Sequence record: NC_049827.1
Direction: 5' to 3' (one strand)
Length of the DNA: 51,154 nucleotides
From: Escherichia phage damhaus
Shown: positions 1 through 51,154 of the stretch, piece after piece
How the letters are laid out: every line of letters begins with the position of its first letter
Position numbering within the stretch: the stretch's first letter is position 1
Position numbers and translations under genes: made by a program
Notes under the pieces: generated by a model
The model's input: the letters and a program-made list of their open reading frames with translations, nothing else
What the model was told of the DNA's origin: nothing
Databases searched by the model: none

Positions 1-31
1 AGCGCCCTTTGTCATATCTGGAGGAAACACA

Positions 32-448
32 ATGGTTGATGAATTTTTCACTGACGCAGAAATCACGCAGCAAATCGTGAAATTAGCGCCACCGATGAAG
101 CAGATTGATCCAGATTTAATGGTGGCATGGATTGGGCTTGCAAAGGAATTTGTTTGCAAGAAGCGGTTTAAAGAATCATATCCCAAAGCGGTTGCTCTTT
201 ATACGTTGCACCTTATGACGCTTGACGGAGCGATGAAACAGGAAGGGGAAAGCGTAGAGAGTTACTCACGGCGCGTGGCGTCATTTTCCCTGACTGGTGA
301 ATTTAGCCAGACATTTGATCGTGTTTCCAGTGATTCAAGCGGAAAAGAGATCAGGCAAACTCCGTGGGGTAAAATGTATGAAACGTTAAATCGCAAAAAA
401 GGCGGCGGATTTGGTCTTGTGACTGGATTTAGGAGACGTTGCAAATGA
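32..448 (+). CDS. virion structural protein, putative head-tail connector/adaptor
   Basis: 138-aa ORF with GGAGG RBS; first of four short coupled ORFs upstream of the major tail protein gene; function inferred from position. Confidence 0.55.
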
Positions 449-816
449 ACTATAACGAGATCGCAAGAATGGCAACAGAAGGAATTAACTTCTTTAGTGA
501 TGGCAATGGTGAGTTTAAGTGCATAACGCAGCGTGGAAGCGTTGAAATCATCGGAGGCGAAGAAGTAGAAAAGCCAGAGATCAGTGTAATGATTAAGGGT
601 TTAATTCGCTCCCCAAAAGTACGCGAGATTGACGGCGAGACAATACGAGTAACCGATAAGTTGGGAGTTTTTAACAACAAGGTTGAAATTAAGAACGGGT
701 ATCATATTGATGTTGATGGTGAATTATATGTTGTAGTTGAAGCAAGACCAATCAGACAAACCAATGTCACTGTTGCTTATCGGCCTATTTTGAGAAGGAT
801 TTCTGTACATGGCTAA
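445..816 (+). CDS. putative head-tail joining protein
   Basis: ATG at 445 overlaps upstream stop (ATGA) with AGGAG RBS; track start 439 is a TTG; position in neck gene block. Confidence 0.5.
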
Positions 817-1252
817 AAACTACACGATAAGGGAATTTCACGGCAACATTGATGCGTGGATAAACGCCGTTGATAGTGGACTAAAAGATTGCGTGGAGTT
901 ATTCGCCGAAAAAGTACACACAGATTTGGTTAAGCGTTCTCCGGTAGATACTGGTCGTTACCGTGGAAACTGGCAGGTAACAGCAAATAAGCCGCCATTG
1001 TATGCGCTTAACCAGTACGATAAGCACGGCGACAAAACGATCGCGGAAGGTAAGCGAGCTATATACGCAATATTGAGAGGTGGCGGAGCGGTAAGGGCTA
1101 TTTATTTTTCAAATATGCTTATTTACGCTAACGCGCTTGAATACGGTCATTCAAAACAAGCGCCAGCTGGTGTGCTTGGTATTGTTGCCGTGAAGTTGCG
1201 TTCATATATGGCTGAAGCAATAAAAGAGTCGAGGGCTAAAAATGCACTATGA
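809..1252 (+). CDS. putative neck / tail completion protein
   Basis: 147-aa ORF overlapping neighbours, in the block preceding the major tail gene. Confidence 0.5.
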   Translation: MAKNYTIREFHGNIDAWINAVDSGLKDCVELFAEKVHTDLVKRSPVDTGRYRGNWQVTANKPPLYALNQYDKHGDKTIAEGKRAIYAILRGGGAVRAIYFSNMLIYANALEYGHSKQAPAGVLGIVAVKLRSYMAEAIKESRAKNAL

Positions 1253-1640
1253 ATTAATGCTATCGGCGCGTAAGGCGCTGGCGACTGAATACGAGAGCAG
1301 ATTCACGATCGCTTATGAAAACGTAGAGTTTACGCCACCTGGTGACGGTTCGCCGTGGTTGAAGTTTGACTATGCCGAAGTTGACACAGAATACTTGTCA
1401 TTGGATCGAAAATGCGTTTCATATATCGGAATGATTCAGGTTGGCATTGTGTTTCCACCAGGTTACGGAACTGACAGGCCGCGCGCTCTAGCTAAAGAGA
1501 TTGCGCAATTCTTTTACGATGGTAAAATGCTGGAGCATGGTTATATATATGAGGGTGCAAGAGTTCACAAGCCGCTCAAGAGTGAAAGCGGTTGGCTTCT
1601 CCCTATAAGGTTTTATGTTCGAATTGAAACAAAGGAGTAA
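1242..1640 (+). CDS. putative tail terminator-like protein
   Basis: 132-aa ORF immediately upstream of the major tail protein gene; positional inference. Confidence 0.45.
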   Translation: MHYELMLSARKALATEYESRFTIAYENVEFTPPGDGSPWLKFDYAEVDTEYLSLDRKCVSYIGMIQVGIVFPPGYGTDRPRALAKEIAQFFYDGKMLEHGYIYEGARVHKPLKSESGWLLPIRFYVRIETKE

Positions 1641-1645
1641 AAATT

Positions 1646-2308
1646 ATGCATTTACCAAATGGATCGCAAATTTTCGTTGAGAGCAATCGCGGAAGCGCTA
1701 TTGAGGCAACGGCAGTATCAAACGCTAAAGATCCTGTATTCACCGTTGCATCTGGCGGAACTGCGTACAAGAAAGGTGATTATGTTATCATCACTGCGTC
1801 TTCTTGGGGTAAGCTGATTGATCGTGTTATGCGTGTAAAGACTAACGGTGAAGAAACAAGCGTAACTCTTGAGGGTGTTGATACTACCGATCAGAACGTG
1901 TTCCCGACTGGCGGCACTGCATCTTTTGCCAAGATTGATGCATGGACGGAGATCCCTTGCGTTCAGGATTTGTCGCAGGACGGCGGCGAACAGCAATACT
2001 ATACTTATCAGTGTTTGGCAGACGACCAGGAACAGCAGTTACCTACCTATAAGAGCGCCGTTTCTCTGACCTACACTTTTGCGCACGAATACGATAACGC
2101 GATCTATCCGTTACTTCGTGCAGCAGATGAATCAGGCGAAGTGACCGCGCTTCGCATGTATGTACCGAAAGCGAAAGAGATGCGTTGCTGGGCTGGTGTC
2201 CTTTCGTTTAACGAGATCCCACAAACGACCGTTAACGAAATGGAAACTGTTTCCCTGTCTGTATCCCTGAAAGGTCGATTCACCTTCCTACCTTCTCAAG
2301 TAGCATAA
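1646..2308 (+). CDS. major tail protein
   Basis: 220-aa ORF with AAGGAG RBS, followed by a strong terminator and then chaperone and tape measure genes (lambda V-like position). Confidence 0.7.
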   Translation: MHLPNGSQIFVESNRGSAIEATAVSNAKDPVFTVASGGTAYKKGDYVIITASSWGKLIDRVMRVKTNGEETSVTLEGVDTTDQNVFPTGGTASFAKIDAWTEIPCVQDLSQDGGEQQYYTYQCLADDQEQQLPTYKSAVSLTYTFAHEYDNAIYPLLRAADESGEVTALRMYVPKAKEMRCWAGVLSFNEIPQTTVNEMETVSLSVSLKGRFTFLPSQVA

Positions 2309-2313
2309 TCACA

Positions 2314-2337
2314 AGGGGCGTTGCGCCCCTTTTTTTG
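2314..2337 (+). terminator. rho-independent terminator after major tail gene
   Basis: AGGGGCG-TTG-CGCCCCT hairpin followed by a T-run. Confidence 0.7.
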
Positions 2338-2375
2338 TTACTGTACAATCATGCTACACGATTCATAATCAATTC

Positions 2376-2394
2376 TTTTAACAAAAAGTGCTAT
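2376..2394 (-). promoter_or_regulatory. conserved intergenic box, inverted copy (late region)
   Basis: TTTTAACAAAAAGTGCTAT on + strand, reverse complement of the ATAGCACTTTTTGTTAAAA box; lies between a CATAAT hexamer and the chaperone RBS. Confidence 0.6.
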
Positions 2395-2407
2395 CAAGGA
2401 GAAAGAA

Positions 2408-2725
2408 ATGTCAAAAATGAAATTGACGATTGGGCCGCTTCCTGACTTTAAATTACCAGTGAAATTTGCAATGCCTAACGGAGAAGATCAAACAATTATC
2501 TTCACAGTTCGCCACCGCAAAACAAGTGAGATTCACGAGCGATACACGTCAGATACTCCAATGAGCGATGTTGAAATGATCACCTTCCTTGCTTCCGGTT
2601 GGAATCTTGATGATGAATTTAACGAAGAAAATATTAAACAGCTTCTTGATTACTACCCAGCAACAGCAATCGGATTAACTAGCGCATACATGAAAGCGCT
2701 TGCTGGGCAGCGAGTAAAAAACTAA
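2408..2725 (+). CDS. tail assembly chaperone (lambda G-like)
   Basis: 105-aa ORF directly upstream of tape measure gene; ends with slippery A_AAA_AAC before its stop. Confidence 0.7.
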   Translation: MSKMKLTIGPLPDFKLPVKFAMPNGEDQTIIFTVRHRKTSEIHERYTSDTPMSDVEMITFLASGWNLDDEFNEENIKQLLDYYPATAIGLTSAYMKALAGQRVKN

Positions 2726-3036
2726 AAAGGGCGGTTTACCTGTTTTATCAGAAACCGCCGACAGATGCAGAGCTTGAGGCCGTTGGCCTTACAAGGGCAG
2801 ACTATGAAGGAGAAGATCCGCCAGAGGTTATATTTGATGAAAGCATGATGCAATCATGGGATATATTTTGCGCAATGCAAACGCAATGGAGATGTTCTGG
2901 CGGTGGCGCTTACGGATTTGATTATAATGTCTTGCCTATGCTTTTTGAGATTTACAAGGTTGAGGATCGCGAGATGGCGCTAAACGACTTGCGAATCATG
3001 GAGCAAAAAGCACTTGAAATGATGCATTCAAAATAA
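2408..3036 (+). CDS. tail assembly chaperone frameshift fusion product (G-T-like), -1 PRF at 2716-2722
   Basis: -1 frame is open from about 2683 to the stop at 3034-3036; slippery heptamer A_AAA_AAC; 8-bp stem-loop begins about 7 nt downstream (about 2730-2759). Confidence 0.55.
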
Positions 3037-3057
3037 GCGCCTACGGGCGCTTTTTTA
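3036..3057 (+). terminator. rho-independent terminator-like hairpin
   Basis: GCGCC-TAC-GGGCGC hairpin plus T-run between chaperone T-frame stop and tape measure start. Confidence 0.55.
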
Positions 3058-3075
3058 TTACCTGGAGGATTAATA

Positions 3076-5748
3076 ATGTCAGAACAATACGCAGGCTTGA
3101 CGCTTGGGGTTGACGTTTCTCAACTCAACAATGCTGTAAAGTCTTTGCAGCAATTCAAGAAGGCAAACGACGACGCAAAGGGGAGCGTTGAGAGTTTTGT
3201 TGATTCAGAGGTTGTTGCAAGACAAAGAGCCAAACAACTGGCTGAGGAATTGGCAAAGCAGAAGCAAGAATTTAAAGCAATTCAGTCGGCAATAGATCCG
3301 ACAGCAAGCAAAATGGATAAGTTGCGCCAGGCTGCGACACAGCTTGATGCGCTTTGGAAAAAAGGAATTGTTCCTGATGACACATTCTTTGAATTAGGAT
3401 CAATTCTTGAGACGCAGCAAAATAAACTGATCGCAACTAAAAAGGCGCTAACTGAAGAAGGCCGCGCAGCGCTTGAGGAAGCAAAAAATAAGGCAAGAGC
3501 AGAGGCTGAGGCAAGAAAGTTCATTGCGGCATTGCAGGCGCAAGCTGACGCAGCGGAAAAAACAAAATCAGAGCTTGTAGAAATGAGAGCCGCACAACTT
3601 GGAGTTAGTGCAGAGGCCGCGCCATTTATTGCAAAAATGAAGGAGCAGGAAAAACAAGCCTCAAAACTTGGCGTTTCTATGGGGCAGTACAAGCAAGCAA
3701 TGGCGCAATTGCCAATGCAGATTACTGACGTTGTTACTTCTCTTGCTTCAGGTATGCCAGTATGGATGATCGCAATCCAGCAGGGCGGGCAAATCAAGGA
3801 CTCATTTGGCGGTGTTGCTAACACGTTTAAAGCGCTAATGACATTTGTCACGCCTTTAAGTGTAGGAATTACGGCGCTGACTGGTGCTCTTGGTTATGCT
3901 GCATATAATGCATACAAAGCAAATGCACAACTGAAGGAGATCACAAAAACCGTTCAGGAGGCAACTGGTCTTTCTGGTGATTTTGCGGAGCGGATTGCAA
4001 CTGGAATCCAGGCGCTATCTGACAAGACAGGTGAGAGCGCCGATAATCTGGCAAAGGCATACATAAGCACTAAGGATGGAGCAACCGAGGCCATACAAAA
4101 ACTCGTCGATGTTGGGTTTACCTATGACGAAGCAAAGGTAAAGGTAAACGAATACAAGAATGCATCAAGTTTTGTAAGTCTCAACAATGAGATTGCTGAT
4201 CACAAAAACAAGGTTCTTGAGCTTGGCGATTCGTGGTATGAAGTCTTAAAAGCGAAGAATGATTATGCTTCACCGTCCGGCGGGCTGTTGGGGAAAGAGC
4301 TTGGTTATGTAAATCCTATGTTGCAATTTGCGAAGAACACCTATGAGGATATAGGAAAGATCGTAAAAGATGCGAATAAGGATATGGCGGAACGAGCAGC
4401 ACGCATCGACAGAGAAAATCTTTCCTTAAACAGAGTTCGAGCGGCGCAAGAGGCTTTAAACAAAGCCATAGAGGATCAGAAAAATGTAGCAAGGACAGCA
4501 GACGAAGAGTTGAAAAAACGAGCAGCCGAGAACGTGGAGTTCAGGCGAAAAGAGCTTGAAGAGGCGAAGAAGGCGCAGCAGCAAAAGGAAAAAGTTGGTG
4601 GAGTTGTAAAAGCACCAACAGAGAAGCTTGATAAGGAGCTATATGTTCTCAAAGCGCAACTTGAAACACTAAAAGAGCACAGGACTGTAAATGATGTTAT
4701 TTCACGCCAGAGGCAATCTTTGTGGAGCATTGAAAAGCAGATCCAGATCCTAGAGGAAGCGCAAAGCAAACGTAAGCTGACAAAAGCGGAACAGGCGTTA
4801 CTAAACGAGCAAAAAACAGTTCTTGCTATGGCAAAAGAAAAGGCCGAGATAGGCGATCAGATTGTTTTGCAACAGAGAAAGAACAAGCAATACCAGGAAG
4901 GGCTAAAGTTCATTCAGCAAACTTCAGATGCCATTGATGCTATGAACTTGCGACAGTCTGGAGCTACAGATCTGCAAATCCAGCGAGAGCTTGAATTGAA
5001 AAAGTTGCGAACTGATTATGTTGCTGGCGGAGGTAGTATCGACGATGAAATTTATCAGCAGATGGAAGCAAAGCTGAAGGAGTATTACGCCACTGAGGAT
5101 CAGCTAAGAAATAACTGGATTGCAGGAGCAAAAAACGCATGGGAGGTTTACGGACAAGATGCAATGGATATGTACGGAAACGTGCAAGATATTGCAAGCG
5201 AGGCGCTCAACGGTCTAACCAACCAAATGGCTACATTCCTTGCAACAGGCAAGGCAAACTTTAAGAGCTTCGCAACGTCAATCATCCAAATGATTATCCA
5301 GATGATCACGAAGATGGTTATCTTTAATGCCATATCCGGTGCGGTTGGCGGTGACACTTGGACGATTGGAAGCCTTCTTAAAAATGTTGGATTTGCAACT
5401 GGTGGATACACTGGCGACGGCGGGAAGTATGAGCCAGCAGGTGTTGTCCATAAAGGCGAGTTTGTCATGACGAAGGAGGCCACGAAGCGGATCGGAGTTG
5501 GAAATCTTTACAAAATGATGCGCGGTTATGCAAATGGCGGCGTTGTTGGCGGCACTTCATACACTGGCGGCGGAGTTTCATCTGGAGCAACAAATCTTAA
5601 TATTGGCGGGATCAACGTTGATATTAACAACGGAAGCGATCCGAAAGGGTTGGAGACTGGCGTAAAAATGATTTTCACTGATATGATTAAGCGTTCCTGT
5701 ACGCAGGGTGGGGAAGTTTACGAATTTGTTATGTCTAAGCGGGGGTGA
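3076..5748 (+). CDS. tail tape measure protein
   Basis: 890-aa ORF, long coiled-coil-like charged/Ala-rich central region, glycine-rich C-terminal part; follows chaperone frameshift pair. Confidence 0.85.
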
Positions 5749-6101
5749 TAGTGAAACTTGAGCAATTTAAATGGTGTACGCAAACGCAAGGAGGCGGCGG
5801 CACTATGACCACATCAAATAACGACAGGGAAATCTCATTTGGTAATGGTTACACACAGGTTGCGTCAGGAGGGTTTAACACGGTACGCAGGGAGTTTTCC
5901 ATTGTCTATGTTGGCAAGGATTACAGAGACGTTGTTGACTTCCTGAATGGTCACAGGTTGAAGCCGTTTTTATGGTTTATGCCTGACGGTCAACCTGGTC
6001 TATTCAGGGTGAAATCCGGTAGTGTTGGATTAACGCCTGTATCAGCAACCGTTCAGGAAGTGAAAGCAACATTTACTGAGCAATTTACATCAATGCAATA
6101 A
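5745..6101 (+). CDS. minor tail protein (lambda M-like)
   Basis: 118-aa ORF starting at GTG overlapping tape measure stop; position in tail tip block. Confidence 0.6.
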
Positions 6102-6104
6102 TTC

Positions 6105-6129
6105 AAGCCGCCTTTGTGCGGCTTTTTTA
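6105..6129 (+). terminator. rho-independent terminator
   Basis: AGCCGC-loop-GCGGCT hairpin followed by TTTTTT. Confidence 0.65.
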
Positions 6130-6162
6130 TTGATGATACAATGCACGAAAGGAGGTGCAATT

Positions 6163-6924
6163 ATGGCTAATGAAACAACAGGTCGCGCAGATCTTGAAAA
6201 CTGTCTGCAAAGCCTTTACCCTGGCGAGATTATCACGCTAATTGAGATTGACGGTACAAAGTTTGGCGCAAACATTTACCGCATACACAATGAGAATATC
6301 TCATACACTGCGGAAGAATTATTGCAGGCGCGAGAAACTGGAGTTCTTCCGCCGAAAGAGATTACATTCCGTGGCGAGGTTTACGGCGCGCGCCCGTTCG
6401 GAATATCTGGAATCAACTTCACAAGCAACGGAAAGGCTGATAAGCCACAATTGATACTATCAAACCTTGATAGCCAGGTGAGCGCGATGATTCGCAACTT
6501 TAACGGCATGATGCAAGCTAAGGTTACAATCTGGATTACGCCAGCGGAATTAATGGGGAAAGATGGCAGCATTAAAGATGGAGCTTCAAGAAAGCTGGTT
6601 TACTACATTGAGCGCCCAAGCCATTACAATAGGATGATGGCAAAATTTGATCTGACATCGCCTTATGATATGGATGGAATAATGATTCCTCCGAGAATAA
6701 CTCAAAGCGTTTGTTATTGGGCGCAGCGTGGATGGTATCGCAGCGGAAAAGGTTGCGGATACAATGGATCGCGAATGTTTGACAAAGACAACAATCCTGT
6801 AACCGATCCATCTCAAGACTTTTGCGCCGGAACTGTAACCGCGTGCAAACTTCGTTTTGGTGCAGATAAGCAGCTTGATTTTGGAGGTGCACCAGTAGCA
6901 AGCCTGTTAAGGAGAAATCAGTGA
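6163..6924 (+). CDS. minor tail protein (lambda L-like)
   Basis: ATG at 6163 with AGGAGG RBS (track start 6130 is TTG); 253 aa; position between M-like and K-like genes. Confidence 0.6.
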   Translation: MANETTGRADLENCLQSLYPGEIITLIEIDGTKFGANIYRIHNENISYTAEELLQARETGVLPPKEITFRGEVYGARPFGISGINFTSNGKADKPQLILSNLDSQVSAMIRNFNGMMQAKVTIWITPAELMGKDGSIKDGASRKLVYYIERPSHYNRMMAKFDLTSPYDMDGIMIPPRITQSVCYWAQRGWYRSGKGCGYNGSRMFDKDNNPVTDPSQDFCAGTVTACKLRFGADKQLDFGGAPVASLLRRNQ

Positions 6925-7655
6925 TGATTAGTGCAAAAATTAAACTTGAAATAATGCAGCACGTAAAAGATGAATACCCGCGCGAGGCTTGCGGTGTTAT
7001 CACTCAAAAATCACGCGTGCAAAAATACCACCGCATAACCAACGTGCATGATGATCCTGAAAATCATTTTGAGATGGACGCAATTGAATACGTTGAAGCG
7101 TGCGAAAGTGGCGAGCTTATTGCTGTTGTGCATAGCCACACTGGAGACGGGGCAAGTACAATCCCAAGCGCCCATGATACATGCATGTGTGATGAAATGG
7201 GTGTTTCATGGGTTATTGTGTCATGGCCCGAAGGTGATATGAGAATAATTGAGCCTGAATCTCGTCCTCTGATTGGTCGCCCGTGGTCGCTTGGTGCGTA
7301 TGATTGCTGGGGGCTTATTATGGAATGGCACAAGCAACATGGAGTTATCCTGAATGATTTCAGGAAACCATATGAATGGTGGAAGCCTGAGCACGGTGAA
7401 AATCTTTATCAAGAAAATTATCTGAAAGAGGGTTTTGTTGAAACAGGAGAGCCGCCAAAACCTGGTGATATGGTTATCTTTCAGCTTTCCGCGCCAGTGT
7501 GGAATCATGCAGGCATTTATCTTGGCAACAATCAGTTGCTTCATCATGCCTTTGGTAAGTTGTCGAGGGTTGATTTGTATTCTGGATGGTATCAGGAACA
7601 TGCAAAAATGGTTTGTAGACATAAGGATCTGAAATATGACTTTGAAGGTGATTAA
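6924..7655 (+). CDS. tail assembly protein (lambda K-like; MPN/JAMM plus NlpC/P60-like motifs)
   Basis: JAMM-like HSHTGDGASTIPSAHD motif and downstream Cys/His (DCWGL...H) typical of K-family tail proteins. Confidence 0.75.
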   Translation: MISAKIKLEIMQHVKDEYPREACGVITQKSRVQKYHRITNVHDDPENHFEMDAIEYVEACESGELIAVVHSHTGDGASTIPSAHDTCMCDEMGVSWVIVSWPEGDMRIIEPESRPLIGRPWSLGAYDCWGLIMEWHKQHGVILNDFRKPYEWWKPEHGENLYQENYLKEGFVETGEPPKPGDMVIFQLSAPVWNHAGIYLGNNQLLHHAFGKLSRVDLYSGWYQEHAKMVCRHKDLKYDFEGD

Positions 7656-8232
7656 ATTATCTGGATCTTTAGGGCGAAGATTTGGTGTATTTCATAAGAT
7701 GGCTGTTGACTCATACCCTGAAGCAATCCGTGCGCTATCTTCGCAGGTGGAAGGATTCAAGGACTACATGCAAAGCGAAGTAGGATCGCGAATGCGTTAT
7801 GCTGTATTTGTTGACGGTAATAATGTAGGACAGCACGACGAAAAAGCGTGGCAATGCGCAAAGGAAGTGAGGATTATTCCAATCCCAACAGGTTCAAAGT
7901 CTGGCGGGTTGTTTCAGGTTGTTCTTGGCGCGGTTATTATGGCGACTGCATTTTTCACTGGCGGCGCTTCACTTGCGTTGATGGGTGCTTTTGCATCGTC
8001 TGCTTTCATGATGGGTGGAGCCATGGTACTTGGCGGAGTAATGCAAATGATCTCACCTCAGCAAGGAGGATCAAGATTGTCATCCCAATCAGCAGAAAAC
8101 AAGCCGTCTTATGCTTTCGGTGGCGCTGTTAACACAACGGCAGCAGGATACCCAATACCATTGCCATATGGTAAAAGGACCGTCGGCGGAGCTATCTGGT
8201 CGGCTGGCAGCTATGCAGAGGATAAGGCTTAA
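7636..8232 (+). CDS. tail assembly protein (lambda I-like)
   Basis: 198-aa ORF with hydrophobic Gly/Ala-rich C-terminal half, between K-like and J-like genes. Confidence 0.6.
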   Translation: MTLKVIKLSGSLGRRFGVFHKMAVDSYPEAIRALSSQVEGFKDYMQSEVGSRMRYAVFVDGNNVGQHDEKAWQCAKEVRIIPIPTGSKSGGLFQVVLGAVIMATAFFTGGASLALMGAFASSAFMMGGAMVLGGVMQMISPQQGGSRLSSQSAENKPSYAFGGAVNTTAAGYPIPLPYGKRTVGGAIWSAGSYAEDKA

Positions 8233-8240
8233 TATAAAAG

Positions 8241-8267
8241 AGTCGCGCGTTGCGCGGCTTTTTTTTT
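8241..8267 (+). terminator. rho-independent terminator-like hairpin
   Basis: GC-rich imperfect hairpin followed by a T-run of about 9. Confidence 0.5.
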
Positions 8268-8313
8268 GCCCGTATAATTCAACAAATCAAATAGCACAAA
8301 AGGTGAAAAAAGC

Positions 8314-11300
8314 ATGGCTGAAAATATGATAACGGGAAGTAAGGGCGGATCATCAAAACCTTATGTTCCGAAAGAGATGGAAGATAACCTGATCTCAATC
8401 AACAAAATCAAAATCCTTCTTGCCGTTTCCGATGGCGAGTGCGATCCAGATTTTACACTTCGCGATCTGTATCTTGATGATGTTCCGGTAATTGCAGACG
8501 ACGGAACTGTTAACTACAAGGGTGTGAAAGCTGAATTTCGACCTGGAACGCAGACGCAAGATTACATCCAGGGGTTTACTGACACATCAAGCGAAGTGAC
8601 GCTGGCGCGTGACATTACGACGACAAATCCTTATGTAATTTCCGTAACCAACAAAACATTATCGGCTATCAGAATCAAAATGCTAATGCCAACAGGCATT
8701 AAGCAAGAGGATAACGGCGATCTTGTCGGCGTTAAGGTTACTTATGCTGTTGATATGGCTGTTGACGGAGACTCTTACAAAGAAGTATTGCGAGACACTA
8801 TCGAAGGTAAAACGCGTTCAGGTTACGACAGAAGCCGAAGGATTGACCTTCCGGCATTTAATGATCGCGTATTACTTAGGGTTAGAAGGGTTACGGCAGA
8901 CAGCGCATCTTCTCGCGTTACTGATCTGATTAAGCTACAAAGTTACGCTGAGGTTATTGATGCAAAATTCCGTTATCCTCTGACTGGTCTTGTATACGTT
9001 GAATTTGACAGTGAGTTGTTCCCTAACCAGATCCCTAACATTTCAATCAAGAAGAAATGGAAGTTGATTAATGTTCCGAGCAATTACGATCCGGTAATGC
9101 GAGAGTATCACGGTTCATGGAATGGCACGTTCAAGAAAGCGTGGTCGAACAATCCGGCGTGGGTACTTTATGACATTATCACAAACCAGCGATACGGATT
9201 AGATCAGCGAGAGCTTGGTGTGCAGGTTGACAAATGGAGTCTTTACGAAGCGGCTCAATACTGCGATCAGAAAGTGCCGGACGGAAAAGGCGGCACAGAG
9301 CCGCGTTATCTATGCGACGTTGTGATTCAAAGTCAGATTGAGGCTTATCAGCTTATTCGTGATATTTGCTCAATCTTCCGAGGCATGAGCTTTTGGAATG
9401 GAGAGAGCTTGTCAATCGTCATTGATAAGCCGCGCGATCCGTCGTACATCTTCACAAATGACAATGTTGTTGATGGTGATTTTCAGTACACAACAGCAAG
9501 TGAAAAGAGCATGTACACGCAGTGCAACGTGACTTTCGATGACGAACAAAACATGTATCAACAGGACGTAGAGGGTGTATTCGACACAGAGGCCGCATTG
9601 CGCTTTGGATACAATCCTACAAGCATAACCGCGATCGGATGTACACGCAGGAGTGAGGCAAATCGGCGCGGTCGATGGATACTAAAAACCAACTTGCGCA
9701 GCACTACGGTAAACTTTGCTACTGGACTGGAAGGCATGATCCCATCAATAGGTGATGTGATTGCTATTGCTGACAATTTTCACAGCAGCAACCTTAAATT
9801 AAACCTATCAGGGCGCGTGATGGAAGTTTCCGGCTTGCAGGTATTCGTTCCGTTTAAGATTGATGCTAGACCAGGTGATTTCATTATCATCAACAAGCCG
9901 GACGGTAAGCCAGTTAAGCGCACAATCTCAAAGGTAAGCGGTGACGGAAAAACCATTGAGCTAAACATAGGGTTTGGGTTTGAAGTTAAGCCGGATACAG
10001 TTTTTGCAATCGACCGCACTGATATTGCATTGCAGCAATACGTTGTTACGTCTATCAGCAAAGGTGATGATGAGGATGAATTTACATACTCCATCACGGC
10101 TGTTGAATATGATCCTAACAAATACGACGAGATTGATTACGGAGTAAACATTGACGACAGGCCAACTTCAATTGTCCAGCCTGACACGATGGCAGCACCG
10201 GAAAACGTGCAAATATCCTCATACTCGCGAATTGTCCAGGGTGCAAGCGTTGAAACAATGGTTGTGTCGTGGGATAAAGTACCTTACGCATCACTGTATG
10301 AAATGCAATGGCGTAAAGGCGATGGCAACTGGCTGAATACACCACAGACCGCAAACAAAGAAATTGAGGTTGAAGGTATTTATTCAGGAAACTACCAGGT
10401 AAGGGTGAGATCTGTTTCTGCTTCCGGTTCGACTTCGCCGTGGTCCAGAATTGTGACAGCTTCACTGACTGGTAAGGTAGGAGAGCCAGGCGCGCCAGTT
10501 AACTTAACCGCATCCGACAATGAAGTTTTTGGCATTCGTGTTAAGTGGGGGATGCCAGAAGGGAGCGGAGACACGGCATACATTGAGCTTCATCAGTCGC
10601 CGGATGGAACGGCTGAAAACTCAAGCCTGCTAACGCTGATCCCGTATCCACAATATGAATACTGGCATGGAACGCTTCCGGCTGGTCATGTTGTATGGTA
10701 TCGGATCAGGAGCGTAGACAGGATCGGCAACGTTTCCGGTTGGACTGATTTTGTTAGAGGTATGGCTTCAGATGATGTGGAGGCTGTTTTAGGAGATATT
10801 CTTGACAAGATTTTTGATACTGAAGCAGGTCAGGATCTGAAAGAGAACGCCATTGACAGTGCAAACAAGATAAAGGACCAGGCGCAAGCAATCATCCAGA
10901 ATGCTCTTGCTAATGATGCTGATATTAAGTGGACGCGAGTACAAAACGGAAAGAGAAAGGCTGAATATGGTCACGCTCTTGAGCTTATAGCCACAGAGAC
11001 TGAGGCACGAGTTACGCAGATTGAAGAATTGAGGGCGTCAATAGACGAGGATATTGTTTCAAGCATAAAGACAGTGCAGGAGGCTATCGCCACAGAATCT
11101 GAAACGCGAGCAACTCAAATAAACGCTTTGGATTCAAAATTCACAACTGAAATTGACGGCGTAAAACGCGATACAGCAGCAAGCATTAATCAGGTGAATC
11201 AAACAATTGCCAACGAATCTGAAGCGCGAGCGCAGGCCGTTAACGCTCTTGATGCGAAGTTCACAAAGGAGATCGAAGATTTAAACGGAGTTATTAAGAC

Positions 11301-11892
11301 TGAGGTTGAGGCTAACATCTCTGAAGTGAAACAGGCTATCGCTAACGAGACAGAAGCAAGGGTGCAGGCTGACCAGGCGTTAACAGCTAAGTTTGGAGAC
11401 GTTGAATCTGCATTAACTCAAAAACTTGATTCATGGGCTAGTGTGTCGTCTGTTGGAGCTAAATACTCAATGAAATTGGGGTTAACATACAACGGTCAAC
11501 AGTACAGCGCAGGAATGGTAATGCAGCTTTCGCAGAGTTCATCCGGCCTTATCTCGCAGATTTTGTTTGATGCGAACAGGTTCGCCATCATGACAAGTTC
11601 GACTGGCGGGGTGTATACGCTGCCTTTCGTGGTGGAAAATAACCAGGTATTCATTAACAGCCTGTTAGTGAAAAACGGTTCAATCACCAATGCGATGATC
11701 GGTAATTATATTCAGTCGAATAACTTTGTTGCCAACTCGACGGGGTGGAGGCTGGATAAAAACGGCAGATTTGAGAACTACGGTTCGACTTCTGGAGAAG
11801 GGGCCATGAAGTTGACCAATGAAACAATAAGTGTGCGAGACGCAAACGGGCGCTTGCGTGTTCAGATTGGTAGGCTTACTGGTACGTGGTAA
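8314..11892 (+). CDS. central tail fiber / host specificity protein (lambda J-like)
   Basis: 1192-aa ORF after I-like gene; fibronectin-III-like segment; C-terminal tandem repeats of about 33 aa. Confidence 0.85.
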   Translation: MAENMITGSKGGSSKPYVPKEMEDNLISINKIKILLAVSDGECDPDFTLRDLYLDDVPVIADDGTVNYKGVKAEFRPGTQTQDYIQGFTDTSSEVTLARDITTTNPYVISVTNKTLSAIRIKMLMPTGIKQEDNGDLVGVKVTYAVDMAVDGDSYKEVLRDTIEGKTRSGYDRSRRIDLPAFNDRVLLRVRRVTADSASSRVTDLIKLQSYAEVIDAKFRYPLTGLVYVEFDSELFPNQIPNISIKKKWKLINVPSNYDPVMREYHGSWNGTFKKAWSNNPAWVLYDIITNQRYGLDQRELGVQVDKWSLYEAAQYCDQKVPDGKGGTEPRYLCDVVIQSQIEAYQLIRDICSIFRGMSFWNGESLSIVIDKPRDPSYIFTNDNVVDGDFQYTTASEKSMYTQCNVTFDDEQNMYQQDVEGVFDTEAALRFGYNPTSITAIGCTRRSEANRRGRWILKTNLRSTTVNFATGLEGMIPSIGDVIAIADNFHSSNLKLNLSGRVMEVSGLQVFVPFKIDARPGDFIIINKPDGKPVKRTISKVSGDGKTIELNIGFGFEVKPDTVFAIDRTDIALQQYVVTSISKGDDEDEFTYSITAVEYDPNKYDEIDYGVNIDDRPTSIVQPDTMAAPENVQISSYSRIVQGASVETMVVSWDKVPYASLYEMQWRKGDGNWLNTPQTANKEIEVEGIYSGNYQVRVRSVSASGSTSPWSRIVTASLTGKVGEPGAPVNLTASDNEVFGIRVKWGMPEGSGDTAYIELHQSPDGTAENSSLLTLIPYPQYEYWHGTLPAGHVVWYRIRSVDRIGNVSGWTDFVRGMASDDVEAVLGDILDKIFDTEAGQDLKENAIDSANKIKDQAQAIIQNALANDADIKWTRVQNGKRKAEYGHALELIATETEARVTQIEELRASIDEDIVSSIKTVQEAIATESETRATQINALDSKFTTEIDGVKRDTAASINQVNQTIANESEARAQAVNALDAKFTKEIEDLNGVIKTEVEANISEVKQAIANETEARVQADQALTAKFGDVESALTQKLDSWASVSSVGAKYSMKLGLTYNGQQYSAGMVMQLSQSSSGLISQILFDANRFAIMTSSTGGVYTLPFVVENNQVFINSLLVKNGSITNAMIGNYIQSNNFVANSTGWRLDKNGRFENYGSTSGEGAMKLTNETISVRDANGRLRVQIGRLTGTW

Positions 11893-11898
11893 AATCAA

Positions 11899-11922
11899 AG
11901 CGGGGCGCTTGCCCCGCATTTA
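11899..11922 (+). terminator. terminator-like hairpin after J-like gene
   Basis: GCGGGGC-GCTT-GCCCCGC hairpin followed by ATTTA (weak U-tract). Confidence 0.45.
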
Positions 11923-11935
11923 TGGAGGTTTAATA

Positions 11936-12241
11936 ATGGCTGAATATGGTGTTTCAACGTGGGATGCTAACGGTAAGTATAACAACTACGGAATCAAGCC
12001 AGTTTCCGTTGTTGGTGTCATCAGCCTTGCCGCTGGTCAGACAAGCGGATCGTGGAGCTTTAGCATTCCAAGTGGTTTTAAGATTGGGTATGTTGTTTCA
12101 CTTGATGAAGGTGCTAGAGGAGTTGGAAGGGAAATAGTAGCATCTGGAAATACAATAAGAATTAGTCCTACATCGTCAATCGGTGCAAATAGGTATTCTT
12201 CTTCAAAGTGCGAGTTAGTTGTTTTTCTTGAGAGGGTTTAA
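11936..12241 (+). CDS. putative receptor-binding protein 1
   Basis: GGAGG RBS; 101 aa starting MAEYG...WDANGK; immediately downstream of J-like gene. Confidence 0.5.
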   Translation: MAEYGVSTWDANGKYNNYGIKPVSVVGVISLAAGQTSGSWSFSIPSGFKIGYVVSLDEGARGVGREIVASGNTIRISPTSSIGANRYSSSKCELVVFLERV

Positions 12242-12242
12242 A

Positions 12243-12881
12243 ATGGCTGAGTATGGAGCGATGTTATCATTATCAAATGGGAATCCATTTGTTACACCAA
12301 AATCAACGCCATTTTGCTTATATGGCAAGTACACTTATTCATCTTCAGGTACTTCTGCCTATCATAGCGCAAGCGCAAATATACCAGTAAATCAATCTTA
12401 TCCATGCATGGCATTTATAAAAACAACAAACACACAGCAGCCAACTGCATTAATAGCTTACAGGAACGGTGGTAATATTTATGTAAACGGAGGTAATCCA
12501 TACGGGCAATCATTTACAATGACTGTTTATATATTTGCCATATTCCCTCAAAATCTACCAAAATATGGCATGGCTATATGGGATGCAAGCGGCAAGTTGG
12601 TTTTAACTAATGAAAGCAGGGTGCTAACAGACCTTGTGACAATTGGTACTCCTGGCTCTTCAGGTGGGACGAATATAGATCAGACATTATCTGGTTCTTA
12701 TGCCGTTTGCCCATCAAGGCTTGGTGCGGTTATAGGTATGGGTGCGTCTGACATATATACATCATGCAGGTATAATGGTTCAGTCACAAGGATAGGTGCA
12801 GCAAGGACAACTCCAGGGACGGGTTCTATAACAAATAACGGAAATTCAATAATTGCAATAAAGACTGATATTTACGACTAA
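12243..12881 (+). CDS. putative receptor-binding protein 2 (paralog)
   Basis: 212 aa, same MAEYG N-terminus and an internal YGMAIWDASGK repeat of the motif. Confidence 0.5.
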   Translation: MAEYGAMLSLSNGNPFVTPKSTPFCLYGKYTYSSSGTSAYHSASANIPVNQSYPCMAFIKTTNTQQPTALIAYRNGGNIYVNGGNPYGQSFTMTVYIFAIFPQNLPKYGMAIWDASGKLVLTNESRVLTDLVTIGTPGSSGGTNIDQTLSGSYAVCPSRLGAVIGMGASDIYTSCRYNGSVTRIGAARTTPGTGSITNNGNSIIAIKTDIYD

Positions 12882-12883
12882 TG

Positions 12884-12912
12884 AAAAAGGGGCTTTCGCC
12901 CCTTTGTTTTTA
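12884..12912. terminator. bidirectional rho-independent terminator
   Basis: AGGGGC-TTTC-GCCCCT hairpin flanked by an A-run and a T-run between convergent genes. Confidence 0.65.
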
Positions 12913-12913
12913 T

Positions 12914-13141
12914 TTACAGACTGCAATCAGCGTTTTTAAAGTTGTCAATGCTTACCCACTGAAAATTAAACGGATAGCCAGCCTTAACAAGAGTGCGGTC
13001 GCCAACTCGTTTTACTCCAAAAATAGCAACTGAATACTGCATACCGCTATTTTCATAAATAGCCGTGCATTCACGTTTAGGCATATTTGCGCAACCAGTC
13101 ATGGTTACGGCTGCAATCAAAACGGCGATTAATTTTTTCAT
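12914..13141 (-). CDS. small outer-membrane lipoprotein, putative superinfection-exclusion (Cor/Llp-like)
   Basis: 75 aa with signal peptide and lipobox (MTGC); convergent with receptor-binding-like genes as in T1/T5-type phages. Confidence 0.55.
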   Translation of the reverse strand: MKKLIAVLIAAVTMTGCANMPKRECTAIYENSGMQYSVAIFGVKRVGDRTLVKAGYPFNFQWVSIDNFKNADCSL

Positions 13142-13196
13142 CTTGGTATCTCCTTCGTTGTTGTTGGTTGCAACTATACACGATCTTACAGCAGGC

Positions 13197-13217
13197 GTTT
13201 AGCAAAAAGTGCTATTC
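13197..13217 (-). promoter_or_regulatory. conserved intergenic box, degenerate copy
   Basis: reverse complement reads GAATAGCACTTTTTGCTAAAC; on the minus strand followed by TATAGT and the leader/RBS of the lipoprotein gene. Confidence 0.5.
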
Positions 13218-13585
13218 TGTTCTTTTTGTTCTCGCGTGTTCTCAAATCTGCGGAGTCTTAAATTTAGCTCAAAAAGTGAACAATAATAGAGAGCAATACA
13301 TACAGATAAATATATATACATACATATAAATCAATAAGTTAGTAGTATATATATTTATGTTTGTTCTTTATTGTTATCTATGTTTTGTGTGATTTTGTGT
13401 GTCTGGTGATTTTTCTGTGATTATGCATGTGTCAGTGGTTATGTGTGCCTATATATCTATATCCGGCGCAAATTGAGGAACAAGAGAACAAAACGACAAC
13501 AAAGATATTTATCAATCACTTACATGTAAGTTTTGTTATCCAAATTGACGAGAACGTTGTTAAAACAGAAAAAACAAAATAACTA

Positions 13586-13613
13586 TTGACTAAACGCATC
13601 AAATAGCTACAAT
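13586..13613 (+). promoter_or_regulatory. sigma70-type promoter (TTGACT-N16-TACAAT)
   Basis: near-consensus -35 and -10 hexamers about 30 nt upstream of the exonuclease start. Confidence 0.6.
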
Positions 13614-13642
13614 GCAGACATACCAACCAATGAGGGCAAATC

Positions 13643-14704
13643 ATGAATAAGTTTATGGCGTACACCAGCGAAGAAATGAGTAATGATCTTTATCACGATC
13701 CAGAAGCGTGGACGGCTGACTATGTTAGTGGATCAAGCCTGGCCGAGATTTACAGCACATGCCCGGCGGCGTGGAAGTTCAAGCCTCGTGACGATAATAG
13801 CAAGGCGCTAGTTTTTGGTACACAGTCGCATACCAACTTTGAAAGCAAGGAGCTTTTCGAAAAAACCTATCGACGCGCGCCAGCGCCAGAAGACTTTAAG
13901 GATCTGATAACTAGCCAAACTGCGCTTGCCGCAAAACTGAAATCATTTGGCCTGAAAGGTACAACCGGAAAGACTTATCCAGACCTTATCAAAATGATGG
14001 TCGATTGCGGAGAAGACCTTAACGTTATGTGGTTGATTGAGATGATCGAAGAAAGCCAGGCCAGAGCCGACGGAGTGCAGCTAATCGACGCTAAAGACTA
14101 CGACGCTTGCGTTGCAATGCGCCAGGTTCTGGAATCAATACCGGAACATAACGCATGTATGAATAGCAAGACAGCACAACGTGAATTATCGTTGTTCGGT
14201 GAAATCAACGGCGTAAAAGTCAAAGTGCGATGCGATCACGTTGACGTAACAAAGAACGTGACAGCAACTCTGATTGATGGTTACGATGAAAAAGGTCAAC
14301 CGATTTGCCGCGATATTATTTATCCAGAGGCCATTGTGATCACAGACTACAAAACCACGATGAGCGCGAATCCGTCTGAGTTTATGCGCCTGGCTTACAA
14401 TCACGGCTATTATTTGAAAATGGCGTTGCAATGTGATTTATTCAGGAAAGCGTATCCAGAAGAAAAGCGACCTATAGTTGTTCGCCTGTTAGCACAGGAG
14501 AAGAAAGAGCCTTATTTGCCGTTGGCTTTCCGCATGAACAACGAGCAATTGAAGATTGGGCGCATTCAGTACATGAGCGTGATTAACCAGTTTGCCATGT
14601 GCCAGCAACATGACGTTTGGCCTTCGTATTCAAACGGTGAGCCGGAGGTTTGTCTTGATACTCCTGATTGGGTGCGACGTCAGTTTAAGCAATATCTTAT
14701 TTAA
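13643..14704 (+). CDS. PD-(D/E)xK recombination exonuclease
   Basis: 353-aa ORF with IVITDYKTT (D-x-K) nuclease motif; first gene of exonuclease / annealase / SSB module. Confidence 0.6.
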   Translation: MNKFMAYTSEEMSNDLYHDPEAWTADYVSGSSLAEIYSTCPAAWKFKPRDDNSKALVFGTQSHTNFESKELFEKTYRRAPAPEDFKDLITSQTALAAKLKSFGLKGTTGKTYPDLIKMMVDCGEDLNVMWLIEMIEESQARADGVQLIDAKDYDACVAMRQVLESIPEHNACMNSKTAQRELSLFGEINGVKVKVRCDHVDVTKNVTATLIDGYDEKGQPICRDIIYPEAIVITDYKTTMSANPSEFMRLAYNHGYYLKMALQCDLFRKAYPEEKRPIVVRLLAQEKKEPYLPLAFRMNNEQLKIGRIQYMSVINQFAMCQQHDVWPSYSNGEPEVCLDTPDWVRRQFKQYLI

Positions 14705-14785
14705 ACAGCACAAATAGCTAAACAAATGAAAAATGCGGTGTTATAATTCACCGCATAAGTTAACAACAAGTGTGAGGAAATAAAC

Positions 14786-15064
14786 ATGGAAAACAAACAA
14801 GTTTCAGAGGTAGCAGTTCATATCAATAATTTTGCAACTGGCATGGCTATGTTGCTTCGTGACTTTGTAGCGCCGCTTGATCCAACGGCAGGCACAGAAG
14901 AAATGGAGTACATCAGAAAAGTAATGGATGCAGTCGATAACGTCGTACTTGTTGCAACAATGAGCGAAGACAACGAGGAAGCAATCAAGGCGGTAAAAGA
15001 AAGTTCTGATCGCATGATGGAAAATCTGATTAAATTACACACCAAAGAAGAAACAAAGCATTAA
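14786..15064 (+). CDS. hypothetical acidic protein
   Basis: 92-aa ORF with GAGGAA RBS; D/E-rich; no recognisable motif. Confidence 0.55.
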   Translation: MENKQVSEVAVHINNFATGMAMLLRDFVAPLDPTAGTEEMEYIRKVMDAVDNVVLVATMSEDNEEAIKAVKESSDRMMENLIKLHTKEETKH

Positions 15065-15109
15065 CAGCAATAAGGCGGCGAAAGCCGCCATTAGTTACGG
15101 GAATTAATC

Positions 15110-15766
15110 ATGAAACTATCAGAGCAATTCGATAAGGTTTTACCAGCACTGCATAAGGCGCGTAGTTTGTTTGTAAAGGTGAAGAAGGATAAGCAAAACA
15201 CTCACCTTAAAAACCGTTACGCAACACTTGATGCCGTACTTGATGCAATCACCCCAGCATTGAATGATAACGAGCTAATGTTGATGCAGGACATGATTGA
15301 AAGCGAACAACCTAACCGCATCAAAGTTGAGACAACCGTTCTTCATGTTTCAGGTCAGTGGGTGAAATTTTACGCAGAGCTACCAATCGTTAAAAACGAT
15401 CCTCAAGGTGTCGGATCTGCATTCACATACGCGCGTCGCTATGCAGCAGCAGCAGCATTTGGCTTAAGCCAGGCAGACGATGACGCACAGATTGCCGTTA
15501 AATCTGCAAACGACTGGAAGCGTGACATTGAGAAATGCGAAAGCGTAAACGAATTGCAAGAAGTGCTTAAATCAGCATGGAAGGCAAGCGATCCGGCAAG
15601 CAAGCAGGTAATTAAAGAGCATTACGAAAAACGCAAAGCAGAGCTTGAGATCGGAAAAGCGCGAGGATTTAATCCAGCGCAACCAAAGCAAAATCTCGCT
15701 ACTCAAGAAGTTGACACAAAAAACGACGAGAAAGTAAAATCACAAAGTATCACTGACTTTGAATAA
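15110..15766 (+). CDS. single-strand annealing protein (ERF-like)
   Basis: 218 aa with [17 protein letters not shown] motif as I recall it from ERF-family proteins; sits between exonuclease and SSB. Confidence 0.55.
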
Positions 15767-15772
15767 TTGACA

Positions 15773-15796
15773 TGGGGCGCTTGCGCCCCTTTCTTA
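15773..15796 (+). terminator. terminator-like hairpin
   Basis: GGGGCGC-TTG-CGCCCC hairpin followed by TTTCTT. Confidence 0.5.
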
Positions 15797-15810
15797 CAGG
15801 AGAATAAATA

Positions 15811-16263
15811 ATGCATATTATTACTGGTGAGATCCGAAAAGAGCCGCGAGTAAAGCAAATGCCTAACGGCAGCACACTTTATGTGGTTGAACTTTCAGAG
15901 CGATACAAAGATAAAGATGGAAACTGGCAATATACAAACTACAGTTTCTTTTTTAATGCCAAAACAGAAGGTCTTAATGGTTGGTATGCTGAGGCGTTCC
16001 AGGTTGGAAAGGTTATTTCTGTATCTTGCGACACGCTGCGCATAGAAACGCGTGAATATAACGGAAAGATGTATTCAAGTTTGATGCCTGGCGGATTTGC
16101 AAATCTTATCTTCAGTCAGCGCGGGGAAAGCCAGCAACAATATCAGCAGCGAACGCAAGGAGGATGGGGACAACCACAACAACAGAATCAACCGCAACAA
16201 CCGCAACAGCCAAGACAAAGCAATCAACCTCCTATGGACTTTGACGACGACATTCCTTTCTGA
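15811..16263 (+). CDS. ssb: single-stranded DNA-binding protein
   Basis: OB-fold-like N-terminus, Q/P/G-rich linker and canonical acidic tail DFDDDIPF. Confidence 0.85.
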   Translation: MHIITGEIRKEPRVKQMPNGSTLYVVELSERYKDKDGNWQYTNYSFFFNAKTEGLNGWYAEAFQVGKVISVSCDTLRIETREYNGKMYSSLMPGGFANLIFSQRGESQQQYQQRTQGGWGQPQQQNQPQQPQQPRQSNQPPMDFDDDIPF

Positions 16264-16268
16264 TCAAC

Positions 16269-16291
16269 AAAGGGGCATTACGCCCCTTTTT
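16269..16291. terminator. bidirectional terminator
   Basis: AAAGGGGC-ATTA-CGCCCCTTTTT between convergent SSB and minus-strand genes. Confidence 0.6.
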
Positions 16292-16535
16292 CACTTTCAG
16301 CCATCCCAAGCACGGCAATCACCTTAACAGCAATTCTCTTTGCAAGTTCAGTTTGATGAGCGTTAAGTTTTCCAGTGGTCATTATTGACAACATTCCGCT
16401 CATACTTCCAAGCCCGTTAAGATCTGACATTGCAGATTTCATTATTGATATTGGTGAATGACCATCATCAGCTATTGTGTGCGCTCTCTCTGACAGGTCT
16501 TTAACTACCTGATCAATTCCTTCACTTTTCGTCAT
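16278..16535 (-). CDS. hypothetical protein
   Basis: 85-aa ORF; its 3' end overlaps the terminator hairpin, so the true extent is uncertain. Confidence 0.4.
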   Translation of the reverse strand: MTKSEGIDQVVKDLSERAHTIADDGHSPISIMKSAMSDLNGLGSMSGMLSIMTTGKLNAHQTELAKRIAVKVIAVLGMAESEKGA

Positions 16536-17013
16536 TTGCTTTTCCTTCAGGAGTTGATTGCTGTTCTGGCATTACAGGCCACGGGCTAATTGATTCCCTT
16601 TCTGCTACTGGTTTTTCAGGTTCAATACCTAAAAACTTTCCTACAAACTCACCAACAAAATTTGAGCTATCGCTTACATAAACATGCATCCTGTCTAGAT
16701 CTGCAACCGTAACGCTATTTGGTGCGATCATGATCCTCTGTTGGTGAAAACCGATATACATCACATTAGCCGGACGCTCAATAGTTCCCATATTTGGCGC
16801 AATTACGCCCATTATCCAACAATAATGAATGTTGCCATCAAGCGGCTCACATCCAGCGTTAAGCCAGTTTACTTTCTGGTGTGGGAATGCCATTGATGAA
16901 TCAGTAGCATCACGCCGCAACGACCATTTAACGCCTCCAATCTCAATGATTTGTTTTGGCCTCATTCCGTTGAATTGAGTCACGCCAGCGCCATTTTGAT
17001 TAATGTTTTGCAT
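16522..17013 (-). CDS. hypothetical protein
   Basis: 163-aa ORF with AAGGTGA RBS. Confidence 0.6.
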   Translation of the reverse strand: MQNINQNGAGVTQFNGMRPKQIIEIGGVKWSLRRDATDSSMAFPHQKVNWLNAGCEPLDGNIHYCWIMGVIAPNMGTIERPANVMYIGFHQQRIMIAPNSVTVADLDRMHVYVSDSSNFVGEFVGKFLGIEPEKPVAERESISPWPVMPEQQSTPEGKANDEK

Positions 17014-17027
17014 ATCGGTTCACCTTG

Positions 17028-17351
17028 TTACATTGATTTCATTTTACGCAATGCGCAGATACAAGCGGCAGCAAGATCGGTTAATTCTTTCTCAATGCCA
17101 TGATGCGATCCGTCTGCCTTTTCTGTCATTAGCTCTTTGTATTCCATTTCTACAATCGACATTAAACCGCCTGGCTTGTCAATGTGCGCGTCCCAGGTCT
17201 TAGGATAGTGCTTAGTTCTTTCAATAACACTTCCCATAACTGCATCATGTTCATGATCTCGATCATAATCTCTATCATGGCCATTTCCTTCAATTACTAC
17301 TCGCGGCAAATGCACGCGCGGTAAATGATAGCCAGCGACAAGAATTTTCAT
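17028..17351 (-). CDS. hypothetical protein, possible MazG-like NTP pyrophosphohydrolase
   Basis: 107 aa with AAGGGGA RBS; weak E-x-x-E...D resemblance to MazG. Confidence 0.45.
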   Translation of the reverse strand: MKILVAGYHLPRVHLPRVVIEGNGHDRDYDRDHEHDAVMGSVIERTKHYPKTWDAHIDKPGGLMSIVEMEYKELMTEKADGSHHGIEKELTDLAAACICALRKMKSM

Positions 17352-17364
17352 GAGTATATCCCCT

Positions 17365-17391
17365 TATAAAAAAGCGCCCCGAAAGGCGCTT
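17365..17391 (-). terminator. rho-independent terminator (minus strand)
   Basis: AAGCGCC-CCGAAA-GGCGCTT hairpin followed by a T-run on the minus strand. Confidence 0.6.
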
Positions 17392-17397
17392 GATTTA

Positions 17398-18102
17398 TTA
17401 GCAACCGCAACAGCCAGTTGGCGGAGTCTGCGGAGTAGGCAACTTGAAGTTTACCAATTGCTCTACCTGGTTGATTTTGCAATTCAGTGAGGCGGTCTGG
17501 TTTGCCTGAGATAGAGCAAAACGCGCTTCCTGCAACTGAGCTTTCATATCGCAAATCAAAACAGCCTGAGAATCAGCAAACTGTTGGCGCATCAGATCTC
17601 GCGTTGCATTGCCTTGTCGCTCAATATTCAGGTTTGTCTCACAGCAACATCTCTCCGCTGCAATCTGTGCCTGATAGGAACGCTCAAGAGCATTAACATC
17701 AGCAGCATTAATCGCAGCAACTGTTTGGTTAGTACCGCTAACAATCGCGGTATTCAGTCCGGCGAAACCTTGCACCGATGCAAGCAGGTTTTGCGTATTC
17801 TGGCTGGTAATGCCGTTAAAGGTTGATGCGGCGGAGCGCTCAACGGTAAGGTTTGTGGAGTTTTGGCCTTGCAGAGTTTGCAGACCCAGGTTGTTTACGC
17901 CTGTCTGGATGTTATTAATACCATCAAGAACAGCGTTAGCACCGACAGCAACAGCAGCACCATCACCACCATAACCACCACGACCATTAAATCCGTTACC
18001 AAACCATGACCCAATCAGGCCACCAACAGCACCGCCAAGACCAGCCGCGCCAGCTTCGCCACCAAAACCACCACCAGTAGGGAGTAAAGTCATATCTGAC
18101 AT
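17398..18102 (-). CDS. glycine-rich / Cys-cluster protein of unknown function
   Basis: 234 aa with AGAGGAA RBS; about 40-aa Gly-rich N-terminus, Q/N/T-rich middle, CCC and CCGC clusters. Confidence 0.65.
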   Translation of the reverse strand: MSDMTLLPTGGGFGGEAGAAGLGGAVGGLIGSWFGNGFNGRGGYGGDGAAVAVGANAVLDGINNIQTGVNNLGLQTLQGQNSTNLTVERSAASTFNGITSQNTQNLLASVQGFAGLNTAIVSGTNQTVAAINAADVNALERSYQAQIAAERCCCETNLNIERQGNATRDLMRQQFADSQAVLICDMKAQLQEARFALSQANQTASLNCKINQVEQLVNFKLPTPQTPPTGCCGC

Positions 18103-18234
18103 AGTAAATTCCTCTTTGACGTTAAAAAATTAAAAAAGTTTGCAACATTTATGTTACAACAAAGAGTATGCGCCTAACTGTCAGGAATAGATATAAAACA
18201 TTTGTAAGCGATATGTAAGCAAATGGCATAAAGA

Positions 18235-18262
18235 CGAAAAAAAGCGCAGCCGGAGCCGCGCT
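18235..18262 (-). terminator. terminator-like hairpin after tail fiber gene
   Basis: GC-rich hairpin followed by a U-run on the minus strand. Confidence 0.45.
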
Positions 18263-18268
18263 TAGTGA

Positions 18269-20431
18269 TTAAAGATTGTTATTTAAAGATGAAACAATGG
18301 CTTTCAACTCTTCAATTTCACTTTCAAGTTTAGAGATCCTTTCATCGCTTTCTCTGCAAACCTGCACAAGCAAGCCAGTTAAAGCCGAGTAATCAACTGC
18401 AAGATACCTTTCCTCGCCAAGAACGCGATCCCCATCAGTTGACGGGCCAGGTAATTCCTCATAATTAAATCCACCGCTTATTGCCTCCGGCAATGCTTCC
18501 ATTACCTCTTGTGCAATAACACCAGCGTAAGGCATACCATTTGATTTGAGTGTGTAGGTGTAACCATTAATCTTGCGCAGCGATTCAGTAGCGTTCTCAA
18601 TCTTCTGAATGTTATCTTTCAGAGTCCCATCTGAAACTTGAGTAAGAGTCGTACACTCAATGTTTCCGTTCATCTTCATCGTTCTTGATCCATCCTTGTT
18701 TTCCTGCACATAGTAGAAATAGCCATCAGGAACGCCCCATTCAATAACAGTTGGTCGATCAGCGCTACCCCATAAACGCATCGCCGCATCTTTTGCCGCA
18801 GACTTAACGTTGTGTAATCTGTAAGCCCTACCGCCATTAATCAATGAGATAACAGAGCCTTTAGAATCAATATATCCGACACCTCCCTTTGAATTTAATT
18901 CAACAGTACCATCTGCTTTCAAAGATAAGTTGTTACCTCCGCCACCGTCATTGTAAAAAGAAGCACCATTGTTACCAGTAATCCTGAATCCGTTACCACT
19001 AATTTCACCACCAAAAGAAACGTTTCCGTCTGGAGTGAGTGACATGCATCTTTTGATTAACTCTGAATTGTTTCTATAAGAATAGATCGCGTAATTCGGG
19101 CCATAAAAGCCAGCCCTAAAACCAGGTTGACCGTCAGCGAATAGGTAAACAGTCCAGCAACCACCACTAGATTCATCCGACGCACGTTGAATTTTTACCG
19201 CGTCTTGACTTCCTTTGAATAATTGAGAGCCAACAAAAGTGTTTGAAACATTTAGACCAGGAACATCAAGATTCTTTCTTGCTTCAGGAGCATTAAGAGC
19301 ACCAGTTCCTCCGCGAGCAACAGAAAGAGCAACCCATCCATCAGTATCATAAACGCCCCAACCAACACCGCGATCTTTCAATGAAAAGTAAGTGTTTTTA
19401 TCTGGGCATCTTACTATTGTTTCAGTGCTGTCTTGTTCAAAGCGATCAAGGCTTAAATTCTGTTTTGATTGTACAACATCAACCACGTCTGAAAGGTTCG
19501 CATCTTTGCGCATCATGTTTGTTGCATCCAACTGTTTTGCAAGTTCAGCGGCGCGATCAGCTTCATTTTTTGCAGTAGTCGCAGAAACAGCGGCGGCAGT
19601 TGCAGAAACAGCGGCGGCAGTTTTCGACGCATCAGCGGATTGCGCTGATTGTGCGGCCTGAGTCTTTGACGTGTTAGCGGCTGTTTCGCTCGCCTTTGCG
19701 TTTGTCTCGCTTGCCTTAGAATTAGTCTCGCTTGTCTTTGCGGCTGTTGCAGATGCGGCGGCGGATGTCTTGCTTGCCATTGCTGCATTCTCTGACGCTT
19801 TCGCGTTTGTTTCGCTGGTTTTCGCGGCTGCCTGGCTTGTCTTTGCCGCAGCCTCTGACGATTTGGCGTTTGTTTCACTGGTCTTTGCGGCGGCTTGTGA
19901 TGCATCGGAGGCGATCTGGCTTGCTCTTGCTGAATCCTGACTTGCCTTTGCAGCATTCTTGAATTGTTCCGCGTCATTTCTTGCATTAACAGCATTTGTT
20001 TCGCTTGTCTTTGCTGCGGAAGCGCTTTGCTTTGCTGATTCAGCGCCTTGCTTGACTTGATTTACAAGATCCTTCAATCCTTCAAGATCAAAGTCTCTAA
20101 AAAATTCAAGTGCATCCGCGATCTCTGTTTCTTTGCTTTGATAGTAACGCAATGTTTCAGCTACATCTTGAGCAAGACCATCAACAGTTATTGAGTCATG
20201 AAGTAAGATCGCGTAATTTGAACGGGTAACTACCGCGCCACCAGTTGTAATTGCACGAATGCTTGTATCGTTAATAACTTCAGTTATCACGGCAATCTGC
20301 AACGGCTGAGTTAAAAATACAATAGTTGCGCCAGGGCGAATGAGCGTTAGTTGTTCTCGCCATTTTGTGTCGTATCCAGTGATATAACCTTGAGCGTCCA
20401 TTGACGCTTGTCCAGTTCTGTAAATTGCCAT
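18269..20431 (-). CDS. lateral tail fiber protein with C-terminal intramolecular chaperone (peptidase S74-like)
   Basis: Start moved to Met34 with GGGAGA RBS; A/S/T-rich repeats [13 protein letters not shown]; C-terminal chaperone-like region ending in a coiled coil. Confidence 0.8.
19550..19990. repeat. imperfect tandem repeats (about 39 bp) inside tail fiber gene
   Basis: Reiterated GCTTGTCTTTGCGGC-like units encoding [13 protein letters not shown]-type repeats. Confidence 0.6.
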
Positions 20432-20488
20432 GCGTTTTCTCCCATGTTGCATGTTAATGTCAATGCAGATAATAGCATTTGATAAGGT

Positions 20489-20511
20489 AAAAAAAAACCC
20501 CGCAATGCGGG
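20489..20511 (-). terminator. rho-independent terminator (minus strand) after primase
   Basis: CCCCGC-ATT-GCGGGG hairpin followed by a long U-run on the minus strand. Confidence 0.65.
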
Positions 20512-20530
20512 GTAAAAGTAGCAGTGACAT

Positions 20531-21463
20531 TTAGAGAAGAGATTCAGGTTTGTAAACCTTCCTCTCTATCCCTTGCCTGTAATTATCATTAATCGGCATC
20601 ATAATTTCAAGTCCTCTTTCCTCGGCAGCAATGATCGCGTCACGATCTGTGCTCTTACAGACAACTCGCATTCTTCTGTTGCCTTTATACCTGTAAGCTA
20701 CAATCTCAATGTTAGTTGCATCAAAGCAGGCCCAAACCTCCTGACCAGTTGCAAGGTGAATATGTTGCGCATCAATCCAGTCAACGCAAAGATAGATCGT
20801 CTTATCTGTGCTTCCTGTTCTCACAACCGACCCGCGCGTGTATTCCTTTGCGAGAAAAGACTGTTTACCTTCTTCATCAATGAAAAGCACATTGCACATT
20901 TCATCATCAATATCATCGGAATGTACCAGGTAACATGGTAACGCGTGAATGTATCGACCATCTTTAACGCCGCATTCATAATGGCCATCTTCAGGCGGGT
21001 ATATCCCTTCATAGGTGCTTAACGGCGTGCGATCAAATTTTAGTGTTTTTGACATAACGCGCTCGCAGCATTCATGGCTTGCCTGTTTCCCAAACGAATA
21101 ACCAGAATCACGAGATACTCGCTTATTTGCCTTGATCCTATAGTCCTGCGGAACTTTTCCAAGAAAGCGGCCCAAAATATTGATCACTTCGCTGTAAGGT
21201 TCTCCGGTTATCTTCATGATCCAACCAATTCCAGTATCGTTCCCGCACACGTTGCAGATAGCGCCGCCGTCGCCTTTTTTATCTCCAAGTTTATCCGTCC
21301 ATCTGAAGCGATCCTTTCCGCCGCAGTGGGGGCAAGATTGATGCTTGCCGTTAAAAACTTCATTTGGAAGACCGCAAATACTTTGTAGCGCCTCACGCCA
21401 TAATCCCTGCATATATGGGAGAACATCTTCCTTTTGATAAACCATAAAGTTTTCGTTGTTCAT
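20531..21463 (-). CDS. DNA primase (zinc-binding)
   Basis: Start moved to Met35 (GAGGTG RBS); CPHCGGKDRFRW zinc-ribbon motif near the N-terminus. Confidence 0.6.
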   Translation of the reverse strand: MNNENFMVYQKEDVLPYMQGLWREALQSICGLPNEVFNGKHQSCPHCGGKDRFRWTDKLGDKKGDGGAICNVCGNDTGIGWIMKITGEPYSEVINILGRFLGKVPQDYRIKANKRVSRDSGYSFGKQASHECCERVMSKTLKFDRTPLSTYEGIYPPEDGHYECGVKDGRYIHALPCYLVHSDDIDDEMCNVLFIDEEGKQSFLAKEYTRGSVVRTGSTDKTIYLCVDWIDAQHIHLATGQEVWACFDATNIEIVAYRYKGNRRMRVVCKSTDRDAIIAAEERGLEIMMPINDNYRQGIERKVYKPESLL

Positions 21464-21518
21464 ATGCACCTCAAACAAAAAAGCCTGACAGATGATAACA
21501 TCATGCCAGGCATTGTTT

Positions 21519-21992
21519 TTAGCAATTAGTGCTTTCAGGTTTATACAGGAATCCGCCAGGTTCATAATCTGACATTCTTACCACTCGCAACATTTCACGC
21601 TTATCACATCTCTTTGTGAGCGGTTTGCCATTGGAATCAAATCGCAGGTCTGGACGACAAAATGATGCGCGATAACCTTGACAGCCATACTTTTTATAAT
21701 CATTGTGCACCTTTTGAGCGCCAGCGGCTGAAATCATACCGCGAACGCGCCACTGATTTACAGTTTGCTGGCTAACGTTAAGACGTTTTGCCATTGCTGA
21801 TACACTTCCGTAATACTCAATAAGGATGTCAAGGCGCGCTTTTAGTCCGGCGCGAACTTCATCTTTTAAAACATAGTATCCTGTAGGGCGCTTGCGCTTT
21901 TTCTTATCTTTACCCCGTCGAGTTCCGTTGTTGCCATTAATTGTGCGCTTGTCAATCTTGCCAGTTGATACGGCGATCCGCTGTTCTTTCAT
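21519..21992 (-). CDS. HTH-domain DNA-binding protein (putative transcriptional regulator)
   Basis: 157 aa; predicted helix-turn-helix SVSAMAKRLNVSQQTVNQW; very basic N-terminus; divergent from helicase gene. Confidence 0.55.
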   Translation of the reverse strand: MKEQRIAVSTGKIDKRTINGNNGTRRGKDKKKRKRPTGYYVLKDEVRAGLKARLDILIEYYGSVSAMAKRLNVSQQTVNQWRVRGMISAAGAQKVHNDYKKYGCQGYRASFCRPDLRFDSNGKPLTKRCDKREMLRVVRMSDYEPGGFLYKPESTNC

Positions 21993-22081
21993 TATTCATT
22001 CTCCAATAGCATTTTTTGTTAAACGATGATTTAATGATTGTGTATTATACACGCCAAATGGCATTACTCAAAGGTTTTAGA

Positions 22082-24127
22082 ATGATTCCAAACATTGAAA
22101 AGCAAATATCAGCACTTGGTGAAGCGGTAATTAAATCCATTCAGGAGCGATTCACTGTTGGCGATATTGTGCCTTACCCTTACCAGTGCGTTGCATACGC
22201 TGAGATCGCAAAGCGTATGAAAAATTATGAGCATCCATTCTTTGTTAAAGCGTCGGTATCGGCTGGAAAAACATTGATGTTTGCAATGGTTGCTCACCAG
22301 TGCCGGAAAATGGGCTTGAAAATGATGGTCCTTGCTCGCCAGGCTGAGATTGTGGATCAGGATTCTGAAGAGATAACAAATCTTGGCGTGCCGAACTCCA
22401 TCTATTGTGCAGGACTGAAGACAAAAAGCGCATACTTTCCGATCGTTGTTGGTTCTGAGGGAACTGTAGTTAATGGACTGTTTAAAGCGCTTGGCGACTA
22501 TGTTCCTCACGTTATCGGGATTGACGAGTGTCACCAGGTGGATTGGGAAGACCTTGCCGACGCCATAGAGAAAGATGAGTCATTTTTACAAATGACGACG
22601 AAGAAAGGCGAAAAAGTACCAAATCCAGATTATGACATAACAAAGGGAAGCAGGAACAGAAATACAGAGTTCCTGATTGGTGAGGATGGCTTGCCAATGG
22701 AGGGAACAGGCCGCACGCAATACACTGTCATTATCATGGAAATGATGCGACGTTGCAGGAAAGCATACGGTCATGAACTGCGCATCTTTGGTATGACTGG
22801 ATCGGAGTTTCGCGGCGTAGTTCCAATACTGGTAGAAGATAAAAAGCAGAAAGGATTTTGGCGTGAACAGGTTACTAATATTGACACCAACTACCTGATC
22901 AAGTTCGGTTCTGTTGTTCCGACTAATTTTGGCGACGTTGGCGATCTTGGGTATGACCTTTCAGAGTTTGAGGCATCCAGTGAGGATGGCGTTGCAGACT
23001 TTGACGCTAAAACGCTTCGTAGGATGGAACAAAAAATTCATGAAGAAGCGACCATGACAAAGCGCATCATGGCGAAAGTGCACGAGATCTGTAAAAACCG
23101 TAACGGTGTACTTGTGACATGTGCAGGCGAAAGGCACTGTAAAGAGGCAGCGGCAGCATTGCCGCCTGGAACGACTTACAGGATCATTACTGGTAAGACT
23201 GGCGATAACCAGCGCAAGGAGTGGTTGAAAGAAGCATACGAGGGAAAGGTTAAATACATCTTCCAGGTGCAGGCGCTAACTACTGGCGTTAACGTGCCGT
23301 TTTGGGATACGTCTGTTATTCTGCGTAAGATTGGATCTCTTACGTTGCTGATTCAGCTTTTAGGTCGCGGAATGCGACTACTTAAGAAGTGGCATAAGGA
23401 GCAAGGATTCCAGAAGGATGATCATCTAGTCATGGATTTTTCAGGAACGATGGACGAGCTAGGGGAGCTTTATTTTGATCCGATACTGGAACAGGCGCAG
23501 CACCAGAAGCGATTTAGGAACGGTAAAGATCCGAAGCCTTGTCCTGTTTGCGGAACTCTTAACAGCTATTATGCTCGTCGTTGTATGAACGTAGATGAAA
23601 ACGGCAACAGATGCGAGTGGTTCTTTAAATTCAGGACATGTGATGATCAGATTGACCCGCGCACTAAAAAGATTATTCATCGCGGTTGCGGAACGAAGAA
23701 TGATATTGCGGCCAGGGTATGCAGACATTGCGACATGTCATTGATTGACCCTAACGAGAAGTTAAGCGGAAAGCACTACACAAAAAACGACTGGTTCCAG
23801 GTGCAATCTTTCGCGGTTGACATGACGAAAAACCAGAAAGGGATAATATTTAATTATGAGCTTTCCGATGGCATAGATACTTTCAAGGCGAGAGAGATAT
23901 TTTTCCCTGAATCTGAAAGCCAAATTTGTCGCGCAAAATGGCGAAGCGTTGCTCTTAAGCACATACCAGATCGCCGTGTCGCTGGCATGGTCGCGAGCTA
24001 TCGTAATGCACGTAAAATCATGCAATATGTGAATCACATTATGCCACCATCGCGTGTGACTCACCGCAAGACGAGCAAGGGCGAAGATAATTTGTATAAG
24101 AAGGAATTTAATTATGGCAATGACTGA
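22082..24127 (+). CDS. SF2 DNA helicase with C-terminal zinc-finger region
   Basis: Walker A (SAGKT) and DECH box (GIDECHQ); C-terminal CxxC clusters; start at Met23. Confidence 0.75.
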   Translation: MIPNIEKQISALGEAVIKSIQERFTVGDIVPYPYQCVAYAEIAKRMKNYEHPFFVKASVSAGKTLMFAMVAHQCRKMGLKMMVLARQAEIVDQDSEEITNLGVPNSIYCAGLKTKSAYFPIVVGSEGTVVNGLFKALGDYVPHVIGIDECHQVDWEDLADAIEKDESFLQMTTKKGEKVPNPDYDITKGSRNRNTEFLIGEDGLPMEGTGRTQYTVIIMEMMRRCRKAYGHELRIFGMTGSEFRGVVPILVEDKKQKGFWREQVTNIDTNYLIKFGSVVPTNFGDVGDLGYDLSEFEASSEDGVADFDAKTLRRMEQKIHEEATMTKRIMAKVHEICKNRNGVLVTCAGERHCKEAAAALPPGTTYRIITGKTGDNQRKEWLKEAYEGKVKYIFQVQALTTGVNVPFWDTSVILRKIGSLTLLIQLLGRGMRLLKKWHKEQGFQKDDHLVMDFSGTMDELGELYFDPILEQAQHQKRFRNGKDPKPCPVCGTLNSYYARRCMNVDENGNRCEWFFKFRTCDDQIDPRTKKIIHRGCGTKNDIAARVCRHCDMSLIDPNEKLSGKHYTKNDWFQVQSFAVDMTKNQKGIIFNYELSDGIDTFKAREIFFPESESQICRAKWRSVALKHIPDRRVAGMVASYRNARKIMQYVNHIMPPSRVTHRKTSKGEDNLYKKEFNYGND

Positions 24128-24533
24128 TAAAGGCGATTATCTGGAGTTTTACGAAAGAGATCCGACAGATACGCTAAAAGAGGAATCTCACCAGATCGGG
24201 GCGTTTCAATGGTTAACTTATGCTCATCCTGAATTACTGGCATGGCATACGAAAAACGAGGGCGACAAGGGGATCGCCACCGCAATGATGGATCAGCAAG
24301 CTGGGCTTGTTAAGGGCGTAAGTGATTTTATCATCCTGATTGGATTAAAAGGTCGTTACCCGTTCGCGGCAATTGAGATGAAGCGCGTCAATAAGTCCGG
24401 CAAGGGTAAGGCTTCACCAGTCAGCAAGGACCAAAAAGCCTTCTTGCGTCGTGTGCGTGAGCTTGGCGGATTCGCTGCCGTAACATACGGATATAAGCAA
24501 TTCATGATCGCTGTAGAATACATGATGAAATAG
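24114..24533 (+). CDS. VRR-NUC-like PD-(D/E)xK nuclease
   Basis: 139 aa with D...E-x-K pattern (GVSDFIIL...AIEMK). Confidence 0.55.
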   Translation: MAMTDKGDYLEFYERDPTDTLKEESHQIGAFQWLTYAHPELLAWHTKNEGDKGIATAMMDQQAGLVKGVSDFIILIGLKGRYPFAAIEMKRVNKSGKGKASPVSKDQKAFLRRVRELGGFAAVTYGYKQFMIAVEYMMK

Positions 24534-24549
24534 CACTTTTTGTTAAAAC
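24528..24549 (+). promoter_or_regulatory. conserved intergenic box copy
   Basis: AAATAGCACTTTTTGTTAAAAC; its TAG is the stop of the upstream gene; followed by a GC hairpin and CATAAT. Confidence 0.7.
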
Positions 24550-24607
24550 AGGCGCGAAGGATTGCGCCATAATAACGCCAGTTCAACAAGCAACAGGTAA
24601 TTAAGAA

Positions 24608-25309
24608 ATGAGTAAAGAAACTGAAGTGACATTTGAACAAATAGAACGCGAAACATTCATTGGCAATGCTCTTGCTACTGGTGGTCATTACCAGGCTGTT
24701 AAACCAAATCAATATTTCAAAGTGACTGGCAACCGCTATAACGGCAGCAATACGCCGGACATTGTGCGCGATTTGTGGTCTACTCCGTATGAGCTTGTCG
24801 CATGGATGGAAAGTGAATACGGTGATTATGACATCGACGCGGCTGCAAGCAAAGAAAATGCTGTATGTGAAAAATTCTACAGCAAGGAAACAAATTGCTT
24901 AAAGCGTTGGTGGGGTAGTAACAAGCATATATGGCTTAATCCACCGTACAGCAATATTACGCCATTTGTTAAGAAGGCGATTGAGCAAATGGAGCACAAC
25001 AACCAGATCGACATGCTGTTACCTTGCGACACATCAACAGGATGGTTTTATGAAGCGCAACAGCGCGCAGCGGAAATCATCTGGATCACTGGCGAAGTTT
25101 ACCAGGAAGACGGAACAGAATATTCCCGCACAGGACGCCTTGCGTTTACCTCTGCTCTTACAGGTAAACCAGTGCAGGGCAACAACAAAGGAAGCGTTAT
25201 TTTCATCATGCGCGAACTTAAAGAAGGTGAGCAGCAGAAAACGCGATACGTTAAAATCAGCGACATTTGCCCTTCGGTGGCAGACCGTCGCGCACGGAAA
25301 CGGAGCTAA
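24608..25309 (+). CDS. dam: DNA N6-adenine methyltransferase (T1 Dam-like)
   Basis: 233 aa with DAAAS and NPPYS motifs. Confidence 0.75.
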   Translation: MSKETEVTFEQIERETFIGNALATGGHYQAVKPNQYFKVTGNRYNGSNTPDIVRDLWSTPYELVAWMESEYGDYDIDAAASKENAVCEKFYSKETNCLKRWWGSNKHIWLNPPYSNITPFVKKAIEQMEHNNQIDMLLPCDTSTGWFYEAQQRAAEIIWITGEVYQEDGTEYSRTGRLAFTSALTGKPVQGNNKGSVIFIMRELKEGEQQKTRYVKISDICPSVADRRARKRS

Positions 25310-25313
25310 AACC

Positions 25314-25553
25314 ATGCAGAAAGAAAGAAGCGTTTATTTAAATGAAACTGGAGAGTGGTTGTTATTTCGCGCTATGGTTTGCGAGGCGCTTGATAAAAAC
25401 GATTTCATAAAGCCGCTATTAGGTTGCGACCCGTGGGAGTTTACAAGCGCGCTTGATATGAGCTTTGAGGAAACAAGAAAACTACCGCTTGAAAAATGGC
25501 ATGAGCAGATCGGTAAAGACTTGCAAGAGTTTTACGAATCCGCGTCAAAATAG
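25314..25553 (+). CDS. hypothetical protein
   Basis: 79 aa from an internal Met of track ORF 24966-25553; GGAG RBS. Confidence 0.5.
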   Translation: MQKERSVYLNETGEWLLFRAMVCEALDKNDFIKPLLGCDPWEFTSALDMSFEETRKLPLEKWHEQIGKDLQEFYESASK

Positions 25554-25569
25554 CACTTTTTGTTAAAAC
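25548..25569 (+). promoter_or_regulatory. conserved intergenic box copy
   Basis: AAATAGCACTTTTTGTTAAAAC overlapping the TAG stop; followed by GCCCGG...CGGGC hairpin and CATAAT. Confidence 0.7.
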
Positions 25570-25625
25570 GCCCGGCCTTGTGTCGGGCATAATTATTTCA
25601 TCAAAACGAACAAGAGGAAAACAAA

Positions 25626-25805
25626 ATGGTTGTTTACGATCCACGCGCTTTTAAAATTGCTCAAGAAGTTTCACGCGAATCTGTTGCTGGCGGTTCGGTT
25701 AACGGCTATCAGTTTGATTGGTCGGCAGCAATGACCTTGCTTAAGGTTGCATATGGTCACGCGCCAATTGAAACAGCGGAGGAATATTATAAGCATGAAG
25801 GTTGA
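25626..25805 (+). CDS. hypothetical small protein (59 aa)
   Basis: Below the ORF-track size cutoff; ATG preceded by the conserved leader ...AAGAGGAAAACAAA. Confidence 0.4.
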   Translation: MVVYDPRAFKIAQEVSRESVAGGSVNGYQFDWSAAMTLLKVAYGHAPIETAEEYYKHEG

Positions 25806-26037
25806 GCAAGGTAGGCAGGCTGTATGGGATCACGCAAAGGAATGCGGGATCGCAGAAGACATATCCAGGATAGCGAAATATTTTGATATTGCTGACATAA
25901 GCATTATCAGCGGCGACAAAATGACATTTCTCAATGAACGCCCGCGCAAGATGCATCGCGTCCCAGCAATACCAACAAAGATTGATTTCAAAGAGGCTAT
26001 GGCGAAAATTCGCGAGCCGCGCAAATACTACAAATGA
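25795..26037 (+). CDS. hypothetical protein
   Basis: Start at Met17 of track ORF with GGAGG RBS. Confidence 0.45.
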   Translation: MKVEQGRQAVWDHAKECGIAEDISRIAKYFDIADISIISGDKMTFLNERPRKMHRVPAIPTKIDFKEAMAKIREPRKYYK

Positions 26038-26133
26038 GGATTATTATCATGTGGCGTTTGTTACTTTTGCCCTTACCTGTTATGATGGCGATCTCTATTG
26101 TATACGTTGTCATAATGAGATAAGGAGAATTTT

Positions 26134-27267
26134 TTGATGAAGCAAATCAAAATCACAGATGAACAATTTATCAATGAGCGCAAGCAGGGAAAGACATATA
26201 AGCAGATCGCTAATGAGTATGGCATGAACGTTCGAAGCATTGAGCGACGTGCGGCACGATTAGCAAAGCAAGGTAAAGTTACAACCATCGGATCGCCTGG
26301 TTTTGGTGTTACTGGAGAATCAAAGCTAATTGATAAAGATGGCAATGTTGTTATGACATGGATTAAGACAAGCAAGGACCGCGAACAGTTAGAAGCATTA
26401 ATGCAGGCCGCTATGGATGCATTTAGCGAAGAAGTTCCGCGACTTGATCCACAGCCAGAATCACAAAAGGATTATAGCGAGACGTTATCACTGTATCCGA
26501 TATTTGACATGCACTTGGGCGCAATGGCGCATAAGCATGAATGCGGCGAGAATTGGGATACAGCAACAGCAGAGCGCGTAATGAATAATTTCATTGATTA
26601 TTCCATCCAGTGCGCGCCGGATAGTGAAAAGGCTGTTTTGCTGATTGGTGGTGATATGCTTCACAGCGACGGACTGGAAGCGGTAACTCCTGCAAGCGGT
26701 CACGTATTAGATCAAGATAGTCGATATGCAAAACTTGTTTATGTTGCTATCCGGTCGGTTCGTCGAGCAATTACAAAGCTGTTATCAAAACACAAAAACG
26801 TCGAGATCCAAATCATTGAAGGCAACCACGACCAAAGCGGTATGATCTGGTTGCGCGCAGCAATGGCGGCAGCATATGAGAATGAGCCGCGAGTGCATGT
26901 TGATGTGTCTCCGCGAGTAGTTCATCACACACAATATGGCAAAACGTTCCTGGCATACCATCACGGGCATACTATCCGCAAACCTGAAACATTGCTCATG
27001 ATGTGCGCGGCAGACTGGCGCGAAGATTTCGGCAATTCAAAAATGATGTATGCTCACGTAGGGCACTGGCATCATCAGACAGTAACTGAAACAAGCCTTG
27101 GCATTGTTGAAGTGCATAGCACTATGGCGGCAAAAGATGCATATGCGGCGCGCGGTGGATGGCGTTCTCGTCGCCGTGCGGCTGTTATTGTTTACGATAA
27201 AGAATACGGCGAAGTCGGGCGATTTATGCATTATCCAGAAATGGCTGATCGAACTTTTAATTATTAA
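26134..27267 (+). CDS. HTH-domain protein fused to calcineurin-like metallophosphoesterase domain
   Basis: N-terminal HTH (TYKQIANEYGMNVRSIERR); phosphoesterase signatures D-x-H, GGDMLHSD, GNHD, GHWHH. Confidence 0.55.
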   Translation: MMKQIKITDEQFINERKQGKTYKQIANEYGMNVRSIERRAARLAKQGKVTTIGSPGFGVTGESKLIDKDGNVVMTWIKTSKDREQLEALMQAAMDAFSEEVPRLDPQPESQKDYSETLSLYPIFDMHLGAMAHKHECGENWDTATAERVMNNFIDYSIQCAPDSEKAVLLIGGDMLHSDGLEAVTPASGHVLDQDSRYAKLVYVAIRSVRRAITKLLSKHKNVEIQIIEGNHDQSGMIWLRAAMAAAYENEPRVHVDVSPRVVHHTQYGKTFLAYHHGHTIRKPETLLMMCAADWREDFGNSKMMYAHVGHWHHQTVTETSLGIVEVHSTMAAKDAYAARGGWRSRRRAAVIVYDKEYGEVGRFMHYPEMADRTFNY

Positions 27268-27295
27268 AATATCAATATAAATCATCAATTTAATT

Positions 27296-27326
27296 GGGCG
27301 AGGCATTTTGCTTTGCCCTTTTTTTA
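27296..27326 (+). terminator. terminator-like hairpin
   Basis: imperfect GC hairpin followed by TTTTTTT. Confidence 0.4.
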
Positions 27327-27398
27327 TTCCTTTTTGTGCGTTCAATGGTTAGGATACAATCAATTAATTGTTGACTTTTATTTACAGGAGATCTAATC

Positions 27399-27614
27399 AT
27401 GAAAGATTTTTTAAACGCTGCAACTTCCGGCACTGGCGGCGCGTCAATCACTGGCGCGGTAACTGGTCAAACAACGATTGCAATAGCCAGCTTCGTTTTG
27501 ATGGCTGCATTTGGTATGTGGGGCGCTTATCTTCGTTGGCGTGATAGTAAGGCGCTACGTGACGCGCTTGAATGCGGTGATATTAAGAAGGCTATTGAAA
27601 TCAGGGGTAAATAA
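27399..27614 (+). CDS. holin (probable pinholin)
   Basis: 71 aa, single hydrophobic segment, charged C-terminus, immediately upstream of endolysin. Confidence 0.6.
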
Positions 27615-28102
27615 TGAGCATAAAACAAAGAGTGACCGCTGCGGCTTTTGGCGTTGCTCTTGCTCTTACTTCTCCATTACTGGAGGAAATAGAAGGAGTA
27701 AAATATAAGCCGTACAAAGATATTGCTGGAATATGGACGGTTTGCGCCGGAATAACTGGACCTGACGTAATACCAGGTAAGACGTACACACAGAGAGAGT
27801 GCGATGCGCTACTGGCAAAGCATATCAAGATCGCAAAGGATGAAGTTGATAAGCGCGTGAAGGTTGATATTCCTGATACAATGCGCGCGGCAATGTATTC
27901 ATTCACGTATAATGCTGGCACTGGTGCTTTTAGAAATTCAACCATGCTTAAGCTGATTAATAAAGGCCGTTACATGGAAGCGTGCGATCAGTTATGGCGA
28001 TGGACCAAATACACCAATCCAAAAACAGGAAAGAAAGAAACGTCTAAAGGACTGCGCAACCGCCGCGCCGTGGAATTTAAATATTGCATTAAGGATCTGT
28101 AA
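27614..28102 (+). CDS. SAR endolysin (T4-lysozyme-like muramidase)
   Basis: Gly/Ala-rich N-terminal signal-anchor-like segment; E-x8-D-x5-T catalytic spacing. Confidence 0.75.
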
Positions 28103-28104
28103 TT

Positions 28105-28503
28105 ATGAGAAAGTTATCAGTAATCGCGATCGCTGTTATCTTGTCTGGATGTTCAAGCGTTACGCCACTGACCGGATTGATAGGAAGCAAGCCTGAGATA
28201 ACAGCACAGGCAGGAGCGGAGAACGTAAAACAGACCGTCGGACTGACAGCAAAACAGGACGCCAGCACAAAACAGGATACGACAATTAAAGAGTCGAAAG
28301 TTGACACTGTTGATACTTCAAACAAAAAGGAGATCAAAACGTCAACCATTCAGGCCAATACCATCAAGGCTGATAAAATCCAGGTCGTGCAGGGTGAGCA
28401 AGGCAAGTGGTACGATCCTATAATATATTGCGCGGCAATTTTTAGTGGTCTTTTGTCAATGCTTTACTTTTCCTGCCGAAAGGGCAACAAAAAGGAGGCT
28501 TAA
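28105..28503 (+). CDS. unimolecular spanin (u-spanin, T1 gp11-like)
   Basis: 132 aa with N-terminal lipoprotein signal (LSGC) and C-terminal transmembrane helix. Confidence 0.7.
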   Translation: MRKLSVIAIAVILSGCSSVTPLTGLIGSKPEITAQAGAENVKQTVGLTAKQDASTKQDTTIKESKVDTVDTSNKKEIKTSTIQANTIKADKIQVVQGEQGKWYDPIIYCAAIFSGLLSMLYFSCRKGNKKEA

Positions 28504-28518
28504 CGCCTCCTTTGTTTT
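28492..28518 (+). terminator. rho-independent terminator after lysis cassette
   Basis: GGAGGC-TTAAC-GCCTCC hairpin followed by TTTGTTTT. Confidence 0.6.
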
Positions 28519-28732
28519 ATGCATCAGCCCACATATAACTTTCGTTTGTGAGTTTTGCATATTCGCGAACTTCAAATTCGCACTTATCACCGTACATCTC
28601 CGCGACTTTCTTCTCGTTCGCTACCGCTGATTCCTCGGTCCATCCATCAGCTTTGCTGTAAAGAGTTGGAATCTCACTGCTAGTACCGTTGGAGTGATTA
28701 TAAACGCGAACTACTAAAAATTTGTTAGCCAT
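28517..28732 (-). CDS. hypothetical protein
   Basis: 71-aa ORF preceded by box, hairpin and conserved leader. Confidence 0.5.
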   Translation of the reverse strand: MANKFLVVRVYNHSNGTSSEIPTLYSKADGWTEESAVANEKKVAEMYGDKCEFEVREYAKLTNESYMWADA

Positions 28733-28793
28733 GATGTTTTCCTTCTGGTCGTTTCGTCTCGATGAAACAAATATACCCGATACGAGATCGGGT

Positions 28794-28815
28794 GTTTTAA
28801 CAAAAAGTGCTATTC
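28794..28815 (-). promoter_or_regulatory. conserved intergenic box copy
   Basis: minus strand reads AAATAGCACTTTTTGTTAAAAC overlapping the TAG stop of gene 28810-29004. Confidence 0.7.
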
Positions 28816-29004
28816 AATACGCTTTACAGTAACCAACAAAACTCCGTCCTCATCACACAAATTATGCTCTGATATATCAAACGCTCGCATGTCAGAATGA
28901 ATGAGCGTTAACATTGCGTGCATGAAGTCGTCATGTGAGATTGAACTTACGGCGCAGAACTTCAATATTTTGTCTATTAGCATTTGACGTAAACAATTCT
29001 TCAT
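28810..29004 (-). CDS. hypothetical protein (start uncertain)
   Basis: 64-aa ORF; overlaps the upstream ORF by 74 nt in another frame, so the start may be an internal Met. Confidence 0.35.
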   Translation of the reverse strand: MKNCLRQMLIDKILKFCAVSSISHDDFMHAMLTLIHSDMRAFDISEHNLCDEDGVLLVTVKRIE

Positions 29005-29323
29005 CGCTCATTTCTCCGATCCGTAAAACATCCCTTACCCATTCGTTTTGCATACCTTCCAGGCTGTAAAGTTCAAACGAGAAAGGGCGATTTGCTGATC
29101 CTTTCTTACACCAGAACTTTCCACCAACTCCATCAAGATAACCAGCGGTCATCATTCTTGCGCAAAATTCTTTTGAAACGGCAGTTGCAAACATCCTCGG
29201 CGTAAATCCTGCGGCCCTTGCGAGCCGCTCACATTCTCTGTGCTGAAAGATAAATTTTGCTATATGTTGACGTGTAAACCATTCGAATGACTCACACCAG
29301 CGATACAGATCCAGAAGAAACAT
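28931..29323 (-). CDS. hypothetical protein
   Basis: 130-aa ORF directly after the DUF3987-like gene. Confidence 0.5.
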   Translation of the reverse strand: MFLLDLYRWCESFEWFTRQHIAKFIFQHRECERLARAAGFTPRMFATAVSKEFCARMMTAGYLDGVGGKFWCKKGSANRPFSFELYSLEGMQNEWVRDVLRIGEMSDEELFTSNANRQNIEVLRRKFNLT

Positions 29324-29325
29324 AA

Positions 29326-30909
29326 TTACCCTAGCAATGTTGGATTTACGAAAACAACGCCATTAATCACACAAATATAATTTCTTTCCTCAATCATCGG
29401 AAGCAGTTGCGTTTCCATGCGCTTCATTACTCCAGCCTGACCAACAAAAGGCTTAACTTTTCGTGCAGCCTCATATATGGCGCGCACATTCAAGATTCCC
29501 TTATTAGCCTTTCCGTGTCGAGTGATGATCTCGATTAGTTTACCCATTTCAGCATCATCACCAGCATAGCCAGAAGCGTTTGCGGCGCTAATGTATGTTT
29601 TGCTCAACTCGCTAAACATCAGCAATGCTTCCTGAACGGTTTCAACCTCAATCTCTTTCGACTTCTGAGGGTATCCACCAGGATTAAACCAATTGCGGAT
29701 AGTGTGCAAAACCGAAGCAATCCTGATCACCTGCTTATCCATTTTGCCAAGCGCACCTCGCAGCATTGTATGCGAATACTTTCCGCCATCAGCAAGGTGC
29801 GGTTCCATCTCCTGACGAGCCATGTTAAGCACTCGCATTGCGGATTTGCTGATCTTAAGCTGGATGTTTGATTCGCTCATGATGTTATGGATCAGCTTAA
29901 AATATTGGCTTTTCAGTTCTCCATCAACAGGCTCATAAGTCGAATCACCGTTATCATCAACAAATTTTCGACGACCTAAAAATGATTCTTCACGCACAAG
30001 CAAATAACGCTCACTCACACCGATACCGCGCGATCCTGCATCCATGATGGCATTAATTGTTTCATCCTGGGCAATTACTGCCATGCAGCCAAGAGCTTTA
30101 AAACTCATGTTATTGTCTGCGTTTGCGCGAGCTATAGAAACATGACCGTGATCCCATGCTTTTAGCACAAGTTCGCTGTTTGTTTTGCGTTCGCTATTGG
30201 CATATGTCAGACCTAAAAGGCTGTTAATACTCGTTGCCTCGTCTGAAATTACAGCAAAGTTACCCTGGCGATTGTTGATTCTTGCAAGTCCTTCCGGCGT
30301 GGTATCGGACACAGGGAAAACAATGTCACACATCTTTTCAAGTTTTTCTTCAAGATCTTCTTTCTCTTGGTATAGCGATTCCATATCAGCGCCAGATCGC
30401 TCGCTTTTCATCTCTTTTGCAAGACCTGCCAACTTTGCCTGAATCTTTTTTCGTTCCTTCTTTCGCTGATCATTAATTCTTTCTACTTCAGCAACCATAG
30501 GAGCAAGTGCCAGGCTGTTAACGGCAGATTTACCAGTTGAAGGAGGCTGGCTTGTGACAACATAAAGAGCTGTCGGCTGATCCGTTCCGTGATACTCAAC
30601 CGTGAAGCGTCCAAGCATTGCAGCAGACACGCAGCCGATAAAATGCATATATGCCGATGATTCAGGGAATTGAACAGAGCGAGCAATGTTGCGAGCCAAC
30701 TTACCAACAACATCAACATCATTGCCAAGAGAAATTACAGGGTAGCGATCGTTTCCGTTATTGACATCATTAACCTCACCCCAAAAGCTGGACGATTGAC
30801 GGTATCCGTTAGCCTGAATGGACACGCGCACCGGAGACAATCCTTGTGCATCAGCTAATTCGATAATTTGTTTTGGTGTTAGTTTATTTGTTTCAAACGA
30901 AAAATTCAT
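29326..30909 (-). CDS. putative replication-associated P-loop protein (DUF3987-like)
   Basis: Start at Met19 with AAAGGAG RBS; 527 aa; Walker-A-like PSTGKSAV; family assignment from memory of motif context. Confidence 0.5.
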   Translation of the reverse strand: MNFSFETNKLTPKQIIELADAQGLSPVRVSIQANGYRQSSSFWGEVNDVNNGNDRYPVISLGNDVDVVGKLARNIARSVQFPESSAYMHFIGCVSAAMLGRFTVEYHGTDQPTALYVVTSQPPSTGKSAVNSLALAPMVAEVERINDQRKKERKKIQAKLAGLAKEMKSERSGADMESLYQEKEDLEEKLEKMCDIVFPVSDTTPEGLARINNRQGNFAVISDEATSINSLLGLTYANSERKTNSELVLKAWDHGHVSIARANADNNMSFKALGCMAVIAQDETINAIMDAGSRGIGVSERYLLVREESFLGRRKFVDDNGDSTYEPVDGELKSQYFKLIHNIMSESNIQLKISKSAMRVLNMARQEMEPHLADGGKYSHTMLRGALGKMDKQVIRIASVLHTIRNWFNPGGYPQKSKEIEVETVQEALLMFSELSKTYISAANASGYAGDDAEMGKLIEIITRHGKANKGILNVRAIYEAARKVKPFVGQAGVMKRMETQLLPMIEERNYICVINGVVFVNPTLLG

Positions 30910-30960
30910 TGATGATAACTCCTTTTTGATGCGGCAATAATACCGCACCAATGCTACCCG

Positions 30961-30982
30961 CATTTAACAAAAAATGCTATTT
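30961..30982 (-). promoter_or_regulatory. conserved intergenic box copy (one mismatch)
   Basis: minus strand AAATAGCATTTTTTGTTAAA overlapping the TAG stop of gene 30977-31198; followed by hairpin containing TATTAT. Confidence 0.6.
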
Positions 30983-31198
30983 GATCCGCTCTATGCTAAC
31001 TAAGATTTTTTCTGGTTCCTTTGCGCTGTGGCAATGCGCGGTTACGGAATCAGCAAAATCAAAATAAAGTGATTTGTTGTAAGAAAAACCAATCAGCCAT
31101 CCAACCATCGTTTTCTTTATTGGCCTGACTATATCGCCAGGCTTGAATGTTTTTGTTGCTGAACAAGTAACCTTATAGCGATATTCAGTCTTGATCAC
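30977..31198 (-). CDS. hypothetical protein
   Basis: 73-aa ORF with GTG start overlapping the upstream stop (GTGA). Confidence 0.45.
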   Translation of the reverse strand: MIKTEYRYKVTCSATKTFKPGDIVRPIKKTMVGWLIGFSYNKSLYFDFADSVTAHCHSAKEPEKILVSIERIK

Positions 31199-31581
31199 TT
31201 ATACATAGCCTCAAACAAATGACAGCCACCAGCGGAAAATCCTACTTCTTCGCGGTATAGCGTCCAGCGGTCGCCAGCTTCATCAAAAACATAACCAGCA
31301 ACAGCACCAAGCGCTCGTCCTTGCTCAATCTGGTAACGCTTTCCTTCTTTGAAATGCTTTTTGCACGGGATCTTGTGATCTACAAAGGTGCATTTAATTG
31401 TTTTTGTCTTGATATGACGATAGTCAGACTCAACAGCGTTTTGCCACTTGCTACCCTTTGTAATACTCTTTACCTGGAATTGTTCCAACTCGATCACATC
31501 ATCGCTACCAGCAATTTTTTCGTATACAGCTTTATAACGACCGTTCATCAAAACGTTGGTTTTATTGCAGATAACTTTCAT
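31195..31581 (-). CDS. hypothetical protein
   Basis: 128-aa ORF with AAAGGAG RBS. Confidence 0.55.
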   Translation of the reverse strand: MKVICNKTNVLMNGRYKAVYEKIAGSDDVIELEQFQVKSITKGSKWQNAVESDYRHIKTKTIKCTFVDHKIPCKKHFKEGKRYQIEQGRALGAVAGYVFDEAGDRWTLYREEVGFSAGGCHLFEAMYK

Positions 31582-31636
31582 CGTTTATTTCTCCTTTCGT
31601 TTCGGTGAAGTGATTATGCCAGGATTTTACACCTGG

Positions 31637-31658
31637 CTTTTAACAAAAAGTGCTATTT
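31637..31658 (-). promoter_or_regulatory. conserved intergenic box copy
   Basis: minus strand AAATAGCACTTTTTGTTAAAA overlapping the TAG stop of the methyltransferase gene; followed by GCCAGG...CCTGGC hairpin and CATAAT. Confidence 0.7.
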
Positions 31659-32363
31659 TGCGTTAGCTTCAAAGACTGCGCGTGCAAAACCGCGCGGGGT
31701 GAGAGAGCGGATCATCTTTGTGCGAGATGATTTTCCGCCAGTTTTGGCCCAGCCTGGATTATCTTTATCGTCCTCTTTCGGCAGTATTAAAGCGCGCGGA
31801 GGAATAACAAAGCCGTTGCCAGTCCAAAGACATGTTTTCTTAAAGTAGCGATCCCGCGCAGGAATAATATCAGGGAAGTCGGGATGTTTATCATCTTCCG
31901 GCAGATAGCCAGCGTAATCGCACGGATGGAACGTATAATCAGGCTTACGCCATAACGTTGACAGCTTGCCTACAGGATTCTCTATCATGTAAGGAACACC
32001 GAAATAATCAGCGATATGCGCCGCTATTTTGCAAGTGTCGGCGGCTTCATCCTGGAATTTTGGATTATCAATTCTCTTTTTAGCCCAATGGCGAGATCCG
32101 CTATTTGCAAGGTCAGTGCATGGAGGGAACGCCATAATAAAATCAGGCTTACCCCAATTTTCAAGTTTTGCGGTATATTTGAATAGATCATCAATCCACA
32201 CATTAACGTAAAAAATATTATCGTGGATTATGCGCACTGAGTGGTAATCACCGTGATCTGCATCATCGTAATTAAAGCAAATGCATTTATATCCAGCATT
32301 AGCCCAATCTTTAACGGCTTTACCAGATCCATCAAACAAAGAGAAAATTAAACCCTTATACAT
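31653..32363 (-). CDS. putative DNA (cytosine-5)-methyltransferase-like protein (short, orphan)
   Basis: 236 aa with FDGSG (motif I-like), PPC (motif IV-like PC dipeptide) and IENP (ENV-like); GAGGTGA RBS. Confidence 0.5.
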   Translation of the reverse strand: MYKGLIFSLFDGSGKAVKDWANAGYKCICFNYDDADHGDYHSVRIIHDNIFYVNVWIDDLFKYTAKLENWGKPDFIMAFPPCTDLANSGSRHWAKKRIDNPKFQDEAADTCKIAAHIADYFGVPYMIENPVGKLSTLWRKPDYTFHPCDYAGYLPEDDKHPDFPDIIPARDRYFKKTCLWTGNGFVIPPRALILPKEDDKDNPGWAKTGGKSSRTKMIRSLTPRGFARAVFEANAK

Positions 32364-32372
32364 TTCATCACC

Positions 32373-32597
32373 TCAAAACGGAAAGCATCGCGGGCAGTTA
32401 GGATCGAAGTTGCAGCCGCAATCATTGACAATCATTGTTGGATCTGCAAATGCAGCGCCGCATTCATGGTCCATATCCATTTCACCCAACGCATCATCAA
32501 GCGTCCTGATTTTATATGCGACTTCAAGCGCGGCCTCTTTATTCAGTCCGGCATCTTCTGCTTTTTGCAGTCGCTCAAAAAATCCGTCCTGACTCAT
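32373..32597 (-). CDS. small Cys-rich protein (possible zinc-binding)
   Basis: 74 aa; C-terminal HECG...CGCNFDPNCPRC cluster; AAGGAG RBS. Confidence 0.55.
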   Translation of the reverse strand: MSQDGFFERLQKAEDAGLNKEAALEVAYKIRTLDDALGEMDMDHECGAAFADPTMIVNDCGCNFDPNCPRCFPF

Positions 32598-32695
32598 TTA
32601 ATAAACTCCTTAATAACAGTAAGAAGAATTGCAAGCCAAAGCAAACCAACAAGGCCAATCATCACGACAAATAAAATATCAAGAAATTTCATCAT
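32594..32695 (-). CDS. putative 33-aa hydrophobic micro-protein
   Basis: Below track cutoff; MMKFLDILFVVMIGLVGLLWLAILLTVIKEFIK; AAAGGTGA RBS; stop overlaps downstream start. Confidence 0.4.
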   Translation of the reverse strand: MMKFLDILFVVMIGLVGLLWLAILLTVIKEFIK

Positions 32696-32742
32696 TATTA
32701 TCACCTTTATTTAAAGGGAGGCGGAAACCTCCCATTGATTAA

Positions 32743-32970
32743 TCATACAGCCTTCCAGCTTTCAATAAACATGCTGTTTTCTTCCAGCAGTTTAATCAAT
32801 TCTTCGCGCGTGTATTTGCGGATTTTACTACCTGGATGTGAGCCAACAACAAACACACCTTTACCACTCGTGATTGTTAACTGGTTGATTCCGCAAGATT
32901 TATCCATCTTAATGGCGACGCGGTGATGTGCATCAACAGTGTGCATGATGTTAGTGACTTTAGCTTTCAT
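32743..32970 (-). CDS. hypothetical protein
   Basis: Start at Met22 of track ORF (GAGGA RBS, TATAAT and a degenerate box upstream). Confidence 0.5.
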   Translation of the reverse strand: MKAKVTNIMHTVDAHHRVAIKMDKSCGINQLTITSGKGVFVVGSHPGSKIRKYTREELIKLLEENSMFIESWKAV

Positions 32971-33022
32971 TATGCGATCCTCATTATATTTGGTGTGGTA
33001 ACTATACAAGGTTTGATAAATA

Positions 33023-33043
33023 TTGTTTAGCAATTCGTGCTAT
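33023..33043 (-). promoter_or_regulatory. conserved intergenic box, variant copy
   Basis: minus strand ATAGCACGAATTGCTAAACAA, like the variant at 39967; followed by TATAGT and TATAAT. Confidence 0.5.
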
Positions 33044-33144
33044 CAGTTGAAATAGCTATGGCGCTTTGCTCGCTTGCCGTCTCCGCCATAATGATCATTT
33101 GCAACAGCTACCATCCAGGCATTATGGAGTATTATTAGCTTCAT

Positions 33145-33426
33145 CTAATTAATACCAACAACGTTAAAACTCACAGCTTTTGTTGCGCTAAATACATACG
33201 CTTCAACAGCCTCACCAAATACACGAATTTTTCCATAACCGTACTGCGCATTCATATTGCGCCAAACCGTCCTGTTAGAACAGAACGCGTTACCAGTCTT
33301 GATAAGATTATCCATCTCTTTTCTTAGGTCATGATAATCAAGCCAGAATCTATAAGCGCGTTGTTTAATGAGTTGCGCCTTTATTGTTTCGATTGCGCTA
33401 TTGAAATCATTCTTTTCGTATGCCAT
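33145..33426 (-). CDS. hypothetical protein
   Basis: 93-aa ORF with GGAGA RBS, translationally coupled to upstream gene. Confidence 0.55.
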   Translation of the reverse strand: MAYEKNDFNSAIETIKAQLIKQRAYRFWLDYHDLRKEMDNLIKTGNAFCSNRTVWRNMNAQYGYGKIRVFGEAVEAYVFSATKAVSFNVVGIN

Positions 33427-33665
33427 TAGACGATCTCCAAATTCTCGATCTTGTTATTGCCAATTGCAGAATGAACGCAACGCTCTTGCGTCTCCTTGTC
33501 GCCATGAACATCAATATAATACCCTGGTATAACAGTAAAAAACCAATTGCCGCGCCAGAAGAAATAAAGGCCGTGCTTGCTTCCTTTTGCGCATTTATTC
33601 GCATTTTTAGGTATTGGAAGTCCGTGGACTCGCCGCAATTCTACATTCTTGTTAAAATTTGGCAT
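33426..33665 (-). CDS. hypothetical protein
   Basis: 79-aa ORF with GGAGG RBS; several Cys/His. Confidence 0.55.
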   Translation of the reverse strand: MPNFNKNVELRRVHGLPIPKNANKCAKGSKHGLYFFWRGNWFFTVIPGYYIDVHGDKETQERCVHSAIGNNKIENLEIV

Positions 33666-33859
33666 TATACAACCTCCATAAAAGTATTGAATCCACGCAG
33701 TTTGAAAGCATTGCCGTGTTTAACAACGTTCCATGTCAGACCGGAGTGATACGCAACCATATCCTCAAGATCAATTGTGATGATAGCGCCTTTCTTAAAG
33801 ATTCCTTTCTCGTGAGTGGTGTCGCGCTGCACAACTTTAACATCAACCTGTGTTTCCAT
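33665..33859 (-). CDS. hypothetical protein
   Basis: 64-aa ORF with GAGGA RBS, preceded by box, hairpin and conserved leader. Confidence 0.5.
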   Translation of the reverse strand: METQVDVKVVQRDTTHEKGIFKKGAIITIDLEDMVAYHSGLTWNVVKHGNAFKLRGFNTFMEVV

Positions 33860-33914
33860 TTTTAAATCCTCGTTCGTTGTCGATGCGCATAATATACCAA
33901 TCAGAGGCGCATCG

Positions 33915-33936
33915 GTTTTAACAAAAAGTGCTATTT
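33915..33936 (-). promoter_or_regulatory. conserved intergenic box copy
   Basis: minus strand AAATAGCACTTTTTGTTAAAAC directly after the TAA stop; followed by hairpin containing TATATTAT. Confidence 0.7.
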
Positions 33937-34201
33937 AGTCCAGGAATTCGATTTCACGATCGCCAGTTAACGGATCTACAAGCCAGAATCCGAGCGGTTC
34001 GCCGTAAACACCGCCATAGAATCCAAGCGCCGCCAGATCTTCACCTTTAACGAATGCCAGGTTTCCGCTACGGCTTACATGAGACACGTTAACGATAACC
34101 GGAAAGGTGCGATCCTTAAACGCAGGCCGCAGGGCGTAACATCCGTTATTGAGTAAACGGGCCTTGCGCTTAACTGGAATAGGTGCATTGATACGTGGCA
34201 T
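33935..34201 (-). CDS. hypothetical protein
   Basis: Start at Met32 of track ORF with AAGGAG RBS; 88 aa. Confidence 0.5.
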   Translation of the reverse strand: MPRINAPIPVKRKARLLNNGCYALRPAFKDRTFPVIVNVSHVSRSGNLAFVKGEDLAALGFYGGVYGEPLGFWLVDPLTGDREIEFLD

Positions 34202-34220
34202 CTTTATTTCTCCTTTGTTG

Positions 34221-34460
34221 TTAACCATGTTTAACGGCATCCAGAACATCACAGGATTCGTTAATAAATTTTGCCATGCGCTTATCATCACCAACAGGTA
34301 TTAGCGCGTTACACTCGCGTTCGCTACTGAACACTGTCACTTTATGGAATGATGCGAAAGGCATCGACGGGAACTCGACTGTTTGCCTCAAGATCCGCAA
34401 CCCCATCTTTTTGGCCCTTACCTGGGCCTCTGCAAGTTCAAAATCCACTTCGCTAATCAT
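34221..34460 (-). CDS. hypothetical protein
   Basis: 79-aa ORF with AAGGAG RBS. Confidence 0.55.
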   Translation of the reverse strand: MISEVDFELAEAQVRAKKMGLRILRQTVEFPSMPFASFHKVTVFSSERECNALIPVGDDKRMAKFINESCDVLDAVKHG

Positions 34461-34729
34461 TTCTTGATCTCCTTAGCAATAAACTTCAATACCTTGCGCA
34501 AAAATACCTCGTTGTTGATGGTCGCTGGCAATTCTTCTTTCACTTCTTGCGGCAGGTAAATATTGCCGTGCCAGGTTAGGCAATCGTAGTTGATACGATA
34601 AGAGCAAAGCCACTCGCAATCGTTATCAGCTTCCCAAATGCAAAGCTGCATTACGTCGCCAAAATCTTCAACAGTCAGTTCCAGACCATGACGCTTTGCA
34701 AAGTTGAAGGTGGTTTTGCTGATGTTCAT
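34457..34729 (-). CDS. hypothetical protein (first gene of minus-strand block)
   Basis: 90-aa ORF; GGAGA RBS; Cys-rich (CxxxxxxC...C...C). Confidence 0.55.
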   Translation of the reverse strand: MNISKTTFNFAKRHGLELTVEDFGDVMQLCIWEADNDCEWLCSYRINYDCLTWHGNIYLPQEVKEELPATINNEVFLRKVLKFIAKEIKK

Positions 34730-34790
34730 TGCTATCTCCTGATTGGTATCTCGTTTCGATGAGATAACTATACCAGGTTATTCCGATCTT

Positions 34791-34812
34791 GTTTTAACAA
34801 AAAGTGCTATTT
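34791..34812 (-). promoter_or_regulatory. conserved intergenic box copy at head of minus-strand block
   Basis: minus strand AAATAGCACTTTTTGTTAAAAC followed by TATAGT and the CATCGAAACGAGAT leader. Confidence 0.7.
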
Positions 34813-35345
34813 CTCAACTGGCGATTATTCCATCTATTCCATTAATCAGGAATAACAGGAATAACTCATTCGAGATCACCTGGATTGTGAGATCTTGAGT
34901 TTGATCAATTTTAATCAGGTGATTAACTTTTTGTGTGGAGGGGATAGAGAAACGCGGTCCTCTTGCGTCCTTTCCGGCAATCCTGGCGCGCGCATCTGTT
35001 ATCTTCTGTTATCGCTGTTATGCGTGTTATTCCGGCGTGGAATCGCATAACAAAAAATAACAAGAGAAATCCATATAACATACTAAAAAATAAGGATTAT
35101 TTATTTATATGTATCTATAAATTACTATCTGTTGTGCGTGTTATGTGGTCATATTGATGCCTGATGTATTTTTGGTGATTGTATGTGGTTGTGTGTTGGC
35201 AGGTATGTATATATGGGGCGGTGGCGTATCCGCGCATTTTTAGATAACACGCAAAAACAACATTGATTTATAAGAAAAAAAACACAAATCCTGTTGTGTT
35301 CTGAAAAGACAACATAGGAAAACCGCCAATAACAATAAAAAACAG

Positions 35346-35375
35346 TTGACACACCAGGTGACGGTAAATGATAAT
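35346..35375 (+). promoter_or_regulatory. sigma70 promoter (TTGACA-N18-GATAAT)
   Basis: consensus -35 and near-consensus -10 about 30 nt upstream of the first plus-strand early gene. Confidence 0.65.
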
Positions 35376-35405
35376 GCAGCCACTGAATCACGAGGGGGAT
35401 AAAGC

Positions 35406-35876
35406 ATGAGTGAATCTGTATTTACAAATGAGCTTCGCAAGGTTGCAATTGCTCTAGCCACTGGAGTGCATGAATCTATCCAGATACCTGAAAGATGGGT
35501 AAGGCAGCACCTGGAGGGCAAGAAGTCAGCCAGCAACGCCGGATCATATCTGCGTCAGATTATGGGGCGCGTTCCAGAAGTGGCGGAGAAGGGGAGAGTT
35601 TCAGTCTCAAAGAAACCTTACGGCCCTGATAGCGAATATTTCGGAGAAAATTACTTTGATGTGGCGATTGTTAGTGCTCCGAATCGCAGGGTGTACAACA
35701 AGGCCGCGCTTGAGAAGGCTGTAGCGAAAGCAAAACGCCAGGTTGCTGAGTCGATGCTTAAAGTCTCACCAAACCTAGCGAACTACTCGCCAGATGAATA
35801 TGAAACACTTGCTAAGGCGATCGCAGACTTTCACGCGATCATTAAAGAAACATATCTTAACGATGAGGATCAATAA
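35406..35876 (+). CDS. hypothetical protein (first plus-strand early gene)
   Basis: 156-aa ORF with GAGGGGGA RBS. Confidence 0.6.
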   Translation: MSESVFTNELRKVAIALATGVHESIQIPERWVRQHLEGKKSASNAGSYLRQIMGRVPEVAEKGRVSVSKKPYGPDSEYFGENYFDVAIVSAPNRRVYNKAALEKAVAKAKRQVAESMLKVSPNLANYSPDEYETLAKAIADFHAIIKETYLNDEDQ

Positions 35877-35877
35877 A

Positions 35878-36126
35878 ATGAGCAAACTTACTCTTGATGA
35901 ACTGATGGAAAAAATTGATGAAGTGGGCTTTAACAAACTGGTTGATTTCCACTTGACCGCATGTGAAATCACCGCGCAGGAGTTTAGCGAAATGCTATCT
36001 GATGCGAGCGAGATTTACACAAGCCTATGCGGAAGAGAAATCAAAGTCATTGAAATTGAAATGCCTGGAGATCCGGTATTTGCAAGGCTTGTGGCTGCAT
36101 TCGATGAGGAGAATGTTGGACTCTGA
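35878..36126 (+). CDS. hypothetical acidic protein
   Basis: Start at Met29 of track ORF (GAGGA RBS); 82 aa. Confidence 0.5.
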   Translation: MSKLTLDELMEKIDEVGFNKLVDFHLTACEITAQEFSEMLSDASEIYTSLCGREIKVIEIEMPGDPVFARLVAAFDEENVGL

Positions 36127-36130
36127 GCGG

Positions 36131-36152
36131 AAATAGCACTTTTTGTTAAAAC
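36131..36152 (+). promoter_or_regulatory. conserved intergenic box copy
   Basis: AAATAGCACTTTTTGTTAAAAC followed by GCCAGGC...GCCTGG hairpin, AATAAT and conserved leader. Confidence 0.7.
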
Positions 36153-36209
36153 GCCAGGCGCAAAGCCTGGAATAATAGCCTCATCGAAACGAGATTGAGG
36201 AAAACAAAA

Positions 36210-36395
36210 ATGGCACGTCGCATCACCAAAGACCTTAAAGTTCTGAACAAAGAAAACGTAGTTAAAATCCTGGTTATCTGGGGATACAACGAAGAAACAG
36301 CAAAGCAGAAGGTAGAAGCAGGTTATGAGCTGGCTGTAAAAGCAATGCCAAACGACGACGCAAAAGGCATTGCAAACTATGTAGCTTTCTTTTAA
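36210..36395 (+). CDS. hypothetical protein
   Basis: 61 aa from the ATG after the conserved GAGGAAAACAAAA leader. Confidence 0.5.
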   Translation: MARRITKDLKVLNKENVVKILVIWGYNEETAKQKVEAGYELAVKAMPNDDAKGIANYVAFF

Positions 36396-36410
36396 TTATC
36401 AGGTGAATAA

Positions 36411-36596
36411 ATGAAAACGAAATTAGTCCATAAATCAGAAATCAAGATCGGCGATACTGTAATTCACAACGGCGAGCTTAGAACGGTTGGCAAAGAGTCA
36501 ATAATCCACGATGAATTTATGGGGATCTTGTTGTTCGGTGACTCTTATCGTCTTGGTTATAAAATGGTTGAGCTTGTGGAAGATGTAAAATTCTAA
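36411..36596 (+). CDS. hypothetical protein
   Basis: 61-aa ORF with AGGTGA RBS. Confidence 0.5.
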   Translation: MKTKLVHKSEIKIGDTVIHNGELRTVGKESIIHDEFMGILLFGDSYRLGYKMVELVEDVKF

Positions 36597-36617
36597 ATAG
36601 CACTTTTTGTTAAAAAC
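36595..36617 (+). promoter_or_regulatory. conserved intergenic box copy
   Basis: AAATAGCACTTTTTGTTAAAAAC overlapping the TAA stop; followed by CATAAT. Confidence 0.7.
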
Positions 36618-36696
36618 GCCAATCTGAAAACCTGGCATAATGCATCACATAGGGCGGCACGGCGTCGCCCAGTTAAACCAATCAGGAGAAAGTACC

Positions 36697-37017
36697 ATGT
36701 TAAAACTTGCTGACATTAAATTCCCGATCACCTTCGAATCTCGCGGCGTTGGTCATTACACATTCACAGATAAGAACACTTGCCATCAAGTCTACATGTA
36801 TAGCGACAAGCCAGAGCCATCAACAATGAAGATTGAGGACTTCATTGATAAGCACAACAAGCACTACAATTCGCTAAAAGATTATGGATACGCAATGCCA
36901 GGATACACCTGTTTGCACTATAAGCCATATAAGGGCCAGGTGTTACCAGTGCGCTCAACGGAACGCGCAGAGATTCATACGGTAGATATGAAAACCTGCG
37001 ACTACAAAAAATTGTAG
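36697..37017 (+). CDS. hypothetical protein
   Basis: Start at Met20 of track ORF with AGGAG RBS; 106 aa. Confidence 0.5.
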   Translation: MLKLADIKFPITFESRGVGHYTFTDKNTCHQVYMYSDKPEPSTMKIEDFIDKHNKHYNSLKDYGYAMPGYTCLHYKPYKGQVLPVRSTERAEIHTVDMKTCDYKKL

Positions 37018-37026
37018 TGCTTAAGC

Positions 37027-37605
37027 GTGGATAATATCAAGTATCCGATTGTTTTTCATTGTGGCGGTTCAACAATCAGGTTCACATCGCGCGACAATGG
37101 CGTTTATAGCGATGGTCAGAAATCAGAGTTGAAAGTTGATTTCTTTGTTAATGGTCACAACAAATTCAATCCGCACAATGAAACTGGCAATGTGTACTAC
37201 GTGGAAGACATTACAAAACACTTGTTTGGGGAAACACCATTCGGCGGCGGGAAGACGTCAATTCAACAAATCATTGGCGAGGAGATCCACAAGGCAGCCG
37301 TTGAAATGAAAGCGCCTGGAGGCTGTAAGATTGATAAAATCGACCTTATCACCATTCGCTCAAAGATTGGCGGAGTTGAATACGAGGGCAAAATTGAAAA
37401 AATGCCGCTCGGCGCTTCAATTATCGGCATCAAAGACGACAACGGCGATTGGCATGATGTTTCTTTCCCGATCAAGCGTATCGAAGTTCTCGACGACTTG
37501 ATTTGCCTCCTGGCGCATCATGGCAGCTATAAGAACAATCCGTTCTCCGCAGAGCTAAACATCAAGCGCGGAACGCTGGTTAAGTGGAAGGTTAAGTGTA
37601 AATAG
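37027..37605 (+). CDS. hypothetical protein
   Basis: 192-aa ORF; only possible start is GTG without a clear SD; ends inside a box copy. Confidence 0.45.
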   Translation: MDNIKYPIVFHCGGSTIRFTSRDNGVYSDGQKSELKVDFFVNGHNKFNPHNETGNVYYVEDITKHLFGETPFGGGKTSIQQIIGEEIHKAAVEMKAPGGCKIDKIDLITIRSKIGGVEYEGKIEKMPLGASIIGIKDDNGDWHDVSFPIKRIEVLDDLICLLAHHGSYKNNPFSAELNIKRGTLVKWKVKCK

Positions 37606-37621
37606 CACTAATTGTTAAAAC
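37600..37621 (+). promoter_or_regulatory. conserved intergenic box copy (variant)
   Basis: AAATAGCACTAATTGTTAAAAC overlapping the TAG stop; TATAAT about 17 nt downstream. Confidence 0.65.
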
Positions 37622-37674
37622 TCAAATGTGGGGCCAAGTATAATGGCCTCACTTTCAACGAAGGAGATAAAACG

Positions 37675-37896
37675 ATGTACATTAACAAGAAGATGAAATG
37701 CATTTCCGTTAACTATGGTTGCGCTGGAATGTTCAAGCCTGGCGAAATATATATGGCGCAAAAGTTGAAATCGTCAACCGGATCTTTTTACGTGAGCAAT
37801 AGTAAGGGGCATCGCATGTTCCTGAACGGCGGTGAAGGCACTAAGGTTATGGCACACGCTATGGTAATTGCTGAATTTGAGGAAGTGAAAGAATGA
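37675..37896 (+). CDS. hypothetical protein
   Basis: Start at Met22 of track ORF with AAGGAG RBS; 73 aa. Confidence 0.5.
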   Translation: MYINKKMKCISVNYGCAGMFKPGEIYMAQKLKSSTGSFYVSNSKGHRMFLNGGEGTKVMAHAMVIAEFEEVKE

Positions 37897-38078
37897 TTGT
37901 TTACGTTGTGCATGGTGATATTATCTACGACGGTGAATACTATGAGGGCGTTTTCAGTACGTTCGAACAGGCAGAGCATCATGCAAAGAATCTTCCTGAT
38001 TATTACGATAACGTAACAGTCAGAGAGTCAAAAATTGACGATCCAGCATACGAAGGTAACACATGGGATTTCCGATGA
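37893..38078 (+). CDS. hypothetical protein
   Basis: 61-aa ORF, ATGA overlap with upstream gene, GAGGAAG RBS. Confidence 0.5.
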   Translation: MIVYVVHGDIIYDGEYYEGVFSTFEQAEHHAKNLPDYYDNVTVRESKIDDPAYEGNTWDFR

Positions 38079-38614
38079 AAAAATACGAATTTGAACTTTG
38101 GGGAAGCAAATACCATTTTTCCACTAGCAAGCCGATTGTTATTGTTGACCTTGACGGCACGTTATCAGATGGAACGCACCGCTTGCACCTGCTGCCGACA
38201 GAAGATTTGCACCTTACAGAAAGCTGGTCTGAGTTCAACAAAGCGGCTGTTGGCGATTCGCCGATTAAGAGCACGGTTTCAGTGGTTAACGGATTGTGGA
38301 TGTCAGGATTTGCCATCGTTATCCTGACAGGGCGCAGCGATGAGGTGATGGCTGACACCTGCGACTGGTTAAATTATAACGGCATCAAGTACGACGCGTT
38401 AATCATGCGCCGAAAGGAAGATAACCGAAAAGACACGATCATCAAAGAGGAAGTCTTGCGAGCTATCGGACTGGAAAACATTGTGTGCGCTTTTGATGAT
38501 TCGCCGAACGTGGTTAAGCACTTCCGCAGCCTGGGAATCACAACCTATCAGGTCACGGAATACGAAAAGCCACATAATCACATCCAATCGCACGGCGTGG
38601 ATGAATTAAAATAG
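38075..38614 (+). CDS. HAD-superfamily phosphatase (polynucleotide 3'-phosphatase-like)
   Basis: DLDGTL (DxDxT) motif near the N-terminus; start at Met5 overlapping the upstream stop. Confidence 0.6.
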   Translation: MKKYEFELWGSKYHFSTSKPIVIVDLDGTLSDGTHRLHLLPTEDLHLTESWSEFNKAAVGDSPIKSTVSVVNGLWMSGFAIVILTGRSDEVMADTCDWLNYNGIKYDALIMRRKEDNRKDTIIKEEVLRAIGLENIVCAFDDSPNVVKHFRSLGITTYQVTEYEKPHNHIQSHGVDELK

Positions 38615-38630
38615 CACTTTTTGCAAAAAC
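38609..38630 (+). promoter_or_regulatory. conserved intergenic box copy (variant)
   Basis: AAATAGCACTTTTTGCAAAAAC overlapping the TAG stop; followed by hairpin and TATAGT. Confidence 0.65.
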
Positions 38631-38685
38631 AGATTGTCGGGCTTGCGGTATAGTAAGCCCATCGACAACGAAAAAGGAAAACATC

Positions 38686-38985
38686 ATGTTAGTTCGTAAT
38701 GCGATTTATAAATTCACCAACGAGATGGGAGTTCACCTTTACCACGTAAACCATCAAGGCCACACATCAATTGCGATGTATCGCGACGCTCGCGGGAAGT
38801 GCAAACCTTCTCTGCGTGGCAGAATTTCGCCTGCGTTCTTCATGTTCAGATGGTATGCAACAGAACAAAGCAACCATAACCATTGGAATAAAGTATTGGT
38901 TGCAGGAGGCCGAATTGTTGCCAGCCACGTAGTCGATCCGCGCAAACTAACCAGCCGCCAGCTTCGCAAAATGGCGCGCAAGTGA
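38686..38985 (+). CDS. hypothetical protein
   Basis: 99-aa ORF after the conserved AAAAAGGAAAACATC leader. Confidence 0.5.
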   Translation: MLVRNAIYKFTNEMGVHLYHVNHQGHTSIAMYRDARGKCKPSLRGRISPAFFMFRWYATEQSNHNHWNKVLVAGGRIVASHVVDPRKLTSRQLRKMARK

Positions 38986-39001
38986 TAGAGGAGAAGAACA
39001 A

Positions 39002-39187
39002 ATGATCTATGCGCTTGTATTTTTAGTGATTTTCTTTTATATTTCAGGATTATTTATCTTCCGCGCATTGGTTAAAGCGTGTGATTGCACTGATAAAGAT
39101 CAGCCTATTGTTCTGATTTTCTGGTTTGTGTGGTTTTGGGTGGCGCTTTACCAGATTGTGCGGGATGAAAGCGGCTTTAAGTGGTGA
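39002..39187 (+). CDS. small membrane protein
   Basis: 61 aa with two hydrophobic segments; AGAGGAG RBS. Confidence 0.5.
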   Translation: MIYALVFLVIFFYISGLFIFRALVKACDCTDKDQPIVLIFWFVWFWVALYQIVRDESGFKW

Positions 39188-39381
39188 TTCTTGCTATAGC
39201 GCATTCATGCAGTGCGCTATGTTGAGATAACAACATGAGATCATGAAGATGCGAAACTTCGAAAAAATCGTATCCAAAAAGAAGCGATACAGCTACCACG
39301 AGCACCAAGAGATGAATCAACGCTATCGCAATAAGCGCCAGCGCCCAGGTAAACATTCAAGCCGATATGGAGACAACTAAT

Positions 39382-39972
39382 ATGAAAAGAGACATTATCA
39401 TCCTTAACGGACCGCCAGGGGTTGGCAAGGATACGCTTGCGGCATACTTAACGGGCCATCGTTACGCAGCCGTTAAAGCGTCGTTTAAACAGCCTATGTT
39501 TGATATTGCGTTTTCCATGCTTGGCGTTTACCGATATGACGAGTTCATTGATCTGTATAACGACCGCGAGCAGAAAGAAAAGCCTCAAGCAATCTTGCAA
39601 GGCAAGTCGCCTCGCCAGTTCATGATCTGGATTAGCGAAGAAGTTATGAAGCCAGCTTTTGGCGAGCAATATTTCGGAAATCGCATGGTTGAGCAAGTAC
39701 ACGAGATGTACAGAGATTTAGCTGTTGTAATTAGTGATGGCGGATTCCCTGAAGAAATCAAACCGCTCGTTAAGGCAGGCCATGAAGTTCACATTTGCCG
39801 ACTGCATCGCGAAGGCTTCACGTTTGATGGCGATTCACGAAACTATATTGACCTGAGCGGATACCATCACCGCGTAAAACATTACGACTTCACAATGATT
39901 GATGGCGATCAAGAAAAGACTGTTGACGAGATCATCAAAACGGTCCAGTGGAAACACATTAAGATCAAATAG
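39382..39972 (+). CDS. P-loop nucleotide kinase (dNMP kinase-like)
   Basis: GPPGVGKDT Walker A near the N-terminus, a GKDT-type motif as I recall it from phage dNMP kinases; start at Met6. Confidence 0.55.
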   Translation: MKRDIIILNGPPGVGKDTLAAYLTGHRYAAVKASFKQPMFDIAFSMLGVYRYDEFIDLYNDREQKEKPQAILQGKSPRQFMIWISEEVMKPAFGEQYFGNRMVEQVHEMYRDLAVVISDGGFPEEIKPLVKAGHEVHICRLHREGFTFDGDSRNYIDLSGYHHRVKHYDFTMIDGDQEKTVDEIIKTVQWKHIKIK

Positions 39973-39988
39973 CACGAATTGCTAAAAG
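39967..39988 (+). promoter_or_regulatory. conserved intergenic box copy (variant)
   Basis: AAATAGCACGAATTGCTAAAAG overlapping the TAG stop; hairpin then TATAAT about 18 nt downstream. Confidence 0.6.
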
Positions 39989-40042
39989 CGGGGCGCAATG
40001 CCTCGCTATAATGCAAACACCAATCAACGAGAGGAAATCATC

Positions 40043-40444
40043 ATGGTAGAGTTAAACGACATTCGCGTTGGAACAAAATTTCGCGTAACCTGGGCAGATG
40101 AATATTGCGGCGTTAGCAAGGGCCAGGTTGTTACTGTGGATAGTATTTATCGCGGATGCAGCAAAGACTTTCGCCGCCCACGCATCAAGAATGGCTATAT
40201 CATTACTCGCCGTTTTGGCTTTGAGCATTATTACGTAGTGGCGACTCAAGGAGTTTTGATTGAGCTTCAGCGAATCAGCGATCATCGCGGCTGTCATGTC
40301 AAAACAACGAAGATACCATTTCAGCGAGCGAGATACGATGCGCGACGGATGCGCCGACTTGCTCGAAATGCGATCAAGTTCAAGAAGCATGGTGGTAACT
40401 TTTACCGAATGTACAAAGGGATTGCGCGAAATGCTGGAAAATAA
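40043..40444 (+). CDS. hypothetical basic protein
   Basis: Start at Met16 with GAGAGGAAA RBS; Arg/Lys-rich C-terminus. Confidence 0.5.
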   Translation: MVELNDIRVGTKFRVTWADEYCGVSKGQVVTVDSIYRGCSKDFRRPRIKNGYIITRRFGFEHYYVVATQGVLIELQRISDHRGCHVKTTKIPFQRARYDARRMRRLARNAIKFKKHGGNFYRMYKGIARNAGK

Positions 40445-40543
40445 CAACAACGCAACCAATCCAAAGCCGCCATTTGATTTTCATGAAATCATGATTGTGT
40501 TATTCTTGATTCTCTTAGTTATCTATTCAGTGAGGGCCGCACT

Positions 40544-40807
40544 ATGGTTTTTAACGCACTAAAACGAATCTTTAAACCTGAATACCGGATCGTTGCTTGC
40601 ACAGAATGCAAGATTTATTACCTGCAACGCCGCCGCGTTATCAGTGGCGATTGGGAATATCTGACGGATGACGCTTTCGGCTTTTGGGCTATGGAGTTCA
40701 ATAGCTACAGTGAAGCGCGCGAATACGCTAAAAAGTTGCACAAGTTCCGACCTTACAAAATGCGTTTGCTTGTTGTAAAAAAATGCGATGTGTGGGATCA
40801 CGTATGA
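40544..40807 (+). CDS. hypothetical protein
   Basis: 87-aa ORF with GAGGG RBS. Confidence 0.5.
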   Translation: MVFNALKRIFKPEYRIVACTECKIYYLQRRRVISGDWEYLTDDAFGFWAMEFNSYSEAREYAKKLHKFRPYKMRLLVVKKCDVWDHV

Positions 40808-40983
40808 AAAGAGTAATTATCACTTTTATTGCCCTTATCGCTGGTTGCTACTTGGCTTATGGATATGGCGGCATTGTTGAGTCAATCGGCGGATTGATTA
40901 TCTTCATGGCTGGCGGATATGCTGGCTATGGTGACGGATTCAAAGACGGTAAGCGATACATGCTGACCGGAAAAAAGAAGTAA
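40804..40983 (+). CDS. small membrane protein
   Basis: 59 aa, Gly/Tyr-rich hydrophobic; ATGA overlap with upstream gene. Confidence 0.45.
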   Translation: MKRVIITFIALIAGCYLAYGYGGIVESIGGLIIFMAGGYAGYGDGFKDGKRYMLTGKKK

Positions 40984-41025
40984 TGTTAACCGCGCCGCTT
41001 AGGTGGCGCCAAAAGGAGGAAACAA

Positions 41026-41313
41026 ATGGCTAAAAGCTATCGTAAAATGTTGATTAACGCATTCGAAAAGGCAGCGCTTGAGCGTGGTTGGAATGACTCA
41101 TTTCACACAGCAAACTGTATCCGCCGTTACGGATTCAAGAATTGCCGCTCATGGGCGCGTGAAATGGCTTCATGGTATGATCTTGATGCGCATTACCTTG
41201 ATATGGATTGCGCCCTGGTTGAAATGATTGAACAGGCAGCATTAGAGGATCGACCATTAACGCAATCTGATTTTGACGATTTTGTGCGCGATGAAATTTA
41301 TTATATGAGCTAA
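41026..41313 (+). CDS. hypothetical protein
   Basis: 95-aa ORF with AAAGGAGG RBS. Confidence 0.55.
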   Translation: MAKSYRKMLINAFEKAALERGWNDSFHTANCIRRYGFKNCRSWAREMASWYDLDAHYLDMDCALVEMIEQAALEDRPLTQSDFDDFVRDEIYYMS

Positions 41314-41332
41314 TAGCACTTTTTGTTAAAAC
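41312..41332 (+). promoter_or_regulatory. conserved intergenic box copy
   Basis: AATAGCACTTTTTGTTAAAAC directly after the TAA stop. Confidence 0.65.
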
Positions 41333-41388
41333 TTCCGCGAGGGCATTTGTTAAAGTGTCCTCATTGAAGCGAAACAGAGGAAAGCGCA

Positions 41389-41613
41389 ATGAAAATTCGA
41401 ATTACCAATATTGAATCAACTAGCCCGTTTGATACTGACGAATTAAGCCTTGAGCAGTGTGGGATCGAGGTTGGCGATGTGTTCGAAGTTACCGGACAAT
41501 ATCGCGATGGGACTTTGAGCATTCAAGCGCCACGAGATACCGATGATGGTTGCATCAAGGCTGGCGATGAATTGAGCGTTAACGAAGGTGAATATGAGGT
41601 TGTAGAAGAATGA
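41389..41613 (+). CDS. small highly acidic protein
   Basis: 74 aa, D/E-rich; first of three coupled acidic ORFs. Confidence 0.55.
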   Translation: MKIRITNIESTSPFDTDELSLEQCGIEVGDVFEVTGQYRDGTLSIQAPRDTDDGCIKAGDELSVNEGEYEVVEE

Positions 41614-41873
41614 TCACGATTAACCTGTCAGAGCAGCAAGCGCGCATTATGTTAGCGGCCTTTGGCTGGCGAGATGATGACGGCATCCAGGCAACTGTTA
41701 AAATTCCTGAGCCAGTGGCGCGTGAAGTTTTCAGCCAGCTAGAACACGCATTTGATCCTGCTGGGACTGAGCAAGCGGAAACTGCCGCATGGTTCGGTGA
41801 GAACGGATACCGCGATCAGCAGATTGAAGAATGGAAGCGCAAAAACGAGACTGCGGAGGATGCAGGATTATGA
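41610..41873 (+). CDS. small acidic protein
   Basis: 87 aa; ATGA overlap with upstream gene. Confidence 0.55.
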   Translation: MITINLSEQQARIMLAAFGWRDDDGIQATVKIPEPVAREVFSQLEHAFDPAGTEQAETAAWFGENGYRDQQIEEWKRKNETAEDAGL

Positions 41874-42184
41874 TTTACATTCACTACTACCAGATCGGGA
41901 CAAACGAAAACAAGCAGGAGCGCAGAGCAATTTGTGACACGCTCGACGATGCGAAAGCACAGCAACGCGTTTTGGGTGGTGTAATTCAGGCTTTTGAGCC
42001 AGTGGAAGATATAGAGCACCGAGAGCATTTGAAAGAGATTGTTGTTGATGAAATTTCATCACTAATCGACGACATGACAAATCACGGGCCTGGTTCTCCG
42101 TGGGAAGAAGCCGGATCGACGGAGTGGGATTGCGCTAAAGTTGCAACGCTTAACAACTTTCGTGAGTTGCTCGACGATTTTTAA
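41870..42184 (+). CDS. small acidic protein
   Basis: Start at Met14 overlapping the upstream stop; 104 aa, D/E-rich. Confidence 0.5.
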   Translation: MIYIHYYQIGTNENKQERRAICDTLDDAKAQQRVLGGVIQAFEPVEDIEHREHLKEIVVDEISSLIDDMTNHGPGSPWEEAGSTEWDCAKVATLNNFRELLDDF

Positions 42185-42193
42185 TTAAAAATG

Positions 42194-42240
42194 AATGCCT
42201 CATACAGCGAACAGGACGCATTTTGACGAGGCATTTTTTA
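42194..42240 (+). terminator. rho-independent terminator
   Basis: AATGCCTC ... GAGGCATT stem with long loop followed by TTTTTT. Confidence 0.55.
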
Positions 42241-42254
42241 GGTAAGGTGATTCA

Positions 42255-42383
42255 ATGGATAACTACATAAAACCGTCGCAGTGGTGCGCACAGAAGCAAG
42301 AGGAAGCATTAGAACGCGGCGACACTGAAACGGCAATGCACTATTTCGAAATGTACAACTTGTGGAAGGGTAGAGGTCTGTAA
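42255..42383 (+). CDS. putative 42-aa protein
   Basis: Below track cutoff; AAGGTGA RBS; stop overlaps downstream start (TAATG). Confidence 0.4.
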   Translation: MDNYIKPSQWCAQKQEEALERGDTETAMHYFEMYNLWKGRGL

Positions 42384-42613
42384 TGTTTGGAATGAACGAG
42401 GCACAATTCAACGCTGCAAAGCGCCAGGCTAAGAAGTGCGGCGAGGCAATGAAAGCGGATGTTGAAAAGCGCGGAAAGTATGTTGATGAAGTTATGAAGG
42501 GCATTATTGCCGAACATTATCAGCCAGTTGCGCCAATGCTGACAATTACCCAATTCATCTGGTTGTGTGGTTATCTTCGTGGTAGATGGGGAAACGCATT
42601 TGACCGCGAATGA
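42383..42613 (+). CDS. hypothetical protein
   Basis: 76-aa ORF coupled to the upstream small ORF. Confidence 0.5.
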   Translation: MFGMNEAQFNAAKRQAKKCGEAMKADVEKRGKYVDEVMKGIIAEHYQPVAPMLTITQFIWLCGYLRGRWGNAFDRE

Positions 42614-42759
42614 TTGACAACGCTTTCCTGATTGGTTAGCATCTTTGGTGTTTACATAAGAGCGGCGTTAGTGCCGAACGGGTGGCGCGGTTGCCACGCA
42701 GCAACGGCGATATGCAGGTTTTTACCGTAAGACGTATCGCCTTTTTTATAGGTGAATAT

Positions 42760-42993
42760 ATGGAAAAGTACAAATTAACTTTCATGTTTAATAGTATGGT
42801 GATGAATCCATTAAATGGTTACGCTTGCAATAGCTTTTCTGTTACCGTGGATGAGGATGGAATTGATGATGATGGTAAATTTATTCAAATAGGTGATTAC
42901 CTTTATCCTATTCACAATATCAATTGCATCAAACGCGAGATTGTTAAAGATGAAGTACAAAGTAAAGCTGACGATCAGGCGAATGGGGCGTAA
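42760..42993 (+). CDS. hypothetical protein
   Basis: Start at Met27 of track ORF with AGGTGA RBS; 77 aa. Confidence 0.5.
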   Translation: MEKYKLTFMFNSMVMNPLNGYACNSFSVTVDEDGIDDDGKFIQIGDYLYPIHNINCIKREIVKDEVQSKADDQANGA

Positions 42994-43131
42994 TTGCTCG
43001 TCATGTAGGCAGGATTTTGAATGCGAGATTTCAGCGCAAAATCCTGTTGACGCGATTCAATGTGCTAAAGTTATATCAGGTGCAGATCCAGAGACGCATC
43101 AATTTTCAATCAATTTTGTAAGGGAAGTATC

Positions 43132-43365
43132 ATGTTGAACTTAATTTCTGCTTTTGTTATTGGTTTTGTTTTTGCTGTAATTATTCTGTTTGTCGCATCG
43201 GAAAAGATTTGCAAATTTCTTGCTAAGAACGGGAAGTTTGCAAGCGTGACATGGAATAACAAGATGCATCGATGGGATGTTCGCGGTCACTATCTGACGA
43301 TTGGTAGCAAAATCCATCAGCACCTGAAGAATCAAGAAGATGAAAAAGTAAAATACAAGTATTGA
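43132..43365 (+). CDS. small membrane protein
   Basis: 77 aa with N-terminal transmembrane helix; AGGGAAG RBS. Confidence 0.55.
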   Translation: MLNLISAFVIGFVFAVIILFVASEKICKFLAKNGKFASVTWNNKMHRWDVRGHYLTIGSKIHQHLKNQEDEKVKYKY

Positions 43366-43371
43366 CCAACT

Positions 43372-43396
43372 ACCCGCCAAATGGCGGGTTTTTTAT
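43372..43396 (+). terminator. rho-independent terminator
   Basis: CCCGCC-AAAT-GGCGGG hairpin followed by TTTTTTATT. Confidence 0.7.
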
Positions 43397-43445
43397 TGTT
43401 TGCAATTTGTCTATAATGAGGCTTTGTTATAAAGGAGGGCGCATT

Positions 43446-43967
43446 ATGGCTAAAAACGTTGAGCCAGCAGTAAAGGCTTGCAATTTTAAAAAACTATATA
43501 ATAAGCAATATGGCGATATTGCAAAAATGACAAAGGCGCACAAGTACACGCCGGAACAGGTGTTTGATCTGGCTGTACGTTACTTTACGTGGGCCGAGGA
43601 AAACCATATACAGGCTGCGGAAACTGCATCCTTTCAGGGTGATGTATACGAAAGCAAGGTTCACAAGCCGCGCGTGTTCACCTTAAATGGATTCCGCTTA
43701 TTCGCTGGCCTTTCTGCTTCCGTGCTTGAAAAATGGCGACGCGAGCCAGGATTCAGCGATGTTATGGACTTTATCGACGGCGTTGTTTACGAGCAAAAAT
43801 TCCAGCTTGCTGCAAACAATATTGTTAACGCCGGATTCATTGGTAAAGAGATCGGCATTGAAAAGCCAGCCACCGTTACCATTGAGAATAACACAAGCGC
43901 CAGCGTTGACGCTGTAACGGCGGAGGAAGTCAAAGAGGCGGTAATTGACATTCTGGAGAAGATATAA
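43446..43967 (+). CDS. terS: terminase small subunit
   Basis: 173 aa from Met29 of track ORF (AAAGGAGGG RBS), immediately upstream of and overlapping the large terminase gene. Confidence 0.6.
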   Translation: MAKNVEPAVKACNFKKLYNKQYGDIAKMTKAHKYTPEQVFDLAVRYFTWAEENHIQAAETASFQGDVYESKVHKPRVFTLNGFRLFAGLSASVLEKWRREPGFSDVMDFIDGVVYEQKFQLAANNIVNAGFIGKEIGIEKPATVTIENNTSASVDAVTAEEVKEAVIDILEKI

Positions 43968-45535
43968 TGCTGATTTGGGAAGACTTAACAGCGGCGCAGA
44001 AACGCGCCGTTAAGGAAATGAGCGAATATTCATTCGAAAAGATGATCCGCATCTGGTTTCAATTATTGCAAGGTCAGAAATTCTTAGGAAACTGGCATTT
44101 CAGCTACCTATGCAGCGAAGTTGAAAAAATCATCAAAGGCGAGTCACAGAATGTAATTTTCAACATAACGCCAGGCAGCGGTAAAACAGAGATATTCTCG
44201 ATCCATATGTCACCTTATGCGTCATTGAAAAGTAAGAAGGTGCGAAATCTTAATCTTTCGTTTAGTGATGGCCTTGTCCAGCAGAATAGCAACCGAATTA
44301 AGGAGATTATTGGTTCTCCAGAATGGCAGGAGCTATGGCCTGGAAAGCTGGCAAAGGCGAGCGCAAAGGATTTGATTGTAACCGATGGCGGCAAGGTTAA
44401 GTTACAAGTTAACTCGCGTTCTATCGGTGGCCAGGTTACTGGTCTGCGTGGTGGCTACATGGACGATGGATTTACTGGTATGCTGGTTCTTGACGATCCA
44501 GACAAGCCGGATGACATGCTTTCTAAGGTAAAGCGCGAAGCCGGACACATGCGCCTAAAGAACACAGTGCGATCGCGTCGAATGAAGGACACAACGCCAA
44601 TCGTAATGGTCCAGCAACGTCTACACGTCAATGATTCAACATGGTTCATGACAAACGGAGGTATGGGCGGCATCCAGTTTAAGGTTGTTAGCATTCCGGC
44701 GCTAGTTACTAAGGAATATCGCGAAACGCTTCCTGATTGGTTAAAGCCTGAGTTTGATCGCGATGTTTTGTCCAGTAAGCCAGTGATGATTGATGGAGTT
44801 GCTCATTATTCATTCTGGCCTGCTAAGGAAAGCGCGGAGGAATTGCTTGCGCTTCGAAATGCTGATCCGTACACGTTCGCTAGTCAGTATCAGCAACAGC
44901 CTGTTGCGCTTGGCGGTAACGTGTTTAAAACAGAGTGGTTTCAGTATTACGGCAGCAGCGAAAAATGCACGCTACCAAAACCGGATCGCTTTGAATATAC
45001 ATTTATCACGGTTGATACCGCACAGAAAACAGGGGAGCTTAACGACTATTCCGTGATCTGTTATTGGGGGATGTATAAAGATCGTGTTTACTTCATTGAT
45101 GGTGTTCGCGGAAAATGGGAAGCACCGGACCTTGAGACGAATTTTGTTGCATTCGTTAATCAGTGCTGGAAGCGCAATAAAGAATGCGGAACGTTGAGAA
45201 GGATTCATGTTGAAGATAAATCGTCTGGCACTGGTTTGATTCAGAGTGCAGCGAAAAAAATCATGATCAAGATCAATCCCGTTCAGCGAGATAAAGATAA
45301 GGTTACGCGAGCAATGGACGCAGCGCCAGTAATGCGCGCCGGACGCGTAGCACTTCCAGAATCGCATCCTATGCTGGCTGAGATACTCGCTGAAGTTGCG
45401 GCGTTTACATTCGATGATTCGCATCCTCATGATGATATTGTTGATAACATCATTGATGCGGTTAACATTGAAATGAACATGGCAGATGATCCGGTAGGAA
45501 GAATGAAAAAATTGGCAGGTTTGCGGAACAAATAG
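43967..45535 (+). CDS. terL: terminase large subunit
   Basis: 522 aa; Walker A (PGSGKTE); size and position upstream of portal. Confidence 0.8.
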   Translation: MLIWEDLTAAQKRAVKEMSEYSFEKMIRIWFQLLQGQKFLGNWHFSYLCSEVEKIIKGESQNVIFNITPGSGKTEIFSIHMSPYASLKSKKVRNLNLSFSDGLVQQNSNRIKEIIGSPEWQELWPGKLAKASAKDLIVTDGGKVKLQVNSRSIGGQVTGLRGGYMDDGFTGMLVLDDPDKPDDMLSKVKREAGHMRLKNTVRSRRMKDTTPIVMVQQRLHVNDSTWFMTNGGMGGIQFKVVSIPALVTKEYRETLPDWLKPEFDRDVLSSKPVMIDGVAHYSFWPAKESAEELLALRNADPYTFASQYQQQPVALGGNVFKTEWFQYYGSSEKCTLPKPDRFEYTFITVDTAQKTGELNDYSVICYWGMYKDRVYFIDGVRGKWEAPDLETNFVAFVNQCWKRNKECGTLRRIHVEDKSSGTGLIQSAAKKIMIKINPVQRDKDKVTRAMDAAPVMRAGRVALPESHPMLAEILAEVAAFTFDDSHPHDDIVDNIIDAVNIEMNMADDPVGRMKKLAGLRNK

Positions 45536-45550
45536 CACGAATCGACAAAC
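45530..45550 (+). promoter_or_regulatory. conserved intergenic box, degenerate copy
   Basis: AAATAGCACGAATCGACAAAC overlapping the TAG stop of terL; TATATAAT and a canonical terminator follow. Confidence 0.5.
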
Positions 45551-45563
45551 CAATATATAATCA

Positions 45564-45589
45564 AAGGCTGGTAAATCCAGCCTTTTTTA
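45564..45589 (+). terminator. rho-independent terminator
   Basis: AAGGCTGG-TAAAT-CCAGCCTT hairpin followed by TTTTTT. Confidence 0.7.
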
Positions 45590-45603
45590 TTGGAGGAAAG
45601 ATA

Positions 45604-46884
45604 ATGAGTAAATCACGAATCGTTAAGGCTGACGGCTACAACGAGATCTTTAAAGGCGAGAATTGCAAATCGCGAGTAGAGCAACCATTCTACATGCAGT
45701 CAATGCCATACAAGACGCTTGCTGACTTTTACGAAAAAGATGGCCTGGCAAAAAGGATTATTGACGTAGTACCAGAGGAAATGGTTTCCCCTGGCTTTAC
45801 TGTTGACGGCGTGGCAGACGAGGCAGCATTCCGTTCTTTGTGGGATGAGAAGCGATTGAATGCAAAAATCATTGATGCGCTTTGCTGGTCGCGTTTGTTT
45901 GGCGGATCTGCAATCATTGCTCTTGTTCAGGATGGGCGAGCGCTCAAATCACCTGTAAAGCCTGGTGCCATGCTGGAAGATGTGCGAGTTTACGATCGTT
46001 ATCAGATTCGCGTTGAAGCGCGAGAAACAAATCCCCGCAAGGTTCGCTATGGTGAGCCAGTGCTTTACACTGTAACGCCAGGCGGAGACTTGCCGGAATA
46101 CCAGGTACACTACACGCGAGTTTGCATTATCGACGGTGAGCGGATACCTAACGCAAAGCGACGCAGCAATGATGGCTGGGGTGAGTCAGTTCTTAACAAG
46201 AGACTTGTTGAGTCTATTGTTGATTATAACTATTGTGAAACATTGGCAACGCAATTATTGCGGAGGAAACAACAGGCGGTATGGAAGGCTAAAGGACTTG
46301 CTGACTTGTGCGATGATGAGGAAGGTGTTAGCGCGGCACGCCTGAGACTTGCGCAGGTTGACGATGAGGGAGGCGTAGGTAGGGCCATTGGTATTGATGC
46401 TGAGGATGAGGAATATGATGTTCTTAACTCTGACATTAGCGGCGTTGATTCTTTTCTGGAAAAGAAAATGGATCGCATAGTTTCCCTTTCAGGCATTCAT
46501 GAAATCATCCTGAAAAATAAAAACGTTGGCGGCGTTAGCGCAAGCCAAAATACGGCGCTTGAAACATTCTATAAGCTGATTGAAAGAAAACGCGTTGAGG
46601 ATTACAAGCCTATCCTTGAATTTCTATTGCCGTTCATCATTAGCGAGCAGGAGTGGAGCATTGAGTTTTCACCTTTGAGCGTACCTAGCGATAAAGATCA
46701 GGCTGAAATTCTGAATAAGAATATCGACTCAATCAGCAAGGCTATTGATGGTCAGTTCCTTGATGTTGAAGAAGCGCGAGACACGTTGCGAGCAATCGCC
46801 CCAAGCGTTAAACTAAAGGACACTAATAAAATCAAGCTGCCGGAGCCAGCGGAGCCGGAGCCAGGCACACAGGGGAATGAGTAA
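45604..46884 (+). CDS. portal protein
   Basis: 426-aa ORF directly downstream of terL; acidic C-terminus. Confidence 0.7.
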   Translation: MSKSRIVKADGYNEIFKGENCKSRVEQPFYMQSMPYKTLADFYEKDGLAKRIIDVVPEEMVSPGFTVDGVADEAAFRSLWDEKRLNAKIIDALCWSRLFGGSAIIALVQDGRALKSPVKPGAMLEDVRVYDRYQIRVEARETNPRKVRYGEPVLYTVTPGGDLPEYQVHYTRVCIIDGERIPNAKRRSNDGWGESVLNKRLVESIVDYNYCETLATQLLRRKQQAVWKAKGLADLCDDEEGVSAARLRLAQVDDEGGVGRAIGIDAEDEEYDVLNSDISGVDSFLEKKMDRIVSLSGIHEIILKNKNVGGVSASQNTALETFYKLIERKRVEDYKPILEFLLPFIISEQEWSIEFSPLSVPSDKDQAEILNKNIDSISKAIDGQFLDVEEARDTLRAIAPSVKLKDTNKIKLPEPAEPEPGTQGNE

Positions 46885-47648
46885 TGAAAGTGAAGGGCGT
46901 CGTTAAACAATGGCGCTTTCCTGAAGCAAGCGAGCGGCAATTTAGCCGCTCAATTCAGGAGGCAATTAGAGATCTTGTGGTTCTCATGCGCAAGCGAACA
47001 AAAGCGATGAAGTTTGACGCAACAGATAATGAGATCAACAGCGCAGAAGATGAAATTAACGGCCTGGCAACTGACCTTATAGCTGGCATTGTTTCAACTC
47101 TTCCTGCAATCGCGTTGACCATTTATAAATTCAATGCGAAGCAGTTTATCAATGTTGCCAAGTCAACTGGAGGAAAGGATAATACGGCGGTAATTGTTTT
47201 GATCGCGGTTGGAGCTAACGCTAACGAGGAGTGGTATCAGACGCTTTACGGGCAATGGCACGGACTCACAGAATCATCGCTAAGGAAGTTGTTTACAAAT
47301 ATTGTGTCTGACTGGTCAACAAACATTCGCAATGCAAACTTTCGCGGAAGCAATGATAAACAGGTTAATGATCTTGCAGAAAAGAGATTTGCTGTTTATA
47401 GCTCCTGGGGTAAAACGAGATCAGAAAACATTATCGGCGCGTGGAATAGTCGCCTGATGCGCCAGCGTCTTTATGATGCTAAGGTAACTCATTATTTCTG
47501 GCATGGAATGTTAGATGATAGAGAGCGATTGCAGCATGTGTTATGGGAAGGTAAAAGAATAGCTCTTGATGCAATTCATGATTTCCCTGGTGAGCCGTGG
47601 GGTTGCCGTTGCTGGGCGATTCCAGATTGGAATAGTAAAGGAGAGTAA
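46884..47648 (+). CDS. head morphogenesis / minor capsid protein
   Basis: 254-aa ORF coupled to portal gene; positional inference. Confidence 0.5.
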   Translation: MKVKGVVKQWRFPEASERQFSRSIQEAIRDLVVLMRKRTKAMKFDATDNEINSAEDEINGLATDLIAGIVSTLPAIALTIYKFNAKQFINVAKSTGGKDNTAVIVLIAVGANANEEWYQTLYGQWHGLTESSLRKLFTNIVSDWSTNIRNANFRGSNDKQVNDLAEKRFAVYSSWGKTRSENIIGAWNSRLMRQRLYDAKVTHYFWHGMLDDRERLQHVLWEGKRIALDAIHDFPGEPWGCRCWAIPDWNSKGE

Positions 47649-47651
47649 TTA

Positions 47652-48764
47652 ATGAAGGCAAAACAAAGATTTGATAGCGTCCAAGTTAAGGCGCATTTTG
47701 ATGATAATGGCTTTTTAGTGGATCGCCCAATTGTGGCGCGAATTGGCTTGCAGGAGTATCACACGCCGTATGGAATCAGACGAGAGTTCAGACCAGCGTC
47801 AGAGGTGTTCAAAGCTGATTCCCTTGCCACGTTCGCAGGCAAGCCGATCACTATCGGTCACGTCACGGTAACACCGGACAATGCGGATCAGGTTGTTGTT
47901 GGTTCATGCGCTGGCGCTGGTGTTCCTAATGGGATTGGCGTTGAAGTTCCGTTAAGCATTTACTCAAAGCGAGCAATTGAGAGTGCAAAAAAGAAAGATA
48001 CGGCTGAAATTTCAGTTGGTTACACATCAATTGATATTGATAAACCAGGATGGGGCAACAATAAAACTGGTGATTACTTATTTGATGAAGACCTTAAAGA
48101 AGACTGGAAGCCTGATTCTCCTGATTGGGTCAAATTTGACGCCATTCAGACGAATATCCGTGTCAACCACATTGCGCTTGTCTTTCGTGGTCGTGCTGGC
48201 ATTGCCAAATTAAATCTTGATAGTGAACAAGATTTTCCGTATAGTGACGAGGTTCTAAATGACAAAGGAGATGAGGAAATGACAGTGAAAATTAAACTTG
48301 ATGGCGCGGTAGAATTTGATGTTCCAAAGGCCGTTGCTGATCATATTGAGGCGTTAAAGGCAGATGCAAAAGCTGCAACCGAAAAAGCTGATGGCCTTGA
48401 GGCCGAGCGCGACGCCCTGAAAACTAAAGTCGATGGAATTCCGGCGCAGATTGCAGAAGCTGTTAAGAAGGCAAAGACTGACGCAGAAGAACACGCCAAG
48501 CTGGTTGCAGATGCAACTGAAATTGGCATCAAGTGTGACGGCTTGGACGCTAAAGCGATCAAGGTTGCTTACGTCAAAGAAGTCACTGGCGCTGATATTT
48601 CAGAAAAAGCCGATGCATATATTGAAACAGCTTTTGACCTTGCGAAGCAGTCTGATAAAATGGCGGCGCAGCGTAAATCTGTTAAGGGCGATTCTTTCGA
48701 ATCTGGCAAGAGTGAAAAAACCGACTCCCTTGATCCTACTGCGCGTTTGAAAAAACTTAAATAA
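47652..48764 (+). CDS. putative scaffolding protein / prohead protease
   Basis: 370 aa; C-terminal half charged and helical (repetitive K/A/E/D); position between head morphogenesis and capsid genes. Confidence 0.5.
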   Translation: MKAKQRFDSVQVKAHFDDNGFLVDRPIVARIGLQEYHTPYGIRREFRPASEVFKADSLATFAGKPITIGHVTVTPDNADQVVVGSCAGAGVPNGIGVEVPLSIYSKRAIESAKKKDTAEISVGYTSIDIDKPGWGNNKTGDYLFDEDLKEDWKPDSPDWVKFDAIQTNIRVNHIALVFRGRAGIAKLNLDSEQDFPYSDEVLNDKGDEEMTVKIKLDGAVEFDVPKAVADHIEALKADAKAATEKADGLEAERDALKTKVDGIPAQIAEAVKKAKTDAEEHAKLVADATEIGIKCDGLDAKAIKVAYVKEVTGADISEKADAYIETAFDLAKQSDKMAAQRKSVKGDSFESGKSEKTDSLDPTARLKKLK

Positions 48765-48776
48765 GGAGAAATAAAC

Positions 48777-49289
48777 ATGGCTACAATTGGAGCAAGCTAC
48801 TTTGCTGTAATGTCTCGTGCGTTACCTGGTCAGGTTTCTGACACTTCGGCTTATAATATTGATGGCGCTTGTGTTCTTGAGAATGCGGCAGGCAATCAGA
48901 ATCAGTCTGTTTTTGTTGGTGTGGCGGTCCAGCATGGCGGCGTTGACGCTATGGGCAATAAGCTAATTAAGCCGATGGCGGCAAGCGGCAAGGCTTACGG
49001 CGTTGCAATTCGATCTCACTTTCAGACAACTTCGTCTGACGGTCGAATGATTTATGAATCTGGCGGCGGAATCAACGTAATGACTGAAGGGCGTGTTTGG
49101 ATGTTGGCTAAAGACGCCTCCGCGCCAGCGTTCGGCACTACAATCAAACTGTCTGACGATGGTCAGGTTGATACCGGGTCTGGCACTATCGAAACAAACT
49201 GGATCGCGACTGGTGATTTCACCAAGTTTCAAGACTTGAAGCTGGTAGAGGTTCAGGTGCAAAAAGTTCCGGCAGTTTCAGCAGGTTAA
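48777..49289 (+). CDS. putative capsid decoration / structural protein
   Basis: 170-aa ORF with GGAGA RBS upstream of major capsid gene; paralog of next ORF. Confidence 0.5.
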   Translation: MATIGASYFAVMSRALPGQVSDTSAYNIDGACVLENAAGNQNQSVFVGVAVQHGGVDAMGNKLIKPMAASGKAYGVAIRSHFQTTSSDGRMIYESGGGINVMTEGRVWMLAKDASAPAFGTTIKLSDDGQVDTGSGTIETNWIATGDFTKFQDLKLVEVQVQKVPAVSAG

Positions 49290-49295
49290 TAAATA

Positions 49296-49320
49296 CGGCG
49301 CTCACTGAGCGCCTTTTTTA
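49296..49320 (+). terminator. rho-independent terminator
   Basis: GGCGCTC-ACT-GAGCGCC hairpin followed by TTTTTT. Confidence 0.7.
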
Positions 49321-49334
49321 TATTTGGAGTTCTC

Positions 49335-49769
49335 ATGAGTGATTATTCAGTCATTGTTGGCGCTGAGTCGCCAGGGTGCATGGTCGATTCTTCAATAATG
49401 GTGATTAACGGATCTTTCGTGTGCGGAGATGAATTTATTGCGCCAGGTAAGATTGTGCGACTATCACATATAACAAATGGATACAAAATAGCAAGTGTTA
49501 ATGGGGATCTCGTTATTGGCGTGGCAGTAAGGCCGCCGGACTCGTGCATATATGAGGAGGGCGATCCAGTTAATGTGGTTAGTCGAGGTAGTGTTTGGTG
49601 CTTAACTTCTGAGAGCGAAGCGCCAGAATATGGAGATAAAGTATTTGTAACGCAAGATGGATATGCGGCATACAGTGAAGGCGACTTGCTGATTGGTTGG
49701 ATCTTTACTGGCGAACATGTAAAGGTTGATCATGATTCATATATTGTCGGGGTAAGCATTGACTCATAA
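49335..49769 (+). CDS. putative capsid decoration / structural protein (paralog)
   Basis: 144 aa sharing the G(V/I)A(V/I)R ... VW(M/C)L ... A(P/E) pattern with the preceding ORF. Confidence 0.5.
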   Translation: MSDYSVIVGAESPGCMVDSSIMVINGSFVCGDEFIAPGKIVRLSHITNGYKIASVNGDLVIGVAVRPPDSCIYEEGDPVNVVSRGSVWCLTSESEAPEYGDKVFVTQDGYAAYSEGDLLIGWIFTGEHVKVDHDSYIVGVSIDS

Positions 49770-49787
49770 CACAAAATTATGTTGCAC

Positions 49788-49806
49788 GTTTAACAAAAAA
49801 TGCTAT
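49788..49806 (-). promoter_or_regulatory. conserved intergenic box, inverted degenerate copy (late region)
   Basis: GTTTAACAAAAAATGCTAT on + strand upstream of the major capsid gene, followed by a hairpin and RBS. Confidence 0.5.
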
Positions 49807-49852
49807 CATTGGTCCGTTACATACTAACGGCCTTTATATATGGAGGAAGAAA

Positions 49853-50827
49853 ATGGAAAAAGAAAAATTTGATCAGCTAGATGCGGATATTGTTTCTAGC
49901 TATCTGGCTACTCGCGGCGTTAAAGGTGATGCGTCCGATATGGGTATTTGGACCGCTCAAGAACTGCATAAGATTCGCTCTAATGCTTACGAGAAAGAAT
50001 ATCCGGCAGGTTCGGCGCTTCGTGTATTCCCTGTAACTAATGAGCTTTCTGATACTGATAAGACTTTTGAATATCAGATGTTTGACAAAGTTGGTTACGC
50101 AAAAATTATCGCTGATTACACCGACGACCTGCCGACCGTTGATGCGCTGATGTCTAGCGAATTCGGTAAAGTGTTCCGCTTGGGTAACGCGTTCTTGATC
50201 TCAATTGACGAAATCAAGGCTGGTCAGCGTACTGGTAAGAGCCTTTCTACTCGCAAGGCAAACGCAGCGCAAAACGCTCATGATCAGGAAGTTAACCGCT
50301 TAGTGTTTAAGGGTTCAAAGCCGCATAAGATTCTTTCTGTGTTTGAACATCCTAACCTGACAAAGATCGTGTCAACTGGCTGGTTAAGTTCTGATGAAAA
50401 CACCAAGTTCCCACAGGCGGCATCTGATGAACTGGAAAAGGCTATTGAAACCATTCAGACCATTACCAATGGTCAGCACCGCGCAACCAATATCCTGATT
50501 CCGCCGTCTATGCGCAAGGTTCTTTCAGTTCGAATGGAAAACACCACTGAAAGTTATCTGGAATACTTCCAGAAACAAAACAGCGGGATCACCATCGATT
50601 CAATCGCAGAGCTTGAGGATATTGATGGCGTTGGAACGAAAGGTTGCCTGGTATATGAGAAAGACCCGATGAACATGTCGATCGAAATTCCAGAAGCATT
50701 TAACATGCTTCCGGCGCAACCAAAAGATCTGCATTTCAAAGTTCCGTGCACTTCAAAATGTACTGGCCTGACGATTTACCGTCCGTTTACGCTAGTACTT
50801 ATTACTGGCTTGAAAAAATCAGGTTAA
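49853..50827 (+). CDS. major capsid protein
   Basis: 324-aa ORF with GGAGGAAG RBS, strong terminator downstream, position after decoration-like genes. Confidence 0.7.
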   Translation: MEKEKFDQLDADIVSSYLATRGVKGDASDMGIWTAQELHKIRSNAYEKEYPAGSALRVFPVTNELSDTDKTFEYQMFDKVGYAKIIADYTDDLPTVDALMSSEFGKVFRLGNAFLISIDEIKAGQRTGKSLSTRKANAAQNAHDQEVNRLVFKGSKPHKILSVFEHPNLTKIVSTGWLSSDENTKFPQAASDELEKAIETIQTITNGQHRATNILIPPSMRKVLSVRMENTTESYLEYFQKQNSGITIDSIAELEDIDGVGTKGCLVYEKDPMNMSIEIPEAFNMLPAQPKDLHFKVPCTSKCTGLTIYRPFTLVLITGLKKSG

Positions 50828-50839
50828 TCGTATAACATT

Positions 50840-50870
50840 GGGGAATCCTTAACTGGATTCCCTTTTTTAT
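50840..50870 (+). terminator. rho-independent terminator after capsid gene
   Basis: GGGAATCC-TTAACT-GGATTCCC hairpin followed by TTTTTT. Confidence 0.7.
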
Positions 50871-50883
50871 TGGAGGTTATGAA

Positions 50884-51154
50884 ATGGCTAAAGAAAAAAC
50901 TGTAACGCTAAAGGTTTCCGGCGTGTGCCTTATCATTGTTGATGGTGAGCATTATCATCCAGGCAAAGAGTTTGACGTAGAAGAATCAAAATTGAAAACA
51001 AGCGCGTTTGAATATCTAATTGCAAAAGGCGATCTGGAGGTTAAAGACAACTCCGCATTGAACGAAGAAATCAAACAGAGCGCAGCAAGCAAACGTAAAA
51101 AAGACCCACGAGAGGGCAAGAGCAAAGCCGAACTTGAAGACGGCGGCATCTATT
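50884..51154 (+). CDS. hypothetical structural protein (partial, runs off window end)
   Basis: ATG with GGAGG RBS after the capsid terminator; open to the last base; not in ORF track because no stop is reached. Confidence 0.5.
   Translation, partial: MAKEKTVTLKVSGVCLIIVDGEHYHPGKEFDVEESKLKTSAFEYLIAKGDLEVKDNSALNEEIKQSAASKRKKDPREGKSKAELEDGGIY

Follow-up and report, generated by a model that had tools for sequence, protein, structure and literature searches.

The origins of SaPI (Staphylococcus aureus pathogenicity islands) contain 6-12 penta- or hexanucleotide iterons that flank an AT-rich centre, half of them on either side and in opposite orientations; the C-terminal winged helix that reads these iterons belongs to a self-loading helicase of the SF3/MCM type, which works with a separate primase (PMC9371898). 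In phage P4, an 8-bp iteron (TGTTCACC/A) is repeated in both orientations, with a spacing of 9-11 bp, in two separate cis elements, ori and crr (P4 record). Bacillus phage SPP1 has two similarly organised origins, oriL and oriR, in which direct repeats are combined with an AT-rich unwinding element; later, its replication is switched to recombination-dependent concatemer synthesis by way of an exonuclease, an annealase and an SSB (PMC6316719). In the searchable literature, we found neither a paper in which an origin is mapped or proposed for the T1-like phages nor experimental origin mapping for any one of them. In the most recent re-annotation of the T1-like phage TLS, no iterons were found anywhere in the genome, no origin was assigned, and only three sigma-70 promoters were predicted, P01 and P51 among them (PMC11447400).

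The DNA analyzed here (the window, i.e. the whole stretch of 51,154 nt) is that of a T1-like phage (Drexlerviridae, Tempevirinae, Hanrivervirus), and its genes follow the order known from phage T1. T1 belongs to Delbruck's set of seven classic coliphages, and members of Drexlerviridae are often found in collections for phage therapy and as contaminants in laboratories. Knowledge of the origin, the pac region and the early promoters would aid phage engineering (minimal genomes, phagemids) and the understanding of generalized transduction by T1-like phages, and it would put the 21-nt repeats of these phages in context. The two conserved iteron/unwinding modules described below are precise candidates (34996-35345 and 13195-13600), and an MCM-like helicase is the candidate initiator.

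The likeness to SaPI lies in the at least 11 copies of TGTTAT/ATAACA that are arranged around the least stable DNA of this phage and, as far as modeled folds indicate, in an MCM-like helicase with a C-terminal winged helix that is accompanied by a separate primase. However, the SaPI ori is located immediately downstream of rep, whereas the helicase gene of this phage (29326-30963) is ca. 4 kb off; two modules per genome, extra TCCGCA boxes and a GT-rich spacer are further differences. With P4, the phage has in common two separated cis elements (13144-13642 and 34996-35345) with a shared TGTT core and a primase that is homologous to the alpha primase domain; in addition, TGTTCAC serves as an iteron in many related Tempevirinae modules, and relatives carry TGTTCAC(A/C). 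The TGTTCACC iteron itself is absent, TGTTAT and TGTTCT being used instead, and the helicase is a separate MCM-like protein rather than the helicase domain of alpha. Also, P4 ori has neither a comparable TA-rich core between its arrays nor a flanking consensus early promoter. SPP1 is similar in being a virulent pac-type siphovirus with one origin in a long intergenic region that has transcription signals on both sides (PMC6316719), and RecE-, Erf- and SSB-type genes are encoded here directly after the module at 13144-13642. It differs in its dedicated origin-binding protein (gp38), its loader and DnaB-type helicase, and the location of oriL inside gene 38, and it has no sequence relation to this phage. 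The kind of element is already well known; distinctive here would be the two copies per genome, the extra boxes, the strand-biased tract and the fusion to the pac region.

Layout of the gap, its promoters and the probable pac region

The gap and its flanks were 90-92% identical to Shigella phage pSf-1 (ca. 92%), Escherichia phages vojen and egaa, and other members of Hanrivervirus. In the original prediction, a non-coding switch region had been placed between divergent gene blocks. Its non-coding status and its placement hold, and its true extent (34730-35405, 676 bp) is slightly larger than supposed. On its left is a block of small genes that run leftward, with 34457-34729 (- strand) as the last one; on its right, a rightward block begins at 35406 and extends for ca. 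8 kb up to the terminase genes. Small open reading frames in the gap (no more than 80 aa) showed no protein-level conservation in divergent relatives, in which both flanking genes are conserved. One of them is named “gp32” in pSf-1; it was rejected as a real gene, as its protein is not conserved in divergent relatives. A scan of the gap with Rfam 15 returned two chance sub-threshold matches only, both far under the gathering score. Whole-region folding gave z-scores of -2.2 (DNA, + strand) and -3.2 (RNA, - strand); these values reflect the inverted repeats and were not taken as evidence of a structured RNA.

The gap is a composite of a leftward promoter cassette, a stretch homologous to pac ends, an iteron module and an early rightward promoter. 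The iteron module is made up of two arrays of TGTT repeats phased at 9-10 bp, together with inverted copies, conserved TCCGC boxes and a TA-rich core. Coordinates are given in Table 1, in which the iteron module of this gap belongs to module 2 and its paralog is module 1.

Table 1. Features of the gap, of the paralogous module and of two candidate replication proteins (window coordinates)
Feature	Position	Strand	Description
Leftward promoter cassette for gene 34457-34729	34730-34812	-	21-nt family repeat AAATAGCACTTTTTGTTAAAA (34812->34792), extended -10, leader, Shine-Dalgarno
Insert found in module 2 only	34813-34993		candidate pac-proximal region; no counterpart in module 1
Insert: TATTCC/GGAATA dyads	34826-34863
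Insert: GATT/GATC-rich stretch	34874-34930
Insert: G-rich box	34938-34950		GGAGGGGATAGAG
Insert: GC-rich patch	34951-34993
Iteron array 1	34996-35030	+	CTGTTAT at 34996, 35006, 35015; GTGTTAT at 35024; period 10/9/9 bp
Box 1	35030-35046		TTCCGGCGTGGAATCGC / hairpin TTCCGGCGTGGAA; small hairpin, centre of first dyad unit
Inverted iterons	35047-35080	-	ATAACA at 35047, 35057, 35075
TA-rich core	35068-35127		candidate DNA unwinding element (nearest-neighbour stability)
Iteron array 2 and G+T-rich spacer	35129-35225	+	CTGTTGT at 35129, GTGTTAT at 35138
Box 2 and inverted iterons	35226-35262	-	GTATCCGCGCATT / TATCCGCGCA; ATAACA at 35244, ACAACA at 35257
A+C-rich stretch 5' of promoter	35263-35345		scattered words: TGTTGT 35292, TGTTCT 35297, ACAACA 35309, ATAACA 35329
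Early sigma-70 promoter, leader and Shine-Dalgarno	35346-35405	+	TTGACA 35346-35351, N18, GATAAT 35370-35375; Shine-Dalgarno GAGGGGGA
Paralogous module 1	13144-13642		other divergent gap, between cor and recE; element order as in module 2
Module 1: 21-nt repeat	13195-13215	-	first element
Module 1: TGTTCT x3	13218-13245	+	10-bp period; followed by a box
Module 1: TA-rich core	13297-13356		strict IHF consensus at 13329
Module 1: second TGTT array	13362	+	followed by GT-rich spacer, TATATCCGGCGCA, GAACA repeats
Module 1: promoter	ca. 13586	+	TTGACT-N17-TACAAT, ahead of recE at 13643
Candidate initiator: DUF3987 helicase, MCM-like	29326-30963	-	C-terminal winged-helix domain, residues ca. 466-545
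Primase	20531-21565	-	homolog of the N-terminal primase domain of phage P4 alpha

The original prediction had missed the promoter cassette at the left edge. The 21-nt direct repeat of TLS and the T1-like phages (aaATAGCACnnnTTGnTAAAA; PMC11447400) has one copy there. Seventeen cassettes with such a repeat are found in the window, and all have one fixed layout in which a -10-like hexamer always comes 22 nt after TTGnTA. In the leftward cassette of this gap, the two elements are TATAGT and TTGTTA at that same distance; an upstream TG makes the former an extended -10 (TGGTATAGT, 34775->34767), and the leader (CATCGAAACGA) is conserved. The cassette stretch 34730-34812 was present in many of the 357 matching Drexlerviridae records.

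At the right edge, the canonical promoter that had been called at 35346-35375 was found to be both present and conserved. It agrees with the consensus at 11 of 12 positions, has an 18-bp spacer and is the only sigma-70-type match in 34400-35700; the ATG of the rightward gene downstream is at 35406. TTGAC was invariant in the seven relatives that were aligned, and GATAAT was kept in all of those whose sequence covers the -10 region. This promoter is the homolog of TLS P01 (523..549), and the module-1 promoter is that of TLS P51, both of which are predictions; TLS, unlike this phage, is reported to be without iterons (PMC11447400).

The gap had been treated as one region, but its left third (ca. 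34813-34990) is located outside the repeated module and aligns with the place assigned to the genome ends (pac) of T1 and TLS. The five copies of GGAATA/TATTCC therein are the second strongest hexamer cluster in the window, and TTATTCC dyads were also found in T1 and in a Webervirus-like locus (L089). Position 1 of the T1 RefSeq record, at which an annotated terminal repeat of 2800 bp begins, falls in the stretch homologous to the insert. The same is true of position 1 of TLS, which is 138 nt to the right of the outer 21-nt repeat and ca. 120 nt to the left of the TLS iteron array. In the window, these record starts map to ca. 34880-34940, left of the iterons, with low precision of the ends; the TLS pac fragment had been located by restriction mapping, and a 6-nt resemblance to P22 pac was all that served to refine the position (PMC11447400). 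The authors of the SU57 genome likewise placed its end in this untranslated region. Because the T1 and TLS ends map inside a stretch that is absent from module 1, the pac region was tentatively assigned to 34813-34990; on these alignments, it is probably this stretch rather than the iterons. Other GenBank records that start in the gap (haarsle, G29-2, PHB17, JMPW2) were rejected as evidence of physical ends, as they were oriented on published relatives. The GATC cluster at 34874-34903 was also considered as a Dam-regulated pac/ori signal and rejected; a density of 3 GATC per 60 bp was reached at six places in the window.

Iterons, boxes and TA-rich cores of the two modules

Three direct CTGTTAT repeats followed by inverted ATAACA copies had been described in the gap; their positions bear this out, and a fourth direct copy, GTGTTAT at 35024, was added. 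Further copies of TGTTAT/ATAACA in the gap are at 34852, 35139, 35244 and 35329, the last of which ends 12 nt short of the -35 hexamer. The iterons flank the TA-rich core on both sides, with four forward and three inverted copies on the left and with TGTTGT (35130), TGTTAT (35139), ATAACA (35244) and ACAACA (35257) on the right. With seven non-overlapping copies in 90 bp (34997-35080), TGTTAT/ATAACA forms the densest cluster of any hexamer on either strand of the 51-kb window. When the window was simulated 100 times with a first-order Markov model, the largest cluster of any hexamer was 3-5, and none of the 100 simulations matched the observed cluster; the repeats are thus non-random. TGTT triplets with a period of 9-10 bp were found only at 13218, 13362, 34997 and 35007, all on the + strand (four observed v. 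0.08 expected, with a simulated maximum of one). In 12 of 13 diverse Tempevirinae versions of module 2, a phased YGTT triplet occupied the same relative position, and this 4-bp core (YGTT) is the only constant part of the Tempevirinae arrays.

Box 1, around which TGTTATGCG and CGCATAACA form a perfect 9-bp dyad, is the local form of a family box (YTCCGCA / TCCGGCG); boxes of this type were conserved in modules with diverged flanking sequence. By nearest-neighbour calculation, no duplex segments of the window are less stable than the TA-rich cores at 35068-35127 and 13297-13356, which take the first two ranks at segment sizes of 40, 60 and 100 bp alike, with stability z-scores of 4.3-5.3. The core sequence AAATAAGGATTATTTATTTATATGTATCTATA was near-invariant in Hanrivervirus and Warwickvirus, in which the flanks were only ca. 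70% identical. In diverse IMG/VR loci (see below), the core takes the form ...ATTGAAAAATAAGGATTATTTATTTATAT... or ...AAATCAAT[AT]AGTTAGTTATATATAT..., the second of which is a perfect IHF consensus. The strict consensus was sought in module 2 of this phage and was absent; module 1 has it, as does module 2 of several relatives. An array and a G+T-rich spacer come after the core in every module examined, and in this gap the spacer after array 2 reaches up to 83% G+T per 30 nt on the + strand. A succession of TATATAT...TCCG(G)CG(C/T)A and nAACA(G) repeats was conserved family-wide in both modules.

A resemblance of the gap to 13290-13470 had been attributed to similar TG/TA-rich tracts. What the two regions share is the order of their elements, i.e. 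their architecture, and not their nucleotide sequence; modules 1 and 2 could not be aligned as nucleotides (the best local blastn match covered 40 nt at 82%) and are therefore not the product of a recent duplication. The common order is array, box, inverted array, TA core, array, GT spacer, box, inverted array and TTGAC promoter. It was present in both modules of this phage, in T1 and in diverse Drexlerviridae loci of IMG/VR; in 13 diverse IMG/VR loci for module 2 and 11 for module 1, the order, the boxes, the TA core and the TTGAC promoter were all kept. (A search of IMG/VR with the 156-aa downstream protein alone yielded only 3 close loci.) The repeat word, in turn, varies among Tempevirinae (TGTTAT, TGTTCT, TGTTCA, TGTTTC, TGTTCC), and the phasing and order stay. 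T1 has both modules in the same order; its module 1 uses TGTAAC, its module 2 CGATTA(A/C) and a few copies of TGTAAC. A Webervirus-like locus keeps the layout with words of the GGGGA type. Within the genome studied here, both modules have TGTTnn words. Such drift of the word under constant phasing and order would be expected of binding sites that evolve together with a phage protein.

Candidate proteins

Two proteins of the phage had been suggested for binding assays on account of their helix-turn-helix (HTH) motifs. The product of 21519-21992 is indeed an HTH regulator of the Cro/YdaS-like type and is conserved (phrog_2856; 60% identical to T1 ST23). That of 26134-27267 is a DNA-repair exonuclease with an N-terminal HTH, and in its place the MCM-like helicase (29326-30963) with its C-terminal winged helix, as modeled, is a better candidate binder. 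The full-length model of this helicase (pLDDT 88) was closest to MCM2-7 and archaeal MCM subunits; its sequence had no match among PDB chains, and no similarity was found between it and the P4 alpha helicase. The matches of the winged helix were generic and included protein-protein interaction domains of cullins and kleisins. In every relative beyond near-identical loci, the winged helix had diverged more than the ATPase core; the respective identities were 48% and 61% to T1, and 43% and 70% to Webervirus-like loci. The gene is located ca. 4 kb from module 2 and ca. 16 kb from module 1.

The primase was matched to P4 alpha by BLASTP with an E-value of 5e-13 over 250 aa (Zn_Ribbon_Prim; phrog_510). 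A homolog of the alpha origin-binding domain was sought by tblastn and profile comparison, and none was found. The terminase small subunit (43362-43967) is P22 gp3-like.

Readings of the repeat modules

Iterons beside AT-rich DNA had originally been taken to signify a replication origin or a regulator site. This fits the core, which is the least or second least stable DNA of the window, the iterons on both of its sides, the second module and the winged-helix helicase, and we put the chances at about even that the core of the gap (34996-35345), situated between outward-firing promoters, is one of two replication origins, the other being 13195-13600. Sequence anatomy, statistics, conservation, the paralogy of the modules and protein folds were observed directly, and from these we infer binding, melting and initiation at the modules as follows. 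The winged helix of the helicase would bind the TGTT(A/C)T iterons, which are phased at 9-10 bp, in both orientations and on both sides of the TA-rich core. Once loaded, the helicase would melt this core, the least stable DNA of the genome, and the P4-alpha-like primase would then prime synthesis. The outward promoters (the 21-nt cassette on the left, TTGACA-N18-GATAAT on the right) would feed negative supercoiling into the core and so aid its opening (the twin-domain effect).

An origin is favoured because the iteron cluster greatly exceeds chance and has no equal in the window, because nothing in the 51 kb is less stable than the two TA-rich cores at any of the three segment sizes, and because the ordered architecture recurs in both modules, in T1 and in the IMG/VR loci. 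The drift of the repeat word under constant phasing and order and the use of TGTTnn words by both modules of one genome are further reasons, as are an MCM-like helicase whose winged helix diverges faster than its ATPase core and a primase that is homologous to P4 alpha. The characterised precedents (SaPI, P4 ori/crr, SPP1 oriL/oriR) share the same logic, and the gap is non-coding and has neither an Rfam match nor DnaA boxes. With one mismatch allowed, no DnaA box (TTATNCACA) was found in the gap, and the whole window held no exact match. A flip of GC skew in the gap was considered as a sign of an origin and rejected, as the skew tracks gene orientation across the whole window.

Other observations weaken the assignment. 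The SaPI origin abuts rep, and here the helicase gene is distant from both modules; nor was a homolog found of the P4 alpha domain that binds the origin. The main weak points are four. The winged-helix matches are generic; the two T1 modules differ in their dominant word (TGTAAC, CGATTA), which a single binder fits poorly; and a constant core of only 4 bp (YGTT) gives one protein little specificity. Lastly, the winged helix and the repeat word covary in the expected direction, but phylogeny is a confounder here (everything differs between the three clades), and the covariation was rejected as proof.

A bolder form of the origin assignment can be offered only as a tentative possibility. In it, the modules would be two paralogous, promoter-flanked origins that form a pair like P4 ori/crr, ca. 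21 kb apart, and are read by the winged helix of the MCM-like helicase. One would be fused to pac, so that initiation, early transcription and the first packaging cut would share one control region of 680 bp. The TCCGCA boxes and the strand-biased GT tract would be sites for further factors in this arrangement.

The main rival, somewhat unlikely by our estimate, is that the repeats are instead an operator or enhancer array, in which a phage regulator or host nucleoid protein would bind the TGTT repeats, loop the flexible core and switch the early promoters. Its targets would be the strong sigma-70 promoters at 35346 and ca. 13586 and perhaps the adjacent leftward cassettes, and replication would start elsewhere or by recombination. 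Two of the three sigma-70 promoters predicted in all of TLS have one of the modules directly in front of them, but the third such region (21993-22081) has no module of this kind. Iteron-like words approach to within 12 nt of the -35 hexamer (35329), and in T1 three CGATTAACA repeats end ca. 28 nt upstream of it; the main arrays, however, are 270-350 bp away from the promoter. Array 1 abuts the 21-nt repeat cassette in module 1 and in T1 module 2, and module 1 carries an IHF consensus site, as does module 2 of several relatives. The conserved Cro/YdaS-like HTH protein (21519-21992) is one candidate for the regulator. Cro-like HTH dimers normally read palindromes, and the direct hexamers, phased at 9-10 bp, are unlike such sites. 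In addition, this account leaves unexplained why the cores have the lowest stability in the genome and why the GT tract is strand-asymmetric. Regulation and initiation at the modules are nonetheless compatible rather than mutually exclusive; origin iterons often regulate promoters too.

It is improbable that the TGTTAT/ATAACA arrays are recognized by the small terminase, with a cut ca. 60-120 bp to the left and rightward packaging, as at SPP1 pacL/pacR or P1 pac. The pac of P1 contains 4+3 hexamers, a pattern that the 4 + 3 hexamers around the central spacer resemble, and the P22 gp3-like small subunit and the SU57 end would fit. Position 1 of T1 and that of TLS are likewise in the gap, just left of array 1 (PMC11447400). 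The same iteron/TA-core architecture is, however, found at 13144-13642, a place with no reported pac, and packaging in T1 starts from one site; moreover, the stretch aligned to the T1 and TLS ends (34813-34990) is the very part that is missing from module 1. The imprecision of those two ends (that of TLS being refined by the P22 pac resemblance only) and the derivation of the other GenBank starts from published genomes rather than measured ends further reduce the weight of this argument.

It is very improbable indeed that a host response regulator of the ArcA/PhoB type binds the repeats and couples early transcription or replication to host physiology: a CTGTTAT-type word is repeated head-to-tail four times, and the half-sites of ArcA and PhoB are TGTTA and CTGTCAT, but an 11-bp period is needed, the window has TGTTA pairs at 9-10 bp only and none at 11 bp, and related phages of the same hosts use TGTTCA, TGTTTC and TGTTCC, not TGTTA.

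Repeat cassettes and the helicase start

The family 21-nt repeat, ATAGCAC-N3-TTGnTAAAA, occurs 17 times in the whole window, counting both strands. The layout of the surrounding cassette was fixed in nearly all 17. The repeat is followed by a GC-rich dyad of ca. 18 nt that is specific to each copy, and the symmetry of this dyad is usually retained although its sequence varies. A -10-like hexamer is located exactly 22 nt after TTGnTA; it is followed by the leader tCATCGAAACGA, which is conserved, then by a Shine-Dalgarno site and finally by an ATG. The cassettes look like a class of activator-dependent promoters that lack a -35 element. No function is assigned to the repeat in the paper on the related phage TLS (PMC11447400).

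For the SF2 helicase, the TTG listed as its start probably lies too far upstream; the alignment to the T1 protein begins at residue 23, which corresponds to the ATG at 22082. With initiation at this ATG, 89 bp would remain as a divergent promoter region shared with the regulator gene.

Coordinates of the features (window positions unless another record is named)
Feature	Position	Strand	Remark
21-nt repeat copies	22006, 24530, 25550, 36133, 36597, 37602, 39969, 41313	+	
21-nt repeat copies	2394, 13215, 28813, 30980, 31656, 33043, 33934, 34810, 49806	-	
Listed TTG start of SF2 helicase	22016-22081		Probably too early
Module 1	13144-13642		Between cor and recE
Strict IHF consensus in module 1	13329, 13510		
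TATTCC/GGAATA dyads	34826-34863		Just upstream of leftward cassette
TATTCC/GGAATA dyads	T1 record, ~48755-48800		
TATTCC/GGAATA dyads	L089 (Webervirus-like), 18855-18885		
DNA-repair exonuclease	26134-27267		HTH at residues ~8-67
Low-stability segment	27236-27295		z 3.4-4.2
mEp021-like temperate phages	L051-L085		e.g. L056 16240-16490
CCTCCGCACT in P4	L096, ~4452-4461		crr spacer

Module 1, dyads and the exonuclease

Module 1 is a second iteron/TA-core/promoter module, and it contains two of the eight strict IHF consensus sites in the whole window. The TATTCC/GGAATA dyads are common to Hanrivervirus, T1, and one Webervirus-like phage; in their place, Warwickvirus has TAATC repeats and Tlsvirus has GACCGATTGGTC dyads. 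Covariation with this mosaic pattern across genera could name the putative dyad-binding protein.

The N-terminal HTH of the exonuclease weakly resembles sigma-70 region 4 and D5-like regulators. Just after this gene lies a duplex segment that ranks third in the window for low stability; no iterons were noticed in it.

Similar sequences in other phages

The mEp021-like temperate phages (L051-L085) have an exonuclease in common with the window phage (65-68% identity); they have neither the DUF3987 helicase nor the 21-nt repeats. Their ACACGAT(A/G) repeats resemble the T1 module-2 repeat, ACACGATTA. In P4, CCTCCGCACT occurs in the spacer separating the two 120-bp crr repeats. Module 2 of one Hanrivervirus locus (L019) has the identical sequence as its “TCCGCA box”, a match that may be due to chance.

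The gap (34730-35405) was also matched by 20 “UNVERIFIED Campylobacter phage” records in GenBank (MG065636-MG065687; hits H8-H12 and H19-H24), with 81-91% identity among the matches listed. The Campylobacter host label of these records looks doubtful; C4, the one such record examined, is classified as Hanrivervirus.

Follow-up and report, generated by a model that had tools for sequence, protein, structure and literature searches.

Conserved leader of repeated early-gene units in a T1-like phage as a probable start-site module of PeSL-like promoter cassettes

Repeated early-gene units in the genome of a T1-like phage carry a conserved leader, which probably comprises the transcription start site and the first ~12 transcribed bases (A(+1)TCGAAACGAA) of a PeSL-like promoter/terminator cassette, and which we accordingly regard as a part of the promoter and not of the ribosome-binding site (RBS). 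Phages of the T1-like group are encountered commonly, and both therapy and studies of defence systems make use of them. The window, by which we mean the whole stretch of 51,154 nucleotides (nt) analysed here (Escherichia phage damhaus, NC_049827.1), represents nearly the whole genome of a T1-like siphovirus (family Drexlerviridae, roughly 51 kb), with 92–95% identity to Escherichia phage aaroes and Shigella phages pSf-1 and ESh4. Within it, positions 36153–36209 can be read, with moderate confidence, as part of a repeated cassette for early-gene expression, of which they would form the core and the downstream half.

One component of this cassette has been reported before. A 21-nt direct repeat, aaATAGCACnnnTTGnTAAAA, was described in phages TLS, T1, Rtp and Rogue1, ~76 nt upstream of start codons, and the accessible text of that report assigns it no function and names a stoperator, an enhancer or an UP element as candidate roles (PMC11447400, 2024). 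The same text, a re-annotation of TLS, gives only three σ70-like promoters (PMC11447400). The boxes of the window match this repeat in consensus (aaATAGCACnnnTTGnTAAAA), in being co-oriented with the genes and in lying ~76 nt upstream of the starts; they form the upstream part of the repeat units and are oriented along transcription. In its accessible text, the earlier description covers only the 21-mer, whereas the −10 hexamer, the CA start and the conserved leader are described here (PMC11447400).

Layout of the repeated unit

The box ATAGCACnnnTTGnTAAAA occurs in 18 copies in the window at up to 4 mismatches, and at up to 3 mismatches 16 copies are found against 0.03 expected. When the window units are aligned on the box, a hexamer follows after 19 nt, CA lies 5 nt further, and TCGAAACGA comes next. 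The unit at 36133–36210 shows this order in full: the box, a 19-nt variable spacer that forms a hairpin, a TATAAT-like hexamer, five C-rich bases and C(−1)A(+1)TCGAAACGAA, with 77 nt between the start of the box at 36133 and the ATG at 36210 (Table 1). Neither the 19-nt spacer nor the 5-nt discriminator shows any similarity between copies.

Table 1. Features of the unit upstream of the gene at 36210, and start modules of further window units. Box and ATG give the positions of the associated box and start codon; the nine start modules are those that exceed the window-wide 99.9th percentile at the fixed position.
Feature	Sequence	Positions	Strand	Box	ATG	Score	Remarks
Upstream box	ATAGCACTTTTTGTTAAAA	36133–36151	+				Copy of the known Drexlerviridae 21-nt direct repeat
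Spacer stem-loop	CCAGGC-gcaaa-GCCTGG	36154–36170	+				PeSL-type, between box and −10
−10 hexamer	AATAAT	36171–36176	+				TGG directly 5′ (extended −10-like TG)
Discriminator	agcct	36177–36181	+				C-rich, variable; pairwise diversity 0.144, same as third codon positions
Start module	CATCGAAACGAGA = C(−1) A(+1) TCGAAACGAGA	36182–36194	+	36133	36210		Predicted +1 = A at 36183
Shine–Dalgarno sequence	GAGGA	36197–36201	+		36210		Followed by A-rich spacer to ATG
Downstream gene		36210–36395	+		36210		61-aa DUF7421 protein
Start module	CATCAAAACGAAC	25599–25611	+	25550	25626	13.3	
Start module	CATCGAGACGAAA	28752–28764	−	28813	28732	12.1	
Start module	CATCAAAAAGGAG	30919–30931	−	30980	30909	11.7	
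Start module	CACCGAAACGAAA	31595–31607	−	31656	31581	14.5	
Start module	CATCGACAACGAA	33873–33885	−	33934	33859	12.7	
Start module	CATCGAAACGAGA	34749–34761	−	34810	34729		Leader and gene homologous to RB49p194 and its PeSL leader
Start module	CATCGACAACGAA	38660–38672	+	38611	38686	12.7	
Start module	CATTGAAGCGAAA	41362–41374	+	41313	41389	10.7	
Weak variant	CCAACAACAACGA	13155–13167	−	13215	13141	1.2	

The spacer of this unit is dominated by a stem-loop. The box–spacer hairpin region (36126–36182) has a predicted folding energy of −15.3 kcal/mol, sister units score as terminator-like, and the stem-loop probably attenuates transcription arriving from upstream. In at least nine of the 18 units in the window, the preceding open reading frame terminates at a TAG or TAA inside the box, and most T1 units likewise have an upstream frame ending there. 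The −35 equivalent within the box is non-canonical (TTGTTA at 22 nt or TTAAAA at 19 nt from the −10), and a scan with the σ70 consensus did not call the units as promoters. The 3′ part of the box, TTGTTAAAA, aligns with TTGTTGACA of RB49 PeSLs, a segment that contains the RB49 −35 element.

The leader itself was scored with a weight matrix built from T1-like units outside the window and applied at the fixed position from C(−1) to +12. At this position, nine of the 18 score above the 99.9th percentile of the window as a whole (Table 1), and seven of the nine matches of at least 12 bits in the entire window fall at the fixed promoter position. The first-pass annotation, which had noticed a conserved leader 3′ of the box copies, was thus right about its existence. 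Of the eight starts that it gave as examples, seven hold; the leader before 13141 is weak (CAACAACAACGA), and those before 30909 and 41389 had been overlooked. The 13141 unit contains CAACAACAACGAA one base downstream of the fixed position, where it scores 9.7, and the units of 37675 and 40043 retain CA...CAACGA only. A plain window-wide count of the 11-mer at up to 2 mismatches gave 21 matches against 17.8, with no enrichment, because the signal is positional.

An alignment anchored on the ATG recovers only the Shine–Dalgarno (SD) sequence at −12 to −9 and a general A-richness. The second half of the leader, 'GAGGAAAACA', which had also been put forward as conserved, is therefore merely the SD sequence and its A-rich spacer. 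The conservation in the box-anchored register extends past the SD, so that the refuting condition set by the first-pass annotation, a similarity limited to the SD, does not hold.

Register, consensus and constraint of the start module

To define the consensus, we assembled units from T1, TLS, Rtp and KP36 and from at least 120 box-containing viral-contig loci, which yielded at least 625 unique units. With the register taken from the box only and no −10 filter applied, 618 units among the matches listed show G(−14) in 83%, a −10 hexamer with base frequencies T.67, A.86, T.73, A.60, A.54 and T.86, and a start with C(−1) in 68% and A(+1) in 79%, followed by T C G A A A C. A A. Removal of orthologues and similar spacers leaves 125 units, among the matches listed, and does not change this consensus; in these independent units T accounts for only 5–9% at +4 to +17. 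This column layout resembles that of a σ70-type promoter starting at the A of CAT, and the leader thus reads as a probable start site followed by the initially transcribed sequence (ITS).

The motif keeps its distance to the −10 hexamer and not to the start codon. AACGA is found at one of two adjacent positions past the −10 in 174 of 272 units (among the matches listed), the distance from AACGA to the ATG ranges from 12 to 30 nt, and the position past the −10 is kept in leaders of at least 30 nt. The most frequent leader length is 24–26 nt from the predicted start to the ATG. The view of the unit as a promoter–leader module, taken in the first-pass annotation, is borne out. All four sampled Drexlerviridae lineages (T1, TLS, Rtp and KP36) carry it. 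The score over +2 to +12 is linked to the presence of the CA start (7.86 versus 1.33, p = 1e-8), box subtype (TTT, GAA or other) has a weak link to motif strength, and no relation of the score to leader length, extended −10 or −10 quality was found. That motif strength does not follow −10 quality (rho about 0) is a point against the promoter reading.

The start element is under purifying selection. Pairwise diversity was compared in 26 orthologue groups, which are not phylogenetically independent of one another, and at neutral-like sites amounts to 0.143 (spacer), 0.144 (discriminator) and 0.141 (third codon positions), as against 0.061 at +2 to +11, 0.053 in the −10 hexamer, 0.046 in the box and 0.026 in CA. 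The difference between +2 to +11 and the neutral-like sites (Wilcoxon p about 0.002) leaves the leader with ~40% of neutral-like variation. The constraint is strongest at the A's, and the C and G positions vary more.

These values bear on whether the motif is a mere trace of the recent duplication of one promoter–leader unit, kept without selection, as the first-pass annotation had considered. The many copies within one genome would fit such an origin, as would some pairs of leaders that are almost identical across 20–30 nt, but the spacers and discriminators of the very same units are dissimilar, variation of the leader among orthologues is only ~40% of that at third codon positions, and four Drexlerviridae lineages have retained the motif, as have other phage families. 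Because the spacers and discriminators are unrelated, the leader is constrained and the motif recurs in unrelated families, we reject recent duplication, whose probability we consider close to nil.

Recurrence in other phages and competing functions

A BLAST search with the unit returned a match in RB49, a T4-type Krischvirus. The PeSL early promoters of RB49 have a canonical TTGACA-17-TATAAT core and share the discriminator and start module, as in CATAATacaccCATCGAAACGAGATTGAGGAAATAAAGATG. One RB49 PeSL leader is identical to positions 36182–36203 (22 of 22 nt), and the proteins encoded downstream are unrelated. With the T1-derived matrix, 12 of about 19 RB49 PeSLs score above the 99th percentile. 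The RB49 early consensus agrees with 5′-end mapping (PMC1524935), and this agreement indirectly supports our start assignment; for the T1-like phages themselves, we infer the transcription start from the spacing to the −10 and from RB49. A literature search returned no start-site mapping or transcriptome of Drexlerviridae. Two units of the T1 type are also present in a second T4-type phage, the Slopekvirus KP15, whose annotation labels them putative middle promoters.

The association of the motif with a −10 extends beyond loci that carry the box. When viral contigs were scanned for CATCGAAACGAAAC, at least 113 matches lay outside box loci, and among the matches listed xAxxxT stands exactly 5 nt upstream of the 14-mer in 82 of 113, compared with 0–11 at offsets of 0–9 nt other than this one and 25 and 14 at offsets 10 and 11. 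Among the matches listed, the 5-nt association spans 20 of 44 independent sequence contexts. As a negative control, the 14-mer was searched in one-per-species bacterial and archaeal genomes, where the hexamer accompanied 3 of 119 matches (among the matches listed), essentially at chance.

The largest viral group with the 14-mer, among the matches listed, is the early leader of phi80-like prophages. The annotated O-L region of phi80 (PL) ends in TTGACC-17-TTTAAT-tactc-CATCGAAACGAAAC; a boxA-like sequence follows the start module, and gene N lies ~410 nt downstream. Two further strong coliphage promoters for host RNA polymerase have a related start: the annotated T7 A1 start is ATCGAGAGGGA and that of T7 A3 is ATGAAACGACAG. 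Like the T1-like units, T7 A1 (ATCGAGAGGGA), T7 A3 (ATGAAACGACAG) and phi80 PL (ATCGAAACGAAAC) start at the A of CAT ~7 nt past the −10; the bases in common with the T1-like module are ATCGA in T7 A1, GAAACGA in T7 A3 and all 14 in phi80 PL. The same start at the same distance from the −10 in RB49, KP15 and phi80 gives the motif the appearance of a working promoter part, and not of a ribosome-site feature or a recent copy.

How such a part might act can be outlined from studies of other promoters. T5 N25 is a model of ITS-controlled escape, and the ITS alters promoter output by orders of magnitude (PMC12464699, PMC5961368). In randomised ITS libraries, slow escape is associated with two or three T's among the first ~7 bases and with a TG around +5/+6 (PMC5961368); the motif has a T only at +2 and AA at +6/+7. 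Host σ70 RNA polymerase would start at the A of CAT, 7 nt past the −10. CAT would fix the start, the T-poor, A-rich and hairpin-free ITS would permit fast escape from a strong promoter, and the unstructured 5′ UTR would keep the SD open. The effect on initiation or escape is thus deduced from the composition and placement of the start module.

Two features of the consensus sit less easily with an escape function. It contains CG steps at +3/+4 and +8/+9, and its T at +2 is a base that slows escape at lacUV5 (PMC5961368). Furthermore, ITS effects on escape are normally degenerate, and a near-identical 13–14-mer in unrelated phages is more specific than escape by itself seems to require.

The motif also recalls a known pause signal. 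In lambda PR′, AACGAT is a σ70-dependent promoter-proximal pause element. The T1-like units resemble it in having an AACGA-containing sequence within the first 10 transcribed bases, but they read AACGAA or AACGAG, without a T at position 6 of the hexamer, and lack the context of a Q-like antiterminator (for the lambda context, see PMC4005639). A σ70-dependent promoter-proximal pause element was rejected as a candidate, the consensus at +6 to +11 being AACGAA with T at no more than 9% there.

The leader RNA is unstructured. Predicted folding gave a mean minimum free energy (MFE) of −1.8 kcal/mol and a mean z of +0.49, with leaders less structured than their shuffles in 81% (p = 2e-10), and the segment 36183–36224 has an MFE of −1.5 and a z of +1.54. 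A consensus structure of the leaders contained zero pairs, Rfam had no match in the whole window or in the phi80-like leader, and the TCG-AAA-CGA mini-palindrome showed no significant covariation (p = 0.2, 0.03 and 0.07 for +2/+10, +3/+9 and +4/+8). The structure prediction that the first-pass annotation had called for thus places the leaders below shuffles, and its idea of an RNA processing or structured site finds no support, there being no structure, covariation or Rfam match. A structured cis-regulatory RNA leader (riboswitch, attenuator or RNase III site) was discarded as a candidate on the same grounds of no conserved structure and no covariation.

An unstructured leader is also what a translational enhancer or standby site would call for, in which an A/C-rich 5′ end recruits the 30S subunit or protein S1 and boosts the small early genes. 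The short leaders (mode 24–26 nt) place the motif within reach of the ribosome, the leaders are A-rich and significantly less structured than shuffles, and CA-rich variants such as CAACAACAACGA exist. S1 prefers A/U-rich leaders, whereas these are U-poor (U 5–9%). Complementarity to 16S rRNA is not unusual, the longest run being 6 where shuffled leaders typically have 7, and the high-scoring matches outside box promoters in the window are not adjacent to SDs. The motif is fixed to the −10 and not to the ATG, and it also stands at the beginning of leaders far from any gene, with ~410 nt separating it from gene N in phi80 PL and ~280 nt from the first open reading frame in related prophages. The enhancer proposed at first is therefore disfavoured, since the motif is placed by the −10, is absent beside the SDs of other genes and occurs in the phi80 leader, and we hold this role to be quite unlikely.

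The exactness of the conservation raises another explanation, namely that a host or phage factor binds either the DNA at +1 to +12 (as an operator or an early shut-off roadblock) or the 5′ end of the nascent RNA (as a stabiliser, or as the target of a nuclease or repressor). A specific conservation of 13–14 nt in unrelated phages exceeds a generic constraint on composition, the core is a tandem GAAAC-GAAAC, and the window encodes a Cro/YdaS-like helix-turn-helix protein (21519–21992). Against this stand the lack of dyad symmetry or covariation, the tighter constraint on A's than on the C and G positions, and the lack of a matching known factor; we know of no regulator shared by the Drexlerviridae, Straboviridae and lambdoid phages, the groups in which the motif is found. 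Because the conservation is more exact than escape alone predicts, we keep a sequence-specific host or phage factor in consideration as an unlikely candidate.

Returning to the start-site reading, the occurrence of the start sequence behind the −10 in RB49, KP15 and phi80 and, in part, in T7 A1 and A3 suggests, at the level of sequence, that phages select a particular ITS. Such selection would bear directly on how the ITS tunes promoter output, and the sequence may offer a compact natural part for strong expression cassettes. A bolder proposal, which we advance tentatively and consider less probable than not, is that C|AUCGAAACGAAAC is a portable start module downstream of +1 that is read sequence-specifically by the host RNA polymerase, or by a host factor acting on the bases transcribed first or on the 5′ end of the RNA, and that was kept or acquired independently by unrelated enterobacterial phages. 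If true, its range would take in T1-like phages, the T4-type RB49 and KP15, phi80-like lambdoids, some high-GC phages and, partly, T7 A1 and A3, and it would amount to a consensus element of early phage promoters that had so far gone unnoticed, and not to a by-product of shared ancestry. The starts of T7 A1, T7 A3, phi80 PL and T5 N25 have not been described as a shared sequence element, the motif string appeared in no relevant paper in our literature search, and its cross-family conservation appears to be undescribed in the literature found. For the Drexlerviridae, the combination of repeat, −10, CA start and ITS provides a map of predicted promoters, about 18 units per genome, that can be put to the test.

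Cassette exchange and comparison with PeSLs

PeSL cassettes are known from the T4-type phages RB49/phi1, PST and nt-1 (Arbiol et al. 2010, PMC2839356; Comeau et al. 2014, PMC4122927). According to the accessible portions of these two papers, a cassette opens within AT-rich sequence, at the stop codon of the preceding gene, and ends with an SD and ATG; its promoter is σ70-like, and a stem-loop of the GGGG...CCCC type either separates the −35 from the −10 or overlaps the −10 (PMC2839356, PMC4122927). The accessible part of the first further states that in lacZ fusions the PeSLs of RB49/phi1 act as very strong promoters, that their stem-loops terminate transcription effectively, and that crossovers map between the −10 and the ATG (PMC2839356). 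Experimental evidence of promoter and terminator activity and of mini-circle formation is confined to RB49/phi1 (PMC2839356).

The T1-like units agree with this layout in their stop codons, stem-loops and SD/ATG ends. Among the matches listed, 120 of the 125 independent units have a hairpin, 55 inside the spacer and 65 spanning the −10, with a mean ΔG of −9.6. Mosaic junctions lie at the cassette edges: of 148 pairs, among the matches listed, in which the downstream gene is the same and the upstream gene differs, 118 start to match where the box begins on its 5′ side; these pairs are not phylogenetically independent. Conversely, where the upstream gene is the same and the downstream gene differs, matching stops at the box or spacer in 66 and at +60 to +80 (the leader, SD and ATG) in 181 of 289 pairs, again among the matches listed and not phylogenetically independent. 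One gene of the window, 34457–34729, has 61% amino-acid identity to RB49p194, and its leader is homologous too.

Exchange of this kind could by itself be the main cause of the conservation, the motif serving as a patch of recombination homology that persists through PeSL-type copying and exchange of cassettes with consensus ends, and not through expression. The clustering of mosaic junctions in two places, the 5′ boundary of the box and the leader/SD/ATG zone, is in keeping with this, as are the gene and leader common to RB49, the identical 22-nt leader in front of unrelated genes and, from the accessible part of the source, the PeSL crossovers between the −10 and the ATG (PMC2839356). Yet 12–20 nt is very short for homologous exchange, recombination alone does not demand a fixed register to the −10 and the CA start, the motif occurs at the single phi80 PL promoter without any cassette array, and the resemblance to T7 A1 and A3 is left unexplained. 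We therefore regard recombination as a very unlikely main cause. Under the start-site reading it would have a secondary role, in which the conserved box and the start/SD region may act as short homology patches, and at these patches T1-like phages would swap gene cassettes among themselves and with T4-type phages, in the manner known for PeSLs.

Like PeSLs, the T1-like units are repeated intergenic sequences that run from the upstream stop codon to the SD and ATG, precede small ORFans and lie at mosaic junctions, and they have a stem-loop of G/C runs 5′ of the −10 or across it. The RB49 PeSLs also share the T1-like start module, with CATCGAAACGAGATTGAGGAAA identical across 22 nt. In the accessible text of the PeSL descriptions, the segment from the −10 to the SD is not singled out as a conserved element (PMC2839356, PMC4122927). 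Unlike PeSLs, the units have ATAGCACnnnTTGnTAAAA with a 19-nt spacer in place of TTGACA-17, and they reside in a siphovirus (Drexlerviridae) genome and not in the hyperplastic region of a T4-type myovirus. As the window belongs to the Drexlerviridae and is not T4-type, the unit is best described as a PeSL-like cassette in a different phage family, a comparison that links the Drexlerviridae to the PeSL shuffling mechanism of T4-type phages.

Promoter character of the box units and a candidate binding protein

Between positions 24000 and 42000 of the window, sites resembling canonical sigma70 promoters are depleted relative to shuffled sequence (22 versus 36.1 ± 6.7); none of the canonical sites in this interval is a box promoter. 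In most units of the window, the spacer hairpin, together with the T-rich −10 hexamer and the discriminator, scores as an intrinsic-terminator-like element, which amounts to a predicted terminator inside a promoter. Several spacer hairpins in the T1 record are annotated as rho-independent terminators.

A 157-residue protein that weakly matches the Cro/YdaS HTH type, and that corresponds to gp23 of T1 (a 'transcriptional regulator'), is a candidate for binding the box. Its gene adjoins the helicase gene and is flanked by divergent boxes at 21535 (−) and 22006 (+).

Boxes at gene ends and against the structural genes

In at least nine of the 18 window units, the box supplies the stop codon of the upstream open reading frame, either as TAG (box positions 2–4) or as TAA (positions 15–17), and the gene end therefore overlaps the next promoter. 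Other copies point against the structural genes in the window, T1 and TLS. These counter-oriented boxes occupy conserved locations, after the major tail gene and before the major head gene. Downstream of the copy at 2394 there is a weak −10 and, within ~15 nt, a strong bidirectional terminator hairpin (AAAAAAAGGGGCGCAACGCCCCTT); this copy could be the source of a very short antisense RNA, or the box could have a role independent of orientation.

Leader variants

Where the box lies at 36597, the leader lacks the start module (the predicted transcription start and first transcribed bases) and contains a GC-rich hairpin, GGGCGGCACGGCGTCGCCC, followed by CCAATCAGGAG and the ATG; it may be an attenuator or a separate leader class. 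A second block that recurs in the leaders, (A)CCAATCAGGAG or ACCACTTAGGAGAATCAA, keeps its distance from the ATG (s.d. 0.7 nt) and is common to T1-like phages and RB49 (T1, TLS, KP36 and RB49 leaders).

Coordinates of features in the window and in related phages
Feature	Position	Strand	Remark
157-aa protein	21519-21992	−	weak Cro/YdaS-type HTH match
Terminator-like spacer hairpin	25570-25588	+	intrinsic-terminator-like score
Terminator-like spacer hairpin	28775-28793	−	intrinsic-terminator-like score
Upstream-ORF stops inside box	24531-24533, 37603-37605, 38612-38614, 39970-39972, 28810-28812, 30977-30979, 31653-31655, 21519-21521, 13199-13201		window
Unit with box at 36597	36636-36699	+	49-nt leader
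Second leader block	34735-34746	−	window
Second leader block	36675-36685	+	window
Counter-oriented box	2376-2394	−	window
Counter-oriented box	49788-49806	−	window
Counter-oriented boxes	18850, 15086	−	T1 (L001)
Counter-oriented box	15042	−	TLS (L002)
T1-type units	10042-10075; 10386-10425		KP15 (L127, NC_014036)
phi80-like early leader	5940-6300	−	viral locus L181
phi80-like early leader	369-480		phi80 X13065 (L363)

Related units in other phages

Early leaders of phi80-like prophages have ~60 nt past the start in common (ATCGAAACGAAACATCGACAGCTGAGCGAAGTTAGCCAGCGGCGGACAGCAAGTCGCCTGCTTTTTAACAAC), a stretch with two small hairpins as well as a boxA-like TGCTTTTTAACAA, and diverge widely upstream, in the operator and −35/−10 regions; this leader has no Rfam match. 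In the high-GC viral contigs L131, L169 and L214 (two copies), we found ctgTAGACT-N5-CATCGAAACGAAACG followed after 2–6 nt by an ATG, without a Shine–Dalgarno sequence, which may represent the promoter family of another phage group, with the same start module and very short leaders.

T1-type units, comprising an ATAGCAC/ATAGCATTTTTGTTAAAG box, hairpin, −10 and CATCGAAAC, are present in the T4-like Klebsiella phage KP15, whose record labels them 'putative middle promoters'. In the promoter-early stem-loop cassettes of RB49, TTGTTGACA aligns with TTGnTAAAA of the window box, whereas the spacer to the −10 is 17 nt there and 19 nt in the window units.

What the first reader, a model, noticed from the sequence alone, without database searches (positions are those of the whole stretch)
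41389..42240. Operon of three consecutive small, highly acidic proteins
ORFs of 74, 87 and 104 aa are translationally coupled by ATGA overlaps. They are preceded by a box copy and followed by a strong terminator. All are strongly D/E-rich. Small acidic early proteins are the classic profile of DNA-mimic anti-restriction and anti-defence proteins (Ocr- and ArdA-like) or inhibitors of host DNA-binding proteins. I find no recognisable motifs.
Basis: inference. Interest (0 to 1): 0.5.

Follow-up and report, generated by a model that had tools for sequence, protein, structure and literature searches.

The report
Three small acidic T1-like phage genes
Three real, translationally coupled small acidic genes of a T1-like coliphage have no known function; they are not Ocr/ArdA-type anti-restriction proteins, and each is swapped as a separate cassette between near-identical phages.

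Summary
ORFs of 74, 87 and 104 aa (41389-41613, 41610-41873, 41870-42184) overlap by ATGA and are acidic (pI 4.05, 4.38, 4.44). A copy of the family's 21-nt "box" precedes them and a hairpin plus T6 follows. The window is a complete Drexlerviridae (T1-like) genome.

The Ocr/ArdA reading is not supported.
- No sequence or fold relation to any solved anti-restriction protein was found.
- A models as an SH3-like beta-barrel. B is only Pfam DUF7180. C is a small beta-beta-alpha-beta domain plus a helical hairpin.
- BASEL phage Bas10 carries an orthologous A-B-C trio and is still restricted about 10^4-fold by the type I system EcoKI.

What the comparisons add:
- The first slot holds either A or an unrelated, equally acidic roughly 70-aa protein (T1 gene 61).
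- C's N-domain is fused to a MazZ-like dATP/dGTP pyrophosphohydrolase in other T1-like phages.
- In near-identical phages each gene is exchanged separately for a roughly 50%-identical allele, with breakpoints at gene borders. Selection is purifying within each allele type.

My best guess, at modest confidence, is dispensable protein-binding host-interaction or counter-defence proteins. Function remains untested and interest is low to moderate.

The parts
41312..41331 (+). Box: a copy of the Drexlerviridae 21-nt intergenic repeat (aaATAGCACnnnTTGnTAAAA). It begins one base before the end of the upstream gene's stop codon.
   Evidence: There are 12 copies in the window, all in the direction of the downstream genes. 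A copy lies about 77 nt upstream of the first gene of this unit in nearly all 46 related loci. The repeat was described in phage TLS with unknown function (PMC11447400).
41351..41356 (+). -10-like hexamer TAAAGT, exactly 19 nt after the box. Other copies and relatives carry TATAAT, CATAAT or TATAGT at the same position.
   Evidence: The spacing is fixed in 10 of the 12 window copies (the hexamer sits 1 nt off in two) and in relatives. A promoter function is inferred, not shown.
41332..41369 (+). Hairpin that encloses the -10-like hexamer in its loop.
   Evidence: Energy is -16.8 kcal/mol with z = -3.5. The stem covaries between phages: GAGGAC/GTCCTC, AAGGGC/GCCCTT, GATGGGGTA/TACCCCATC and AAGGCC/GGCCTT.
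41377..41380 (+). Shine-Dalgarno core GAGG, 8 nt before the ATG of gene A.
   Evidence: Read directly from the sequence.
41389..41613 (+). Gene A: 74 aa, pI 4.05, net charge -14; predicted SH3-like beta-barrel; PHROG 5684.
41610..41873 (+). Gene B: 87 aa, pI 4.38; Pfam DUF7180, PHROG 11097. Its start overlaps the stop of A (ATGA).
   Evidence: Pfam E = 3e-30. The family is in 287 phage records, all roughly 50-kb Drexlerviridae. dN/dS is 0.11-0.15. No solved relative exists.
41870..42184 (+). Gene C: 104 aa, pI 4.44. It has an N-terminal beta-beta-alpha-beta domain (residues 1-42) and a two-helix hairpin; PHROG 11192. Its start overlaps the stop of B (ATGA).
   Evidence: The alignment confirms the start. 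AF2 gives pLDDT 88.5. The N-domain is shared with MazZ/DUF550 fusion proteins (hhalign probability 98%). The family is in 283 phage records.
42194..42239 (+). Terminator-like hairpin: 8-bp stem AATGCCTC/GAGGCATT, 26-nt loop, then T6.
   Evidence: Energy is -13.6 kcal/mol with z = -1.8. The structure is conserved with covarying stems in relatives, but the T-run varies. It may be leaky; the next canonical terminator is at 43372-43389.

Best explanation
This is a conserved transcription unit in the non-structural (early/middle) arm of a T1-like phage. It sits between the dNMP-kinase region and the packaging genes. A copy of the family's 21-nt box with a -10-like hexamer lies upstream. Three genes follow that are translationally coupled by ATGA overlaps, and a conserved hairpin closes the unit.

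The products are small, soluble, cytoplasmic proteins with no enzymatic domain.
- A is a very acidic SH3-like beta-barrel.
- B is a DUF7180 protein.
- C is a roughly 42-residue beta-beta-alpha-beta adaptor-like domain followed by a helical hairpin.

Shown here:
- All three are real genes under purifying selection.
- They are restricted to Drexlerviridae.
- Each exists as several deeply diverged allele types that are exchanged one gene at a time between otherwise near-identical phages.
- The first slot can be filled by an unrelated but equally acidic protein.
- They are not relatives of Ocr or ArdA.
- An orthologous trio does not protect its phage from type I, II or III restriction.

Inferred mechanism: they act by binding proteins rather than by catalysis. 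They would be dispensable modulators of variable host factors. That means counter-defence proteins against systems other than classical RM, or host-takeover factors whose alleles are shuffled to follow or evade strain-specific host partners.
For: - Gene reality and coupling.
- Conserved box-to-hairpin unit in 46 related loci, in Bas10 and in T1.
- Predicted folds with no catalytic domain.
- Family restricted to roughly 50-kb Drexlerviridae genomes.
- Non-homologous acidic replacement in slot 1. hhalign probability between A and A' is 0.2%. A' proteins have pI 4.05-4.35. T1 gene 61 has pI 4.05 and net charge -14.
- Cassette exchange. In phages with 97-100% identical flanks, A, B or C drops separately to 45-55% identity, and the breakpoints lie at gene borders. 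Within an allele type dN/dS is 0.05-0.31.
- Variable presence across about 841 T1-like records: A 454, A' 53, B 287, C 283. This is shell-gene behaviour.
- A precedent from the same phage family: small non-essential beta-barrel proteins interact with host immunity (Gp54 of Bas11 and CapRel, PMC11578894).
Against: - There is no direct functional evidence of any kind. No homologue has been characterised.
- Mosaicism is not unique to the trio. The small genes at 42950-43365 are equally divergent from the closest relatives, so allele exchange may just be ordinary phage mosaicism in dispensable genes.
- The unit is present in most of the family at a fixed position next to nucleotide-metabolism genes. 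C's N-domain is fused to an NTP pyrophosphohydrolase elsewhere. Both points fit a housekeeping or nucleotide-metabolism accessory role just as well.
- No interaction among A, B and C, or with any host protein, was modelled.
- Expression timing is inferred from position only.
Confidence: 0.4

Rival explanations
1. Ocr/ArdA-like DNA mimics that block type I restriction (and BREX) early in infection.
For: High negative charge: pI 4.05-4.44 and 19-26% D+E. Small size, non-structural position, and the first-slot protein is always very acidic.
Against: - No sequence relation to Ocr, ArdA or any solved protein.
- B's acidity is not conserved.
- Bas10 carries the trio, has 7 EcoKI sites, and plates at 1.6e-4 and 4e-5 on EcoKI. 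[quoted passage not shown] - BREX was not covered by these data.
Confidence: 0.07
2. Only the first-slot acidic protein (A, A' or T1 gp61) is a nucleic-acid mimic or decoy. It would inhibit a conserved host DNA enzyme that threatens linear concatemeric phage DNA, such as RecBCD (analogous to T7 gp5.9 or lambda Gam), or another DNA-binding defence. B and C would do something else.
For: Extreme acidity is the one property kept when the slot is refilled by an unrelated protein. This slot is the most widely conserved part of the unit across subfamilies, including T1 and the Klebsiella phages. From general knowledge: known small DNA mimics (gp5.9, Arn, AcrIIA4, AcrF2) have unrelated folds, so fold dissimilarity to Ocr does not exclude mimicry.
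Against: Charge is the only evidence. No surface analysis or complex model could be run. An SH3-like barrel of 70 aa is not a known mimic scaffold. Allele shuffling within one host species argues against an invariant target such as RecBCD.
Confidence: 0.15
3. Accessory or regulatory subunits of phage nucleotide or DNA metabolism. C's N-domain would be a docking module that elsewhere carries a MazZ-like dATP/dGTP pyrophosphohydrolase. A would be its partner.
For: - The unit always follows the polynucleotide kinase and dNMP kinase genes.
- In T1-type and Klebsiella phages an A-family gene is followed directly by a fusion of C's N-domain with PF04447.
- BFVD lists a MazZ-domain fusion in Vibrio phage Vc1.
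- The unit is present in most of the family.
Against: C in this phage lacks the enzyme domain entirely, and homology stops at residue 40. T1 itself has no C. Alleles reassort freely, which is unexpected for subunits of a conserved complex. The N-domain also occurs as a stand-alone 44-50-aa protein in unrelated phages.
Confidence: 0.2
4. Transcription regulators of the early-to-late switch, for example B as a DNA-binding protein acting on the box promoters or on the adjacent late operon.
For: The unit is the last box-driven one before the packaging and structural genes. No phage regulator or RNA polymerase is known for T1-like phages, and the box function is an open question (PMC11447400). B has an invariant basic C-terminal motif, WKRK.
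Against: No HTH or other DNA-binding domain was detected in any of 40 B homologues, even at E up to 10, or in the profile search against the PDB. B is absent from more than half of the family, which still carries boxes. All three proteins are acidic in this phage.
Confidence: 0.08

Closest known systems
Ocr (T7 gp0.3) and ArdA DNA-mimic anti-restriction proteins
   Same: Small and very acidic (pI about 4), non-structural, encoded in the early-type arm of a virulent coliphage.
   Different: No sequence or fold similarity. An orthologous trio does not protect Bas10 from EcoKI.
Pfam DUF7180 (PF23805) / PHROG 11097
   Same: B is a full-length member: E = 3e-30, 105 bits against a cutoff of 27.
   Different: The family has no known function or structure, and no paper mentions it. 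Most members are much less acidic than this allele.
Gp54 of phage Bas11, a small non-essential beta-barrel protein of Drexlerviridae that triggers CapRel-SJ46 (PMC11578894)
   Same: Same phage family, similar size (66 aa), SH3-like small beta-barrel, dispensable, unknown primary function, suspected counter-defence role.
   Different: It is a different gene. Its SECphi27 homologue is gp19, whereas the trio is gp43-45. No sequence match was found between A, or any small protein in 35.4-43.4 kb of the window, and the PDB, where the paper reports Gp54 is deposited as 9AXB.
Stand-alone SH3 protein (DUF7244) of the Drexlerviridae lysis module (phage KanT1, PMC13164509)
   Same: A stand-alone SH3-like domain encoded by T1-like phages as a shell gene.
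   Different: It sits in a different locus next to the pinholin and belongs to a different family. A has no DUF7244 hit even at E up to 1. A is cytoplasmic, very acidic and far from the lysis genes.
MazZ-like dATP/dGTP pyrophosphohydrolase (PF04447, DUF550; annotated 'Eaa') of T1-type and Klebsiella T1-like phages, PHROG 6144
   Same: It shares C's N-terminal beta-beta-alpha-beta domain (hhalign probability 98%, residues 2-40). It occupies the same position after an A-family gene and a box.
   Different: C has a two-helix hairpin in place of the pyrophosphohydrolase domain, so it has no enzymatic part.
Phage T1 genes 61 and 60
   Same: Same position (dNMP kinase, box, genes). Gene 61 is a 69-aa protein with pI 4.05. 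Gene 60 is a DUF7180/B-family protein coupled by an ATGA overlap.
   Different: Gene 61 belongs to the A' family, not the A family. T1 has no C. T1 gene 60 is near neutral (pI 6.1).

Membership tests
Ocr (T7 gp0.3) | Sequence homology to the Ocr family | tested here: not met
   No such hit in Pfam at E up to 1, NCBIfam, or PDB sequence and profile searches at E up to 10.
Ocr (T7 gp0.3) | Elongated, mostly helical dimer that mimics bent B-form DNA | tested here: not met
Ocr (T7 gp0.3) | Dense negative surface charge (pI about 4) | tested here: met
   pI is 4.05, 4.38 and 4.44; net charge is -14, -9 and -13. This is conserved in the A and C families but not in B. Surface distribution was not computed.
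Ocr (T7 gp0.3) | Protects the phage from type I restriction | tested here: not met
   Indirect test from published data. Bas10 encodes an orthologous A-B-C trio and has 7 EcoKI sites. Its EOP on EcoKI is 1.6e-4 and 4e-5. The alleles differ from those in the window.
ArdA | ArdA domain homology and an elongated three-domain acidic dimer of about 165 aa | tested here: not met
   No Pfam or PDB hit. The proteins are 74-104 aa with unrelated predicted folds.
Pfam DUF7180 | Score above the Pfam gathering threshold over the full length | tested here: met
   B scores 105.1 bits against a cutoff of 27, covering profile positions 1-77 of 79. All 40 aligned homologues match.
SH3-like small beta-barrel fold | Five-strand barrel superposable on SH3 or KOW domains | tested here: inconclusive
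acr-aca type anti-CRISPR operon | A small inhibitor gene followed by an HTH (Aca) repressor gene | tested here: not met
   No HTH family was recovered for B or its 40 homologues at E up to 10, apart from one isolated hit at E = 0.2. C has none either.
MazZ / dATP-dGTP pyrophosphohydrolase (PF04447) | All-alpha NTP pyrophosphohydrolase domain | tested here: not met
   C has no PF04447 hit. Homology to the fusion proteins ends at residue 40.
Gp54(Bas11) CapRel-trigger family | Sequence homology and the same locus | tested here: not met
   The SECphi27 homologue of Gp54 is gp19, while the trio is gp43-45. There is no match between window proteins and the PDB, where the paper reports Gp54 is deposited as 9AXB.
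Intrinsic terminator | GC-rich stem, short loop, then a U-run | tested here: inconclusive
   The 8-bp stem and T6 are present, but the loop is 26 nt and z is only -1.8. The consensus scan did not call it. The structure is conserved in relatives with variable T-runs.

The most novel reading that the evidence does not exclude
The first-slot proteins (A here, the unrelated A' in other phages, gene 61 in T1) are convergent new families of acidic decoy inhibitors. Their target would be a host DNA-binding enzyme or a defence system other than classical RM, for example RecBCD, BREX or another nucleic-acid sensor. B and C would be further counter-defence or trigger-masking cassettes. The gene-by-gene allele shuffling would then be the footprint of an arms race at a dedicated anti-defence locus common to Drexlerviridae.
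Probability: 0.2. Interest if true: 0.6.

Novelty: new member of a known kind. Interest (0 to 1): 0.3.

Why it matters
T1-like phages are among the commonest coliphages and Klebsiella phages, and they are candidates for phage therapy. How they take over the host and deal with host immunity is unknown; the TLS authors list host shut-off and the 21-nt repeat as open questions (PMC11447400). If this unit is a host-interaction or counter-defence locus, it gives at least four uncharacterised protein families to test. It also gives natural near-isogenic phage pairs that differ only in one cassette, which makes the question experimentally cheap. If the proteins turn out to be housekeeping accessories, the finding is ordinary. 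The practical result here is negative: these genes should not be annotated as Ocr/ArdA-like anti-restriction proteins, nor as 'methyltransferase type 11', 'AbrB' or '26S protease subunit' as in some GenBank records.

Tried and rejected
- **Known families.** Pfam, PHROGs and NCBIfam scans gave only DUF7180 and function-less PHROGs.
- **Solved relatives.** PDB sequence and profile searches for A, B and C found nothing meaningful. The weak reDPBB and RAD51 hits for A and the Cmr1-MntA hit for B have E >= 0.09.
- **Exhaustive HMMER search with A.** It returned about ten roughly 70-aa clusters plus spurious TPR and PASTA-like repeat proteins. I considered a PASTA-like resemblance, but the AF2 model is all-beta and SH3-like.
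- **Is A the CapRel trigger Gp54 of Bas11?** Rejected; it is a different locus with no homology.
- **Is A the lysis-module SH3 (DUF7244)?** Rejected.
- **Does B contain an excisionase-like HTH?** I suspected this by eye, but no profile supports it.
- **Are A and A' remote homologues?** hhalign probability is 0.2%.
- **Is C's helical half a degenerate MazZ domain?** No; homology stops at residue 40.
- **RNA families.** An Rfam scan of the whole window gave no hits.
- **Literature.** Searches for DUF7180, Drexlerviridae early transcriptomes and small acidic T1-like proteins found nothing on these genes.

Full report
**Context.** The window is a complete genome of about 51 kb from a T1-like siphovirus (Drexlerviridae, Tempevirinae). 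The region around the finding is 93% identical to Escherichia phage JLBYU41, a Hanrivervirus, and about 80% identical to SECphi27 and tonnikala. The large terminase is 100% identical to that of Shigella phage ESh4. The finding lies in the rightward non-structural arm. It comes after the polynucleotide kinase/phosphatase and dNMP kinase genes and about 1.8 kb before the small terminase gene.

**Observation.** The three ORFs are as described: A 41389-41613 (74 aa), B 41610-41873 (87 aa) and C 41870-42184 (104 aa). The ATGA stop/start overlaps are at 41610 and 41870. The mechanical ORF for the third gene starts at an upstream ATG (41831, 117 aa). All 57 aligned homologues begin MI(Y/F)(I/V)H, so 41870 is the true start.

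The proteins are acidic. pI is 4.05, 4.38 and 4.44; net charge is -14, -9 and -13; D+E is 25.7%, 19.5% and 21.2%. They are three of the five most acidic of 89 crude ORFs in the genome. Such adjacency has a chance probability of about 0.0075.

They are real genes. Each has tens to hundreds of homologues with residue-level conservation. dN/dS against relatives of the same allele type is 0.05-0.31.

**Flanking signals.** The box is AATAGCACTTTTTGTTAAAA at 41312-41331, one of 12 copies in the window. Eight lie on the + strand between 24.5 and 41.3 kb and four on the - strand between 28.8 and 34.8 kb. All point in the direction of the downstream genes, and none lies in the structural region.

This is the 21-nt repeat aaATAGCACnnnTTGnTAAAA reported for phage TLS. 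There it has 18 intergenic copies about 76 nt upstream of start codons, and its function is unknown (PMC11447400). In this window 10 of the 12 copies are followed after exactly 19 nt by a -10-like hexamer, and in two the hexamer sits 1 nt off. The hexamer is TATAAT, CATAAT or TATAGT in most copies and the weaker TAAAGT here, at 41351-41356. A conserved CATCGAAACGA-like leader and a Shine-Dalgarno sequence follow.

Ten of the 12 copies also carry a stable hairpin, either inside the 19-nt spacer or enclosing the hexamer. Here it has -16.8 kcal/mol and z = -3.5. The stems covary between phages. A box copy sits about 77 nt upstream of the first gene of this unit in nearly all 46 related loci, in Bas10 and in T1. 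The box most likely marks a promoter module, but that is an inference.

The downstream 'strong terminator' is an 8-bp stem (42194-42201 / 42228-42235) with a 26-nt loop, followed by T6. Its energy is -13.6 kcal/mol and z = -1.8, and the consensus scan did not call it. Relatives keep a hairpin there with covarying stems, such as GCGCCTC/GAGGCGC, but often with an interrupted T-run. It may be leaky. The next canonical terminator is at 43372-43389, just before the small terminase gene. The transcript may therefore extend over the five following small genes.

**What the proteins are.**
- *Sequence searches.* None of the three has a characterised relative. Pfam gives only DUF7180 for B (E = 3e-30). 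PHROGs gives families 5684, 11097 and 11192, all of unknown function. NCBIfam gives nothing. PDB sequence and profile searches found no significant match.
- *C's N-domain elsewhere.* A BFVD search and profile comparison show that it is a mobile module. It occurs alone as 44-50-aa proteins in several unrelated phages. It is fused to a MazZ-like dATP/dGTP pyrophosphohydrolase (PF04447, DUF550, 'Eaa') in T1-type and Klebsiella T1-like phages. Homology ends at residue 40.
No HTH or other domain is detectable in any of 40 homologues.
- *GenBank names.* Names given to these genes in some records ('methyltransferase type 11', 'AbrB family regulator', '26S protease regulatory subunit 7') have no support.

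**Distribution and anatomy across the family.** All homologues lie on roughly 50-kb Drexlerviridae genomes or contigs. About 841 phage records have a related large terminase. Of these, A is in 454, B in 287 and C in 283.

The unit varies in composition:
- A-B-C, as here and in SECphi27 gp43-45 and Bas10 genes 83-85.
- A'-B-C, where A' (PHROG 6031, 53 records) is a 67-73-aa protein with pI 4.05-4.35. It shows no detectable homology to A (hhalign probability 0.2%).
- A followed by the N-domain::MazZ fusion, without B.
- A'-B without C, in T1 itself. T1 gene 61 is 69 aa with pI 4.05 and net charge -14. T1 gene 60 belongs to the B family.

The B/C junction is an ATGA overlap in almost every locus. 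Acidity is conserved in the first slot (A median pI 4.34, A' 4.17) and in C (4.67). It is not conserved in B (median 5.0, range up to 9.6).

**Cassette exchange.** Some phages have flanking genes 97-100% identical to the window. In these, the three genes are replaced one at a time by alleles of only 45-55% identity.
- L026 keeps A at 99% but has B at 52% and C at 55%.
- L003 keeps C at 99% but has B at 49% and a different first gene.
- L004 to L006 keep C at 88-95% with A at 45% and B at about 50%.
- The window's B allele recurs at 87-89% in SECphi27-like phages whose flanks are only 52-58% identical in the adjacent small genes.

A 50-nt identity scan places the breakpoints at the promoter/A, A/B, B/C and C/hairpin borders. 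Deeply diverged allele classes, purifying selection within each class and free reassortment are what one expects of dispensable genes under diversifying selection at population level. One caveat applies: the small genes at 42950-43365 show the same behaviour. The pattern is therefore not unique to the trio and may partly reflect ordinary mosaicism.

[quoted passage not shown] Its supplementary tables give 7 EcoKI and 5 EcoCFT_I sites for Bas10 (IsaakIselin, MZ501077). They give EOPs on EcoKI of 1.6e-4 and 4.1e-5. Bas10 is also restricted by EcoCFT_I (5e-3), EcoRI, EcoRV, EcoCFT_II and, in one replicate, EcoP1.

I fetched the Bas10 locus. It has the box and a complete A-B-C trio, with HMM scores of 104-172 bits (E about 1e-34 to 1e-55), pI 4.3-4.7 and ATGA overlaps. 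The RM-resistant relatives Bas04 and Bas05 have zero or one type I site, which accounts for their escape from type I restriction. An orthologous trio expressed from its native context therefore does not give Ocr-like protection. The alleles differ from those in the window, and BREX and other systems were not tested, so this refutes only the RM part.

**Other leads checked.** Gp54 of Bas11 is a 66-aa SH3-like beta-barrel that triggers CapRel-SJ46. It looked like a candidate for A, but it is a different gene: SECphi27 gp19 against gp43-45 for the trio, with no sequence match. It still shows that small dispensable beta-barrel proteins of this phage family engage host immunity. The stand-alone SH3 of the lysis module (DUF7244, PMC13164509) is also a different gene.

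**Conclusion.** The proteins are catalogued but uncharacterised Drexlerviridae families. They are not members of the Ocr or ArdA families, and an orthologous trio does not protect its phage from classical restriction.

My preferred explanation has a confidence of about 0.4. The proteins are non-enzymatic, protein-binding accessory factors that act on variable host components, either as counter-defence against non-RM systems or in host takeover. Their alleles would be shuffled as cassettes.

The rivals are:
- A decoy or mimic role confined to the first-slot acidic protein (0.15).
- An accessory role in nucleotide or DNA metabolism, suggested by the MazZ fusion and the neighbouring kinases (0.2).
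- Transcription regulation (0.08).
- The original Ocr/ArdA idea (0.07).

Nothing here is very surprising to a phage specialist. The useful outputs are the negative result on anti-restriction, the anatomy of the unit, and natural near-isogenic allele pairs that make the function cheap to test.

Noticed in passing
window, 12 sites: + strand 24529, 25549, 36132, 36596, 37601, 38610, 39968, 41312; - strand 34811, 33935, 31657, 28814: The 21-nt repeat known from TLS, whose function is an open question (PMC11447400), has extra structure here. In 10 of 12 copies a -10-like hexamer lies exactly 19 nt after the repeat (1 nt off in two), which puts TTGTTA 22 nt upstream, a non-canonical spacing for sigma-70. 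A conserved CATCGAAACGA leader follows. In 10 of 12 copies there is a stable hairpin, either within the spacer or around the hexamer, and its stem covaries between copies and phages. Read on the opposite strand, hairpin plus TTTTAACAAAAA looks like an intrinsic terminator against antisense transcription.
   Followed up: partly
window 41870-41995 (C residues 1-42); L040:3989-4561; BFVD hits: C's N-terminal beta-beta-alpha-beta domain (invariant VLGG, QQ) is a mobile phage module. It occurs alone as 44-50-aa proteins in rV5-like and other phages (PHROG 3955). It is fused to a MazZ-like dATP/dGTP pyrophosphohydrolase in T1-type, Klebsiella and Vibrio T1-like phages.
   Followed up: partly
L017:3490-3696, L010:3544-3768 and others; T1 NC_005833 6607-6816 (gene 61): In many relatives the first slot of the unit holds an unrelated 67-73-aa protein (PHROG 6031) that is just as acidic (pI 4.05-4.35) and also ends in ...VEE(E). 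This looks like analogous replacement that conserves charge rather than sequence.
   Followed up: yes
window 42255-42383: A 42-aa protein (PHROG 1312, ...PSQWCAxKQxEALERGD...HYFxMxxLWxxRGL) lies directly after the trio. Its mean identity to the window across 35 related loci is 81%, higher than the large terminase at 77%. That is unusually strong conservation for so small an ORF of unknown function.
   Followed up: no
window 42950-43365: The two small genes of 62 and 77 aa just upstream of the small terminase gene are only 37-67% identical even in phages whose flanks are 97-100% identical. This is a second hypervariable spot beside the trio.
   Followed up: no
GenBank records OK272479, OK272483, NC_047938, MN783016 and others: Homologues of A are annotated as 'methyltransferase type 11' or 'AbrB family regulator', and homologues of B as '26S protease regulatory subunit 7'. 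These are 70-87-aa proteins with no such Pfam match, so the names are annotation artefacts that propagate.
   Followed up: yes
phage collection records MG0656xx ('Campylobacter phage A118, A120, A121, E6' and others): About 20 records labelled Campylobacter jejuni phages are 97-100% identical to this E. coli/Shigella T1-like phage in the trio region. The host label or the sample is probably wrong; T1-like contamination is the likely cause.
   Followed up: no
window 43372-43389: A canonical strong intrinsic terminator (ACCCGCC-AAAT-GGCGGGT followed by TTTTTATT) lies just upstream of the small terminase start (43416). It probably ends the small-gene transcription unit(s) before the packaging genes.
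   Followed up: no

Follow-up and report, generated by a model that had tools for sequence, protein, structure and literature searches.

The head module and its two small genes

The DNA analyzed here, hereafter the window, is the 51,154-nucleotide sequence of Escherichia phage damhaus (NC_049827.1). In nucleotide comparisons, positions 47652-50827 are 97.7% identical to Escherichia phage haarsle, and positions 20000-44999 are 94% identical to Shigella phage pSf-1 across the 90% of that stretch that aligns. On the strength of these two identities the window is assigned to the genus Hanrivervirus (Drexlerviridae, Tempevirinae), which makes damhaus, as judged from its sequence, a T1-like siphophage. 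Pfam and PHROG matches place the genes of its head module in the order portal, MuF-like, protease, p170, p144 and capsid gene, where p170 and p144 denote two small proteins of 170 and 144 aa, respectively. The features of the module are as follows.

45604-46884: portal gene (Pfam/PHROG matches)
46884-47648: MuF-like head morphogenesis gene (Pfam/PHROG matches)
47652..48764, + strand: head maturation protease/scaffold gene, ortholog of T1 gp50 (DUF2213, E=1.6e-26; PHROG 530, E=3e-111; syntenic with T1 ST50)
48763..48768, + strand: Shine-Dalgarno sequence AAGGAG of p170, 8 nt 5′ of the ATG (read from the sequence)
48777..49289, + strand: p170 (copy 1), 170 aa, predicted major trimeric cement protein (PF22758; PDB matches)
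49297..49321, + strand: intrinsic terminator separating p170 and p144 (terminator scan; fold energy; T1 counterpart)
49326..49329, + strand: Shine-Dalgarno sequence GGAG of p144, weaker, 5 nt 5′ of the ATG (read from the sequence)
49335..49769, + strand: p144 (copy 2), 144 aa, predicted minor cement protein of the gp48 lineage (PF23982, PF22758, profiles)
49782..49809, + strand: promoter-like element of the capsid gene (single occurrence in the window; conserved in relatives)
49814..49830, + strand: short hairpin CCGTTA-CATAC-TAACGG, with a T-rich stretch 3′ of it (terminator scan)
49853..50827, + strand: major capsid gene, ortholog of T1 gp47 (PF09950, E=1.2e-53; 9kzj_A, E=2e-157)
50840..50871, + strand: intrinsic terminator 3′ of the capsid gene (terminator scan; annotated T1 terminator at the equivalent place)

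An earlier, sequence-only reading of this region had described two small structural ORFs, separated by a terminator and lying 5′ of the major capsid gene. Both ORFs are present where it had placed them (48777-49289 and 49335-49769), and the identity of the gene that follows them is secured by its matches to PF09950 and to chain A of the T1 entry 9KZJ. A non-coding status of either ORF is excluded by the Pfam matches and dN/dS values given below. Two further PDB matches of the capsid protein, 9N01 and 9YIX, were set aside, as these entries are Avs7 immune-sensor complexes rather than capsids and contain no cement protein. No Rfam family matched anywhere in the window.

Two members of one cement protein family

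The two small proteins align significantly with each other, with a BLASTP E-value of 7e-13 and 33% identity across the C-terminal 72 residues, and are about 28-29% identical when aligned over their full lengths. Both match PHROG 1989. Judged by Pfam gathering thresholds, both also lie above the 27-bit cut-offs of PF22758 (Phage_cement; E217 gp24/Pam3 gp6) and PF23982 (XM1 gp53 minor capsid protein): p170 scores 91.6 bits (E=6.7e-26) against the former and 66.0 bits against the latter, and p144 scores 54.7 bits (E=1.6e-14) and 93.2 bits (E=1.9e-26), respectively. The pairwise E-value and the shared families exclude a chance origin of the similarity, and the paralogy that had been proposed from a common motif pattern stands. 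All six motifs of that pattern do occur, namely GVAVQ, VWML and APAFG in p170 and GVAVR, VWCL and APEYG in p144, but the first pairing was out of register: GVAVR of p144 aligns to GVAIR of p170 (residues 75-79), not to GVAVQ (residues 48-52).

Copy 1 has a close counterpart of known structure. Over residues 1-162, p170 matches the 158-aa chain that is deposited as “decoration protein / cement protein II” in 9KZJ (T1) and in 9KMG and 9KMH (FCWL1), with a phmmer E-value of 3.5e-46; this FCWL1 chain has the same sequence as T1 gp49. Identity between p170 and gp49 is 55% over the full length, p170 scores 265 bits against a copy-1 profile, and its N-terminus, MATIGASY...ALPGQVSDTS, aligns with MAQINASY...ALPGMVADTS of gp49. 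By these comparisons p170 is the ortholog of gp49, the major cement protein of T1, including the conserved N-terminal arm, which in T1 inserts into the capsid (PMC11945409). The predicted cement fold of p170 rests on its identity to the solved gp49. Its gene has a dN/dS of 0.13-0.19.

Copy 2 is more distant from the solved proteins. In the PDB search, p144 matched both the 158-aa gp49-type chain (E=1e-10) and the N-terminal 145 residues of the 255-aa gp48-type chain (E=3e-9), the latter being deposited as “BIG2 domain-containing protein” or “decoration protein gp29”. Structure prediction, one of the checks that the sequence-only reading had named, gave an all-beta AlphaFold2 model (61-sequence alignment; mean pLDDT 84.8, pTM 0.81) with the cement fold, which superposes on T1 and FCWL1 chains. 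In Foldseek its best matches are chains of 9kmg, 9kmh and 9kzj (probability 1.00, TM 0.73-0.79), where FCWL1 proteins are identified by their PDB descriptors, and the next best are Pam3 8hdt_G (TM 0.67) and XM1 7kmx_a (TM 0.61). The Pfam families, the p170-gp49 match and the p144 model all agree with the cement or decoration role that had been suggested for the pair.

The wider relatives of the two proteins differ in how far the likeness extends. Pam3, XM1 and E217 carry proteins of the same two Pfam families; these are myophages or cyanophages, and their proteins are 16-18% identical to p144. Lambda gpD and TW1 gp56 likewise form trimers that stabilize the capsid at 3-fold and quasi-3-fold sites, but a sequence relationship to the window proteins is undetectable, and TW1 gp56 is a weak match of the p144 model (5wk1_K, E=0.2, TM 0.60). 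In lambda, one protein serves at all 140 sites.

Trimer sites on a T=7 capsid

The division of labor between the two types of cement subunit is known from T1, whose T=7 head contains 415 gp47 subunits and carries cement trimers at its 3-fold and quasi-3-fold axes: 80 of these consist of gp49 alone, and 60 are heterotrimers in which one gp48 joins two gp49 (PMC11945409). Both gp49 and the N-domain of gp48 adopt a common beta-tulip fold, likened to gpD and gp56, and gp48 residues 154-255 protrude outward as a flexible extension, for which the authors suggest a possible contribution to adsorption (PMC11945409). Around one hexon there are four homotrimers and two heterotrimers (Figure 2A legend, PMC11945409). 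The trimer sites of a T=7 capsid fall into three classes.

Penton-adjacent: 2 per hexon, 60 in total
General, hexon-only: 3 per hexon, 60 in total
Strict icosahedral 3-fold: 1 per hexon, 20 in total

Since only the penton-adjacent class gives both 2 sites per hexon and 60 sites in total, we infer that the mixed trimers of T1 occupy it, a placement that follows from this counting argument and is not stated in the T1 paper. Such a site touches one penton and two hexons, mirroring the 1:2 subunit ratio of the mixed trimer. In the portal-vertex entry of FCWL1, 9KMH, the gp48 homolog is represented by 5 chains, as would be expected if each vertex had five.

It is quite probable that p170 and p144 are paralogous cement proteins that divide the damhaus capsid in the same manner, with p170 as the abundant protein and p144 as a rare, gp48-lineage subunit of mixed trimers, the two being dosed by the layout of their genes. 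As beta-tulip-type cement proteins, they would sit on the outer surface of a T=7 HK97-fold capsid, where, bound at 3-fold and quasi-3-fold positions, they would clamp adjacent capsomers together. In this arrangement, p170 would form the homotrimers and contribute two of the three subunits of the mixed trimers, and p144 would fill one of the three places in 60 mixed trimers adjoining the pentons, its position and stoichiometry in damhaus being extrapolated from T1. The distinct capsid positions that had been raised as a possibility for the pair have a direct counterpart in the 80 homotrimer sites of gp49 and the 60 heterotrimers of gp48, to which p144 would correspond by homology.

Sixty copies could equally well make 20 homotrimers, and p144 might then sit unmixed with p170 at special sites of its own, for example at the 20 strict icosahedral 3-fold axes. 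A protein that lacks BIG2 and is about 32% identical to the gp48 N-domain could indeed assemble differently from gp48. However, the homologs solved to date show the gp48-type subunit as one member of a mixed trimer, with five around the vertex in 9KMH, and the profile comparisons described below group p144 with gp48-type N-domains, so that homotrimers of p144 are improbable.

Lineage of p144 and age of the duplication

Related loci were fetched from IMG/VR (78 loci, 74 of them usable) and their ORFs classified. Two tandem cement genes are found in 50 of the 74 T1-like loci and a single cement gene in the other 24 (Rtp-like phages and another group); the geometry of the penton-adjacent sites therefore does not demand a second paralog. 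When the loci are compared pairwise, the capsid protein averages 81% identity, copy 1 averages 63% and copy 2 averages 41%; in 96% of the pairs it is copy 2 that has diverged further of the two cement proteins. T1 itself, which belongs to another subfamily, Tunavirinae, has the same layout as the window, with gp49 at 13744-14220, an annotated rho-independent terminator at 14235-14267, gp48 at 14282-15049 and the capsid gene at 15140-16099; the order shared with this source of 9KZJ runs from the protease through the gp49-type gene, terminator, gp48-type gene and promoter-like element to the capsid gene.

A neighbor-joining tree (BLOSUM62 distances, 117 cement domains) was deemed unreliable for copy-2 orthology: copy 1 forms a tight clade, and copy 2 falls into several long branches, one of them beside the Rtp-like single-copy proteins. 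Single-sequence scores of p144 were also rejected as a lineage test, being about equal against gp49 and gp48 (43 vs 41 bits) and thus without discrimination. Because the tree could not resolve copy 2, p144 was instead compared with profiles built without its own clade. It scores 120.8 bits against the N-domains of BIG2-bearing copy-2 proteins and 136.2 bits against the other short copy-2 proteins, compared to 49.5 bits against copy 1 and 55.9 bits against the single-copy proteins. By this profile criterion p144 is of the gp48 type, not the gp49 type. The gene order shared with T1, together with this assignment, supports a duplication that predates the split of the T1 and Hanrivervirus lineages, and hence a copy 1/copy 2 division older than the Tunavirinae/Tempevirinae divergence. 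The old duplication envisaged by the sequence-only reading is in keeping with this, as the same gene order recurs in T1 and throughout the two-copy loci.

The long copy-2 branches and the near-equal single-sequence scores might alternatively mean that p144 was acquired separately by horizontal transfer and is an analog, not an ortholog, of T1 gp48, and its GC3 is indeed below that of p170 (0.37 vs 0.45). Against such an origin, which we regard as decidedly improbable, stand the profile scores of 121-136 bits for copy 2 vs 50-56 bits for copy 1 and single-copy proteins, a copy-2 slot that is identical in 50 of 50 loci, and the gp48-homologous BIG2 tails found in 24 of these 50, spread over divergent lineages that include near relatives of p144. 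Recombinational exchange of copy-2 alleles among T1-like phages is compatible with horizontal transfer and with orthology alike.

An optional BIG2 domain

As a member of the gp48 lineage, p144 is conspicuous for what it lacks. It aligns over the whole N-domain of T1 gp48, and its model reaches a TM of 0.79 to 9kzj_H, but T1 gp48 is 255 aa long and carries an outward C-terminal BIG2 domain, whereas p144 stops 1 residue past the cement domain, and a BIG2 match is absent. It is therefore a domain-minimal relative of gp48 rather than its full architectural equivalent. The same difference separates it from the 255-aa “decoration protein gp29” of FCWL1, which is close to T1 gp48 and bears BIG2.

Both forms are widespread among the copy-2 proteins. 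A tail of about 100 aa (about 195 aa in one protein), homologous to the BIG2 part of T1 gp48, is present in 24 of 50, while 26 of 50, p144 among them, have at most 22 residues beyond the cement domain. Copy 2 without BIG2 has been kept in several lineages, and copy 2 with BIG2 occurs in several divergent N-domain lineages as well as in the nearest relatives of p144. P0023, a protein of 239 aa that is 51% identical to p144, matches T1 gp48 across both domains (E=1e-21). The simplest reading of this distribution is that the BIG2 domain would be ancestral and optional, having been repeatedly lost or exchanged. Since about half of the two-copy loci keep a minor paralog without the Ig-like domain, the second paralog arguably has a structural role of its own. 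In damhaus, p144 would thus have lost, or never had, the outward-facing domain.

The dN/dS of p144 is 0.13-0.17, in comparisons with about 35 synonymous changes, and that of the capsid gene is 0.03-0.10; p144 is under purifying selection and is not decaying. That it is a gp48-type remnant which lost BIG2 and contributes nothing to the virion, as the missing display domain, for which a part in T1 adsorption has been suggested, and the position behind a strong terminator with a weaker ribosome-binding site might suggest, is very improbable given this dN/dS, an ORF that is intact in every Hanrivervirus found (86-97% identity), the retention of BIG2-less copy 2 in 26 of 50 loci of several lineages, and the confidently folded AlphaFold2 model.

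A terminator, a possible trough and a promoter-like element

The intervening terminator, the one feature between the two genes that the sequence-only reading had pointed out, is readily identified as GGCGCTC-ACT-GAGCGCC followed by TTTTTT at 49297-49319: a G+C-rich stem of 7 bp, a 3-nt loop and a T6 run, with a folding energy of -14.2 kcal/mol (z=-3.3 vs shuffles). A hairpin with a T-run lies 3′ of copy 1 in 50 of 50 two-copy loci, as detected by a procedure that fires in 3.9% of random 81-nt windows. Since 24 different hairpin sequences are represented among these loci, the structure has been maintained while its sequence changed. Single-copy phages also have a terminator 3′ of their cement gene, followed, between the cement and capsid genes, by a promoter-like TTGCGT-N17-TATAAT. 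The terminator was therefore not created to dose copy 2, and comparison of the loci indicates that it either predates the duplication or is unrelated to it.

The genes of p170 and p144 lie 45 nt apart, and nearly all of this gap is taken up by the terminator. The Shine-Dalgarno sequence of p144, GGAG, is shorter than either AAGGAG of p170 or GGAGG of the capsid gene. Under the reading of p170 and p144 as major and minor cement proteins, p170 would be expressed 5′ of a strong intrinsic terminator, and p144, located behind it, would be kept at a low dose by read-through, by a weaker ribosome-binding site, and by a gap without room for a promoter of its own. Expression of the capsid gene would then rise again to a high level, driven by the conserved promoter-like element that belongs to this gene. 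Copy 2 would accordingly sit in a transcriptional trough between terminator and capsid promoter, an arrangement that fits the ratio of roughly 6:1 expected from T1 (360:60); dosage control by read-through, like the stoichiometry itself, is proposed here for damhaus.

The promoter-like element consists of TTGCAC and TATCAT, separated by a 16-nt spacer whose final TGC supplies the TGn of an extended -10. Its spacer contains one copy of a 19-nt motif, and in 49 of 49 two-copy loci the TTG of the -35 and the TAnnnT of the -10 are conserved and the 19-nt motif is present; T1 has the same element at 15060-15090. These features suggest that the element functions as a promoter of the capsid gene, as expected of an extended -10 sigma-70 promoter. 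Between it and the ribosome-binding site of the capsid gene lies the hairpin at 49814..49830, and related loci have a hairpin with a different stem sequence at the same place. It may belong to the 5′ leader of the capsid transcript or act as a weak terminator. A literature search for a transcriptome of a T1-like phage found none.

A 19-nt motif beyond the capsid gene

The motif in the promoter spacer, TTTTAACAAAAARTGCTAT, recurs elsewhere in the genome. Its 15-nt core, AACAAAAANTGCTAT, has 16 matches in the window with at most 2 mismatches, 12 of them exact, compared to 1.2 expected, and 12 matches in T1, compared to 0.84 expected. Between early-region genes, a cassette of about 80 bp is repeated, and 12 of the copies in the window are part of it. 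Each cassette is composed, in order, of AAATAGCACTTTTTGTTAAAAC, 17 variable bases that are often self-complementary, GGTATAAT, about 6 bases, CATCGAAACGA, a ribosome-binding site and an ATG, and the TAG inside the 19-nt box is often the stop codon of the gene 5′ of the cassette. Besides the copy inside the spacer of the capsid-gene promoter, the box also occurs just 5′ of the ribosome-binding sites of the tape-measure chaperone and phage regulator genes, where its orientation relative to the gene is the reverse of that in the cassettes. The regulator gene lies on the minus strand, ends at 21992 and is a homolog of T1 ST23.

A simple sigma-70 promoter fits the copy at the capsid gene, where TTG and TAnnnT are conserved, but not most of the other 15 copies, in which conservation ends at ...GCTAT and the orientation relative to genes differs. 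By its sequence, the cassette resembles a family of promoters that have a good -10 but lack a -35 and carry a phage-specific upstream box instead, and our working guess is that the 19-nt box is a candidate binding site for a phage transcription factor. The literature searched does not mention the motif sequence.

Implications for T1-like phages

The original observation of a paralogous pair beside the capsid gene was correct, and it is largely explained already by the 2025 structures of T1 and FCWL1. The biology described here is essentially as published for those two phages in that year and does not overturn current knowledge. What is new is a well-conserved minor paralog without BIG2, and a comparative picture in which terminator and promoter-like element are universal, copy 2 evolves fast and the display domain is optional. 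A literature search for virion proteomics of a Hanrivervirus returned nothing.

Two practical consequences follow. Public records name these genes “hypothetical”, “putative zonula occludens toxin”, “scaffolding protein” or “capsid fiber protein”; they should be renamed major and minor capsid cement proteins. For phage engineering, the C-terminus of p144 would be a naturally tolerant site at which foreign domains could be displayed; were the stoichiometry of T1 to hold, each capsid would present about 60 of them. T1-like phages are known for environmental stability (PMC13164509), and the cement proteins are likely contributors to it.

A broader reading is possible, though we put it forward tentatively, as a conjecture that is less likely than not to hold. 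The existence of BIG2-less copy 2 would mean that the second paralog has a mainly structural function, and that this function, not display, is what has been conserved: it may act as a vertex-adjacent adaptor that occupies, in each of the 60 penton-adjacent trimers, the place facing the penton, its dose of about 1:6 hard-wired by the conserved layout of terminator, copy 2 and promoter, with the Ig-like domain an optional addition that is repeatedly lost or swapped. The 19-nt box, found in the capsid-gene promoter, before the regulator gene and in 12 early-gene cassettes, would in turn tie expression of the capsid gene to a phage-specific transcription factor.

Single-cement-gene loci and unusual copies

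Of the 74 T1-like loci surveyed, 24 (roughly one in three) carry only one cement gene; all are within L057-L080, phage Rtp (L061) being an example. The arrangement in these loci is a cement gene followed by a terminator, then a near-consensus promoter, and then the major capsid gene; in several of them, such as L062, L064, L066 and L070, an extra 0.4-1.6 kb separates the cement and capsid genes. Two other loci show unusual forms of the second, minor cement protein (copy 2). At L043, a T1-like locus, copy 2 (3540-4556) is 338 amino acids (aa) long, and its tail extends ~195 aa beyond the cement domain, presumably accommodating a pair of Ig-like modules or an additional insert. At L034, which is the Shigella phage 2019SD1 entry of IMG/VR (proteins P0001 and P0098), copy 2 is a rearranged 176-aa protein whose C-terminal half is repeated internally, while copy 1, the major cement protein, is frameshifted or extended. 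The record is flagged UNVERIFIED_ASMBLY by NCBI, and both alterations are probably an assembly artefact.

Names and hosts in public records

Orthologs of p170 and p144, the two cement proteins of the window, are found in public records under the names “putative zonula occludens toxin”, “scaffolding protein”, “SbcC-like scaffolding protein”, “capsid fiber protein”, “peptidase” and “hypothetical protein”. In the close relative haarsle, a small gene of the head-tail connector region is labelled “ribonucleoside-triphosphate reductase”. These names, the reductase label included, appear to be propagated errors. Matches to the window phage include 19 to 21 records whose label is that of a Campylobacter jejuni phage (one being MG065667, “Campylobacter phage A127”), with p144 identities of 92-94% among the matches listed, which are p144-only hits. 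Since T1-like coliphages are known laboratory contaminants, the Campylobacter labels may be mis-assigned.

A repeated motif in promoter-like cassettes

A 19-nt motif, TTTTAACAAAAARTGCTAT, recurs in the window. Its 15-nt core, AACAAAAANTGCTAT, has 16 matches with at most two mismatches, 12 of them exact, versus 1.2 expected; T1 (L002) has 12 versus 0.84 expected. The core scan placed the window copies as follows.

Motif copies in the window, by position and strand
2380, 13201, 28799, 30966, 31642, 33920, 34796, 49792 (+)
22006, 24530, 25550, 36133, 36597, 37602, 38611, 41313 (-)

Twelve copies belong to an intergenic cassette of ~80 bp, repeated across the early region, in which the box is followed by N17 (often a hairpin), GGTATAAT, CATCGAAACGA, a ribosome-binding site (RBS) and ATG. 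The cassettes look like a family of -35-less promoters bearing a phage-specific upstream box. The motif sequence was not found in the literature searched, and a scan of the window against Rfam gave zero matches for it.

The capsid gene has a conserved promoter-like element of its own, with the motif embedded in the spacer. Immediately 3′ lies a hairpin with a T-rich stretch, whose stem sequence varies between lineages and which may act as a protective hairpin in the 5′ leader or as an attenuator. In T1 it carries no annotation.

Conserved capsid-gene promoter-like element and hairpin
49782-49830, window
15060-15120, T1 (L002)

A further copy directly precedes the RBS of a predicted transcriptional regulator gene, in the window phage and T1 alike.

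Motif copies before the regulator gene
22006-22020 (-), window, upstream of the ORF at 21519-21992 (-)
36444-36458 (-), T1 (L002), upstream of ST23

This shared placement suggests that the regulator gene is under autoregulation, and makes its predicted product a candidate binder of the motif.
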